A DNA stretch of 56,673 nt from Gammaproteobacteria bacterium (lineage in GTDB: Bacteria > Pseudomonadota > Gammaproteobacteria > JAADHQ01): NCBI GenBank assembly GCA_011052215.1, contig DRJK01000168.1:1-56673 (forward strand). Reading direction: 5' to 3'. Each line of letters starts with the position of its first letter. Positions within the stretch are counted from its first letter, which is position 1. This document shows positions 1-56,673 of this stretch, in pieces. Below the pieces are notes generated by a model that saw nothing but the letters and a program-made list of their open reading frames with translations, had not been told where the DNA came from and made no database searches. The position numbers and the translations under genes were made by a program.

Positions 1-1340
1 CCCGTGATACAGGCAACTGTTGCATCCGGGTGTGCTATCTGTACCCCCATAGCCGCGGGTAGTCCGAACCCCATCGTACCCAGTCCGCCTGAATTGATCC
101 AGCGCCTTGGCTTATCAAACTTGTAATATTGTGCGGCCCACATCTGGTGCTGCCCAACATCCGAGGTAACAAATGCATCGCCACTGGTTATCTCATACAG
201 CTTCTGGATAACCATTTGTGGTTTGATTCGATCACTCCCGCTGTCGTATTTCAAACAATCCTTCGACTTCCATTCATCGATCTGCTCCCACCAGTTGGCA
301 AGTTCGGTACTATCCGGCTTCTGCTTGCTGCCCCTGGCGACCTTGATCATGTCCTGTAACACAGCCATGACTCCACCTACAATCGGAATATCGACCTTGA
401 CATTTTTTGCAATGGAGGCAGGGTCAATATCGACATGAATAATCTTTGCCGTTGGGCAGAACTTTTCAATATTACCTGTAACACGGTCGTCAAAACGTGC
501 GCCAATCGCAACAAGAACGTCACAATGATGCATTGCCATATTGGCTTCATAGGTACCGTGCATACCCAACATGCCGAGAAACTGCCGGTCAGTGGCCGGG
601 TAGGCCCCCAGCCCCATCAACGTGTTCGTGATAGGGAAGTTCAGCATACGAATCAGTTCGGTCAGTTCATCACTGGCATTATCCAGAATAACGCCACCAC
701 CGGTGTAAACCATCGGACGTTTTGCACCCGTCATTAATTCAATAGCACGTTTAATTTGCCCGATGTGGCCTTTCACGACCGGATTATAGGAACGCATCGA
801 AACCTTCCGGGGGTAAAAATACTCGGTACGCTCGGCGGTAATATCCTTGGGTATATCGACAACAACCGGACCAGGCCGGCCTGTTGTCGCGACATAGAAT
901 GCCTTTTTGATCGTGGTCGCCAGTTCCCTGATATCCTTGACCAGAAAATTATGCTTGACGCAAGGACGAGTGATGCCGACGGAATCAACTTCCTGGAATG
1001 CATCATTACCGATCAGACTGGTTGGAACCTGGCCGGTGAAAACAACCATGGGTATGGAATCCAGATAGGCTGTGGCGATACCCGTTACCGCGTTCGTCGC
1101 TCCGGGGCCTGACGTTACGAGGACAACCCCGGGCCTGCCTGTTGACCGGGCATAACCGTCTGCGGCATGGGTTGCCGCCTGCTCATGCCGGACAAGAATA
1201 TGCCTGACCTTGTCCTGTTTGAAAAGGGCATCATAAATATGGAGAACGGCACCGCCCGGATATCCAAAAATACAATCAACCCCCTCGTCAGCGAGGCTGC
1301 GGGCGAATATCTCGGCACCGGTTATTTCAACTTTACTCAT
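1..1340 (-). CDS. ilvB: Acetolactate synthase large (catalytic) subunit, 3' end runs off the window
   Basis: Absent from the ORF track because it is truncated. Manual translation from the ATG at 1340 gives [39 protein letters not shown]...[33 protein letters not shown], the AHAS N-terminus. The frame reads ...DATVACITG at the window edge. Confidence 0.95.
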
Positions 1341-1687
1341 ATCCTGCTATCTGCAATCAAGCCATCATAATCCGGCAATCTGGTCAGAAAGGCCTTAACC
1401 TGCATATCTCGCCACCTGACAGGAAACGTGGGTTAAACCACGAAATTAACGAAAAACGCCCTCATAAACGGGCGGTTCCATCTAATCCTTTAAACATTAG
1501 AAATTACTGTTATTGCACCTGAAGGTCAAGAAAAATAACAAAAAAATCTTACAAGTTAGTAGAAATAACCGGTTTCATCGAAAAAGCCGACTTAACCCAC
1601 ACAAATATCGGGATTATGCCCTTGCCATCACCCTGTATTGTCTCATAATCTGTCTTAGTGGCTGTTTATGTATGAAGGATAAAAAAC

Positions 1688-2146
1688 ATGTTTAACTTTT
1701 CAAGGCTTGGCCTTGCTTTAATAACAGGATTATTGCTGTCAGCAACTGCTTCGGCCGGGATTTATAAGTGGACGGATGCCTCCGGTAAAGTACACTACAC
1801 CGACCAACCGCCTTCCGGCAAAAAATCCCAGGCCCTGAACCCGAATACGGCATTACCTGACAGCGCACAGGATGCCCGCAAAAATCTTGGCATAAGGGAG
1901 CAGCAGTTCATCAAAAACCGCGAAGAACGCCTGAAAAAAGAGACGGCGGCTAAACAGAAAAAACTGGCTGAAAAGCAACGCAGGAAAGATTGCGTGAAAC
2001 TTCGCCACAACCTGCAGGTCTACCTGACCAGAAACAGGGTCGCGACCATCGTTGATGGCAAGAGTGTCGTGGTTCCGTATGAAGAACGTGTGAAGAAAAT
2101 GGAAAAACTGCGGGTACAGATAGAGAGGTCCTGCGAAGGATTTTAA
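1688..2146 (+). CDS. DUF4124-domain exported protein
   Basis: Signal peptide followed by IYKWTDASGKVHYTDQPP, then a coiled coil and two Cys. Confidence 0.8.
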   Translation: MFNFSRLGLALITGLLLSATASAGIYKWTDASGKVHYTDQPPSGKKSQALNPNTALPDSAQDARKNLGIREQQFIKNREERLKKETAAKQKKLAEKQRRKDCVKLRHNLQVYLTRNRVATIVDGKSVVVPYEERVKKMEKLRVQIERSCEGF

Positions 2147-2190
2147 ACAAAAAAAACGGTACTTTATTCAAGCAAACCAGCGGAGGGGAA

Positions 2191-2535
2191 ATGCCGTATC
2201 TGAAAATCAACACCAACAAATCCATCGACAAGGGTAGCGAAGAAGATATTGCCATCAAGGTATCTGCACTGGTCGCTGAGTTACTGGGAAAGCCGGAGAG
2301 TTATGTCATGACAGAAATCAACTCCGGGCGGACCATGACATTCGCCGGAAGTACAGAACCCCTTGCATACCTGGAGCTGAAGAGTATCGGTTTGCCCGAA
2401 AATAAAACCGCTGTTTTTTCCGAGTCACTGTGCGCCTTTATCCATGAAAATATGGACATTTCACCGGGTCGTGTTTATCTGGAATTTGCTGATGCCCGCA
2501 GAAACATGTGGGGCTGGAACGGCAGTACCTTCTGA
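2191..2535 (+). CDS. MIF-family (phenylpyruvate) tautomerase
   Basis: 114 aa with Pro right after the start Met, GKPESYV, ELKSIG and C-terminal WGWNGSTF. Confidence 0.85.
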   Translation: MPYLKINTNKSIDKGSEEDIAIKVSALVAELLGKPESYVMTEINSGRTMTFAGSTEPLAYLELKSIGLPENKTAVFSESLCAFIHENMDISPGRVYLEFADARRNMWGWNGSTF

Positions 2536-2536
2536 T

Positions 2537-2797
2537 ATGCTGAAGAAAATACTCTGGGCCGTGGTTATCCTGATTGTTGGAGCAGCGGCCATTGCCTACT
2601 TCGACAGGGATTTCAGAAACCAGGTTCTGGAAATGACCGGACAACTGCCCACCAGCACCAAGGTATACAAATGGCAGGATAACAAGGGCATATGGCATGT
2701 CAGCAATACCCCGCCCAGGGACAAACCTTACAAGGAACAGGAATATTTACACAATACCAATGTTATACCATCATTACCTGCCCGGGAGGCCGAATAA
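2537..2797 (+). CDS. Small membrane-anchored DUF4124-like protein
   Basis: Probable start MLKKILWAVV at 2537, one hydrophobic helix, then VYKWQDNKGIWHVSNTPP. Confidence 0.7.
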   Translation: MLKKILWAVVILIVGAAAIAYFDRDFRNQVLEMTGQLPTSTKVYKWQDNKGIWHVSNTPPRDKPYKEQEYLHNTNVIPSLPAREAE

Positions 2798-2902
2798 GCC
2801 CCGGACACCATCACGCTGATCTGTTAAAACAAATACGGTATAATACCTGAACAATCTTCCGGATTCTTTTATATATTACAACTACAGAGTTAAAGTATTC
2901 AT

Positions 2903-4618
2903 ATGCGAGTCTCACGCTTCCCCCTGTCAACTATCAAGGAAATACCCTCCGAAGCTGAAGTCATCAGCCATAAACTAATGATTCGAAGCGGCATGATACG
3001 CAAGCTGGCCTCCGGTATTTACACATGGTTGCCATTGGGCCTGAAAATACTCCGCAAGGCGGAAAATGTAGTACGAGAGGAAATGGATAATGCCGGCGCA
3101 CTGGAACTGCTGATGCCTTCTGTCCAGCCTGCCGAATTGTGGCAGGAGTCAGGCCGATGGGAAAAATACGGGCCCGAACTGCTCCGTTTTAATGACAGGC
3201 ATCAACGGGAATTCTGTTACGGGCCTACGCATGAGGAAGTCATAACCGATATAGTGCGTCATGAAATACGCAGTTACAAACAGCTTCCAGTAAATTACTA
3301 CCAGATACAGACCAAGTTCAGGGATGAGGTTCGACCCCGTTTCGGCATAATGCGTTCACGTGAGTTTCTGATGAAGGATGCATATTCATTCCACCTGACC
3401 CAGGAATCCTTGCAGCAAACCTATGACATCATGTTTGACACCTATAACCGCATCTTTAACCGGCTTGGCCTGAAATTTCGCCCAGTCGAGGCAGATACCG
3501 GCAGCATTGGTGGCAGCGCATCACATGAATTCCATGTCCTTGCCAATTCAGGGGAGGATGCCATTGCTTTTTCAAACAAAAGTCAATATGCAGCCAATGT
3601 GGAAATGGCTCCGGCCATACCCGTTGATGCCGAAAGACCCGCGCCCACAGATGGCATAAAAATAATTGATACACCCGACCAGCATAGTATTGAACAAGTC
3701 AGCCGGTTTCTTGGCGTCAACCCCGAACAATGTGTGAAAACATTACTGGTTCAGGATGATGATAACGGTGTCGTTGCACTGGTATTACGGGGCGATCATC
3801 AACTGAATGAAATCAAGCTTGCGAAAATCGAAGGTATTGCGTTACCGCTGATATTTGCATCCGAAAAACAGGTGATGGATATCGCCGGCTGTAAACCCGG
3901 CTCAATCGGACCGGTCGGTTTGAGTATTCGAATGCTGGTAGACCACAGTGCATCGAACCTGGCTGATTTTGTCTGTGGTGCCAACGAGGATGGAAAACAT
4001 TATACCGGCACAAACTGGCAACGGGATTGCACCATCACGGAAATCGTGGATATACGTAATGTTGTTGATGGTGACCCGAGCCCGGATGGGCAAGGTACGT
4101 TATCGATTGCCCGTGGTATCGAGGTCGGTCATATTTTCCAGCTTGGCACAAAATACAGCGATGCCCTGCAGGCCACGGTTCTTGATGAAAACGGAAAAAA
4201 CACCACCATAACCATGGGTTGCTATGGCATTGGCGTATCAAGGATAGTCGCATCCGCCATAGAACAGAACCATGATGATCACGGTATAATCTGGCCCGAT
4301 GCGCTGGCACCCTTCCAGCTGGCACTGATACCAATCGGTATGCACAAATCCGATGCTGTCAGGCAAGCAGTTGAACAATATTATCGGCAATGGAGTAACG
4401 CCGGCATCGAGGTTTTACTTGATGATCGCAACGTCCGGCCAGGCTTTATGTTTGCCGACATGGAACTGATCGGTATCCCGCATCGGATTGTTGTCAGCGA
4501 CAAGGGACTGGAAAAGGGAGAGCTGGAATACAAGGGAAGAACAGAAGATAAAGTATCATTTATACCGGTCGATAAGATTAAAGACTTCCTGATGGAAAAA
4601 TTGAACAAGCATGCATAA
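2903..4618 (+). CDS. proS: Proline--tRNA ligase
   Basis: 571 aa with [42 protein letters not shown] and the INS editing domain. Confidence 0.98.
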
Positions 4619-5198
4619 TCCTTGTAAAAAGATTTCCCTGTTATTACCGCTGTCCTGGCTGTGTCTGGTAGTGGCCAACCCTGCCTTCGCCTCACCACAA
4701 CAAATGGATGAGGCCTTGCGTACTCGCCTGGTCAAGGCCATCAACGATTCAAAAAGCTTCAATGACAAGTTCCTTGCCGAGGTCTGGTTAACCGATATGT
4801 CTCTACGCATGCGTCGATACATAAAAAACAGTGATGACAGAATCAGGATACTCAGAGTCCTGCATGAAGAATCGGCACGAGCAGATATACCGCCCGAAAT
4901 GGTACTGGCTGTCATCGAAACAGAAAGCGCCTTTAACCGATACGCCATTTCATCTGTTGGCGCCAGAGGGCTCATGCAGATCATGCCATTCTGGCTCAGG
5001 GAAATTGGCAAGCCAGGGGAAGACCTGTTTGACATACGAATAAATTTAAGGATTGGCTGTACTATTTTACGTTACTATCTGGACAAGGAAAAGAATGATA
5101 AACGAAAAGCACTTGCAAGGTATAATGGAAGTGTTGGTAAACGCAAATACTCTGACAAGGTCTTCAATGCACTAAGCAGACGCTGGTATAGACAATAA
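4611..5198 (+). CDS. SLT-domain lytic transglycosylase
   Basis: [21 protein letters not shown] and ALARYNGS motifs. Overlaps the proS stop. Confidence 0.9.
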
Positions 5199-5200
5199 AT

Positions 5201-5286
5201 GAATATTCGGGGCCGGCGTAAAAACTCACATATATATTTGAGGTCAGAAGGGTTGCAGGGAGTTTTTACGCCGGCCCCGAATATTC
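5201..5286. mobile_element. Miniature inverted-repeat element (70-bp core plus 8-bp flanking direct repeat)
   Basis: Perfect 27-bp inverted repeat, 5201-5227 against 5260-5286. The core GGGGCCGGCGTAAAAACTC...GAGTTTTTACGCCGGCCCC (5209-5278) has GAATATTC on both sides. Confidence 0.6.
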
Positions 5287-5290
5287 TTTT

Positions 5291-6916
5291 ATGAATTTCA
5301 ATCCGAAAGCAACATCAACCAAAACCACGTTAACCATTGCCCTTTTTCTGGTGCTACTGGGAAATTATTCTTTCTGGAAAAATGTCATCGATGTGTTTGA
5401 TGATTTTACTTTTCATAATTCTTTATTTCTTTTTTCAATATTTATTCTGCTGGCTGCATACCTGAATATTATTTTCTCCCTGGTTAGCATCAAATATATC
5501 TTTAAACCCGTCATAATATCCATACTCATTGTATCGTCCTTCAGTGCCTACTTCATGGACTCATACGGTGTCATGATTGATAAGACCATGATGCGAAATG
5601 TACTGGAAACGGATGTCACCGAGTCTTATGAACTATTAAATTTTAAAATGCTCTATTACTTCGTCATCATCGGGTTACTGCCATCACTTATCATCATTAG
5701 AACCAATATAATCTACAAACCATTTCTCAGGGAATCCATCACCCGGATCGGTATTATTTTACTCAGCTTTGCCATATTTGCGTCATGTGCCTTTATTTTC
5801 TACAAGGACTACGCATCGCTGGCAAGAAACAACAGACATTTGCGCCACCTCATAAACCCGACCAATTTTCTTAATGCTATTCATTCGATTATAAAATCAC
5901 ACATGGATAGCGGTGACACCATTCTCAAACCTGTGGGTATGGATGCCACGCTGGCAAAGACATGGCAACAGCGAGGGAAAAAAACACTCACTATTCTGGT
6001 GCTTGGAGAAACAGCCAGGGCCCGTAATTTCTCATTAAATGGTTATAAAAGGGACACCAACCCGATGCTGGCCAGGGAAGATATTATTAATTTCAGCAAC
6101 GTCTACTCATGCGGCACTGCTACAGCCAGCTCGCTTCCATGCATGTTTTCTCATCTTGGCAGACGCTCCTTTAGTGTCAAAAAGGCCAGGGGATATGAAA
6201 GTGTGCTGGATGTTTTATCACATGCCGGGATAAGCGTCCTGTGGCGTGATAATAACTCCGGTTGCAAGGGCACGTGTGACAGGGTTCAGAGTGAAAATAT
6301 GGTAAACCTGAATGTCAAGAAATTCTGCAGCACTGGAGAGTGTCATGATGAAATTCTGTTATACCGACTGCAGGCGTTTATTGACAAATTACAAACCGAT
6401 GCCTTTATCGTTTTACATCAAAAGGGAAGTCATGGCCCTGCCTATTACCTCAGGTATCCGGAAAAATTCAAAAAGTTTACCCCCATATGCGAAACAAACC
6501 AGTTACAGGACTGCAAACGAAATGAAATAGTCAATACATATGATAATACAATTCTTTACACGGATTATTTTATTTCACGCGTTATATCTCTACTAAAGAA
6601 AAATACTAAACAGTTTAATACGGCCATGCTGTATATCTCGGATCACGGTGAATCACTGGGCGAAAGAAACATCTACCTGCATGGCATGCCCTACCTCATT
6701 GCACCCAAGGTACAAAAACATATACCCTTTGTTTTATGGTTTTCAAGGGAATTCGAAACAAATCTTGGTATTGACAAGGCATGTCTGCAACAAAAGAGCA
6801 ATGAGAAATTTTCACATGATAATCTGTTTCACTCGGCCCTGGGACTAATGGATGTTAGAACAGATGTGTATAATAAAAAACTGGATATCTTTTCCAATTG
6901 CAGAAAGACTCTGTAA
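5291..6916 (+). CDS. eptA: Lipid A phosphoethanolamine transferase (EptA/MCR family)
   Basis: Five N-terminal TM segments, LVLGETAR, SCGTATASSLPCMFS (catalytic Thr), HQKGSHGP, SDHGESLGE and YLHG. Confidence 0.93.
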   Translation: MNFNPKATSTKTTLTIALFLVLLGNYSFWKNVIDVFDDFTFHNSLFLFSIFILLAAYLNIIFSLVSIKYIFKPVIISILIVSSFSAYFMDSYGVMIDKTMMRNVLETDVTESYELLNFKMLYYFVIIGLLPSLIIIRTNIIYKPFLRESITRIGIILLSFAIFASCAFIFYKDYASLARNNRHLRHLINPTNFLNAIHSIIKSHMDSGDTILKPVGMDATLAKTWQQRGKKTLTILVLGETARARNFSLNGYKRDTNPMLAREDIINFSNVYSCGTATASSLPCMFSHLGRRSFSVKKARGYESVLDVLSHAGISVLWRDNNSGCKGTCDRVQSENMVNLNVKKFCSTGECHDEILLYRLQAFIDKLQTDAFIVLHQKGSHGPAYYLRYPEKFKKFTPICETNQLQDCKRNEIVNTYDNTILYTDYFISRVISLLKKNTKQFNTAMLYISDHGESLGERNIYLHGMPYLIAPKVQKHIPFVLWFSREFETNLGIDKACLQQKSNEKFSHDNLFHSALGLMDVRTDVYNKKLDIFSNCRKTL

Positions 6917-7014
6917 CCATCTGCATATCAAATACCCCCTCAGAACAGGCAGTATAATGAAGACCCATGAAAGGAACCGTTAGGTATCTTTCTATCCCGC
7001 TCAAATCCATAACT

Positions 7015-7122
7015 CAGCCGCAAATGGACGCAAATACCCGCAAATATTTTATTTCCTAAACCCTTGTTTCCCGCGTATGGGCACAAATAGACATTATCAA
7101 TATTTGCGCCCATTTGCGGCTG
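7015..7122. repeat. Long-spacer inverted repeat built from ~10-bp CGCAAAT units
   Basis: CAGCCGCAAATGGACGCAAATA (7015-7036) pairs with TATTTGCGCCCATTTGCGGCTG (7101-7122) with 1 mismatch. A third CCGCAAAT unit follows the left arm. Confidence 0.7.
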
Positions 7123-7215
7123 TCTCTTTACATGCCGTAACGGCTGAGCCTCTTTGTGTCTCACCGCCTGAGGCGGTAACTTGCCTGCTTTTAATTCATC
7201 GTGACATCGGCTTGA

Positions 7216-7485
7216 TTATTTCACAACAAAGCCCGAAATATTCTCATATTCAAGATTTTCGAGCTTCACATCTTTGACGATGGCCATTTTCGGGCCTTCC
7301 CCTAACCAGTGACAGAACAAATCAACTTTACCACTATCACCACTGACCATAACTTCAACTGAGCCATCCGGGAGGTTTTTTACCCAGCCCGATACGCCGG
7401 TTTCGTATGCCTTTCTCTGCGCCGAGTCCCTGAAAAACACGCCCTGAACCCGCCCATGTACAATACAGTGTCTACGGATTTTCAT
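7216..7485 (-). CDS. acyP: Acylphosphatase
   Basis: VHGRVQGVFFR and GWVKNLPDGSVE signatures, 89 aa. Confidence 0.95.
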   Translation of the reverse strand: MKIRRHCIVHGRVQGVFFRDSAQRKAYETGVSGWVKNLPDGSVEVMVSGDSGKVDLFCHWLGEGPKMAIVKDVKLENLEYENISGFVVK

Positions 7486-8255
7486 GGCAGTATGATTAAT
7501 GCAGGCTGGCCTTTCCTGAAGCCTCCATGAACCGTCTCAAATACAACGTCCAGAAAATAAAGAGGAACCCTGGACTGTCCCGATGGCTCCTGTCCCAGCC
7601 TGGCTATCTTGCCTGAAAATGTCTTTCCTGATGCCTTGATACTCAGGGGATCACCGGCCTTCAACCCTCGCAAAACTTCTGCCTCCAGCTGCGCGCGTGC
7701 AACCATGTGCGTGTTGTCGGCAACAACAATCAGCGTGTTGGCCTGCATATTACTGACAACGGTTTGACCATTATTGGCAAATTTCTGCACGACCATACCG
7801 TTGACCGGGGATCGAATAACACTGTATTCCAGGTCAAGTTTTGCCAGCACAACTTCAGCACGGGCTTCACGCAGTTGTGCATCCGCCTTGCTGAATTCGA
7901 TATTGATCAACTGCTGGTCATGGACTGATATTGAGCTTCGGTCAAACAATTCTTGCCCCCGAACCTTTTCGCGTTCAGCTTCTGCAAAGGTCTCGGTTGC
8001 TCGCACCAGCACACCCTTTGCCTTTGTTATACGGGCACGAAAACTTCTGTCGTCCAGAGTAACCAGTGTCTGCCCTTTTTTAACCTGATCACCCACATCA
8101 ACATGAACCTGCCTTACAATTCCCGACACCGGTGTTGACAGCTCGATGCGCTGAAACCAGTCCAGTACCGCAGGGCGATCACCCGCCAGGCTGAAACCGG
8201 AGAAGATACTTAAACACACCAGCAATATGGCCTGTAATGATATTATACTTTTCAT
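7482..8255 (-). CDS. Efflux periplasmic adaptor (membrane fusion protein)
   Basis: Lipoyl-like halves (VSGIVRQVHVDVGDQVKKGQTL, IRSPVNGMV) around an alpha-hairpin. Lies downstream of a TolC gene. Confidence 0.88.
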   Translation of the reverse strand: MKSIISLQAILLVCLSIFSGFSLAGDRPAVLDWFQRIELSTPVSGIVRQVHVDVGDQVKKGQTLVTLDDRSFRARITKAKGVLVRATETFAEAEREKVRGQELFDRSSISVHDQQLINIEFSKADAQLREARAEVVLAKLDLEYSVIRSPVNGMVVQKFANNGQTVVSNMQANTLIVVADNTHMVARAQLEAEVLRGLKAGDPLSIKASGKTFSGKIARLGQEPSGQSRVPLYFLDVVFETVHGGFRKGQPALIILP

Positions 8256-8262
8256 AATTTAC

Positions 8263-9594
8263 TCACCTGCTAACCGGTTCTGTTTGTTTATTTCCATGGT
8301 CAACTGGTTTACCCAGGGTTGCATCCATTTCGGCCCAGGCCATGGCCAGATCGAAATCTGACCTGGCTGTCTGGTATAAAGAAGCGGAAAACAATGCCAG
8401 GGAATCCCCCAGATCTGATTTAACATCCAGTTCGTACAACGCCCTGCTTTTATCCAGGGCAAGGTCACGGTATTCAGACAATATAGCCGCTTCATCCCTT
8501 TTTGCCCTGAAAATAGTTATCGACTGCCACAACTCCAGTACCTGCTGGTTCAGATCCATTTCATACTGATGCAGCCTGGCTTGTGCATCCAGCATGATGG
8601 TTCTTTGTTTGGCTATCTCTGCGTCTATCGCCCCACTGCTACTCAGCGGCATCTGGAATTGAATCTCTCCTCGCAATATGTCACTGAATCGTGTCTTGCG
8701 TGAATACTCGGCAGCACCCAGCTCCAGATCGATAACCGGTTTCTTTCTGGCTCTGGCTGCAAGCAGCTTTTGACGGGCCGATTCAACCTGTTGACGCAAG
8801 GCGAGCAAGTGCGGGTTATTTAATACCGCCTGTTGTTGCAAGGATTCAATTTCAGGCAACTTTCGTTTTGTTGCCAGCAACTCAGGTCGCACGAGGTTGG
8901 ATGACAGCTGGCCGGGACGGTTCAGAATATTTGCCAGCCTTGACCGGCTCGCTCGTCTGCCGGCATCACTTGCATAGCGTGCACTGCGTGCCTTGTGATA
9001 AATATTCTCGGCCTCCAGTAATTCAACATCGGCGACCTGCCCCAGTTCATTTCTGTCTTTTATTCTACTAAACCTGACAAAGGCAACGGCCATCGTTTCA
9101 TTGTCCCTGGCATAGGCCAGATCAGACAGGATCACATTGAAAAATGCCTGCATTATCTCCAGCCGCTGTTGCGCATTCTGCTCCTCTACCAGTAGCTTCT
9201 GACTCTCGACTGAAAGTTTTGCCGCAGATATATTCGCATCACTATAACCAAAATCATACAGACGTTTTGTTGCCAATAACTCCAGTTTATGGTCATCAAT
9301 CGTCGGGTCTATCGCGATACCGGGAAGTTTAATCCAGCGCAGCCTGCCCTGGATACTGGTCTGCACACCCGTGTTGCCTTCAATCAGATCTCTTTCAGCC
9401 CTGGCTCGTTCGAGTCTGTTCCTTGCAATAACATTGCCCGGGTGACCCCCCGTCGAGAGAGAAAGGGCATAATCCAGCGTCAGGGGTTCGGGTAGCGGAC
9501 CCTGTCCGTTATCACCCGACACACCTGCCGGCCAAATCAGGACTATCATGACTAGCGTCCATTGACAGAGTCCGGACGGGCATAATTTGAACAT
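8263..9594 (-). CDS. TolC-family outer membrane protein
   Basis: Signal peptide, PLTLDYAL, LYDFG and two OEP repeats, 443 aa. Confidence 0.85.
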   Translation of the reverse strand: MFKLCPSGLCQWTLVMIVLIWPAGVSGDNGQGPLPEPLTLDYALSLSTGGHPGNVIARNRLERARAERDLIEGNTGVQTSIQGRLRWIKLPGIAIDPTIDDHKLELLATKRLYDFGYSDANISAAKLSVESQKLLVEEQNAQQRLEIMQAFFNVILSDLAYARDNETMAVAFVRFSRIKDRNELGQVADVELLEAENIYHKARSARYASDAGRRASRSRLANILNRPGQLSSNLVRPELLATKRKLPEIESLQQQAVLNNPHLLALRQQVESARQKLLAARARKKPVIDLELGAAEYSRKTRFSDILRGEIQFQMPLSSSGAIDAEIAKQRTIMLDAQARLHQYEMDLNQQVLELWQSITIFRAKRDEAAILSEYRDLALDKSRALYELDVKSDLGDSLALFSASLYQTARSDFDLAMAWAEMDATLGKPVDHGNKQTEPVSR

Positions 9595-9773
9595 ACGCTA
9601 CCTGTTAATTTTATTCTTTTTCGCTTAATATTGTCTGAAGTGACCCAGCATGTATTCCCTTTTTACCACATATGCTCCTGACTATAATAATTCCCTGCTC
9701 CGAAGCAGGCCCCAATATATCCCACCACGAGCCTTCCTGCCAGATCAAGATACAACTATTGCAATCAGTGCCG

Positions 9774-10334
9774 CTACCTGTTTTTTCGTTTACGCTGTTC
9801 CTTTCGTTTGATTCTTTTATATTTACTAAAGGTCATTTTCCTGTAAATCTCTTCGCTGGTATATTCAGCCAGCCAGATAAATTCATCAATTCCGGAAGTA
9901 GCCCCTGTATATCGAACAACCAGCTTCCCTTTCAGGTTAAAAAAGGCAAATAGTGGTGTTGCCCACTTGTTATTGGAAATCCTGGCGAAATATTTTTTCA
10001 TGGTTGTGGTATTGCCATCGAAGTCAATAATTTCACCATCACTTTCGGTATCCATTTCCAGTATAAGAAATCGTTTCTGGAAATATTCCTGCACCTTGAC
10101 CTGATTCATGATCGTGATCTTCATGCGATGACAGAAGGGACATTCCTCCTGCTGAAAGAACAACAAGACACCTGTTTTCCCGTTCTTTCTCGCATCGGCC
10201 AGATCCTCTGTCAGATCACCTAATGTCTGCTCGTAAAAATATTTGGCCGGATCGCGAGGCATGGCCGCAAAAACAGTACCCGCAACTGCCCAGATTAATA
10301 AAAGTGGCAATATTTTGCGAAAAACAAGCGTCAT
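9774..10334 (-). CDS. Periplasmic thioredoxin-fold protein, SoxW-like
   Basis: Signal peptide, DLTEDLADARKNGK, CPFC redox motif and a TP cis-Pro loop. Confidence 0.8.
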   Translation of the reverse strand: MTLVFRKILPLLLIWAVAGTVFAAMPRDPAKYFYEQTLGDLTEDLADARKNGKTGVLLFFQQEECPFCHRMKITIMNQVKVQEYFQKRFLILEMDTESDGEIIDFDGNTTTMKKYFARISNNKWATPLFAFFNLKGKLVVRYTGATSGIDEFIWLAEYTSEEIYRKMTFSKYKRIKRKEQRKRKNR

Positions 10335-10466
10335 ATCAGAATTCCGGGTTATTAGCGGTTATAATTAGCAGGATGTCAGCTTATCCAATATACACTTGTC
10401 TGCACAAGCCTGTGTACAATATTTTTTGACATGTGTCGTTAACAAAGGTTTCGGACTTTTCATAAA

Positions 10467-12002
10467 ATGACCATTATTCAACAGGAAGACTTCATTCTCA
10501 GCATTGCCGATGCCTTGCAATATATATCCTACTATCACCCGCCAGACTTTATTCAGGCCATGCATCGCGCCTGGAAACTGGAGGAATCACCTGCGGCCAG
10601 GGATGCCATCGCCCAGATCCTGGTAAACTCCCGCATGTGCGCAACCGGGCACCGGCCCATTTGCCAGGATACCGGCATTGTCACGGTTTTTCTGAAGATT
10701 GGCATGGATGTGCAATGGCAAGCCAAAATGGCTGTCAACGACATGGTCAACGAGGCGGTGCGCCGTGCCTATACGTTACCAGAAAATATACTGCGTGCCT
10801 CGATTGTCCGTGATCCCGCAGGTGAAAGGACCAATACAGGAGACAATACGCCTGCGGTCGTCCATACCGAAATCGTCACTGGTAACCAGGTTGATGTCAT
10901 TGTGGCTGCCAAGGGGGGGGGATCAGAGAACAAGGCGAAATTCTCGGTACTTAACCCAAGCGACGATATTGTTGAGTGGGTCCTGAAAACTGTACCTGCC
11001 CTGGGTGCGGGCTGGTGCCCACCAGGCACCTTGAATATCGGCATTGGCGGTACCCCGGAAAAAGCCATGCTGCTGGCCAAACGGGCGATGATGGAACCTG
11101 TTAACATCCAGGAACTGATAAAAAAAGGCCCGGCCAATACGCTTGAAACATTACGACTGGAGCTGTATGAAAAAGTAAATGCACTCGGTATCGGCGCGCA
11201 GGGACTGGGCGGGCTGACAACCGTGATGGATATCAAGATTCTTGATTACCCGACACATGCAGCATCAAAACCGATTGCGATGATACCCAACTGTGCGGCA
11301 ACGCGTCATGCACACTTCGTACTGGACGGAAGTGGTGCCGTCACACTTGCACCACCTTCTCTTGATGCCTGGCCACAGATCGACTGGGACCCGTGCCAGT
11401 CAAGACGGGTTGACCTTGACCAGCTAAAGCCCGATGACATCCTCGACTGGAAACCAGGTGAAACACTGCTGCTGAACGGCCTGCTACTGACGGGCCGGGA
11501 TGCAGCTCACAAGGAGATTACCGGTCTGGTAGAAAACGGCCAGCCCCTGCCTGAAGGACTCGATTTTCATAACCGTTTTATTTATTACGTCGGGCCGGTT
11601 GATCCCGTTGGTGATGAAGTCGTCGGGCCGGCTGGCCCCACGACGGCAACACGCATGGACAAGTTTACCGAAACCATGCTTTCCAAAACCGGGTTACTGG
11701 GCATGATAGGCAAGGCTGAAAGAGGGCCGGTCGCCATTGAAGCCATAAAAAAACACCGTTCTGTATACCTGATCGCCACTGGTGGTGCTGCCTACCTGGT
11801 TGCCAAGGCAATCCGGTCATCCAGAATTGTCGCCTTCAAGGAGCTGGGTATGGAAGCGGTTTATGAGTTTGAGGTCAAGGATATGCCTGTCACTGTTGCC
11901 GTTGACAGTACCGGTAGTTCTGTTCATCAAACAGCACCGCTGGAATGGCAAAAACGGATTGGCAAGATTGAGGTCAAGCCACCCGTGAGAGAAAATGACT
12001 GA
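10467..12002 (+). CDS. fumA: Class I (Fe-S) fumarate hydratase
   Basis: PICQDTG, KGGGSEN, GAGWCPP, GRDAAH and AGPTTATRMD motifs. Confidence 0.93.
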   Translation: MTIIQQEDFILSIADALQYISYYHPPDFIQAMHRAWKLEESPAARDAIAQILVNSRMCATGHRPICQDTGIVTVFLKIGMDVQWQAKMAVNDMVNEAVRRAYTLPENILRASIVRDPAGERTNTGDNTPAVVHTEIVTGNQVDVIVAAKGGGSENKAKFSVLNPSDDIVEWVLKTVPALGAGWCPPGTLNIGIGGTPEKAMLLAKRAMMEPVNIQELIKKGPANTLETLRLELYEKVNALGIGAQGLGGLTTVMDIKILDYPTHAASKPIAMIPNCAATRHAHFVLDGSGAVTLAPPSLDAWPQIDWDPCQSRRVDLDQLKPDDILDWKPGETLLLNGLLLTGRDAAHKEITGLVENGQPLPEGLDFHNRFIYYVGPVDPVGDEVVGPAGPTTATRMDKFTETMLSKTGLLGMIGKAERGPVAIEAIKKHRSVYLIATGGAAYLVAKAIRSSRIVAFKELGMEAVYEFEVKDMPVTVAVDSTGSSVHQTAPLEWQKRIGKIEVKPPVREND

Positions 12003-12130
12003 TCTGCACCCTGCAAAAAAAACGGCCATGTATTTTACAGAGACCATGGTTTCACTCGTATACAAGCAGCACTTCTTCTCAGCAGCCTGTACAAACCATA
12101 TTGGTCAGCCATCGGCCTAAAATATATATA

Positions 12131-12562
12131 ATGTCAACGACCTTCTGGAAAGACAAAAAACTCGATCAGCTCAGCGATGAGGAATGGGAATCCCTCTGCG
12201 ATGGCTGCGGGCGCTGTTGTCTGCACAAGCTGGAAGACACGGAGACAAATGACCTGCACTATACCAACATTGCCTGCAAGTCGCTTGACCTGAATACTTG
12301 CCGTTGCAACAATTATGAAGACCGGTTCGAAATAGTTCCGGACTGCATAACCCTGCGGCAGGACCTCTACCAGACTATAAAATGGTTACCTCGAAGCTGT
12401 GCATACAGGATACTGGCTGAAGGGAAGGAGCTGCCACAATGGCATCCACTGGTTTCATCCAGGAAAGATTCAGTTGAGCAGGCTGGTATTTCTGTCAGGA
12501 AAATTGCCATCTGTGAAGACAACGCAAAAAACTGGCAACAACATATTATTGATGACTTTTAG
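12131..12562 (+). CDS. YcgN-family cysteine cluster protein (UPF0260)
   Basis: EWESLCDGCGRCCLHKLED and WLPRSCAYR. Probable ATG at 12131. Confidence 0.9.
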   Translation: MSTTFWKDKKLDQLSDEEWESLCDGCGRCCLHKLEDTETNDLHYTNIACKSLDLNTCRCNNYEDRFEIVPDCITLRQDLYQTIKWLPRSCAYRILAEGKELPQWHPLVSSRKDSVEQAGISVRKIAICEDNAKNWQQHIIDDF

Positions 12563-12923
12563 TCTGGTCCTTGTCCCGGGATACAGTGTTGTCTGGCTGG
12601 GAGATCACTGCCTTTTCAGATAACTTGACGCGAAGCAGACGATCAAGCCCTGATATGGAAAGACGACGTGCCAGGGCCCTGTCACAATTAATAATTTCAA
12701 TCGCTGTACTATTATTTTTTTCGCGATGGAGTAACAGCAGGGTTGTAAAGATGGATGCATCCATCTTCGCGACTTCCAGCATATTAATTCGGATCAACTT
12801 GACTGTTTTGGGGACAGTATTGATCAGATCCTGCATCTGCAATGACAGGTTAATATCAAAGGCACCACCCAGTTCAAAGTTAAATACACTTCCATCCACA
12901 GAAAGTGTTGTTCTTATCGACAT
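12546..12923 (-). CDS. STAS-domain protein (anti-sigma-antagonist-like)
   Basis: 125 aa with LGGAFD, INMLEVAKMDAS and ISGLDRLL, a STAS-like pattern. Confidence 0.65.
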   Translation of the reverse strand: MSIRTTLSVDGSVFNFELGGAFDINLSLQMQDLINTVPKTVKLIRINMLEVAKMDASIFTTLLLLHREKNNSTAIEIINCDRALARRLSISGLDRLLRVKLSEKAVISQPDNTVSRDKDQTKSHQ

Positions 12924-13066
12924 CCGATCTCCCTCGAATTACAGCCGGCTATTCCCATAGTCTCCATGAAACCTGGAATTTAATTATTTGAAAAGTTAAG
13001 TATAGTCTACTAAAAATTAATATCCATGCCTATATCGTTAATTGAAATTAACAACTGTCTTCAAAT

Positions 13067-13095
13067 AAAAAAAGGGTCTCATAGAGACCCTTTTT
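13067..13095 (-). terminator. Intrinsic terminator, potentially bidirectional
   Basis: AAAAAGGGTCTC-ATA-GAGACCCTTTTT just downstream of the LysM gene. Confidence 0.85.
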
Positions 13096-13113
13096 ATTAA
13101 TGCCGGCTAGCGG

Positions 13114-13740
13114 CTATTTTGCCAGATATGCCTTGTCAGATTCCTCTGTAATACCAATACTCCATGCACCGCGTGTTTTGGCATGGCTGACTGCCGAACT
13201 GATTTCTGCATCACTCGGGCTGGTGTTGATATCAAACTCCTGTCCGGGGAAGATCAGGTCAGCATCCTTGATCTTGTCACTGTTGGCCTTGTAAATCAGT
13301 GGCCACTGGTATGGATTACCATATACATCTCCCTTGCCGGCAATACCCCACAGGCTATCACCCCTCATGACCGAATAGGAACCGGTAGTGTCCTCAGTCG
13401 TTGGGAGACTACGATCAATACTTTGCTCAAGGTAATACTGTTTGACGGCCATTTCGCCCTGTGAGCGCGCCTTGTTGGCCAGTTTAATCGCCTTGCCCTC
13501 GTTCCCTTTTTTGGCCGCCTTTTCTGCCTTTTTGATCATTTTTCCAGAATCACGCCACACATAACCCAGAGATTTGGCCTTTTTGATGGCCGCCTTGGCA
13601 TTGGCAATCGCTATGGATGCTGCACTGGGTCCTGTATTTGCCGTGGTTTCTTCCTGTTTTTGCTGGCTGGCACAACCTGTGGCCAGGCTCGCAGTTAATA
13701 ATATAATACTTAACTGTTTGATTTTATTATTTAATTTCAT
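13114..13740 (-). CDS. Lipoprotein with a SoxK/SoxAX-binding-like helical domain and a C-terminal LysM domain
   Basis: Lipobox LATGC, then AKSLGYVWRDSGKMIKKAEKAAKKG, then LysM YSVMRGDSLWGIA...DADLIFPGQ. Confidence 0.8.
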   Translation of the reverse strand: MKLNNKIKQLSIILLTASLATGCASQQKQEETTANTGPSAASIAIANAKAAIKKAKSLGYVWRDSGKMIKKAEKAAKKGNEGKAIKLANKARSQGEMAVKQYYLEQSIDRSLPTTEDTTGSYSVMRGDSLWGIAGKGDVYGNPYQWPLIYKANSDKIKDADLIFPGQEFDINTSPSDAEISSAVSHAKTRGAWSIGITEESDKAYLAK

Positions 13741-14092
13741 CGTTCTCAGACTCCAGAAACTTCAAGTTTAATAATTGGATTCATTCATTTTCGCAGTATT
13801 TTTTCAGTTTTTCCAGAAAAAAAATACTGTCTGGAATTATTGTCCCTATAACAAAATATTCTTTATCTAATAAACAGTTACAGAATTTTTATGCCTCTTT
13901 GTAGTAAACACCCTACCTATAATGGTGTCAAGCAAAAAACCTGATTAATCTCACATTACCAAAATTAAATTGACCATCCGGAAACCTGTCTGAAATGCAC
14001 AAAAGATTATCATCACCGTGAAGCCGAATTGAAGGTCCTGTATGTCCCTGATAGCCCTTGACCCTGATATTCCAGCTTTTCATTTGCCTGCC

Positions 14093-14866
14093 TCATGAGA
14101 AGAAATTGATCGAACCACCACCGGACTTTTTTGCCAGATACATGGCCAGGTCGGCTTCTTTTATGGAAATTTGTGCGCCTTGTCTTTTGCCTCCAATCAT
14201 ACGTACGCCAATACTGCATCCTACATTCAGGTCCTTATTCTGGATCTGAAACGGGACATTGATATTTTCCTGAATTTTTTCTGCAACCATTTCAGCAAAT
14301 CTGCGCGCTATATGCTCATCCTCACTCAGCTGTAGCAGGACGATAATAAACTCATCTCCACCGGTACGACTGACCAGATCTTCAGCACGAACACCGGCCT
14401 TGAGTCGTTCAGCCACCTCAATCAATAACCGGTCTCCGATATCGTGACCATATGTATCATTTACGGTCTTGAATCCATCCAGGTCAATGACCATGATGGC
14501 ACCATAGGTATGGTGACGTTCACTACTGGCCAGACCTTTTTCCAGGTATTCAGACAGCAGTCGGCGATTGGGGAGTTGCGTTAGTGGATCATGTTGTGCC
14601 ATGTGCGAGAGCTTCATCACGGCCTCGTCACGTTGTGATAAAAACGGCTTCGCGACAAATTTAAAGATCAACGGCGTGGTAAACAACACCAGCAATGATG
14701 CATCCAGCACCGCCTCGGCAAAGAAAGGGAATTCATAAGGGCTCCAGGAGATAATTATCATCACCACCAATTCAACCACAGCGATAATCAAGGCAATACG
14801 GGGGATGATCCAGCACTGGCGGAGCAGGGTAGTGGTAACCGGCTGTTTGTCATGGAGATTGCTCAT
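14093..14866 (-). CDS. Membrane-bound diguanylate cyclase (2 TM + GGDEF)
   Basis: HDPLTQLPNRR, DLDGFKTVNDTYGH and intact GGDEF. The I-site RxxD (RAED) is present. Confidence 0.92.
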   Translation of the reverse strand: MSNLHDKQPVTTTLLRQCWIIPRIALIIAVVELVVMIIISWSPYEFPFFAEAVLDASLLVLFTTPLIFKFVAKPFLSQRDEAVMKLSHMAQHDPLTQLPNRRLLSEYLEKGLASSERHHTYGAIMVIDLDGFKTVNDTYGHDIGDRLLIEVAERLKAGVRAEDLVSRTGGDEFIIVLLQLSEDEHIARRFAEMVAEKIQENINVPFQIQNKDLNVGCSIGVRMIGGKRQGAQISIKEADLAMYLAKKSGGGSINFFS

Positions 14867-15172
14867 AGTATTACAAATAATTGATATACAGGTAATATTG
14901 GCAAAAACAGGCTTTTCTGTACCTGAAAAATCCTGAGATTCTTTCTATCCATTTGTTTTGTCATGATTTTTTGACAACATATCATCGTGATGGTTCAGAA
15001 ACTGACAAACTGTTCACTCCTTCAGGGAAGGTGTGTCATTGATATTCGATCAGGCCGGGTAAAGCCTGACGGGAGCCAACCACCATCCCCCGGGGACAAA
15101 CCGGCCGCGTGGATAACATGCTTGAACCGGAGACAGGGCCGATCACATCACTGCTTTATTACTTGCAGCCAT

Positions 15173-15219
15173 AAAAAAGGCCGGCAACGGATCATCCATA
15201 ATCGCTGTCACCGGCCTTT
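15173..15219 (-). terminator. Intrinsic terminator of the cheW-mcp unit
   Basis: Minus strand reads GGCCGGTGAC...GTTGCCGGCC followed by T6. Confidence 0.65.
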
Positions 15220-15261
15220 CAGTTTAATGCAGACCATCCATGGTCTTATAATTGGCTTCCC

Positions 15262-17346
15262 TTAGAACTCGTCCCACTCACCGTCATCGGTCCCTGTCTT
15301 TGCCATCGGCGCAGGTCTGGCTTCGGCCTTTGGGGCCGTTTTGGTATTATTTGTTAAAACCGGTGGCTCGGAAACTGAACGCGCACTGGCTGACTCGACA
15401 TGGGAACCTGCACCACCACCGACCTTGAAGAAGGAGATCGTCTTGCTCAATCCCTTTGACTGATCGAGCATGGATGCGCTGGCTGCGGCGGCCTCTTCAA
15501 CCAATGCCGCATTCTGCTGTGTCATCTCATCCATTTGCATAATGGCCTTGTTGACCTGCTCAATGCCTGATGCCTGCTCCTGGCTTGATGCCGCAATCTC
15601 GGCAACGATATCGGTCACCTTCTTGATACCATTAACAATCTCTTCCAGGGTCTGGCCGGATTCATTTACCAGTTCAGTCCCGATCTTGACCTTGTCAACA
15701 CTGTCGTTGATCAGATCCTTGATTTCCTTGGCGGCTTCCGAGCTGCGTCCTGCCAGGCTGCGTACCTCGGTGGCCACGACCGCGAATCCACGGCCCTGTT
15801 CACCGGCACGGGCGGCCTCAACCGCAGCGTTCAGAGCCAACAGGTTTGTCTGGAAGGCAATCTCTTCAACCACGCTGATGATGTCGGCAATCTTCTTGCT
15901 GGACGCGTTGATCTCACCCATCGCTTCTATCGCCTTGCTGACAACCTCACCACCCTTACTGGCCTGGTCATTGGCGCTGACGGCCAACTGGCTGGCCTGG
16001 TTGGCATTATCGGCATTCTGTTTAACCGTTGATGTCATTTCTTCCATACTGGAAGCGGTTTCCTCCAGACTCGATGCCTGCTCTTCAGTCCGCTGGCTCA
16101 GATCCATATTGCCACGGGCAATCTCTTCGGAACCGGAGTTAATCGCGTCAGTGCCATTACGCACCTGGCCGACGATACCCGACAGACTCTCTGCCACACT
16201 GTTCATGTCTACCAACATGCGGCCCAGCTCATCTCTGGAATTAACCTCATAGCGGTTGGTCAGGTCGCCTTCGGCGATCTCTTTCAGGCCCGCTGCTGCA
16301 ATCGCAACAGGTCTGGTGATCATGCGTATCACAAAAAAGGCAACGAACAAGGCAATCAGTACTGCGACAACACCCAGCACCAACATAAAGTTTTCCAGGT
16401 CATGGCCTTTTTTTACGGCCAGGGCAATATCGGTATCCGCCAGTCCTTGCTGGTTCTTGATCATGGCAGTGAGTGATTTAATCAGCTTGCCTGCGTGCGG
16501 TGCGGCCTTGGTACCCAACCACAGATTGGCCAGGTTCCAGCCCTTTGAGCCACGGATTTCAAACATCTTCGGTGGCAGGCCCTTGAACTCGTCACGTGCC
16601 TTGCTGAACCTGCTAAACGCTGCTGCCTGCTTTGGCGTCAACAACTTTTTGTTCTTCTGCAGGTCGGCATAGCGTCTGATGTTCTTGCTCCAGAACTTAT
16701 TGAAGCCATCGCTGAATTTCTTGTCGCCTGTCAGCAAAAAGGCGCGGATATTGGCCAGTGACAGGCCGGTGGTACCGCGAACATCGGCCATCATACCCAG
16801 CAGCGCCTTGCGTGCCGGTGTGGCGGGCAGTTTGGTCTCCATATTAATAATATTGGTGATCTCGGTAACCATGACCTTTGCCCTGGGGGCCGCTTCCTGG
16901 ACGAGTATTTTGGTAGCCGGGGTGTCATCAATCGTACCGCTGATGGCTTCGATCTCACTTTGTGCCTTGGCAAACTCTTTCAGGGTACCTGCCATTGCAT
17001 TCAGTTTTTCGACATTGGCGGAGTTGGTCCAGTTCCTGGAAAACTTGATCATCCTGCTATAGGAGTCATTGATTTCTTCCCAGGCCGCCTGGCGCTCTTT
17101 TTTGAATTTATCTGCCCCCAGAATCATATAACCGCGTAAACCAGCCAGAGACTGGTTGATGCCATTGAGCATATGATTGGATGCCAGTATTGTAGGTGTG
17201 CGCAGTTCAAACACACGGGTATTAATAACCTGGCTTGAGTTGATACGACTATACGCCATGGTGACAGTTACCACTATAATAATGGCCATAATGGCAAAAC
17301 CACCACCGATCTTTTTACCTATACCTAGATTTATCAGCCATTTCAT
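15262..17346 (-). CDS. Methyl-accepting chemotaxis protein (tandem 4-helix sensor, HAMP, signalling domain, C-terminal pentapeptide)
   Basis: [30 protein letters not shown] hairpin tip and C-terminal EWDEF. Start placed at MKWL behind an AGGAG RBS. Confidence 0.95.
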
Positions 17347-17429
17347 AACGGCAATCTCCTTTTTTCTTGCTTGTTCAGTCAAAAAATAAATATTTTATAA
17401 AACATCCCGGATCTTCTGTCTTTAATTCG

Positions 17430-17990
17430 CTATTCTGAAGTATCACCGTCTGCATTTTCCGATGCTGCCTGTGGCATGATTTCATCCACCTTCAGCAAAA
17501 GATCGACATCCATCAACATGACCATCTCATCATTGATCGTAGCCAGGCCATTGAGAAATTCAGTTTCTATCCCGTTACCAAAATCAGGGGTTGGCTTGAT
17601 TTCCTTCACATCAACATTCATGACATCGGAAACGGCATCGACAACAATACCCACCAGGGAATAATCACCTTTGTTATTTTTAACAGACAGGACAATCACG
17701 ACTGTTGTCGGTGTGTAATCGATTTGTTCCAGCTTGAAGCGGGCGCGCATGTCGATAATCGGCACAACCGTTCCTCGCAGGTTCAGCACACCACGTACAT
17801 ACTCCGGTGTATTTGGAATATTGGTCAGTTCTGTCCAACCCTTGATTTCCTGTACCCTGAGTATATCCACGCCATAGGTTTCGCCATTAAGCCTGAATGT
17901 CAGATACTGATTGCTGTCACTATTTTCAATGTCCATGGACATGACATCATGCCCGCCTGTCTCTGCCAGTGCTGTGTTCGTAGAAGCCAT
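17430..17990 (-). CDS. cheW: Chemotaxis coupling protein CheW
   Basis: QYLTFRL, YGVDILRVQEI, GVLNLRGTVVPIID and GIVVDAVSDV. Start placed at MASTN behind GGAG. Confidence 0.95.
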   Translation of the reverse strand: MASTNTALAETGGHDVMSMDIENSDSNQYLTFRLNGETYGVDILRVQEIKGWTELTNIPNTPEYVRGVLNLRGTVVPIIDMRARFKLEQIDYTPTTVVIVLSVKNNKGDYSLVGIVVDAVSDVMNVDVKEIKPTPDFGNGIETEFLNGLATINDEMVMLMDVDLLLKVDEIMPQAASENADGDTSE

Positions 17991-18069
17991 TTGTTGTTTC
18001 TCCACTGCTTGTTCCGGTACGTTGTTTGTTGCAGAATGAAACCCACTTGAATCCTGCATAGCAAACAAG

Positions 18070-18096
18070 TAATCGACGTTAGTATAGAAAACTTAA
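18070..18096 (-). promoter_or_regulatory. Sigma28 (FliA)-type promoter for cheW-mcp
   Basis: TTAAGTTT-N11-GTCGATTA against the consensus TAAAGTTT-N11-GCCGATAA. Confidence 0.7.
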
Positions 18097-18389
18097 GTGG
18101 CTATCTAAGTTATTATGAAAAAATATTCATGATAGTGAGAATATCTGATAATTATAAATTGAATCAGGTATTTATACTGCAATAGTCCAGGTATGGTAAT
18201 TATTTTTACCCTTTTTTATGAGTGGATGATTGGAACCCTTACTGCATTATAGGATGATGCCTGATGACATCTTGGCACCCCTCGCCCAGAAAGGATCAGG
18301 GGTGAATAAACAGGATATTGTCATTCCTGCCCTGTCCACGGGATTGTTATAAAAAAAGGCTCACCATCGATAAATGCAAGTAATCCGTT

Positions 18390-19055
18390 TTACTTTTGCC
18401 TGACATACATCAGATAGTAAACCATTAAAACAGCATACCAGTTGATTAGCAGTGACATCAGATCATGACTTAAAAAATGTGCCCCACGGCTCTGCTGGGT
18501 AAGACCAAAAAGCAGCCCCAGCAGCAACCCAAAGGCCAGGCCATAAAACCGGTATTTTGGCCGGTATTCCCTCAACAGAAAATAAAGACTGATGAATGCA
18601 AATCCCGCCGATGCGTGCCCGGCCGGGAAGGCATGACCCACGGTTGCCCCCGCTGGCACGGTATCAAGAATACGGATATAGGCCTTGCTGCCGCCAAACA
18701 TTATCAGGTCCCAGGGTGAGTAGATATGGATCAGGTTTTTTCCGATGCCCACAAGGAGAGGCCCGGACAGGCTTGCAATACAAAAATAGGCCGCGGCCTT
18801 TCGATAGGGTTTCAGTTTTTCAATAAAACAGGACAGGATAATTAAAAAAATAACCAGCAAGACAATTCCGACTACAACCCGACGTGCGCCGGTATGAAGG
18901 ATTTCACTGGTCAACCAGTGATCCTTCCAGGGCCATTGCCTTAATTCCGCATTATAGAAAAATGATTCCAGCCAGACATCAAGGCCGGTGTATTCCACCA
19001 CGATGATCAGCAGCAACAACAGGAGCGGGTAGAGCAGGTGTTTTTTCAGGGGCAT
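18390..19055 (-). CDS. PAP2-family membrane phosphatase
   Basis: K...SPWD, FPAGHAS and QSRGAHFLSHD motifs with several TM helices. Confidence 0.88.
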   Translation of the reverse strand: MPLKKHLLYPLLLLLLIIVVEYTGLDVWLESFFYNAELRQWPWKDHWLTSEILHTGARRVVVGIVLLVIFLIILSCFIEKLKPYRKAAAYFCIASLSGPLLVGIGKNLIHIYSPWDLIMFGGSKAYIRILDTVPAGATVGHAFPAGHASAGFAFISLYFLLREYRPKYRFYGLAFGLLLGLLFGLTQQSRGAHFLSHDLMSLLINWYAVLMVYYLMYVRQK

Positions 19056-19081
19056 AAACCGGATAATTTATCATTCATAAC

Positions 19082-19118
19082 AAAAAAGTGCATCACTGAT
19101 AATAATACAGTGATGCAC
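19082..19118 (-). terminator. Intrinsic terminator after the Aer-like gene
   Basis: Perfect 11-bp stem GTGCATCACTG/CAGTGATGCAC with T6 on the minus strand. Confidence 0.75.
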
Positions 19119-19206
19119 CCCGGGTTTACCAGAGACCTCGCTCAATTTATCTCAATATTTTATTTCGATCTCACCCCTGTCTCATTCTCTGCAATAATCC
19201 TGGTTT

Positions 19207-20736
19207 CTAGCCCTCTTCCCTCTTGAACTGCTCACCCAGACCGGAAAGCAGCTTGACCTTTTCTGCCATCAGCCCGCTTGCAGAGGCCGCCTCTTCAACC
19301 ATTGCCGCATTCTGCTGTGTCAATTCATCTATCTGCATAACCGATTTATTGACCTGCTCAATACCTGTCGCAAGCTCCTGACTGGAGTTTGCCATTGCCG
19401 ATACGATACCGGTCACTTTTTGCACGCCGTTAACGATGTCATCGAGCGACTCACCCGACTTTTCCACCAGGGCAGCGCCACGTTCAACATTGGCCACACT
19501 CTCATTAATCAGACCTGCAATTTCCTTGGCCGATTCGGCACTGCGTCCCGCCAGGTTACGCACCTCGGCTGCCACCACGGCAAAACCACGACCCTGTTCA
19601 CCGGCACGCGCGGCCTCGACCGCTGCATTGAGTGCCAGCAGGTTGGTCTGAAAGGCAATTTCATCGATAACACCGATAATTGCAGCAATCTTTTTGCTGC
19701 TGGTGTTGATCTCTCCCATGGCATCGATGGCCCTGGTGACCACCGCCCCGCTTTCCTCGGCATGTTTAAAGGTTGTTTGCGCCAATTCGTCGGCCTGGTG
19801 TGCATTTGCGGCGCTCTGTTTCACCGTGGATGACATTTCTTCCATGCTGGCCGCGGTCTCTTGCAGGCTGGAGGCCTGCTCTTCGGTACGCTGCGACAGA
19901 TCCATATTGCCATTTGCTATTTCTGTCGATGTTTTTTCAAGCACCTCGGCGGATTCCTTGACACGCACAATTGCAGTACGCTGTCTTTCAATATTATAGG
20001 TCAGCGCATATTCAAGCTGCCCCAGCTCATCTGTCCTGCCTGTGTAGATAAACTGTGCCAGGGGATCATCGGCCATCTTGTGACATTCTGCCGACAAGTG
20101 GCGCAAATGTGCCAAGGCAGAATAAACCAGCAAACTGCCGACCACTCCACCAACCACCATTGCAATACCTGCCCCCACCAGGGAAAGTTGACCGCCAACC
20201 GCAAGACTGCCCAGTGTTACAGCCAGTATTCCTGCAAACAGGGCCATCATTTTAGTGGTAAAGGAGAACGGGAAACGGCTCAGCGTAACCTTGTCCATTT
20301 TTGAACGGCGCTTGTCATCATCCGACTTGCCGGCCATGATTTTTGCATATAATTTGTCTGCACGTTTCACCCATTCGACCCTGGGTTTTACCCGCACAGA
20401 CTGGTAACTGGTAACATTGCCACCTTCATAACGCGGGCTGGCATAGGCATTGACCCAGTAGTGGTCGCCATTCTTGCTACGGTTTTTCACCAGGCCCATC
20501 CAGGGCTTGCCTGCCTTCAGGTTATCCCATAACATATTAAAGGCCTCGGGTGGCATATCCGGATGGCGAATAATATTGTGGTTCTTGCCCTCCAGTTCTT
20601 CCCAGCTGTAACCACTCAAATGAATAAAATCATGATTGGCTGAAGTTATAATGCCTTTCATATCGGTAATGGACGTGATTTCAATCCCATCACTGTAATC
20701 AATTTCCCTGCCTGTGACCGGCCTGTTTATCTTCAT
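19207..20736 (-). CDS. aer: Aer-like PAS-domain chemoreceptor (aerotaxis/energy taxis)
   Basis: [11 protein letters not shown] start, [20 protein letters not shown] and [17 protein letters not shown] motifs, a hydrophobic anchor and an MCP signalling domain. Confidence 0.9.
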
Positions 20737-20938
20737 GTTCAAAACCCCTGCATGTTTCAAGTTAACTGCAAAACCACTGCCTGTATTTATTTTGATTACT
20801 GATACATCCACACAATAATCATCATATGCATTGGCCACTTTCTGGATACCCGCACTGGAAAATACCACTGGATTTATTACCGTGCTTTCAGATGCACATA
20901 GCGTTGTCATGGAGAAACAAATGTCAATAACCTGATTG

Positions 20939-20965
20939 TTGACGGCTACCGGTAAATTTACTTAA
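20939..20965 (-). promoter_or_regulatory. Sigma28-type promoter for aer
   Basis: TTAAGTAA-N11-GCCGTCAA on the minus strand. Confidence 0.5.
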
Positions 20966-21104
20966 TAAAAATAATTGTTTTATAGCTGTTTTTAACAATG
21001 GTTATCAAAACTGAATCTTATACAGTTAAAAATAAACACAGGATCGGACTATGTCCGAGAAGAATGGTTATTATGTTGCCGGGTAAAATAATATTTTTTC
21101 ATTG

Positions 21105-21797
21105 TTATATTTCATTGTTAAAAACTTCACGGATAAACGGTATGGTAATTCGTCTTTGTTTTATCAGAGATTCGGTGTCCAGTTTATCCAGCATCTCAAA
21201 CAGGGCATCCAGATTACGCGGGAACCGGTTTAACATGTATCTGGCCGTATCCGTGTCCAGTTCCAGACCCCGCTGTTGTGCGCGCAGTTTTATGGCCTCG
21301 ACTTTCTGTTCGTCATTGATAGTTTTCAGGTTAAATACCGGTCCCGATTCAAGCCGCGATATCAGGTCATTCAATGACAACCCCAGTTCCTTCGGGCTGG
21401 CTGATGCAGAAAAAAGCATGCTGCCTCCCTTGTCTTTCACATGATTAAATAAACTGAAAATGGCCTGCTGCCAGTCGTCCTGGTCCCTTACCAACTGGAG
21501 ATCATCGATGCAGATAATCGCGAAACCATCCATCCCTTCGAGGGCATCGGATGAATAGCGGGTTAATTCTGACAGGGGCAAGTAGGTAACCGACTCATGA
21601 TGCCGTGCAGCCAACTGGCATACGGCCTGCAACAGGTGTGACTTTCCGCTTGCAGTCACACCCCAGATATAGATAACCTGCTCACCTTGCCCGGTTGCAA
21701 ATCGTTTCAGGCTATCGAGCAGAAAGGGTTCATCGGGATAAACAAAATTATCAAAACTGACATGTTCATTTAACTGTATGGCCAGTGGCAGTTGCAT
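21105..21797 (-). CDS. hda: DnaA regulatory inactivator Hda
   Basis: N-terminal QLPL clamp motif, SFDNF, GKSHLL and DLISRL. Conserved context next to purM. Confidence 0.95.
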   Translation of the reverse strand: MQLPLAIQLNEHVSFDNFVYPDEPFLLDSLKRFATGQGEQVIYIWGVTASGKSHLLQAVCQLAARHHESVTYLPLSELTRYSSDALEGMDGFAIICIDDLQLVRDQDDWQQAIFSLFNHVKDKGGSMLFSASASPKELGLSLNDLISRLESGPVFNLKTINDEQKVEAIKLRAQQRGLELDTDTARYMLNRFPRNLDALFEMLDKLDTESLIKQRRITIPFIREVFNNEI

Positions 21798-21820
21798 TAT
21801 TTATATTCCGGGATTATTTT

Positions 21821-22882
21821 CTAGCGATTGGATTTATCATAAACCTGGCTGTTCACATAACCCTCGTGGATATGACGCAGGAAAACGGCCAGCACGGCTG
21901 CAACCGGCAGCGCCAGCAGTATACCGATAAAACCAAACAACTGCCCCCCGGCCATAACGGCAAAAATCACGGCGACCGGATGCAATCCAATGCGATCACC
22001 CACCAGGGTCGGTGTCAGCACCACGCTTTCCAGTATCTGGCCAATACCGAATACAATCAGCACATAAACCAGATCGAGGACTTGCTGTGTCTGCAACAAA
22101 ATGGCAATGCCGGCAGCCAGAATGCCTATGATAAAACCCAGGTAGGGAACAAAACTGACCAGGCCCGCCAGCAACCCGATCAATAATGCCAGCTTGAGAC
22201 CCACCAGACTCAGACCCACGCTGTATATAATTGTGAGCGCCAGCATGACCAGTAACTGGCCGCGGATAAAGGCGCCCAACACCTCGTCTGACTCGCTTGC
22301 CAGTTTGGTAACATCCTTTTCCATGCTGCGCGGTACCATTCCACGAATGCGTGCAACCATCACATCCCAGTCACGTAATAAATAGAATGTGACAACCGGC
22401 ACCAGCACCAGCGAACCCAGCCAGCCCATGAAGGCCAGTCCGGAACTTGATATCGAGCCGAGAACGATCTGGGCGACACCGCCGGCCTGCTGCCAATGCT
22501 GGGCAAACCATTGCTTGAGTGCGCCCGTATCGACCTGGAAATCGGCTATTCCCAGCCGGTTGGCCACCCACGGTATTACCTTTTGCTGAATGGCATCGAT
22601 GTACCCGGGGAGTTTCTGTATAAGATAAACAAGCTGTTTTTCTATCTGTGGTATCAGTAACAACAGAACCAGCACCAGTAATAAAAAGATCAGGGTAAAT
22701 ACCACGATAACCGCCCAGTTCCGTGAAAACCGGCCCCTTTCCAGCCGGTCAACAACCGGGTCACCCAGATAGGCAAGAAGTACCGCCACCATGAACGGGG
22801 ACAGGATCGGTGCCAGCAGATAGACCAGCCAGCCTGTTGCCGCAATCCCCGCAAACCATAACCATTTCTGTGAATCTGTCAT
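21821..22882 (-). CDS. AI-2E (PerM) family transporter
   Basis: Multi-TM protein with FYLLRDW, FIRGQL and GDRIGLHP. The start MTDSQ overlaps the upstream stop. Confidence 0.9.
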   Translation of the reverse strand: MTDSQKWLWFAGIAATGWLVYLLAPILSPFMVAVLLAYLGDPVVDRLERGRFSRNWAVIVVFTLIFLLLVLVLLLLIPQIEKQLVYLIQKLPGYIDAIQQKVIPWVANRLGIADFQVDTGALKQWFAQHWQQAGGVAQIVLGSISSSGLAFMGWLGSLVLVPVVTFYLLRDWDVMVARIRGMVPRSMEKDVTKLASESDEVLGAFIRGQLLVMLALTIIYSVGLSLVGLKLALLIGLLAGLVSFVPYLGFIIGILAAGIAILLQTQQVLDLVYVLIVFGIGQILESVVLTPTLVGDRIGLHPVAVIFAVMAGGQLFGFIGILLALPVAAVLAVFLRHIHEGYVNSQVYDKSNR

Positions 22883-23436
22883 TCCTGTACCCTTTTGATA
22901 CGTACCGCCTTTCGCCCCCATGTCAGCACATAATCAAGGCCACTCAAAACGGTTGTCGCCAGCACGATAAAGAACAACATATCAATAACTCCAGGCGGAA
23001 ATGCAAACAGGCCCTGGTGCATCAGGATAACGATCACCAACAGTATCTGCACTAATGTATTGATCTTGCCGATCAACATGGGTGCCGCATTGGCGCGTTC
23101 AACCCTGTAGTAATAGTACACGCCACCACACACAATCAACAGGTCACGAATAATAACTGCCGCCAGCAACCACAACGGAATCCAGCCCAGCCAGGTCAAT
23201 GTGATATAGGCCGACACCTGCATGGCCTTGTCGGCCAGTGGATCCAGCCAGCCACCCAGGTGACTTCCCCAGTGATATTTTCTGGCAAGGTATCCATCCA
23301 GTGCATCCGACAGCCCGGCGACAACAAAAAGGGCCAATGCAACATCATAACGGTGTTGTAACATTGTCCAGACAACGGGCATGATGAGTAACACCCTTAT
23401 AAAGCTGATCAGGTTGGGTATGTCACTTTTTTTCAC
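22879..23436 (-). CDS. CDP-alcohol phosphatidyltransferase
   Basis: SDALDGYLAR...GGWLDPLADK signature. Confidence 0.92.
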   Translation of the reverse strand: MKKSDIPNLISFIRVLLIMPVVWTMLQHRYDVALALFVVAGLSDALDGYLARKYHWGSHLGGWLDPLADKAMQVSAYITLTWLGWIPLWLLAAVIIRDLLIVCGGVYYYYRVERANAAPMLIGKINTLVQILLVIVILMHQGLFAFPPGVIDMLFFIVLATTVLSGLDYVLTWGRKAVRIKRVQE

Positions 23437-24587
23437 GATTTCAATCGGTACCCGGGAATCCCGGCAGGTGTTACGGGAACCACCTGGTCTTTGATGACAG
23501 GCGTGGCCAATGGTTTCTTTTCATCCTCACTTGTTAACAGGTGAGTCCCGTCTGGCACCAGTATTTGTTCCAGTGCAAAGACCTGTCTCAGCGCATCGAC
23601 TGTGCCGCGCAGGTCAATAGAATAAAGGACATAGCCCTGGGAAATTGTGTCGGGCTGGAACCTTGTAATCCGGGATACGCTGGTCAGGTATCTGTTTGTC
23701 TTTGCATAATCCTGCAGGGAATCGATATGGGTAATTTTCAGCTTGTAACTGGCTGTCTGCCGGCTCCCTTTCAAGGCGTAGCGGGATATCATGATATCGG
23801 CCAGCCCGTCAAAACCGGCGGCGATCGCCTGTCCAATCTCTTCACCCTGACCGGACCAGTACTGCTCTCCCGCACTGGAAATCAGTGCCCAGCTTGATTC
23901 CCACCTGCCATCCTGAACCGGGAAAATTTTACCGATCAATACATTTTCCGTCGCATACCGAATCGAGGCATCCCTGACCGGCTCGGTGAATTCACCCCAG
24001 ACATCGGCGACCCCTACCTTTTGCTGGTCTTCCAGGTCCATCAGCGGGAAAAGTATGGGTACGGCACGGCGGTTTGCCTGTGTTACGATCGAATGATAAT
24101 ACGGGTTATCCGTGTCGTTACCCAGTATGTAACGCTCGCCCTTGTCCTCAACGGCCAGCCAGACAAGGGTTTCCGGTCGGGTGCTTCCCCACAGTGGCAA
24201 CTCCTGATCCTGAAGTAATTTCTGAATGGCCTTGCGGTTAAACCGTACCCAGAGCATCCATTCGGGCTTCTGGCCGGGCCCCCCGGTGCCGGTAACAGCC
24301 CTCTTGTGGTAGCGATATTGCTCTACATAGCGGGCGGCCCTGTCCAGAACATTCAGCATCTGACCAAACTGCTCCAGCCCCTGCGAGCCGGTCAGCCGGG
24401 TAAAGATATCGGCCAGACCCCTGCGTAGTGCCCTTTTGCGTTCAGACCGCCCCTGGCTGGCAACCGGAATTTCTATTTCATACAGCCCTTCAACCTGCAC
24501 GGCCGCATGGGTCACTGATTGAGACATGGCGACCAGCATAAAAAGTGCGGCCAGACCCGTAATCATGTTGTTGATTATTGTATTCAT
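23433..24587 (-). CDS. DUF2066-family exported protein
   Basis: Signal peptide, [16 protein letters not shown] and PLMDLED. Divergent from purM, as is usual. Confidence 0.8.
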
Positions 24588-24725
24588 AGATTCTGTTTCA
24601 GACTTGAATATTCAAGCTTTATGGCAATAAATCCGGCAAACATGGCCAATAATGACCCCGACAGTGTAAAATATCATGATGCCAAGTACACATGCTATCA
24701 GATTATATTACAGGAGATGTCCATT

Positions 24726-25787
24726 GTGACCCAGGATTCAGGTAATTGTGAATCACAAACCTCGCTCAACTACCGTGATGCCGGCGTGGATATCGACGCC
24801 GGCAATGAGCTGGTTGAACGCATCAAACCCATTGCAAAACAAACCTTCAGGCCCGGGGTACTGACCGGACTGGGCGGGTTTGGTGCGCTGTTCGAGCTTC
24901 CGCTGGACCGCTACAAACAACCCGTGTTGGTATCGGGCACGGATGGAGTCGGAACCAAGCTCAAACTGGCCATGCTCATGAACCGCCACGACACCATCGG
25001 TATCGACCTGGTCGCCATGTGTGTCAATGACCTGATCGTCGGCGGGGCCGAACCGCTTTTCTTCCTGGATTACTATGCCACTGGCAAACTCAATGTCAAT
25101 GAGGCGGCCGATGTGATGAAGGGCATTGGCCGTGGTTGTGAGCTGTCCGGCGCCGCCCTGACCGGCGGTGAGACTGCCGAGATGCCGGGCATGTATTCAA
25201 AAGGTGACTATGATCTGGCCGGGTTTTGTGTCGGCATTGTGGAAAAATCAAAAATCATTGATGGCTCGGATGTCAGCCCCGGCGATGTACTGATTGGCCT
25301 GGCCTCGTCAGGCCCCCACTCCAATGGCTATTCGCTGGTCAGAAAGGTACTGGAACATTCAGCTGCAAGGCTCGATGAGCCGTTCGACGGCCGAACCCTG
25401 GGTGAAACCCTGCTCGAACCGACCCGCATCTATGTCAAACCGTTGCTTGAGCTGTTTGATAAAATCAATGTGCATGCGCTGGCCCATATAACGGGAGGTG
25501 GTCTGACAGAAAACCTGCCGCGTGTCATGCCTGAAAATACCATTGCCAGTATTGATCGAAGCTCATGGACAAGACCTGCTGTCTTTGACTGGCTACAGCA
25601 GAAAGGCAATATCAGGGACGAGGACATGTTTGTTACCTTTAATTGTGGCATCGGCATGGTCCTCTGCGTCGATCCATCCGATGTTGAAAAGACCCTGACT
25701 ATTCTTGAACAACAAGGAGAACAGGCCTGGATCATTGGCCAGATCGAAGCGGGGGGTAACGGCACCCGGCGGGTCCGGATCAGTTAA
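24726..25787 (+). CDS. purM: Phosphoribosylformylglycinamidine cyclo-ligase (AIR synthase)
   Basis: [29 protein letters not shown] and AHITGGG. Start is GTG 24726 or ATG 24717. Confidence 0.97.
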
Positions 25788-25797
25788 TCCACAGAAA

Positions 25798-26466
25798 ATG
25801 AGCCAGAAAAACCTCCCCGTCGTCGTTCTTGTTTCCGGCAGAGGCAGTAACCTGCAGTCCATTATTGATGCCATGCAGGATGGCCGGCTGGACATAGACA
25901 TCCAGGCCGTTATCAGCAATCGGCCCAGGGCTGCCGCGCTGGAAAAGGCCAGACAGGCAGGCCTGGATACGATCACTGTGGACCATACGAAATTTTCAAG
26001 CCGCGAGGAATTTGACCAGGCATTACAGGAAACAATAGACCCCTACCAACCCGGGCTGATTGTGCTGGCCGGGTTTATGCGAATCCTGACCCCGGGATTT
26101 GTCAGCCACTATCATGGGCACATGCTGAATATCCACCCGTCGCTGTTACCCAAATATCCCGGACTGGAAACTCACCGGCGCGTGCTGGAAAATGGTGAAA
26201 AAAAACACGGGGCCAGTATTCATTTTGTCACCAATGAACTTGATGGCGGCCCGGTTGTCTCACAAGTAGAAGTTGATGTCCTGGAAAATGACACGACTGA
26301 CAGCCTGGCTGCCAGGGTACTTGAAAGGGAGCATCCACTGTACTGTCAGGCCATACAATGGATCGCAGAAGAAAAACTGAAACTGGATAATGGACAGGTG
26401 CTGTTTAATGGAAAACCGCTTAATCAACCCCGGATAATGTCAACAAAACAACAATCACCAACATGA
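25798..26466 (+). CDS. purN: Phosphoribosylglycinamide formyltransferase
   Basis: SGRGSNLQ, LAGFMRIL, NIHPSLLP and ELDGGP. Confidence 0.97.
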   Translation: MSQKNLPVVVLVSGRGSNLQSIIDAMQDGRLDIDIQAVISNRPRAAALEKARQAGLDTITVDHTKFSSREEFDQALQETIDPYQPGLIVLAGFMRILTPGFVSHYHGHMLNIHPSLLPKYPGLETHRRVLENGEKKHGASIHFVTNELDGGPVVSQVEVDVLENDTTDSLAARVLEREHPLYCQAIQWIAEEKLKLDNGQVLFNGKPLNQPRIMSTKQQSPT

Positions 26467-27218
26467 AAAATATACCGCTACTTGTTTTGCTGACACTGCT
26501 CACCGCCCCCTGTACATACGCCGCCTTCCCACCCGAATTCAAGGCAGAATACACACTTAATAAATTTGGTCTTGATGCCGCCCAGGCGGATATCTCGTTG
26601 AAAAAACAAAAAGATGGCTCGTGGCTCTACCTAAGTCAGACAAAAACCCGGGGGATTATTTCGATTTTCAGAAGTGACAAAATCACGGAAAAAAGTGTCC
26701 TTAAAATAATTGACGGTTTGATCAAACCGGTTGATTATCAGTACAACCACAAGGGTGGCGGAAAAAACCGTAACCGGACAATTCATTTTAACTGGAGAAC
26801 CGGCACCGCAGAATCAAATATCAGCGGCACTCAATCCAGGTTGGCCATACCGGCAGACACAATCGAGAATTTTTCCTTGCAACTGAGATTAATGAATGAC
26901 CTCCAGCAAGGGAAACGGGTACTGATATACAACATCATTAACAAAGGAAAACTCAAACGATACAACTTCGAAATACTGGGTAATGAAAAGGTCAAAACGC
27001 CATCAGGTGAATTCAATGCCATCAAATTCAGGCGTACCCGTAAAAACAGTAAACGGTCCACGATCATGTGGGCAGCACCCGAATTGCATTTTCTTCCGGT
27101 CAAGATACAGCACATAGAAAAAGATGGTGCCACCTTCTATATGCTGTTAAGCAACGTGAGCGGACCCATCACCAATGGTAAATCATATAGCGATACCCGG
27201 GGCAATGAGGAGGAATAA
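26463..27218 (+). CDS. DUF3108-family exported protein
   Basis: Signal peptide, EKVKTPSGEF and WAAPELHFLPVKI. Typical position after purN. Confidence 0.75.
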   Translation: MKNIPLLVLLTLLTAPCTYAAFPPEFKAEYTLNKFGLDAAQADISLKKQKDGSWLYLSQTKTRGIISIFRSDKITEKSVLKIIDGLIKPVDYQYNHKGGGKNRNRTIHFNWRTGTAESNISGTQSRLAIPADTIENFSLQLRLMNDLQQGKRVLIYNIINKGKLKRYNFEILGNEKVKTPSGEFNAIKFRRTRKNSKRSTIMWAAPELHFLPVKIQHIEKDGATFYMLLSNVSGPITNGKSYSDTRGNEEE

Positions 27219-27223
27219 ACCAT

Positions 27224-27844
27224 ATGTCTATTTACGATGACCATATTCTCCCCCGCCTGATACACCTGGTATGCTCAGGAAAACAGTTTAATGAAAAACG
27301 TCAATCACTGGTGCCCATGGCAAGCGGGCGTGTACTGGAAATAGGCATGGGCTCGGGGTTAAACCTGCCCTTTTACCAGGATCAGCGGGTTGAGAGAATT
27401 TTTGGACTCGAACCCTCCAGGCAACTTCGCTCGAAGGCTGCAATGGCATCAGACAGGATCGATATACCTGTTGAACTCATCAGTAATGGTGCTGAAGATA
27501 TTCCGATGGAAAGACATTCAATCGATACGGTACTGGTTACATTTACCCTGTGCAGCATCCCTGAAATTGAAAAGGCACTGCGTGAAATGCACCGTGTACT
27601 CAAACCGGATGGCAACCTGTATTTTTGTGAACACGGACGTGCGCCTGAACAGAATGTACGACGGTGGCAAGACAGGCTTAACCCGACCTGGAAAAAAGTA
27701 GCCGGTGGCTGTAACCTGAACCGGAATATCCCTGAATTGATTAAACAGGCCGGGTTTGAATTACAGAAACTGGACTGTCAATACATGAAAGGCCCCAGAC
27801 CGATGAGTTATATCTTCAAGGGCCAGGCTTCGCATCATGCATAA
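27224..27844 (+). CDS. Class I SAM-dependent methyltransferase
   Basis: VLEIGMGSG, FTLCSIP and RVLKPDG motifs. Confidence 0.9.
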   Translation: MSIYDDHILPRLIHLVCSGKQFNEKRQSLVPMASGRVLEIGMGSGLNLPFYQDQRVERIFGLEPSRQLRSKAAMASDRIDIPVELISNGAEDIPMERHSIDTVLVTFTLCSIPEIEKALREMHRVLKPDGNLYFCEHGRAPEQNVRRWQDRLNPTWKKVAGGCNLNRNIPELIKQAGFELQKLDCQYMKGPRPMSYIFKGQASHHA

Positions 27845-27855
27845 TCATTTCTATT

Positions 27856-27929
27856 CACTGCTGCCCCGTTAACTTTATGAGGCACATACAAATGTGAGGA
27901 CATGGAATCGTTAAGGCTGATCAAGACCG
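27856..27929 (+). mobile_element. MITE-like element copy 1 (truncated, one end only)
   Basis: CACTGCTGCCCCGTTAACTTTATGAGGCAC...TGTGAGGACATGGAATCG...GATCAAGACCG matches the start of copies 3 and 5. No second TIR appears before the dcd stop. Confidence 0.8.
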
Positions 27930-27941
27930 GGTGCCGGCACC

Positions 27942-28508
27942 TTATGTCTTTGGCAGTGTCACGCCCTCCTGGCCCTGATACTTTCCGCCCCGGTCTTTAT
28001 ATGAAGTGCCACAGATTTCATCCGACTCAAAAAATAACATCTGCGCAATACCTTCGTTGGCATAAATCTTTGCCGGTAGCGGTGTAGTATTGGAAAACTC
28101 CAGTGTCACATGCCCTTCCCATTCCGGCTCCAGCGGCGTGACATTGACAATAATGCCGCAACGGGCATAGGTCGACTTGCCCAGACAGACCGTCAGTACA
28201 CTGCGGGGAATACGGAAATACTCTACTGTACGTGCCAGTGCAAAGGAATTGGGCGGGATGATACAAACATCACCGGTAAAATCGACAAAGCTGTTCTCGG
28301 AAAATTGTTTGGGATCGACAATCTCGGAATTGATGTTGGTAAAGATCTTGAACTCGTTGGCACAACGCACATCATAGCCGTAACTGGATGTACCATACGA
28401 TACGATGCGCCCACCGCCGTTCTCCTTGACCTGGCCCGGTTCAAAGGGTTCTATCATTCCCTCTCTTTCGGCCATACGGCGTATCCAGTGATCCGACTTG
28501 ATGCTCAT
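27942..28508 (-). CDS. dcd: dCTP deaminase
   Basis: [19 protein letters not shown] and TPLEPEWEG. Confidence 0.97.
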
Positions 28509-28605
28509 GTGTGCCCCTTATAGTGAATAATACTGACAATGTATGGGAATACTACAGTGAAAAAAGCCGTTTTTCTACTCACATCCTGAAAGCCCCTGCC
28601 TGCAT

Positions 28606-28632
28606 AAAAAAGGCGTGACAAATGTCACGCCT
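28606..28632 (-). terminator. Intrinsic terminator after apbC
   Basis: Minus strand reads AGGCGTGACA-TT-TGTCACGCCT followed by a T run. Confidence 0.8.
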
Positions 28633-28656
28633 GTGGCATTTTTGCTACGGACTGGA

Positions 28657-29748
28657 TCAGTTATTCTCTATCACAATCTGCGGGAACCTGGCACTGTAGT
28701 TCTTCGCCTGCAAAGATAATTTGGCCGCTGTACGACGGGCAATTTCCCGGTAGGTCTGTGCTATACGACTGTCGGGCTCTGCAACTACCGTCGGCTTGCC
28801 GCTATCGGTTTCCTCACGAATACGGATATCCAGTGGCAATGCGCCGAGGAAATCTACATCGAATTCTTCCGACATGTTCTGGCCACCGTCTTTACCAAAG
28901 ATATGTTCTTCATGGCCACATTCACTGCAGATGTGGATACTCATATTCTCGACAATACCCAGTACAGCAACCTCGACTTTCTCAAACATTTTCAGACCTT
29001 TGCGCGCATCCAGCAAGGCGATGTCCTGTGGTGTGGTCACAATAACGACTCCGCTGACCGGCACTTTTTGCGCCAATGTCAACTGGGTATCACCGGTGCC
29101 GGGTGGCAGGTCGATAATCAGGTAGTCAAGATTATCCCAGCGGGTATCTTTCAACAACTGCTCCAGTGCCTGTGTGACCATCGGGCCACGCCAGATCATC
29201 GGTGTATCCTCATCAATCAGATAACCGATAGACATGGACTGGATGTGGTAACTCACCATCGGTTCCAGTGTCGTACCATCCTCTGATTCCGGCTTGCCCG
29301 AGATGCCGAGCATGCGTGGCTGGCTGGGACCATACATGTCCGCGTCCAGCAGGCCCACGTTGGCACCTTCCGCTGAAAGGGCCAGGGCGAGATTAACGGA
29401 AGTGGTTGACTTGCCCACGCCTCCCTTGCCCGACGCCACGGCGATGATGTTCTTGACACCCTTTATCGCCTCCAGGCTTTTCTGCACGACATGCGCCTGG
29501 ATATCCCAGTCTACGTTGACGGTAGCTGAATCAACACCATCGACACCTTCAATTCTCTTTTTCAGTTCGTTCTGCAACTTCTCCTGAAAACCTTTGGCCG
29601 GATATCCCAGGGTTATATCCACGGTGACCTTGCCGTCATCGATAGCAATATTCTTGACGGCCTTGGTTGAAACCAGGTCTTTATCCAGATGCGGGTCGAT
29701 ATAACCCTTCATGGCATCTTCAATTTGGGTCTGATTGGCACTTGACAT
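28657..29748 (-). CDS. apbC: Fe-S cluster carrier ATPase Mrp/ApbC
   Basis: SGKGGVGKST, WRGPM, DLPPGTGD and CSEC. Divergent from metG. Confidence 0.96.
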   Translation of the reverse strand: MSSANQTQIEDAMKGYIDPHLDKDLVSTKAVKNIAIDDGKVTVDITLGYPAKGFQEKLQNELKKRIEGVDGVDSATVNVDWDIQAHVVQKSLEAIKGVKNIIAVASGKGGVGKSTTSVNLALALSAEGANVGLLDADMYGPSQPRMLGISGKPESEDGTTLEPMVSYHIQSMSIGYLIDEDTPMIWRGPMVTQALEQLLKDTRWDNLDYLIIDLPPGTGDTQLTLAQKVPVSGVVIVTTPQDIALLDARKGLKMFEKVEVAVLGIVENMSIHICSECGHEEHIFGKDGGQNMSEEFDVDFLGALPLDIRIREETDSGKPTVVAEPDSRIAQTYREIARRTAAKLSLQAKNYSARFPQIVIENN

Positions 29749-29985
29749 AAAACATCTCCTATAATACCGGTAAGGATATTATTTCATACTAAAAAGGTCT
29801 GGTATTATACACGTTTTTCACAGGCTGCGAAGTATTTCATAATATACCAATAAAGACCATCATTTATCCTTGTGCCGTACGAGGACTTTGGCAAAAAAGC
29901 CGGTTGTTAATGGTTGCTGTCGTCGGCCTGCGAATCCGGTATACTTGTATGATTTTATGTACAGATTCAAGCAATTGGGTGGAAA

Positions 29986-32061
29986 ATGAGTAACAATCAA
30001 CGCAAAATACTGGTAACCAGCGCCCTGCCATACGCCAATGGAAGCATACATCTTGGTCACCTGGTGGAATACATCCAGACGGATATCTGGGTGCGTTTCC
30101 AGAAAATGCAGGGGCACGAATGTTACTATGTCTGTGCCGATGATACCCATGGCACACCCATCATGCTCAAGGCTGAACAGGAGGGCATTACCCCTGAACA
30201 GTTAATCGAGCGTGTCCATGAAGAACACCTGCGTGATTTTACCGACTTCAATATCGACTTTGATAACTACTATTCAACTAACTCCGATGAAAACCGTGAG
30301 CTGTCTTCAGGTATGTACCTGAAGCTCAAGAAAGCCGGTTTGATCGAAAGCCGACCGACGAAACATTATTACGACCCTGAAAGGAAAATGTTCCTGCCGG
30401 ACCGGTATATCAAAGGTGAGTGCCCCAAATGCCATGCGCTGGAACAGTACGGCGATGGCTGCGAGGTCTGCGGTGCAACCTATACGACCACAGATCTGAT
30501 TAACCCCTATTCCGTTGTGTCCGGTGCCACGCCGGTTAAAAAAGAGACTGAACATTTTTTCTTCAAGCTGAGTGAATGTGTCGACTTTCTGCGTAACTGG
30601 ATGAAAACCGGTAATCGCGGCGAAAGCCCGCTACCGCCCGAGGCCGCCAACAAACTGGAAGAATGGTTTGAGGCGGGGTTACGTGACTGGGAAATCTCGC
30701 GCGATGCACCCTATTTCGGATTTGAAATCCCGGATGCCCCGGGCAAGTATTTTTATGTCTGGCTCGATGCCCCGGTTGGCTACATGGCCAGCTTTAAAAA
30801 CCTGTGTGCACGAAAAGGGATGGATTTCGACCGCTTCTGGAAACAGGGTAGTGACACAGAGCTGTATCATTTTATTGGTAAAGACATCCTCAGCTTCCAT
30901 GCGCTGTTCTGGCCGGCCACGCTCCATTTTTCCGGCTACCGGACACCCGACAAGATCTGTGTGCATGGTTTTCTGACTGTCAACGGGCAGAAAATGTCAA
31001 AGTCACGCGGCACTTTTATAACGGCCCGTTCTTATCTGGAATTCCTGCAACCTGAATACCTGCGATATTACTTTGCCGCCAAACTGAATGACCGTGTCGA
31101 GGACATTGACCTGAACCTGGAGGACTTTGTTGCACGCGTCAACAGCAATCTGGTTGGCAAATACATCAATATCGCCAGCCGTACTGCCGGGTTTATCAGT
31201 AAACGGTTTAATAACAAACTGGCCAGCTCTATTGATGTGGCCGACATTGAGGCCTTGCAAAAAATTCAGGGGGCAGCAGAAGAAATAGCTCACTGTTATG
31301 AAAACCGCCAGTTCAGCGAGGCCATGCGTAAAATCATGGTTCTTGCCGATGTCGCCAACGAATATGTCAATGATACTCAACCCTGGGTCATTGCAAAGGA
31401 AGATGGCCAGGAGGAGCGGCTGCACCAGGTCTGCACAACCGGTATTAACCTGTTCCGCCTGTTAACAATCTACCTCAAGCCTGTTCTGCCGGACATGGCA
31501 ACCCGGATAGAGGGCTTCCTGAATGTTGAACCCCTGGCATGGGGAGACAGCAGTGAATTATTACTGGATCACGAGATACTAAAATACAAGCATCTGGCAA
31601 AACGTATCGAGGAAAAACAGATACAGTCCATGCTGGATAAAAACCGGGAAACACTGAACATGGAAAACAAAAAAGACGGTCACTCACAAACAAGGCATGC
31701 GCAGGCACAGCAGCATGAAGATACACCCGTTGCTGATACAATTGAATTTGATGACTTCGCAAAAATTGATTTACGTATTGCCCGTATTATCAGCGCCAAA
31801 CATGTCGAAGGCGCAGACAAACTGTTGCAATTAACACTGGATATCGGCAATGAAACACGCAACGTTTTTGCAGGCATCAAATCAGCCTATTCCCCGGAAC
31901 AACTGCAAGGCAAACTGACGGTGATGGTTGCCAATCTGGCGCCACGAAAAATGCGCTTTGGTATCTCGGAAGGCATGGTGCTGGCTGCGGGCCCGGGTGG
32001 AAGTGACCTGTGGATTCTTGAACCTCATGAAGGGGCGCAACCGGGAATGAAAGTCAAGTAG
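29986..32061 (+). CDS. metG: Methionine--tRNA ligase
   Basis: HLGH, Zn knuckle, KMSKS and a C-terminal tRNA-binding domain. Confidence 0.98.
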
Positions 32062-32189
32062 AACGCGAGGCGCACTGTTATACACGCAACTGGAAAATGC
32101 AGCCTTGTTACAGTGTTCTTTACCTGTAAATTGAAAGGGCTATAACAATTACCCTTTATCTTTATTGCTGGATATTTTATCTTTAAATT

Positions 32190-32771
32190 ATGACTGAATA
32201 CGCACTGTTACTGGTAAGCACGGTCCTGGTTAATAATTTCGTTTTAGTGAAATTTCTGGGGCTATGTCCCTTCATGGGGGTTTCCCGAAAACTGGAGACG
32301 GCCGTCGGGATGTCACTGGCGACAACATTTGTGCTTACCCTGTCATCCATATGCAGCTACCTGGTCAATGAATACATACTGGCTCCGCTGGGTCTTGAAT
32401 ACCTTCGCACTATCAGTTTCATTCTGGTCATCGCAATTGTTGTACAGGTCACCGAGATGATTGTCCACAAAACCAGCCCGTTACTGTATCAGGTGCTTGG
32501 AATTTTCCTGCCTCTGATCACAGCCAATTGCGCTGTTCTCGGGGTGGCACTGCTGAATGTCCAGGAAAAGCACGGTTTCGTCGAATCCGCCCTGTATGGT
32601 TTTGGTGCTGCCGTAGGATTTTCAATGGTATTAATCCTGTTTTCCGCGATGCGTGAAAGAATTGCGATTGCTGATGTCCCTGAGGTGTTCAGGGGTAACG
32701 CTATCGCCCTGATCACGGCAGGATTGATGTCACTGGCCTTCATGGGTTTTTCAGGCCTGATTAAATTCTGA
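32190..32771 (+). CDS. rnfA: Rnf/Rsx complex subunit A
   Basis: [14 protein letters not shown] and [12 protein letters not shown]. Confidence 0.96.
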
Positions 32772-33349
32772 TGCTAACTGCCATTATTACAATGTGCATA
32801 ATGGCGGGGGTGTTCGGTCTGATTCTGGGCTATATCGCAGTACGATTCTATATTGAAGGTGATCCGGTTGTTGACAAGATCGACTCACTGCTTCCACAAA
32901 CCCAATGCGGGCAATGTGGTTACCCGGGATGCAGGCCTTATGCAGAAGCCATTACCAGAGGTGAGGCCGAGATAAACCAGTGTCCACCCGGGGGCGGGGC
33001 CACCATCGCCGCACTGGCCGACCTGCTAGGTGTTGACTCCAAACCCCTTAACCCGGAAAACGGTATCGAAGAGGACATCAAAACAGTTGTTATTATTGAT
33101 GAAGACATATGCATTGGTTGCACACTGTGCATTCAGGCTTGCCCGGTCGATGCAATCCTGGGGGCTGCAAAACAAATGCATACCGTGATAACAGATGAAT
33201 GCACTGGCTGCAACCTGTGCATCCCACCCTGTCCTGTTGAATGTATTTATATAGTACCTGTAAAAGAAGAACTCGCAACATGGAAATGCCCAAGCCCGGA
33301 GCAACCCATGATCAGACTTGACAGCATAATGGCATCAAAGGAAAAATGA
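32771..33349 (+). CDS. rnfB: Rnf/Rsx complex subunit B
   Basis: [14 protein letters not shown] plus two 4Fe-4S motifs. Confidence 0.96.
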
Positions 33350-35016
33350 CAGATTCACAATACAAGCTCTGGTCATTTCACGGCGGGCTGCACCTGCCGG
33401 GCCACAAGAAAATGTCCACCGGTCAGCCAATCGGAAAATATTTTATCCCCGAAAGGCTTATTCTGCCATTGCAGCAAAATATTGGTGAACCTTCTGAACC
33501 CATCGTCAGTGAAGGCGAGTATGTGCTCAAGGGGCAACTGATAGCCAGGGCCAACGGCTATATCAGTGCCCCGTTACATGCACCCACATCCGGTACGGTT
33601 TCCGAAATCACTGAACAACTCATTCCCCATCCATCAGGACTTGCCGCAACCTGCATTATTATAAAGTCTGATGGCCTGGATAAATGGGTACAACTAAGCC
33701 CACATGCCAGTTATGAAAATATGGATCCCAGTGCCTTGCGAAACCGCATACGTGATGCCGGTATTGTCGGCCTTGGCGGTGCCGGCTTCCCTTCCTTCAT
33801 TAAACTTAATCCGGGCAGCAGGACATCCATTGATGAACTGGTTATTAACGCTGCTGAATGTGAACCCTACATTACCTGTGATGACATGCTCATGCGTGAA
33901 CATGCAGATGAAATCATACAGGGTACTCTCATCATGCAACATGCCTTGCATGCCCGACAATGCCTGATTGGTGTGGAGGACGACAAACCCGAAGCCTTAA
34001 AGGTTATGTCTGACGCTGTAAAACGACTGGGGCATGGTCAAATAAAGATTCTTGCAATACCCACCCTCTATCCCACCGGTGGTGAGAAACAAATCATCAA
34101 GGTATTGACTGGCAAAGAAGCTCCCAGCCAGGGGCTGCCGCTTGATACGGGAACGGTTTGTCATAATGTGGGTACTGCTGCTGCCGTATACCAGGCCGTT
34201 ATCCATGGCAGGCCCCTTGTCTCGCGTATTATCACCCTGACGGGTCAAGGTATAAAAACACCGGGCAACCACGAAGTATTGATTGGCACCCCTGTAAATG
34301 AATTTATCGAGCACAACGGTGGTTACCACAACAGGATTGGTAAACTGATCATGGGTGGCCCGATGATGGGTATCAGCCTGGCAAGTGATCTTGTCCCTGT
34401 CATCAAGACAACAAACTGCCTGCTGGGCCAAACGCAGCAAGAGGCCACTGACAACAATACGGTAATGCCCTGCATTCGTTGCGGAGCTTGCATGGATGCC
34501 TGCCCCGTGAACCTGCTGCCACAGCAACTTTACTGGTATGCCTTTGCCAGGGATATGGACAAGATACAGGACTACAATCTGTTTGACTGCATAGAATGTG
34601 GCTGCTGCTGTTACGTCTGCCCAAGTAACATTCCACTGGTACAATATTACCGGTTTGCCAAGACAGAAATCTGGGCACAGGAGCGGGAAAAGAAAAAATC
34701 TGACCGCGCGCGAAATCGCCATGAATTCAGGCTGGAACGGCTCGAAAAGCAGAAAAAAGAACGCGGAGAACGCCTGCGCAAGAAAAAAGCCGCATTAAAC
34801 AAAAGTAAATCGACCGATAAAAAAGACAATGACAAACAGCAAGCAATCGCTGCTGCACTGACACGTGTGCGTGAAAAACAGAAACAACACTCTGTAATAA
34901 GTAAAAATACCGACAACCTGACGGCTGATCAGAAAAAAAAGATCGAAGATGCTGATAAACGCCGGCAACAGAATAACAATGAAAAAGTACCGTCTGAAGA
35001 AGACTCTGACTCCTGA
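33346..35016 (+). CDS. rnfC: Rnf/Rsx complex subunit C
   Basis: [34 protein letters not shown] and a charged tail. Confidence 0.96.
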
Positions 35017-35027
35017 GCGGAAACGAA

Positions 35028-36044
35028 ATGCAATTTAACAAATCAACATCACCATATCTGCACAACACCAGAGACATACCCACAGTCATGCGACTTGTAT
35101 TGTTGGCGTTACTACCGGGTACGATTGCCTATTATTATTTCTTTGGCTGGGCCATTCTCATCAACATAACAATTGCATGCATTACTGCGGTAATTTGTGA
35201 GGCATTGATGCTGGCCTTGCGCAATCGACCACTGCTTTTCCTGAAAGACTACAGCGCAATATTAACGGCCTGCCTGCTTGCACTCGCCTTGCCTACACTG
35301 GCACCCTGGTGGTTGATTGTTCTGGCTTGTTTCTTTGCAATCGTTGCAGGTAAACATCTGTATGGCGGGCTGGGATACAACCCGTTCAACCCGGCCATGA
35401 TTGGCTATGTCGTCGTCATGGTTTCCTTTCCACAATATATGACCCAGTGGTTACTGCCTGATATTGACCTGAGCCTGATACAAACCCTGCAACTGCAATT
35501 CCAGGGGATAACGCCGGTGAGTATGACACTGGACAGCATTACTTCGGCAACCCCGATAGACAGCATAAAAACCGGCCTGAGTCTGGATCTACCTCTTTCG
35601 CAAATCACCAGTTCATCACTGTTTGGCGCCGTCGGCGGCGCCGGATGGGAATGGATAGCAAGCGGCTTTTTACTCGGCGGGGTCTGGTTGCTTTATAAAG
35701 ACATTATTACCTGGCATATTCCGGCCGGCCTGCTGGCCACCCTGGCGCTTATGGCTGCAATATTTTATATCGTCAGCCCCGAACATTATTCAAACCCGGC
35801 TTTTCAACTATTCAGTGGCGGCACGATGTTGACAGCATTTTTTATTGCAACTGATCCGGTTAGCGCCAGCACAACCCCCAGAGGAAAAATCATTTATGCT
35901 TCGGGCATTGGTTTGATAACCTATATCATCCGTACCTGGGGTGGTTACCCGGACGGAATCGCCTTCGCCGTCCTGCTGATGAATATGACAGTTCCAACGA
36001 TTGACTACTATACCCGCCCCCGGGTATTTGGAGTAAAACGATAA
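35028..36044 (+). CDS. rnfD: Rnf/Rsx complex subunit D
   Basis: GGLGYNPFNPA, SATP FMN site and ATDPVS. Confidence 0.96.
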   Translation: MQFNKSTSPYLHNTRDIPTVMRLVLLALLPGTIAYYYFFGWAILINITIACITAVICEALMLALRNRPLLFLKDYSAILTACLLALALPTLAPWWLIVLACFFAIVAGKHLYGGLGYNPFNPAMIGYVVVMVSFPQYMTQWLLPDIDLSLIQTLQLQFQGITPVSMTLDSITSATPIDSIKTGLSLDLPLSQITSSSLFGAVGGAGWEWIASGFLLGGVWLLYKDIITWHIPAGLLATLALMAAIFYIVSPEHYSNPAFQLFSGGTMLTAFFIATDPVSASTTPRGKIIYASGIGLITYIIRTWGGYPDGIAFAVLLMNMTVPTIDYYTRPRVFGVKR

Positions 36045-36694
36045 TGACGACTATCAGGAAGAACATGATTCGCTCAGCATTATTACTGTCCTTGTTCGCC
36101 CTGGTCGGAACCGGTCTGCTCAGCCTGACTTATGAAGCCACCCATGAGCGGATCGCACAAAATGAACGTGATGAACTGATCCGCAACCTGCACAAAATCA
36201 TATCTCCTGATAAACATGATAATGATATTTTTCATGACACGATAGAAATACAACACCCGTACCTTCTGGGAACAGAAAAGCCGGTCACTGTTTACAGGGC
36301 CCGAAAAAACGGGGTCCCGGTCACTGCTGTATTCAGCAGCATTGCTCCCAATGGATACAACGGTACAATAAAGCTCCTGATTGGAATTGACACTAAAGGA
36401 CAATTGACCGGTGTGAGGGTTATCGCACACAGGGAAACACCCGGGCTGGGGGATGCCATTGAAGCGGAACGTTCTGACTGGATATTGGGTTTTAAAGGAA
36501 AATCCCTGCTTAAGCCGGCAGAAAAAGACTGGAAAGTAAAAAAGGATGGCGGATTTTTTGACCAGTTTACCGGTGCCACCATCACACCACGCGCAATTGT
36601 CAAGGCAGTAAAAAATACTTTGTTATACTATAAGTTAAACAAACACCTTATATACAGTACTAAACAACAAGGATCGGGCAATACCCATGAATAA
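36044..36694 (+). CDS. rnfG: Rnf/Rsx complex subunit G
   Basis: HRETPGLGD and the FTGATIT FMN site. Confidence 0.96.
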
Positions 36695-37382
36695 TTCAGT
36701 CACACAAATCAGTAAAGACGGTTTTTGGCGCAACAATCCCGCCCTGGTACAACTGTTGGGACTGTGTCCCTTGCTGGCAGTTACCTCTACGGTAATAAAC
36801 GGGCTTGGCCTGGGTATTGCAACCACACTGGTTCTGATCGGCTCCAATGTTATTGTCTCCATGATCCGGAACCTTGTCCGTAGTGAGATCAGAATCCCGG
36901 TTTTTGTGCTTATCATTGCATCTCTGGTCACTATCGTGGAACTTCTCCTGAACGCCTATCTCCATTCTTTATATAAAACACTGGGCATATTCATTCCACT
37001 GATTGTCACCAACTGTGCCATTATCGGTCGTGCAGAATCCTTCGCATCAAAACATTCTGTATTTCATTCCCTTATTGATGGACTGACCATGGGGCTGGGT
37101 TTCACGTCAGTCCTCGTTTTGTTAGGTGCTATGCGTGAGGTGGTCGGGTTCGGTACATTACTTGCCAATGCGAACCTGATGTTTGGTGAGGCCGCCCGTA
37201 ATATGACAATTACATTCAGCACTGATTACCCTGGATTCCTGCTGGCCATCCTGCCTCCCGGGGCATTCATCGGCCTGGGGCTGATTATTGCGGTTAAAAA
37301 TATGATTGACCGTCGTTCTGCCCGAATGGCTGCCGTCAGGAAAAATGTTGAAACTGAAACTTCAGGCGCCTGTCGAGTCTAG
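36687..37382 (+). CDS. rnfE: Rnf/Rsx complex subunit E
   Basis: [18 protein letters not shown] and LPPGAF. Confidence 0.96.
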
Positions 37383-37492
37383 TGCTCCCTGATGCAGGTG
37401 ACAGGTCAACGCATGGAACGCTGCCTGAAATCATCCTGGATCCGACTGACCCCTGATGCCTGAATAACCCGGATACAAATTTTTGCTTCTCT

Positions 37493-38128
37493 ATGAATGC
37501 TAAAAAACGATATGAAATATTTCAGCGTCTGAAAGAACATAACCCCGAACCCGCGACTGAACTGAAATACAACAATACCTTTCAATTACTGGTTGCTGTT
37601 ATCCTGTCAGCACAAGCAACCGATGTGGGTGTTAACAAGGCAACCACCGCCTTGTTCAGAAAATGTAAAACCCCGGCCTCAATCCTTAAACTGGGAGAAG
37701 AAGTACTCAAGGGGTATATAAAAACAATCGGCCTCTATAATACAAAAAGTAAAAATATAATTAAAACCTGCCATATGTTGATTGACAAACACCGGGGACA
37801 GGTTCCACAAGACCGGGCAGCGCTGGAGGCCCTGCCGGGGGTGGGTCGAAAAACTGCCAATGTGGTACTCAATACGGCATTCGGACACCCGACCATTGCA
37901 GTGGACACACATATATTCAGGGTTGCAAATCGTACTCGCATGGCACCCGGCAAAAATGTCCTTGAGGTGGAAAAAAAGTTACTCAAATTTGTGCCCGGGG
38001 AATTTCGTCTCGATGCACACCATTGGCTTATTCTGCACGGCAGGTACACCTGCATCGCTCGTAAACCAAGGTGTGGTTCATGTGTTATCGAAGACCTGTG
38101 TGAATTTAAAAATAAAACAGAAAATTGA
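37493..38128 (+). CDS. nth: Endonuclease III
   Basis: LSAQATD, HhH LPGVGRKTANVV, VDTH and the C-terminal Cx6Cx2Cx5C motif. Confidence 0.97.
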   Translation: MNAKKRYEIFQRLKEHNPEPATELKYNNTFQLLVAVILSAQATDVGVNKATTALFRKCKTPASILKLGEEVLKGYIKTIGLYNTKSKNIIKTCHMLIDKHRGQVPQDRAALEALPGVGRKTANVVLNTAFGHPTIAVDTHIFRVANRTRMAPGKNVLEVEKKLLKFVPGEFRLDAHHWLILHGRYTCIARKPRCGSCVIEDLCEFKNKTEN

Positions 38129-38164
38129 CAATGTTATGCACTAATAACCAAGCAGGCATAAAAT

Positions 38165-38602
38165 ATGTTTTATAGCAAGGACCGTAACCAGATCAGGGGG
38201 TTTTTTCGCTCATCATGGCAAAAATTTATCAGCAAACAACCCGTTGAACCACTCGAGGCCCTCGTTGGCGAAGTGGTCAGCATGCACCCCGAGTATCATC
38301 CGATGCTGGAAAACAGGCAGGATGACCTGGGCCGGGACTATCAACCCGAAGATGGACAGACGAATCCATTTTTGCATATGGGTATGCATATTACCTTGAG
38401 AGAACAGTTTGCCAGCAACCACCCCGATGGTATTGAGTCTATATACAAGAAGGTGCTGAATAAAACCGGCGACCCTCACAAAACTGAACATTTGATGATG
38501 GATTGCCTGGCCGAAAGCCTGTGGCAGGCACAAAGAAAAAATGAATTGCCTGAAGATCAGGCCTATATTCAATGCCTTAAGCAGATAATAAACCGATATT
38601 GA
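38165..38602 (+). CDS. DUF1841-family protein
   Basis: HPEYH and NPFLHMGMHI motifs. Commonly follows nth. Confidence 0.85.
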   Translation: MFYSKDRNQIRGFFRSSWQKFISKQPVEPLEALVGEVVSMHPEYHPMLENRQDDLGRDYQPEDGQTNPFLHMGMHITLREQFASNHPDGIESIYKKVLNKTGDPHKTEHLMMDCLAESLWQAQRKNELPEDQAYIQCLKQIINRY

Positions 38603-38771
38603 TATAATTCCGTGATTTTTCAACCCTATAATGAAACTTTCCAGACGGTAACAAGTCCTACACCATTAAGGCAAAGCAATGGTTGCCTGTATCTTGAAAA
38701 ACAGTACTATATCACTTTGGCATTACAAAAATATTAGATGGCCAATCCAACTATCCTAAGGAGCACTGATT

Positions 38772-39206
38772 ATGAATAAGAACTTTATCCAAAAACCACT
38801 GGCTGCAGCAATGGGCGCTGCTTTTCTGACATCTGTCTCAGCAATGTCTGTGGCTGGAACAAATCAAAACCCGTTCTCAGCAACACAACTGAACAACGGT
38901 TACATGCAAACTGCGGCAGCAGAAGGCAAATGTGGCGGCCAGAAAGAAATGAATAAACCCAAGGAAGGTAAATGCGGCGGCAACAAGGTAATGAAGAAAA
39001 GTATGGAAGGTAAATGTGGTGCCAGCAAGGAAATGAAGAAAGGCAAGGAAGGTAAATGTGGTGCTGCCAAGGTCAAGAATGAAGGCAAGTGTGGCGGTAA
39101 AAAAGGAATGGTGAAAAGCATGGAAGGAAAATGCGGCGCCAGCAAGCAAGCGAAGAAAGCCAAAGAAGGTAAATGTGGTGAAGGCAAGTGCGGTGGCAAG
39201 AAATAA
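38772..39206 (+). CDS. hvfA: Bufferin/HvfA (oxazolin)-type RiPP precursor with a Sec signal and 8 EGKCG repeats
   Basis: Signal peptide, NPF motif and eight EGKCG units, mostly 14 aa apart, ending EGKCGEGKCGGKK. Directly upstream of a DUF692 gene. Confidence 0.88.
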   Translation: MNKNFIQKPLAAAMGAAFLTSVSAMSVAGTNQNPFSATQLNNGYMQTAAAEGKCGGQKEMNKPKEGKCGGNKVMKKSMEGKCGASKEMKKGKEGKCGAAKVKNEGKCGGKKGMVKSMEGKCGASKQAKKAKEGKCGEGKCGGKK

Positions 39207-39218
39207 GGTTACTGTTCT

Positions 39219-40070
39219 GTGAGTCAATCACAATATCCTGTTGAAGGTAGTGGTCTCGGTTTAAGGCGATCCCTGTTGGGTGAGCTGACCGAGGCCCACC
39301 CTTCACAAATCGATTTTATGGAAATTGCCCCGGAAAACTGGATCGGCCTGGGTGGTACTTTTGGCAAACAGTTTCGCTATTTTACAGAACGCTACCCGTT
39401 TATCTGCCACGGCCTGTCACTGTCTATAGGTAGCCCCTCTCCACTGGATATGGATTTTTTAAAAGACCTGAAGGATTTTTTAAAAAATCACAATATCAAG
39501 GCCTACTCCGAACACCTCAGTTTTTGCAGCGATACCGGGCATCTGTATGATCTGATGCCTATCCCGTTCACCGATGAAGCCGTTAAATATGTAGCCGACA
39601 GAATTCGCACCGTACAGGATACACTGGAACAACGTATCGCGATGGAAAACGTCTCTTACTACGCAGCACCCGGTAAGGAAATGGAGGAAATTGACTTCCT
39701 CAATGCCGTCATTTCAGAGGCTGACTGCGACCTGTTGCTGGATGTTAATAATATTTATGTTAACAGTGTTAATCACCGCTATGATGCGGAGACATTTTTA
39801 AAGGCCCTTCCGGCCGAAAGGATCATGTATCTCCATATAGCGGGTCATTACCAGGAGGCCGAAGACCTGGTCGTCGACACCCACGGCGCAGACATTATTG
39901 ATCCTGTCTGGGCGTTGCTGGACAAGGCCTATGAGGCCTTCGGCGTTGTACCTACCTTACTGGAACGTGATTTCAATATTCCACCCCTTAAGGAATTATT
40001 GAAAGAAGTGGATATTATTTCATCCATGCAGAACAAATGGAATCACCAGCATGACCAGCAACATGCATGA
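39219..40070 (+). CDS. hvfB: Multinuclear non-heme iron oxidative enzyme (DUF692/MNIO)
   Basis: GLGLRR, EIAPENW, HGLSLS, SEHLS, ENVSYY, LLDVNN, HIAGH, DTHG and LLERD motifs. Confidence 0.95.
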   Translation: MSQSQYPVEGSGLGLRRSLLGELTEAHPSQIDFMEIAPENWIGLGGTFGKQFRYFTERYPFICHGLSLSIGSPSPLDMDFLKDLKDFLKNHNIKAYSEHLSFCSDTGHLYDLMPIPFTDEAVKYVADRIRTVQDTLEQRIAMENVSYYAAPGKEMEEIDFLNAVISEADCDLLLDVNNIYVNSVNHRYDAETFLKALPAERIMYLHIAGHYQEAEDLVVDTHGADIIDPVWALLDKAYEAFGVVPTLLERDFNIPPLKELLKEVDIISSMQNKWNHQHDQQHA

Positions 40071-40830
40071 TGAAAAACAGCCTGCATTTATGCGCAGACA
40101 ATTCGAGTTTGCTGCACACATCAGAAACCCGGCGCTCAATAAAAAACCTGAAGGTATCGAGAACAGGCGCATGGGAATCTATCGCGACCTGTTCTATAAC
40201 AATGTTGAAGGCTTTATAGCCAGCGGTTTTCCTGTACTGCGTGAAATTTTTTCTGATGAATCCTGGCACTCCATGGTCAGGGACTTTTACACCAGACACA
40301 GGTGCAAGACTCCATACTTTTTGGAAATTTCACAGGAATTTCTCGATTATCTCGGCAATGAACGTGATAACCCGAATGATCCCGCCTTTATCAACGAACT
40401 GGCCCATTATGAATGGACCGAACTGGCCATGAGTGCAGCAGAGGAAGAAATATCTGATGAAGGCATTGATACCAGGGGTGACTTAATCCAGGGCACACCT
40501 ATATTATCACCACTGGCCTGGCTCCTTACCTATCAGTTTGATGTGCAACACATCGGGCCGGATTATCAGCCGGAAGTACCACCGCAACAGGCCACCACCC
40601 TGGTTGTGTATCGTAATCGTGACGATGAAGTCGGCTTCATGGAAGTCAATCCGGTAACAGCTCACCTGGTTCAAAGTCTTGAACTGAACCCCGGCCAGAC
40701 CGGCATGGAAATATTAAATAAAATTGCTGAAGAATTGAACCATTCTGACCCGGGTGCTGTCATAAAGGGTGGAATGCAGATAATGAATCAATTACGCGAA
40801 GCCGATATATTGTTGGGGGTGCGTAATTAA
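40063..40830 (+). CDS. hvfC: DUF2063 MNIO partner protein (HvfC/BufC-like)
   Basis: FAAHIRNP, RRMGIYRDLFYNN, TPYFLEISQEF and ELAHYEW. Overlaps the DUF692 stop. Alternative start at 40051. Confidence 0.9.
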   Translation: MHDEKQPAFMRRQFEFAAHIRNPALNKKPEGIENRRMGIYRDLFYNNVEGFIASGFPVLREIFSDESWHSMVRDFYTRHRCKTPYFLEISQEFLDYLGNERDNPNDPAFINELAHYEWTELAMSAAEEEISDEGIDTRGDLIQGTPILSPLAWLLTYQFDVQHIGPDYQPEVPPQQATTLVVYRNRDDEVGFMEVNPVTAHLVQSLELNPGQTGMEILNKIAEELNHSDPGAVIKGGMQIMNQLREADILLGVRN

Positions 40831-40850
40831 ACAATAAACGGAGAACTGGC

Positions 40851-41447
40851 ATGTTACTGACCATGCAAAATTTATTGAATCGCACCCGCGCATTCGACTT
40901 CATCGCACCACTCGCCATACGACTCTACCTGGCACCAATTTTCTGGATGGCCGGCATGACAAAATTCAACAGCTTTGAAGATACCTCGGCCTGGTTTGGT
41001 AATAAGGAATGGGGGCTTGGTCTGCCGTTTCCGGATATCATGGCCTTCCTGGCTACAGGTACCGAACTCGCCGGGGCTGTCATGCTGATATTTGGCCTGG
41101 GTGTACGCTGGATCAGCGTCCCCCTGATGGTCACGATGTTTGTTGCCATATTCCAGGTGCACTGGAAACACGGCTGGCAGGCCATAGCCGATGCCAAATT
41201 CTGTATGTTTAATTGCTCCGATGCACAGGGATCTATCGAAAGACTGAGTGCAGCAAGAGATATTCTGAAGGCACACGGCAATTATGAATGGCTAACCGAA
41301 CATGGCAGTTTCGTTATATTGAATAACGGAATTGAATTCGCTGTCACCTATCTTATCATGCTGCTGGTTCTGTTCTTTTACGGTGCCGGAAAATATGTCA
41401 GCGCGGATCACTGGATAGCCCGGTATTTTATGAAAAACCCGGCTTAG
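40851..41447 (+). CDS. DoxX-family membrane protein of the MNIO cluster
   Basis: IRLYLAPIFWMAG, WGLGLPFP, VHWKHGW, NNGIEF and GAGKYVSAD. Confidence 0.9.
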   Translation: MLLTMQNLLNRTRAFDFIAPLAIRLYLAPIFWMAGMTKFNSFEDTSAWFGNKEWGLGLPFPDIMAFLATGTELAGAVMLIFGLGVRWISVPLMVTMFVAIFQVHWKHGWQAIADAKFCMFNCSDAQGSIERLSAARDILKAHGNYEWLTEHGSFVILNNGIEFAVTYLIMLLVLFFYGAGKYVSADHWIARYFMKNPA

Positions 41448-41454
41448 GTTTATA

Positions 41455-41529
41455 CCACGGAGAATGAACAGATTATTTCACACCGTCTAACTCCTCAGAC
41501 AACAAATAATCTTCTCCGTGGCTTTTTTT
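41455..41529 (+). terminator. Hairpin plus T tract ending the RiPP operon
   Basis: CCACGGAGAA..GATTATTT pairs with AAATAATCTTCTCCGTGG, followed by CTTTTTTT. Confidence 0.55.
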
Positions 41530-41543
41530 ATGTAATAATTTAT

Positions 41544-41778
41544 CACTGCTGCCCCGTTAACCTGTAACAAATATAGTTGAAAGGTAAACGGCAAGTCGAT
41601 TTTGAACTAAACAGGGCATTGCGGACATGAAACCGGCATAGCCAAATCAAGACACGCAAAAGACGCCATCCCTGGCCGCTCGGCTGCCGCATCCCTGCGG
41701 CAGACGGTCTTTATTTGGCTATGCCGATTCCATGTCCTCACATCGATGCTCGTTTCAAAAGTTAACAGGGCAGCAGTG
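41544..41778 (-). mobile_element. MITE-like element copy 2 (235 bp)
   Basis: TIRs CACTGCTGCCCCGTTAAC and GTTAACAGGGCAGCAGTG. The 9-bp flanks ATAATTTAT and ATAAATTAT differ at 1 position. Internal 31-bp stem. Confidence 0.9.
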
Positions 41779-41847
41779 ATAAATTATATATCTTTGCAAG
41801 ATATGCTGTTTCCAGCACCTTCGTGCAGAAGCGGCCATGGTTCGTAT

Positions 41848-43533
41848 CTACATGCTGTTTTTCTTACTCCATGTATCTCTCAGGGTTACCGTGCGGTTGA
41901 AGACAGGCCGATTGCCGCTGACGTGCGCCTCATCCAGGCAGAAATAACCTTCACGCTCAAACTGAAACTGCTCACCTGGTTTAGCATCTGCCATGCTCAA
42001 TTCAATAAAACATTGGGTTAACGTCCAAAGTGAATCGGGGTTTATAAATTCCTTGTAGTCCTTGCCTGCACTTTCCGGGGCAGGAAGATTAAACAACCGG
42101 TCATACAGACGGATTTCAGCCTCGATTGCATGTGTAACCGATACCCAGTGTATGACCCCCTTTATTTTTCTGCCTTGCGGATTTTTACCCAATGTGTCGG
42201 GGTCATAGGTACAACGCAACTCGATAATATCGCCATTATTATCCTTGATTACCTCATTACATCGAATCACATAGGCGTTTCGCAAACGTACTTCTCCACC
42301 CGACACCAGTCGCTTGAATTTCTTGTTTGGGGCCACCTCCAGAAAATCTCCACGGTCTATATATATTTCGCGACCAAACGGAATTTTGCGTGTCCCCATT
42401 GACTCATCCTGCGGATGGTTCGCTGCATCCAATTCTTCCGGGTGGCCTTCCGGGTAGTTCTCGATTACCACTTTCAATGGATGCAGTACTGCCATACGCC
42501 GGGGGGCATGTTCGTTCAAATCTTCGCGTATACAGTTTTCCAGTACGCCCATTTCAACCGTATTATCAGACTTGGTGACACCAATACGATCACAGAAATC
42601 ACGGATAGACCTCGATGTAAAACCCCGTCTTCGCAAACCCGCTATGGTAGGCATGCGTGGGTCATCCCAGCCATCAACATGACCCTCCTTAACCAGTTCG
42701 GTCAATTTGCGTTTACTGACAATCGTGTATTGTAAATTCAGCCTTGAAAACTCTATCTGCCGTGGGTGGCAGGGAATGGAAATATTATCCAGAACCCAGT
42801 CATACAAGGGTCGGTGGTCCTCAAACTCCAGTGTACACAGGGAATGGGTAACTCCTTCCAGGGCATCGGATATCGGATGGGTATAATCATACATCGGATA
42901 GATGCACCATTTTTCACCTGTCTGGTGATGGATGACACCATGCCGAATACGATACAGGGTCGGGTCACGCATATTGATATTGGGTGAGGCCATGTCTATC
43001 CTGGCACGCAGCACACGCGCTCCATCTTCGAACTCACCCTCTTTCATACGTTTAAACAGGTCCAGGTTCTCTTCAACTGTTCGATTACGGCAGGGACTTT
43101 CGCGACCCGGTTCTTTCAATGTGCCGCGATATTCCCGAACCTCATCTGCACCAAGATCACAGACAAATGCCTTGCCATTTTTTATTAACTCCACTGCATA
43201 ATCATGTAGTTGCTGGAAATAGTCAGATGCAAAATACAAACGGCCACCCCAGTCAAAACCGAGCCATTTTACATCCTTCTGGATTGCGTCAACAAATTCC
43301 TCATCTTCCTTGTGTGGATTGGTATCGTCAAACCGAAGGTTACAGGTTCCATCATAGTCTTTCGCGATACCAAAATTAAGGCATATAGATTTGGCATGAC
43401 CAATGTGAAGATATCCGTTCGGCTCAGGCGGGAAACGTGTTGCCACCTTGCCTTCATTTTTACCCGTCTTGATATCTTCGTCGATTATATGGCGTATAAA
43501 ATTATTGGGGCTGACTGTTTCCTCAACACTCAT
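41848..43533 (-). CDS. glnS: Glutamine--tRNA ligase
   Basis: [37 protein letters not shown] and FQFEREGYF. Confidence 0.98.
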
Positions 43534-43671
43534 AAGTATTCCTTTCAGGCTCTTCTGGCTATTTCTGTTTTATTTTATCCTGTCTGTGGTCGATACGCAC
43601 GTTTATTAACAGAAATGTATATGATAGCGAAATATCCAGTTGCAGGCGAACAGTGGAGAATAGAGCCCGGC

Positions 43672-46600
43672 TTAAACTGCCACCTCCTCATCTGCATCGC
43701 TCAGAGGTCTTGGTCTGTCAATATAAAAGCCCTGCACGTAATCTACGCCAATTTTTTCCAGTCTTTCCAGTATATCCTTGTCCTCAACAACTTCTGCAAT
43801 GGTTTTAATTCCCATTAAATGACCAATCCTGTTAATTGATGAAACCATTGCGTAATCCACCGGATCCTGTGCAATATCCCTGATAAAACTGCCATCAATT
43901 TTCAAAAGATCAACATCCAGATTTTTCAGATATGCGAATGAACTCAGGCCACTACCGAAATCATCAAGTGCAAACTTACATCCGGCCTCATGTAGTTGAT
44001 CAATAAAAATACGCGCGCTATCAAAATTTGCCACTGCGGCAGTTTCTGTTATTTCAAAGCAGATAATTGACGGATCTATATTATATTTTTTCATACTTTC
44101 CAGTATGTAATTCAGCATTTTTTTATCACCAACTGACTGGCCTGACAAGTTGATCGTGTAGGACATATTTTTAACAGGCCGGTCTTGTATCATGGCAAAT
44201 ACATCATTGATTACCCATTGATCGATATTAGACATCAGATGATATCTTTCTGCTGCCGGAATAAAAGCGCCGGGTAAAACAATATCCCCATTCTCATCAA
44301 GCATGCGAACAAGAATCTCGGAATACCAGACAACACCATTTTGAACAGGCTGAATAAGCTGGTAATAAGAGACAAATCTTCCCTCATCCAATGCCTGCTG
44401 AATTCGATGAACCCACTGCATCTCGCTCTTATGCTTCACCAGATCTGTATCGCCTTGCTGGTATTTATGTATTCGATCACGACCCAGATCCTTGGCCACG
44501 TAACAGGCCGCATCTGCCTCACTCAGCAATTCGGTAACGCTGATACTATTACGGGTTACCGGCACAACACCGATACTGACACCCAGCTCAAAAGTTTTTT
44601 CATCCCAGCTAAACCTGAATTCCTTGATCGCCTTTCTGATTTTCTCAAGAATCGAGTCGGCGCGGTCCATCCTGCATCCATACAATAACAGACCGAATTC
44701 ATCACCACCCAACCTGGCAAGTACATCATTGCTGCGAATATCAGTAACCAGTAACTGCGCTAATTGCTTCAGTAACCTGTCACCGGCAACATGCCCGCAG
44801 GTATCATTGACAACCTTGAACTGATCGAGATCCATGTAACACAAGGTATGATTACTTCCTGTTTTTTTGCTTTTATCCAGTGCCAGACCCAGTTGGTGGT
44901 CGAATTCACGTCGGTTAATCAGGCCCGTCAATGAGTCATGTGAGGCCTGGTAACTGAGTTTTTGTGTCAACTTCCACATATCGGAAATATCATGAAGAAC
45001 CATCACGACACCTTTTATATTACTGTCCTGGTCTCTCATTGGTGAGGTTGTCAGTTTTACCGCAAACCTTGCGCCATCATAGCGTATGGCATTTATATGT
45101 TCTGAAAAGACAACAACCTCCTCTTCAGAAATACATCTTTCTACCGGATCTTCGATAGTCACATTTGTTGTTGCATCAGAAAAACAAAGATAAGTTGATA
45201 AACTATTATTGATTGCCGATTCCCCGGAACAACCCAGCATCTGTTCGGCATAGGGGTTAATATAAATAATCCTGCCTTGTGTATCTGTCGTGATCACACC
45301 GTCACCGATAGAACGTAAAGTAATATGCGCTCTTTCCTTTTCCTCGAACAACTCGGCCTGTGCATTTTTGATCCTGGTAATATCACGCGTTACACCTTCA
45401 ACACCATCAACCTTGCCGCTATCGTCATAATGGTATTGTGCACTGGTTGAAACCCATACTTCACGCCCGTCAGCATGTCGTATTAACGACTGATAATTTT
45501 GCAAACTACCACCACTGGCTCTCAGTGCCTCCAGAAATTCCTTACGACCCTCCGGGTCAACATAATATGAAGTAAGCTCCTTTCCTATCACATCTTCAAA
45601 CTCATATCCAAGCATATTGCCGATCGATCTGGACAAGCGAATAATTTTACCGTCGAGGTTGGTGCGATAGTAGGTATCCTGCATATTATCCAGAATAGCG
45701 CGTAACTCCTCTTCTGATTGTCTGAGGCGTTGATCCTTCAATATTCTTTCTGTAGTATCATGTAACGACAGAACTGCACCAATACTATTGCCTTTTTCAT
45801 TTATTATTGCCTGACCACTCACGACAACGCTGCGCTGACCGGTTTCCAGTTTTAATATCAGTTCCTGTGGATCAAGAAAATTATTTTCCAGTACACGTAA
45901 AAAAGGATTCTCTTCATAAGTCAGCGGTCTTGATCCTTCAGAATCAAAAAATGTAAAATAGTCCTGCCAATGACTGCCATCAATAGCCACCTCGCCCAGG
46001 TCTCCAACTCTTATTGCCGCCTTGTTAAACAGGGTTACCCGCCCATCATTATCACATGCTACAACACCATCGGTTATACTGTTCAATAATGCCTTCAGAA
46101 AATTTCGTTCAAGATGTAATGAATGCTCAAGCAACACCTTTTTCTGGATTTGTCTCTCCAACTCATCTTTTGCGTTGCTCACACGCCTGTTAAAGAAAAT
46201 CACATAAAGCAGGAAGACTGCCATTGTCAAAACCAGTGATACTACAAAAATAATCCACCACATATATTTTTTCAGTAATAGCGCAGCTGAAAATGGCTTC
46301 ACATTCTTGTAATGGCCCACCTGCAGATCTCTCATCAAATCATGAATCACCTCGTAATTAGCTGGTTCACTCCAGCCGGTAACCCGTACGCGCCCCAATC
46401 TGATGACATTTGCCGGCATATTTAACAGTGCCGTATGAACCTTGCCAGCCAGTTCCTGATCGGTGTCGGCCAGTCGTGCAAATGGCCACTCCGGATAGAG
46501 TGATGTACTCAATAGATAGGGGAATTTTTTATCTTTCTTTCGTTGCAATACCCTGAAATTATCCAGCTTGATCTGCCCCTTGTCAGCCATCTGCTCAAGG

Positions 46601-47238
46601 ATACCGGTGCGTACCGTCCCGGCGTCAACGAGACCATCTCTTACAGCCAGAACGACCCCCGCCTGCGGAAAACCACTAAACCGCAGTTCTTTCATTTCTG
46701 TGAAGGGATCAATATTATTTTTTTTCAGTTCCCGCCATGCCATCTGAAAACCACCAAACGCCCCTGGTTTGACGCCCATAAAGGACTTGTTCGTCAGGTC
46801 ATTCAACGAATGTATATTTTCATTCTTCCTGGTAAAAATAACTGCACCGAATGAACTGATATCTATCCCCTTGTACTCTTTTTTCATTGTTGCAAGGGGT
46901 GATATATTAAACTGCCTCTCAAGATCAACATAATTACCGGAGTTGGTCAGAATAAAATCAACGGCATGGCTGGAAACCACGTCATGCATCTCCGAAAGAT
47001 GTAACGGGACAATCTGGAAATTATAACCGGGCAATGAATCTTTTAGATATTTGGAAAGTGGGGCCCAGGTTTTTAATGCAACATCGCCACCATGGATGGC
47101 GAGCACACCAATCCTGACAGTTTCATCTGCAACAGCATGGAATGAAAGAAGAGGGAAAATTATACAAATGATCAAAAACCGTTGCAACAGATGTCCCCGG
47201 GTAAAACAGGATTTCCAATTTTGAAAATATTTAACCAT
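43672..47238 (-). CDS. Membrane c-di-GMP signalling protein (periplasmic PhnD-like binding domain, 3 PAS, GGDEF, EAL)
   Basis: N-terminal VRIGVLA...DAGTVRTG...YPEWPFA domain, a TM helix, PAS repeats, RLGGDEF, EILVR and DDFGSGLSS. Confidence 0.92.
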   Translation of the reverse strand: MVKYFQNWKSCFTRGHLLQRFLIICIIFPLLSFHAVADETVRIGVLAIHGGDVALKTWAPLSKYLKDSLPGYNFQIVPLHLSEMHDVVSSHAVDFILTNSGNYVDLERQFNISPLATMKKEYKGIDISSFGAVIFTRKNENIHSLNDLTNKSFMGVKPGAFGGFQMAWRELKKNNIDPFTEMKELRFSGFPQAGVVLAVRDGLVDAGTVRTGILEQMADKGQIKLDNFRVLQRKKDKKFPYLLSTSLYPEWPFARLADTDQELAGKVHTALLNMPANVIRLGRVRVTGWSEPANYEVIHDLMRDLQVGHYKNVKPFSAALLLKKYMWWIIFVVSLVLTMAVFLLYVIFFNRRVSNAKDELERQIQKKVLLEHSLHLERNFLKALLNSITDGVVACDNDGRVTLFNKAAIRVGDLGEVAIDGSHWQDYFTFFDSEGSRPLTYEENPFLRVLENNFLDPQELILKLETGQRSVVVSGQAIINEKGNSIGAVLSLHDTTERILKDQRLRQSEEELRAILDNMQDTYYRTNLDGKIIRLSRSIGNMLGYEFEDVIGKELTSYYVDPEGRKEFLEALRASGGSLQNYQSLIRHADGREVWVSTSAQYHYDDSGKVDGVEGVTRDITRIKNAQAELFEEKERAHITLRSIGDGVITTDTQGRIIYINPYAEQMLGCSGESAINNSLSTYLCFSDATTNVTIEDPVERCISEEEVVVFSEHINAIRYDGARFAVKLTTSPMRDQDSNIKGVVMVLHDISDMWKLTQKLSYQASHDSLTGLINRREFDHQLGLALDKSKKTGSNHTLCYMDLDQFKVVNDTCGHVAGDRLLKQLAQLLVTDIRSNDVLARLGGDEFGLLLYGCRMDRADSILEKIRKAIKEFRFSWDEKTFELGVSIGVVPVTRNSISVTELLSEADAACYVAKDLGRDRIHKYQQGDTDLVKHKSEMQWVHRIQQALDEGRFVSYYQLIQPVQNGVVWYSEILVRMLDENGDIVLPGAFIPAAERYHLMSNIDQWVINDVFAMIQDRPVKNMSYTINLSGQSVGDKKMLNYILESMKKYNIDPSIICFEITETAAVANFDSARIFIDQLHEAGCKFALDDFGSGLSSFAYLKNLDVDLLKIDGSFIRDIAQDPVDYAMVSSINRIGHLMGIKTIAEVVEDKDILERLEKIGVDYVQGFYIDRPRPLSDADEEVAV

Positions 47239-47274
47239 TCACTGAATTCTGCTGTTTTTGTTTGTATCTGAATC

Positions 47275-47505
47275 CACTGCTGTCCCGTTAACTTTATGAA
47301 GCATATAACAATGTGAGGACATGAAACCGGTAGGCCTGATCAAGACCGTCTGCCGCACGGATGCGGCAGCCGAGCCGCCATGGATGGCATGTTTTGCGCG
47401 TCTTGATCCGGCCTACCGGTTTCATGTCCGGATTACTCTATCTAGCCCGAAACGTACTTGCCGCTTACATTTCAACTATATTCGCCATGGGTTAACGGGA
47501 CAGTG
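47275..47505 (+). mobile_element. MITE-like element copy 3 (231 bp, opposite orientation to copies 2 and 4)
   Basis: CACTGCTGTCCCGTTAAC ... GTTAACGGGACAGTG, with a 3-nt deletion in the right TIR. Flanks are ATCTGAATC and ATCTGAACC. Confidence 0.9.
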
Positions 47506-47572
47506 ATCTGAACCACAATGCATACATGCTCCCTGCCTGCATGACAGCGTTTACATCAATCCAGGGTAGCCT

Positions 47573-48787
47573 TCATTGCTTTCTGGCGGCGATCCGCATT
47601 CTCAAGGCATTAAGTTTGATAAAACCCTCGGCATCTTTCTGGTTATATGCCCCTTCATCATCTTCAAAGGTGGCAATATTTTCATCAAACAGGCTATCTG
47701 TTTCTGACATTCTGCCAATAACATTAACATTACCTTTATACAACTTCAGTCTGACTGTTCCATTCACCGTACTCTGTGAGGCATCTATCATTTTCTGAAT
47801 CATCAGACGCTCCGGACTCCACCAGTAACCGTTATAGATCAGGCTTGCATAACGCGGCATCAGTTCGTCTTTCAGGTGTGCCACTTCGCGATCCAGTGTG
47901 ATTGACTCGATCGCACGATGCGCCTTGAGCATGACCGTGCCTGCGGGTGTTTCATAACAACCGCGTGATTTCATTCCTACATACCGGTTTTCAACAATAT
48001 CATCACGGCCAATTCCATTATTGCCTGCAACCCGGTTTAGTGTTTCCATGACCCGGGCAGGAGAAACAGCCTTTCCATCTATTGATACGATATCGCCTTT
48101 TTCATACCCCAGTTCTATGCAGGTTGCCTTATCAGGTGCCTTTTCAGGTGAAACTGTCCAGCGCCACATATCCTCTTCCGGTTCGGCCCATGGATCTTCC
48201 AGTATTCCGCCCTCATATGAAATATGAAGTGAATTGGCATCCATTGAATAAGGTGACTTTCCGCCTCTTTTCTGTTCGACGCTGATGCCATTCTTTTCTG
48301 CATAGGCCATCAGTTTTTCACGTGAATTCAGGTCCCACTCACGCCAGGGGGCAATAACCTTTACATCCGGCATCAGCGCATAGGCACCCAGTTCAAACCG
48401 CACCTGGTCATTACCCTTGCCGGTTGCCCCATGCGAGATTGCATCTGCTCCGGTTTTACGGGCAATTTCAACCAGACGTTTGGCTATCAATGGCCGGGCA
48501 ATCGATGTCCCCAGCAAGTATTCACCCTCATAAATCGTGTTGGCGCGAAACATGGGGAATACATAGTCACGTGCAAATTCCTCACGTAGATCCTCTATAT
48601 ATATTTCCCTGATTCCGTATGCCTCGGCCTTTGCACGTGCTGGTTCGACCTCTTCCCCCTGACCAATATCGGCCGTAAAGGTGACTACCTCACATCCATA
48701 GGTATCCTCGAGCCATTTCAAAATAACCGACGTATCCAGACCGCCTGAATATGCCAGCACGACCTTCTTGACCCCTGTCTTTGACAT
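47573..48787 (-). CDS. argG: Argininosuccinate synthase
   Basis: [23 protein letters not shown] and [16 protein letters not shown]. Confidence 0.98.
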
Positions 48788-48830
48788 TGATTACTCCTGA
48801 CTGCAACATAATGTTTATTATATCGTTATT

Positions 48831-49065
48831 CACTGCTGTCCTGTTAACCTGTAACAAATATAGTTGAAACATAAACGGCAAGTCGGTTTTGAGCTAAACA
48901 GGGCATTGCGGACATGAAACCGGCATGGCCAGATAAAGACACGCAAGTGATGCCATCCCTGGCCGCTCGGCTGCCGCATCCCTGCGGCAGCCGGTCTTTA
49001 TCTGGCCATGCCGGTTTCATGTCCTCACATTGATGCTTGCTTCAAAAGTTAACGGGACGGCAATG
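48831..49065 (-). mobile_element. MITE-like element copy 4 (235 bp) with a perfect 9-bp target-site duplication
   Basis: CACTGCTGTCCTGTTAAC ... GTTAACGGGACGGCAATG. ATCGTTATT occurs at both 48822-48830 and 49066-49074. Perfect 31-bp internal stem, 48910-48940 with 48994-49024. Confidence 0.93.
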
Positions 49066-49082
49066 ATCGTTATTATAATACT

Positions 49083-49952
49083 TCATTCCCGTTCCAACTC
49101 CACCCTCACACGCCTGTTTTTTGCCCTTCCCTTCGCAGTACTGTTACCACGAGCGGGTTTACGTTTTCCGAAATATTTGACGTTTAGTTTGGATATTGGA
49201 ACCTTGCGGCTTATCAGGTAATCCCTGACTGCCAATGCACGCCGCTCGGATAATTCATTATTATCGGTATGCGTTCCAACATTATCCGTATGACCGGCTA
49301 CATAGACTTTTTTTACACTGTGATCACGGATCAGGTACGCAATCATGCCCTCGAGTTTACGTTTTGCCTTTACAGTAAGCTTGTATCGGCCGGAATTGAA
49401 GTACAACATGGATTTTTTTACTTTATTGTAATCATACGGGATAATCTGTCCCACACAGACCCGGAACTTTGCCAACGCATCACGGAATCTTACCGTTGAT
49501 AATACTGCCGATACATCGTCATGCCCGTCGCCCCAATCCTTGAATTTAAAAACGGGGCGCATTCCCTGCTCAAGTTCTGACAGCAATCTTAAACTCAGCT
49601 TTCTATTGAATCGAAAGGGTGTTTCACCTCTTCTATAGGAATACTTGCCCAGGTTGCGCGATTTGCGATTATGCTTCCACTCAGGCGGCATGGATACCAG
49701 CGTAACCTTGCCTTTTCTAACCGGCGATTGATTAATGAAGAACCGGAATTTCTGGCGGTAACCGGCCAGTTGGTAAAATTCGGCCTGACCAAAAAATTTG
49801 ACCGGGTGTTTCAATGTACAGCGCAGGGGTGAAGAACTGGTTTCCCAGCTGGAATCTTCCAGGGTTGCTTCATAATTCAACTGGCCAGCCAGTGCCTGAC
49901 CGGCTGTGCCCGCTATAAGCCCCAGTACAAAAAACCGTATTAATTGCCGCAT
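49083..49952 (-). CDS. motY: MotY-like flagellar motor protein (MotY_N + OmpA domain)
   Basis: YEATLEDSSW..CTLKHPVKFFGQAEF N-domain with two Cys, then OmpA motifs GHTDNVG, LSERRA and NRRV. Confidence 0.85.
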   Translation of the reverse strand: MRQLIRFFVLGLIAGTAGQALAGQLNYEATLEDSSWETSSSPLRCTLKHPVKFFGQAEFYQLAGYRQKFRFFINQSPVRKGKVTLVSMPPEWKHNRKSRNLGKYSYRRGETPFRFNRKLSLRLLSELEQGMRPVFKFKDWGDGHDDVSAVLSTVRFRDALAKFRVCVGQIIPYDYNKVKKSMLYFNSGRYKLTVKAKRKLEGMIAYLIRDHSVKKVYVAGHTDNVGTHTDNNELSERRALAVRDYLISRKVPISKLNVKYFGKRKPARGNSTAKGRAKNRRVRVELERE

Positions 49953-49995
49953 CGTCCTCACATGTTTATCTTTAAGAATCAGGTGCCTATCCATG

Positions 49996-50022
49996 TTAGC
50001 GGTCTATCGGGGTATTTCTTTA
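49996..50022 (-). promoter_or_regulatory. Possible sigma28-type promoter for motY
   Basis: TAAAGAAA-N11-ACCGCTAA on the minus strand. Confidence 0.4.
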
Positions 50023-50046
50023 TAGGCAGGGCTCAGAATGCCTGTA

Positions 50047-53000
50047 TCATCTCTTCTTGCGACTGCTGCGACGCAATCGTGACAGCAGTCTCCGCGACAT
50101 TTCACCGAACATCTCGGTCTGCGTTGGATGTGGATGAATGGCATGAGCGACCTGTTCCAGCGTCAGCTCGCCCGCCACCATCATGACGCCCTCACCAATC
50201 AGGGTATCGGCATGGTCAGCCAGGAAATGGACACCGACAATCCGATGATTTGATTTATCTGCCACAATTTTGATCATTCCATGTATTTCGTTGGTAATCA
50301 TGGCCTTGGCATCAATACTCATCGGCATTTTCACTTCGACAGCATCGATCCCTTTTGATTTGGCCTGATCAACAGACAGACCAACGAAAGCGGCCTCCGG
50401 TCGAGTGAATATGACCCCGCTATCCTTATCCTGATCATAACGCATGTCTTCACCAACGATGGTTGCCGCGGCCACCCGCCCCTGTTGCCCGGCTGTATGG
50501 GCCAGCATGAGGCCCCCCACCACGTCTCCAACCGCAAAAATGTGAGGGATACTGGTACGGCTGCGCGCATCGACCCTGATAACGCCCGCAACAGCCTCGA
50601 TACCGGCATTGTCCAGTTGTAATGGCTCCAGCACGGGCCGTTTCCCGGTTGCCATCAAGACGTAATCACAACTGAAGGTATGATCCTTGTCGTCGTCTTC
50701 GGAGGTGTAAACCAGCCTCATCGCACCCGGCTTGCCCTTGATGGACTTCACCTGTGCAGACGTATGAATACTCAGATTCGGATCATCATTCAACACCGCG
50801 GTCAGGTACCTGGCAATTTCCGGCTCCACTTCTGCCAGAATACGGTCCTGCCCTTCGATCAATTTAACCTTGCTGCCAAAGTCCTGGAATATTTGCGCCA
50901 TTTCCATGCCAATCGCACCACCACCGACAACACCCAGCCGTTTTGGCACTTCCTTCAACCCCCAGACGGTATCCGAGGTCAACACACCATTCTTTTTCAT
51001 GGCATCATGGGCACCGGGGATAGGTGGCACAAACGGGGGTGCGCCAGTTGCAATAACGGCACAACCAAAGCGGATGCGTTCTGATTTTGATCCATCACCC
51101 GCCGGGGCCCGCTGATGGGGATTGTTGCTGTTTCCAGATTGATCGATTTGCAGTGTGTGATCATCCTCGAACCGTGCGAAGCCGTGGATGTACTTTATTT
51201 TCACGCCCTTGTCTGTCTTGAGTGCCATCTCACCCCGCGTATCCAGTACATGGCGACGCGTCTTTTCCAGCTTGCTCCAGCTCAGTTTTGTATTGGTCGT
51301 ACCCTCTACGCCAAGGTGTACGTCATGGGCACGGTCACGGATGCGATCGGCAGCGGCACGCCAGGCCTTGGACGGGATGCAGCCTCGCCATAAACATTCG
51401 CCCCCCGGGAGCGGCGCATCATTAACCATGGCAACCTTGATACCATGCCCGGCGAGATCACGCGCACAATCCTCACCGCCTGGACCTGCACCGATGATAA
51501 CCACATCATAGTCCCAGTCACCTTCCGGAATAGCCGGGCCCGTTGGCCCCATCCAGGCATCCGGATGTTCGATCATGCCTTTCAGTGTGTTCAGATATAA
51601 CGCAACTTCGGCGCCATTAACGACGCGATGATCGGCGGTAATGGTCAACGGCATACCATCCGGCCCGGCTGAAGAGATGGCGAGGATGGCCGCCGTGCCC
51701 GGTGTCGGGATGGCATCAAAATAACTGACACCCAACATGCCCATATTGGAAACCATAAATGTCGGGTTTGAATATTCTTCCGGTGACAGACGGCGTTTAC
51801 GCGCACGATCAACCAGGTCTTTCCAGTTGTCGTTCAACTGGTCCAGGCCGGTGGATTCACATGCCCTCAGAATCGGTACAACCAGCCCGCCACCTTCTGA
51901 CGAAACCGCCATGCCAACATCGACCTGGCTTCGTTCAACCAGTTTGTCGACAGGCTGGTAACACCAGTTCATGGTTGGATGCCTGTGTATTGCCAGTGCA
52001 CAGGCCTTGGCTATGGAAACCGTGAGCGAGACACCTTTTTTCTTTGATGATTTTATCAGAGCCCCTGGTTTTACATTCACCGTGACATTAAATGTCGGCA
52101 TGCTTAACGATGATGACATGGTGTGACTGATTGCCCGCTCCATGGCATTCATGGGTCGGCCGTTACCCGGAACAATCACTTCAGAAACAGATGATGCAAG
52201 TGTTCCCGTTGGTGCCGCCTGCTGGCTTGCCAGCACATCTGCCGATGTAATTACACCTGCCGGCCCTTTACCCTGAACGTTGTTCAGATCGACCTTTGCC
52301 TGACCGGCAACTTTTCTTGCCAGCGGTGTTGCCTGTTTGTTATTCGGTCTGGATGCCGGAGTGGATGCCGATGCCGATTGAATCGTGTACGAAGAAGCCG
52401 TATTCGCTGTCGATGCTGATGGACTGTTTTCTGTCGATCCAGCCCCGGTTACATCTGATTTTATAATGGCACTTTCACTGACTACATGCTGCTCGCCCTC
52501 GACGAGATAGGCCATGGCAACACCCACGGCAACAACGCTGTCTACCTCTGCTATCGGTCCGGAAAGATAACCATCACGGAATACCTCGACATCCATAATG
52601 GCCTTGTCGGTTTCAACCTGCGCCACAATCTCGCCGCGTTTGATCCGGTCGCCTGCTGACTTGACCCACTCGACAACAATGCCTTCAGTCATGGTGTCGG
52701 AAAGTTGTGGCATTTTGATTGTATGCACCACCCCTTCAGGCTCGGGTGCTGCTTCTGTTGTCCGGGCATTATCACTGGGGCCGGTTGTTTCTGTCTCTAT
52801 CGGGTCATCACCGGCATCAGGGGTTGCTGCCGACGATTCACCCTCCTGCACCTTGTCCTGACTGTCAACAATATAGCCGACAGGACCACCCACCGGGACT
52901 GTACTGTCCACAGCAGAAAGCGGGCCGGAGAGAAAACCGTCACGAAAGACCTCGACATCCATGATCGCCTTGTCGGTTTCGACCGTCGCGACAATATCAC

Positions 53001-53103
53001 CACGTTCAACTTTATCGCCGACATCTTTTTCCCAGCTAACGATGACACCTTCGGTCATGGTGTCCGATAGTTGCGGCATTTTTATTTCATAAGGCTCTGA
53101 CAT
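50047..53103 (-). CDS. Fused dihydrolipoamide acetyltransferase (E2) and dihydrolipoamide dehydrogenase (E3)
   Basis: Two lipoyl domains (ETDKA twice), a subunit-binding domain (ATPLARK..GKGPAG), E2 catalytic SNMG and DHRVVNG, then in-frame E3 motifs GAGPGG, GGECLWRGCIPSK, GGGAIG and HPTQTE. Confidence 0.92.
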   Translation of the reverse strand: MSEPYEIKMPQLSDTMTEGVIVSWEKDVGDKVERGDIVATVETDKAIMDVEVFRDGFLSGPLSAVDSTVPVGGPVGYIVDSQDKVQEGESSAATPDAGDDPIETETTGPSDNARTTEAAPEPEGVVHTIKMPQLSDTMTEGIVVEWVKSAGDRIKRGEIVAQVETDKAIMDVEVFRDGYLSGPIAEVDSVVAVGVAMAYLVEGEQHVVSESAIIKSDVTGAGSTENSPSASTANTASSYTIQSASASTPASRPNNKQATPLARKVAGQAKVDLNNVQGKGPAGVITSADVLASQQAAPTGTLASSVSEVIVPGNGRPMNAMERAISHTMSSSLSMPTFNVTVNVKPGALIKSSKKKGVSLTVSIAKACALAIHRHPTMNWCYQPVDKLVERSQVDVGMAVSSEGGGLVVPILRACESTGLDQLNDNWKDLVDRARKRRLSPEEYSNPTFMVSNMGMLGVSYFDAIPTPGTAAILAISSAGPDGMPLTITADHRVVNGAEVALYLNTLKGMIEHPDAWMGPTGPAIPEGDWDYDVVIIGAGPGGEDCARDLAGHGIKVAMVNDAPLPGGECLWRGCIPSKAWRAAADRIRDRAHDVHLGVEGTTNTKLSWSKLEKTRRHVLDTRGEMALKTDKGVKIKYIHGFARFEDDHTLQIDQSGNSNNPHQRAPAGDGSKSERIRFGCAVIATGAPPFVPPIPGAHDAMKKNGVLTSDTVWGLKEVPKRLGVVGGGAIGMEMAQIFQDFGSKVKLIEGQDRILAEVEPEIARYLTAVLNDDPNLSIHTSAQVKSIKGKPGAMRLVYTSEDDDKDHTFSCDYVLMATGKRPVLEPLQLDNAGIEAVAGVIRVDARSRTSIPHIFAVGDVVGGLMLAHTAGQQGRVAAATIVGEDMRYDQDKDSGVIFTRPEAAFVGLSVDQAKSKGIDAVEVKMPMSIDAKAMITNEIHGMIKIVADKSNHRIVGVHFLADHADTLIGEGVMMVAGELTLEQVAHAIHPHPTQTEMFGEMSRRLLSRLRRSSRKKR

Positions 53104-53172
53104 AACAATCCAGCTTCGATACCCGGGTCAGTTTGAAAAACAGGAACACATGTCCCTGCCAATCAGTGGAAT

Positions 53173-54153
53173 TTATTTTCCAAACATCTTCAAAACGGAT
53201 TTTACCACATCCTGCGCATTGGGAATGGCTGCTTTTTCCAGTGTATGATTATAAGGGATAGGTACATTAAGTGCAGACACGCGCACAGGTGGTGCATCCA
53301 GTTCGAAGAAGCACTCTTCGTTAATAACAGCCATGACTTCTGCGCCAACACCGACGGCCGGTTCGGCCTCTTCAACAATCACTGCACGGTGTGTTTTACT
53401 CACAGATGCCGCGATCCCCACCCTGTCCAATGGGCTTAACGCATATAAATCGACTACCTCTGCATCAATGTCATGTTGTCTGGCCAGAATATCGGCCGCC
53501 TGCAAACACCAATGTACAGATATGTTGTAACCAAACAGGGTCACGTCCTTACCGGCCCGCGTTAGCTCGGAACCTTCCAGTGGCATGAAGAACTCATCAT
53601 CCGGGACCTCGCCTTTCATGTTGTACATAAGTTCATGTTCATTGATAAACACCGGGTCATTGCAACGGATGGCAGACTTGAGCAGGCCATAGACCTGTCT
53701 GGGACTGGAAGGTGTTATCACACGCAATCCGGCAATACCCATGAACACCTTTTCCATTCTGGCAGAATGCTGGGCGCCTAACTGGTGGGCCGTACCGCCA
53801 GGTGACCGTACCACAATGGGTGCAGTTAACTGGCCTCCGGACATATAACGAACCTTTGCAGCCGTATTGAAAATCTGGTCCATGGCCAACCAGGAAAAGT
53901 TAACCGACATAATTTCTATAACCGGCCGAATACCCAGGTAGGATGCACCTATGCCCAGGCCGGTATAACCATTTTCTGAAATAGGTGTATCAATAACACG
54001 CTCAGGCCCGTACTTGTCATAAAGACCATTGGTTGCCTTGTAGGTTCCACCGGCAATGGCAATATCTTCGCCCATGCAGATCACCAGTGGATCACGGGCC
54101 ATTTCCTCATCATGGGCACGGCGAATGGCTTCCCAGAACATTATTTCCGACAT
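53173..54153 (-). CDS. pdhB: Pyruvate dehydrogenase E1 beta subunit
   Basis: MGEDI, DTPISE, GAQHS and DAPPVRV. Confidence 0.9.
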   Translation of the reverse strand: MSEIMFWEAIRRAHDEEMARDPLVICMGEDIAIAGGTYKATNGLYDKYGPERVIDTPISENGYTGLGIGASYLGIRPVIEIMSVNFSWLAMDQIFNTAAKVRYMSGGQLTAPIVVRSPGGTAHQLGAQHSARMEKVFMGIAGLRVITPSSPRQVYGLLKSAIRCNDPVFINEHELMYNMKGEVPDDEFFMPLEGSELTRAGKDVTLFGYNISVHWCLQAADILARQHDIDAEVVDLYALSPLDRVGIAASVSKTHRAVIVEEAEPAVGVGAEVMAVINEECFFELDAPPVRVSALNVPIPYNHTLEKAAIPNAQDVVKSVLKMFGK

Positions 54154-55145
54154 TACGCCACCCCCCCTTTAACCCAGGGATCATCTTCTCCCAGCGTGTA
54201 TTTCTCAAGTATTTCCAGCGGTGGTTGCGGCGACTCCTCTGCAAACTTGATAACCTCGCTCTCGATTTTTTCCAGAATATCGCCATCCATTTGTTTGTAA
54301 TCGTCCAGTGTGATCTCGCCGACCTCAATCAGACGGTCGCGCAACATAATGATCGGGTCACGCTTGCTCCACATACGCTCTTCATCCTTGGGACGATAGG
54401 CATTGGAATCAGACATGGAGTGCCCACGATAACGGTAGGTCATCAACTCAAGGAAATAGGGACCTTTCCCTGAACGCACATGCTCCACTGCCTTTTTGGC
54501 GGCCTTGTAAACCAGTTCAATATCCTGCCCGTCGACCTGTTCAGACGGTATATTGTAGCCGGAAACACGTTTGTATTGATCAACCACTGCGGTTGACCTG
54601 TCAATCCGGGTGCCAATACCATATAAATTATTTTCGCAGACATACAGGACAGGCAGTTCCCAGACCTTGGCCATATTCAGCGACTCGTGGAATGTTCCCT
54701 GATTATTGGCGGCATCACCGAGGAAGCAGATACTGATTTCATCGCCACCCTTCATTTTAATCCCCTTGGCAATACCTGCTGCCAAAGGGAATGGCCCGCC
54801 GACCAGGGCATAACCACCCATAAAACGGTGTTCGACACCAAAAATATGCATGGACCCACCCAGGCCCTTGCAGCATCCGGTTACCTTTGAATAGAGCTCG
54901 GCCATAATCACCTTGGGATCAACGCCACATCTGATCGCATGAATATGGTCACGGTAGCTGGTCATGACATAGTCGTACCCGGGCCTTGCGGCCTCGAGCA
55001 CGCCATAGGCACAGGCCTCTTCTCCGGGGTAAAGGTGCAGGAACCCGCCAATCTTGCGTTCCACATAAGCTTCATAACAACGCTCTTCAAAGCGTCGCGC
55101 AAAAAGCATTTCACCTAATAATCTTTTTTTGACTTCAGCATCCAT
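54153..55145 (-). CDS. pdhA: Pyruvate dehydrogenase E1 alpha subunit
   Basis: IGGFLHLYPGEEA, GGSMH, the GDAA..ENN ThDP motif and YRYRGHSMSD. Confidence 0.92.
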   Translation of the reverse strand: MDAEVKKRLLGEMLFARRFEERCYEAYVERKIGGFLHLYPGEEACAYGVLEAARPGYDYVMTSYRDHIHAIRCGVDPKVIMAELYSKVTGCCKGLGGSMHIFGVEHRFMGGYALVGGPFPLAAGIAKGIKMKGGDEISICFLGDAANNQGTFHESLNMAKVWELPVLYVCENNLYGIGTRIDRSTAVVDQYKRVSGYNIPSEQVDGQDIELVYKAAKKAVEHVRSGKGPYFLELMTYRYRGHSMSDSNAYRPKDEERMWSKRDPIIMLRDRLIEVGEITLDDYKQMDGDILEKIESEVIKFAEESPQPPLEILEKYTLGEDDPWVKGGVA

Positions 55146-55447
55146 AAATCCTGCTCGCCTGTAAATTCATTAAACGATTATTTCTTGATAAAACCCAGCA
55201 AAGTCTGGTTGAATGTTAAAAATTTGAACGCGCTATGATCTTCTTTTTAGCCCCTCAGGTCAAGAAAAACGACCTTTTTATATTCATCAGAATCACTATT
55301 AATTTGTTAATAAACATATAGATAAGCAACTATTCAGGCTTTATTATTACTTGTTCAATAAACGGATTGGTGCACCCATACGGGCTAAAAACCTTCCTGA
55401 AAGGTATAGTTTAGGTCAGAAAAGTTATAAAATAAATTTCAATTCCT

Positions 55448-56488
55448 ATGAACTCAATGCAATCCATCACACTCACCCGTCCAGATGACTGGCATTGCCA
55501 CATTCGAGACGGCGATGAGATGGCGTCGGTGATCGGCCACAGCACCAGACAATTTGCCCGTGCCATCATTATGCCCAACCTGAAACCAGCGGTGACCACG
55601 ACCGATGAAGCCGGTGCCTATCGTCAACGCATCCTGTCCTGCCTGCCCGGGAATGCTGACTTCGAACCACTGATGACGCTGTACCTGACCGATAACACAA
55701 CAAGTGATGAAATCAAAAAGGCCCATGACAGCGGTTTCATTCATGCGGTCAAACTCTACCCGTCCGGTGCAACCACCCATTCAGATGCCGGAGTTGGCCA
55801 GATTAAAAAAACCTGGCCAGTACTGGCCAAAATGGCTGAACTCGGGATGCCACTACTGGTACACGGTGAGGTGACAGACCCTGACGTCGATATCTTTGAC
55901 CGGGAAAAAATATTTATTGAACAACAACTGATCCCTGTACTGGATAACATTCCGGATTTACGCGTGGTTCTTGAACATATCACTACCCGGGAGGCCGTTG
56001 AATTTATATCGGCTGAATCGGAACGGGTCGCGGCAACCATTACGGCCCACCACCTGTTAATGAACCGCAACGCAATGTTCAATGGCGGATTACACCCGCA
56101 TCACTATTGCCTGCCTGTATTAAAAAGAGAGCAACATCGCCAGGCATTGATAGAGATTATACAAAGTGGTCATCCCCGGTTCTTCCTTGGAACAGACAGC
56201 GCACCCCATGCCAGAAACACAAAGGAAAGCAGTTGTGGCTGTGCCGGCATCTTTACTGCCCATGCCGCCATGGAGCTTTACGCCGAGGCATTTGAACAGG
56301 CACAGGCGCTCGACAAGCTGGAGGCCTTTGCCAGTTTCAATGGACCCGACTTTTACGGACTACCACGCAATACCAAAAGAATCACGCTGACAAAAGAAAG
56401 CTGGCAGGTACCACCTGACTATCCCTTGACGAAAACACAATCCGTGATCCCGTTAAGGGCCAATGAAGAAATCAGCTGGAAACTTTGA
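55448..56488 (+). CDS. pyrC: Dihydroorotase
   Basis: PDDWHCH, KLYPSGATT, HGE, EHITT and GTDSAPH. Confidence 0.97.
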   Translation: MNSMQSITLTRPDDWHCHIRDGDEMASVIGHSTRQFARAIIMPNLKPAVTTTDEAGAYRQRILSCLPGNADFEPLMTLYLTDNTTSDEIKKAHDSGFIHAVKLYPSGATTHSDAGVGQIKKTWPVLAKMAELGMPLLVHGEVTDPDVDIFDREKIFIEQQLIPVLDNIPDLRVVLEHITTREAVEFISAESERVAATITAHHLLMNRNAMFNGGLHPHHYCLPVLKREQHRQALIEIIQSGHPRFFLGTDSAPHARNTKESSCGCAGIFTAHAAMELYAEAFEQAQALDKLEAFASFNGPDFYGLPRNTKRITLTKESWQVPPDYPLTKTQSVIPLRANEEISWKL

Positions 56489-56574
56489 CCCGGAAAACAC
56501 AACGTTGCCCGGATAAACCTGTACCACTTCATTTAACGGACCCTTGGCCGTGATCTTTTTATACTATTCAAACC

Positions 56575-56673
56575 CACTACTGTCCCGTTAACTTTATGAA
56601 GCACATAACAATGTGAGGACATGGAATCGGTAAGCCTGATCAAGACCGTCTGCCGCACGGACGCGGCAGCCGA
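56575..56673 (+). mobile_element. MITE-like element copy 5 (cut by the window end)
   Basis: CACTACTGTCCCGTTAACTTTATGAAGCAC... is near-identical to copy 3 through the first inner hairpin. Confidence 0.88.

Follow-up and report, generated by a model that had tools for sequence, protein, structure and literature searches.

What is the long palindrome at positions 48910-49024 of the window (the whole 56,673-nt stretch of gammaproteobacterial DNA analysed here), and why should two small hairpins that resemble binding sites of the protein CsrA sit at its tip? The original prediction took the palindrome for a mobile repeat that appears to deliver a pair of CsrA/RsmA-type hairpins and in this way may bring host mRNAs under Csr control or titrate CsrA. 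Part of that interpretation stands, namely the MITE, the consensus in its loops and the csrA gene of the host; an orientation bias, a strand-specific wobble signal and preferential conservation of GGA within this genome do not. The MITE is real, and its paired loops are probably, judging from the sequence, a candidate CsrA-type dual site. The explanation that best accommodates the whole, a MITE presenting a putative dual CsrA site whose transcripts would tether or titrate the protein, is given a probability of roughly 45%.

The stretch at 48910-49024 is the palindromic core (115 bp) of an element of about 232-236 bp that is non-coding, lacks a transposase gene and is present in many copies, and it almost certainly belongs to a MITE, a non-autonomous transposon of IS4 type. 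The element is bounded by a terminal inverted repeat, CACTGCTGTCCCGTTAAC (its ninth base a pyrimidine), which is found at both ends of copies 2, 3 and 4 of the window; genome-wide, 242 matches to this repeat with at most three mismatches were recovered, 226 of them within MITE loci. Insertion duplicates 9 bp of target, ATCGTTATT in the case of copy 4 and GrTTCAGAT, or G(G/A)TTCAGAT, in the case of copy 3.

Three of the copies in the window are complete. Copy 4 occupies 48831-49065 in the plus orientation of the model, between argG (47573-48787, minus strand) and a MotY-like gene (49083-49994, minus strand), and the two copies of its target duplication can be read directly at 48822-48830 and 49066-49074; its TCC loops lie on the plus and its GGA loops on the minus strand. 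Copy 2 (41544-41779, plus; core 41623-41737), also with GGA loops on the minus strand, separates a convergent pair, an HvfX-family gene (40851-41447, plus) and glnS (41848-43533, minus). Copy 3 (47275-47505, minus) carries its GGA loops on the plus strand, antisense to the flanking genes. Only the right half of copy 5 (56575-56673, minus) is included, the rest being cut off by the end of the window; it lies downstream of pyrC (55448-56488, plus), with its GGA loop CACGGACG on the plus strand at 56656-63. A right-arm remnant at 27856-27936 (minus) corresponds to model positions 152-232 and is devoid of the twin-hairpin centre. The octamer CATCCCTG, which reads CAGGGATG on the opposite strand, occurs twice in copy 4 (48954-61 and 48977-84) and twice in copy 2 (41667-74 and 41690-97), and copy 3 has CATGGATG at 47379-86 and CACGGATG at 47356-63. 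All strings and coordinates given in the original prediction were verified against the sequence. The genes that flank the copies encode glnS, a PAS-GGDEF-EAL protein, argG, a MotY-like protein and pyrC; the names glnS, argG and pyrC were borne out, and the MotY-like protein scores below the curated cut-off.

The window samples a very large family. A profile search of the whole assembly (2.61 Mb in 183 contigs) returned 240 non-overlapping MITE loci, 111 of them full length, which together make up 41 kb or 1.6% of the assembly. The draft is fragmented at MITE copies, 59 of the 240 loci reaching the end of a contig, so that more copies than these probably exist. Copies are nearly all intergenic, with only one or two of about 140-175 inside ORFs. 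The family is also mobile, and recently so. In contigs from two DNA runs of a related population (X6 and X7), position 48828 is joined to 49070, so that 241 bases are skipped and copy 4 is absent, a joint that fits the size of the target duplication with a 3-base difference in a TTA run; the same contigs join 47273 to 47514, skipping 240 bases and with them copy 3. These empty sites imply recent movement of the MITE and, with the terminal repeats, the 9-bp duplications and the 240 loci, substantiate the claim of a mobile repeat.

Beyond this genome the distribution is patchy. Among 40 relatives searched, the MITE was recovered in one, a sister genome (G003, 79% complete), and it was not found in three other genomes of the genus. 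A scan of 185,579 species genomes with the centre of the element gave matches in MAGs titled Thiohalobacter sp., uncultured Thioalkalispiraceae and Gammaproteobacteria HyVt-581; such a scan favours intact centres and was therefore left out of all conservation rates. The MITE likewise occurs in other vent and sediment gammaproteobacteria, and DNA runs that contain the present genome come from the same kinds of habitat. For retrieval unbiased with respect to the centre, one genome (G041) was searched with the left arm alone, and metagenome contigs were searched with the outer frame alone, CGGACATG...CATGTCCTCAC. The former yielded three MITE subfamilies whose arms and stem are strongly divergent and whose centre is nearly the same. 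The latter yielded 123 matches, of which 66 have the long stem; all 66 of these have the twin-hairpin centre, in 64 distinct versions.

A candidate source of mobility is an IS4-family element at C71:104-1281 of the same genome, which scores 226.9 bits to NF033592 (cut-off 115), comprises DUF4372 and DDE_Tnp_1 domains, and contains the sole DDE_Tnp_1 gene of the genome. Its ends, CACTAGCGTCCGGTTAAC, share 14 of 18 bases with those of the MITE, its 9-bp duplication (ATGCAyTAT) has the same length as that of the MITE, and it is inserted within a MITE copy. A start codon is missing from the transposase frame and the two sets of ends differ, so that the link to IS4 is one of family, the partner itself not being proven; no transposase was found between exact MITE ends in the draft assembly.

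When copy 4 is folded, either strand forms a 31-bp stem that closes a junction with two small hairpins. The arms of this stem, located by the folds and by pair covariation, are at 48910-48940 (GGACATGAAACCGGCATGGCCAGATAAAGAC) and 48994-49024. Hairpin A (48952-48963, assigned to the minus strand) reads GCCATCCCTGGC on the plus and GCCAGGGAUGGC on the minus strand and has a 4-bp stem with an NGGA loop; hairpin B (48970-48991, likewise minus) reads GCTGCCGCATCCCTGCGGCAGC on the plus strand and on the minus strand has a 9-bp stem and the loop GGGA within CAGGGAUG. Fold energies for the two strands are -123.9 and -128.9 kcal/mol (z scores of -10.7 and -12.8), and none of 200 shuffles was as stable. 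The same architecture, a covarying stem of 29-31 bp with two small hairpins on top, characterises the core generally, and the spacing of the loops is fixed at 23 nt: 128 copies have them in model columns 123 and 146, and not a single gap separates them in 68 aligned cores from several organisms. The folds, the constant columns and the gapless alignment agree with the predicted arrangement of stem, junction and hairpins.

Covariation was assessed by counting pairs in an alignment of the 68 cores, all read on their GGA strand. Of the 29 pairs of the long stem, 18 have changed in both partners, and pairing is kept in 97.5% of cells, values that shuffled and slid controls come nowhere near, so the predicted covariation of the stem arms is confirmed. 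Its meaning is another matter, since a mobile element carries this stem as a palindrome in its DNA and covariation alone is consequently no evidence for RNA function. The small hairpins behave quite differently: none of their 12 pairs is compensatory (0 of 4 in A, and 0 of the 8 counted in B), from which it follows that what is kept in them is the sequence, something that binding of CsrA would not call for. An inverted centre, turned round between the arms, was seen in 18 of 172 copies of this genome and in 6 of 64 metagenome cores; recombination between the stem arms would be expected to produce it, and it tells against a CsrA site. Some copies (L041, L047 and one 107-base metagenome match) lack 23 bases through recombination between the two octamers. 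A further claim, that non-Watson-Crick pairs in the stem are G-U wobbles only on the GGA strand, turned out not to generalise. Counted by cells, such pairs favour the GGA strand by 268 to 135, yet counted by distinct variants the figures are 38 for the GGA strand and 31 for the TCC strand; the excess in cells comes from just two common pairs (85.183 and 88.180) and was rejected as evidence.

A stem of this kind invites the suggestion that the element, once co-transcribed, works simply as a generic RNA hairpin in the manner of Correia, ERIC or REP elements, whether as an RNase III substrate, a 3'-end stabiliser or a terminator-like block, acting in either orientation and with the loops irrelevant. 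The two strands do fold equally well, compensatory changes keep the long stem paired, copies are nearly all between genes and are randomly oriented, and a 2024 review of MITEs (PMC10969869) names cleavage of Correia elements by RNase III and of ERIC by RNase E. A DNA palindrome, however, keeps its arms complementary with or without an RNA, and a loop-indifferent hairpin leaves unexplained why, inside the same four-base loops, the N positions vary 25-fold more than GGA. As a complete account the generic module is improbable, although it is compatible with a CsrA site rather than exclusive of it.

The contrast within the loops is part of the case for the putative CsrA site. On one strand the loops of the twin hairpins read CANGGANG. 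Among 149 complete centres in this genome both loops fit this consensus in 122, as the original prediction would have it, and both GGA triplets are kept in 130. The statement that only the N positions vary is accurate for the copies of the window and describes a strong tendency genome-wide, but not a rule, GGA being lost from one or both loops in 19 of the 149. Since about 250,000 windows were scanned, a chance match to a six-base motif is to be expected somewhere, which counts against the CsrA reading. The constraint profile was drawn from the 64 distinct metagenome cores, which were retrieved independently of the centre. In these, variants occur at 4 of 381 GGA positions (1.0%), at 0.8% for the A that precedes N, and at 25% for both N1 and N2; elsewhere the rates are 2.1-3.3% in the hairpin stems, 5.8% in the junction and 9.3% in the long stem. 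Fisher's test separates GGA from the stems (p=0.039), the junction (p=2e-5) and the N positions (p=3e-23), with a significance that is overstated because the copies are phylogenetically related. The sequence of the twin hairpin is constrained, and a difference of this size between neighbouring bases of one four-base loop is not easily understood unless the triplet itself is under constraint, for which we consider the odds good. The positions that are free to vary are the positions that the CsrA consensus leaves free. The most conserved part of this MITE is its apical twin hairpin with ANGGAN loops, not its ends.

Within this genome the picture is flatter. Departures from consensus amount to 24 of 768 positions in GGA (3.1%), 53 of 2688 in the hairpin stems (2.0%) and 3.0% in the junction, so that GGA is here no better kept than its neighbours (3.1% against 1.8-3.0%), and in the sister genome GGA is lost in 4 of 14 hairpins. 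The expectation that GGA should be more conserved than the bases around it accordingly fails in this genome and its sister, and holds in the 64 metagenome cores (1.0% against 2.1-5.8%); the result for this genome is one that the original prediction had itself named as speaking against it. The flat profile might be taken to mean that there has been no selection at all, and that a young, horizontally spread family merely retains its centre while stem and arms mutate or recombine faster. This would agree with core position classes that all lie only 2-3% from consensus in this genome, with the recent activity betrayed by the empty sites, and with the occurrence of the same centre in MAGs of Thiohalobacter, Thioalkalispiraceae and HyVt-581. 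It is difficult to square with subfamilies whose stems have diverged by about 23% and whose arms by about 30%, while both octamers are kept except at N (counted by eye), or with N1 and N2 that vary at 25% and carry three or four alleles each while the adjacent GGA varies at 1%. An absence of selection is distinctly improbable.

Does the host supply the partner that such a site would need? Its genome contains a canonical csrA (C134:10066-10224) with 91.5 bits to PF02599, and the product matches solved structures of CsrA/RsmA (E=1e-29, 1vpz) and RsmE (3e-23, 2jpp), the latter a protein for which RNA complexes exist. The CsrA/RsmA consensus (CANGGANG) calls for a short hairpin whose loop has GGA, with A-N before it, and a CsrA dimer can bridge two sites 10-63 nt apart, a range that includes the 23-nt spacing seen here. 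Both the consensus and the spacing rules are reportedly laid down in work by Dubey in 2005, Schubert in 2007 and Mercante in 2009. It is rather likely that CsrA would bind RNA of the GGA strand in vitro; that binding is the reason for which the module has been conserved is held more tentatively, at somewhat short of even odds. A second csrA gene was considered as an adaptation to the MITE and discarded, two csrA-family genes being present in all four complete genomes of the genus, MITE or not.

The opposite strand deserves a hearing. The TCC strand could be the active one, its loops CAUCCNUG exactly complementing the CANGGAUG hairpin loops of the host as well as Shine-Dalgarno-like GGA, and transcripts of it possibly acting as an anti-decoy. 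The octamers are complementary by construction, and the commonest change at the closing base of the hairpins, A to G on the TCC strand, leaves a G-U pair there and breaks the pair to A.C on the GGA strand; it is seen in 48 of 128 copies of this genome, and the closing A-U of hairpin B is correspondingly unpaired (A.C) in 31 of 68 cores. To our knowledge an anti-decoy RNA of this sort has no precedent. Distinct variants show no G-U excess in its favour (31 against 38), and the similarity between the MITE centre and a host repeat, described below, is confined to the GGA strand. Activity of the TCC strand is highly improbable.

Were individual copies employed as regulatory sites, some preference in their orientation might be visible; the original prediction noted the GGA strand as sense behind glnS, motY and pyrC and as antisense for copy 3. 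There is none relative to genes: between co-directional genes the GGA strand is sense in 36 cases and antisense in 23 (p=0.12), and it faces 3' gene ends in a ratio of 79:70 and 5' gene ends in a ratio of 66:64, all by the gene calls of a crude ORF caller. An earlier count by best-hit strand (36:20, p=0.044) was superseded by this centre-based count, which covers more copies. Relative to GC skew the MITEs divide 61:79 (p=0.15), the genes 1211:658. The idea that host mRNAs are brought under Csr control by covering of the ribosome-binding site also falls, on geometry, for 100 nt or more of the element separate the loops from either end and make such covering impossible. Neither orientation nor within-genome conservation of GGA provides evidence for domestication of individual copies, and a widespread cis-regulatory domestication is very unlikely. 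Constraint acts on the spreading lineage, and individual insertions look neutral.

That observation lends weight to a role at the level of DNA, in which the twin hairpin would serve the mobilisation or maintenance of the element itself, for example as a site for transposase or a host factor on double-stranded or extruded single-stranded DNA, or as a spacer that keeps the palindrome viable, and in which the resemblance to a CsrA site is coincidence. Such a role accounts for conservation by lineage rather than by insertion, for hairpin stems kept as sequence beside a long stem that covaries freely, for random orientation relative to transcription, for the persistence of copies whose centre is flipped, and for the same centre in all long-stem relatives. 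It is less at ease with other facts. Cut-and-paste transposases of the IS4 family are known to act on the ends and not on a central hairpin; the loop is asymmetric and strand-specific (TCC-N, with N free), unlike a palindromic double-stranded operator; the replication-orientation bias that a single-strand mechanism might give is missing (61:79); and the coincidence of the free positions with the N of the CsrA consensus is left unexplained. A role in DNA is on balance unlikely, though by no means negligible.

If the twin hairpin is instead a CsrA site, its mode of action may be envisaged as follows. The GGA strand would be transcribed in about half of the copies, as follows from random orientation, and in such transcripts the 30-bp stem would hold out two ANGGAN-loop hairpins 23 nt apart as a dual site for one CsrA dimer. 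These RNAs would then tether or titrate CsrA, and trimming of the stem by RNase III might, to speculate by analogy with Correia, release a small twin-hairpin RNA. The module would be cargo of the element lineage, perhaps obtained from GGA-hairpin repeats of the host genus, and would require no copy-by-copy domestication.

How does such an element compare with what is known? With other MITEs that descend from DDE insertion sequences, namely Correia/NEMIS of Neisseria, ERIC/IRU of enterobacteria, RUP and Nezha, it shares small size, lack of coding capacity, terminal inverted repeats, target duplication, high intergenic copy number, the potential for a long RNA hairpin if co-transcribed, and polymorphism between strains; it is unlike them in its IS4-type ends, in its 9-bp duplication and in having the apical twin hairpin as its most conserved part. 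The decoy RNAs CsrB, CsrC, RsmX, RsmY and RsmZ resemble it in their A-N-GGA-N hairpin loops and in pairs of sites that a dimer could bridge, and the host CsrA is canonical. Unlike them the MITE has two sites only, has no dedicated promoter or terminator, is mobile, occurs in both orientations and in about 200 copies, and has no Rfam match, and by sequence its core falls outside the CsrB/Rsm RNA gene families. The window gave 0 matches to Rfam at gathering thresholds, CsrB (RF00018) had no match in the genome, and when a native decoy RNA was sought as a stretch dense in ANGGA, with a minimum of 9 per 250 nt, two windows only turned up, both coding. A parallel in layout is the pair of CsrA sites in the glgC, pgaA and hcnA-RsmE leaders, which likewise consist of two GGA hairpin sites (23 nt apart in the MITE). 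In those known leaders one site overlaps the Shine-Dalgarno sequence; in the MITE, unlike them, both sites are buried at least 100 nt within the element.

Among the cargoes already known from MITEs are promoters, IHF sites and targets of RNases. A full-text search of the open literature on CsrA/RsmA with MITE or repeat elements found no MITE with a CsrA-type site, its only returns being an Rfam paper, in which the terms have nothing to do with one another, and a Grad-seq paper; by term search, CsrA, Hfq and RNA-binding are absent from the 2024 review of prokaryotic MITEs (PMC10969869). Within the literature searched, a MITE with a CsrA-type site as cargo thus appears to be so far undescribed. 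If the reading is right, mobile DNA would have a new route by which to reshape a regulon, a mobile and copy-number-variable decoy layer would buffer or rewire the Csr regulon between close strains, and differences in Csr behaviour from strain to strain might be accounted for; because copies 3 and 4 are polymorphic between populations, such a strain-variable layer is conceivable. Direct tests of the case are within reach, because the CsrA of the host differs little from proteins that have been studied well, with roughly 90% identity to that of E. coli or Pseudomonas. Should the loops not bind CsrA, what is left is an ordinary IS4-type MITE, very abundant and unusual for the conservation of its centre.

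Where the centre might have come from is suggested by a second GGA-hairpin repeat of the genus, here called family 2, which was uncovered by a hairpin-aware scan outside the MITE for CANGGANG loops closed by at least three further pairs. Its unit is 51 nt long and consists of hairpin 1 (NNNN-CANGGANG-NNNN), TTAT, GCCGC, hairpin 2, AGGA and GCGGC. Tandem arrays are present at C72/C31, C79/C82 and C75 and single units at about six more loci, often directly behind the T-run of a terminator, and the family occurs in all five genomes of the genus, including three without the MITE. Over 17 units, three of the four pairs of hairpin 1 are compensatory and 100% of cells are paired, with C, A, GGA and G of the loop invariant or nearly so. 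Family 2 may consist of decoy RNA genes of Csr type or may itself be a further mobile repeat; whichever its nature, the lineage maintains hairpins with ANGGAN loops, which speaks for the CsrA reading. An origin of GGA hairpins from RAYT/REP elements was dismissed, the single Y1 transposase gene (C103) being flanked by different hairpins of GTAG type.

The GGA strand of the MITE centre aligns to the family 2 unit on C161 with a score of 34, where the best of 500 shuffles reached 25, and the TCC strand gave no alignment to that unit. Only the C161 unit is significant, comparisons of the centre with the tandem arrays giving p=0.08-0.4, and Rfam returned only sub-threshold chance matches for the GGA region of C161. 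The MITE centre may have been taken from the GGA-hairpin repeats of the genus. The larger picture, in which an element lineage has carried a ready-made dual CsrA site as conserved cargo, possibly captured from host repeats, and in which its bursts scatter tethers through untranslated regions, is doubtful as an interpretation of these sequences. The family 2 unit and the MITE centre have CANGGANG loops in common, at a spacing of 25-26 nt in the former and 23 nt in the latter. They differ in architecture, family 2 being set apart by covarying hairpin stems, by tandem arrays and by its presence in members of the genus that are free of the MITE.

The MITE, a repeat of about 235 bp with 240 loci in the 2.6-Mb, 183-contig draft genome (G000), is accompanied by a second repeat with GGA hairpins that is the genus's own, family 2. 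Its 51-nt unit contains an unpaired AGGA and two hairpins whose stems covary while their CANGGANG loops stay invariant, and it was found in five of five genomes of the genus. In G000 it lies at C75:6650-6775 and C79:23309-23417 on the plus strand and at C72:5425-5563, C31:1-85 and C82:10198-10359 on the minus strand, with single units on contigs C118, C137, C170, C180, C114, C156 and C161; copies in the relatives are loci L065-L075. The units frequently stand directly behind the T-runs of terminators, and the assembly is broken at their tandem arrays. Family 2 may be a set of decoy RNA genes of the Csr type or, alternatively, a mobile repeat. Two of its arrays have MITE copies some 20-200 nt away: on C79 the MITE occupies 23066-23293, next to the array at 23309-23417, whose first unit is about 35 nt downstream of the MITE end, and on C156 a MITE at 19834-19932 lies near family-2 sequence at 19590-19680.

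Other GGA hairpins occur outside the MITE. On the minus strand of the window at 15180-15250, in a 3' untranslated region where there is no MITE, two GGA motifs are found: a hairpin, AGACCAUGGAUGGUCU, immediately past the stop codon, and next after it a terminator whose loop likewise contains UAUGGAUGAU. In another organism whose genome (G041) carries the MITE, locus L021 has non-MITE hairpins GGCCGCATCCCTGCGGCC at 3486-3556 and 772-821, with the loop of MITE hairpin B on a slightly different stem. Each of the genus's four complete genomes has a divergent second csrA-family gene (38-45 bits), at C9:27239-27436 in G000 and as counterparts in G001, G002 and G004.

At the MITE core (window 47303-47403), the summed depth of contigs from sequencing runs X2, X4, X6 and X7, which also counts element copies of other organisms, is hundreds to more than 1000 times that of the flanks, reaching 76,151 against 59 in X6. 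The MITE is therefore very abundant in the communities of these four runs. Recombination between its two octamers, the CsrA-type loop sequences, has given rise to deletion variants (L041, L047 in G041, and one 107-base metagenome match), in which 23 bases are gone and one chimeric hairpin remains.

One MITE copy is interrupted by an IS4-family insertion sequence (C71:104-1281, L023; DUF4372 and DDE_Tnp_1) whose ends match the MITE ends at 14 of 18 positions, with a 9-bp duplication and a transposase frame that has no start codon. At C103:35968-36303 (L076), a single Y1 transposase gene, RAYT or IS200-like, lies between GTAGGGTCAGACTCGA hairpins in inverted orientation, apparently a distinct REP-type system with no relation to the GGA hairpins. 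Finally, the repeat finder returned window segments 38919-39188, 15477-16126 against 19275-19924, and 52499-53006, comprising a tandem family with 42-nt spacing and two segment pairs of 72-78% identity separated by 3798 and 366 nt, all of which are probably coding repeats or paralogues.
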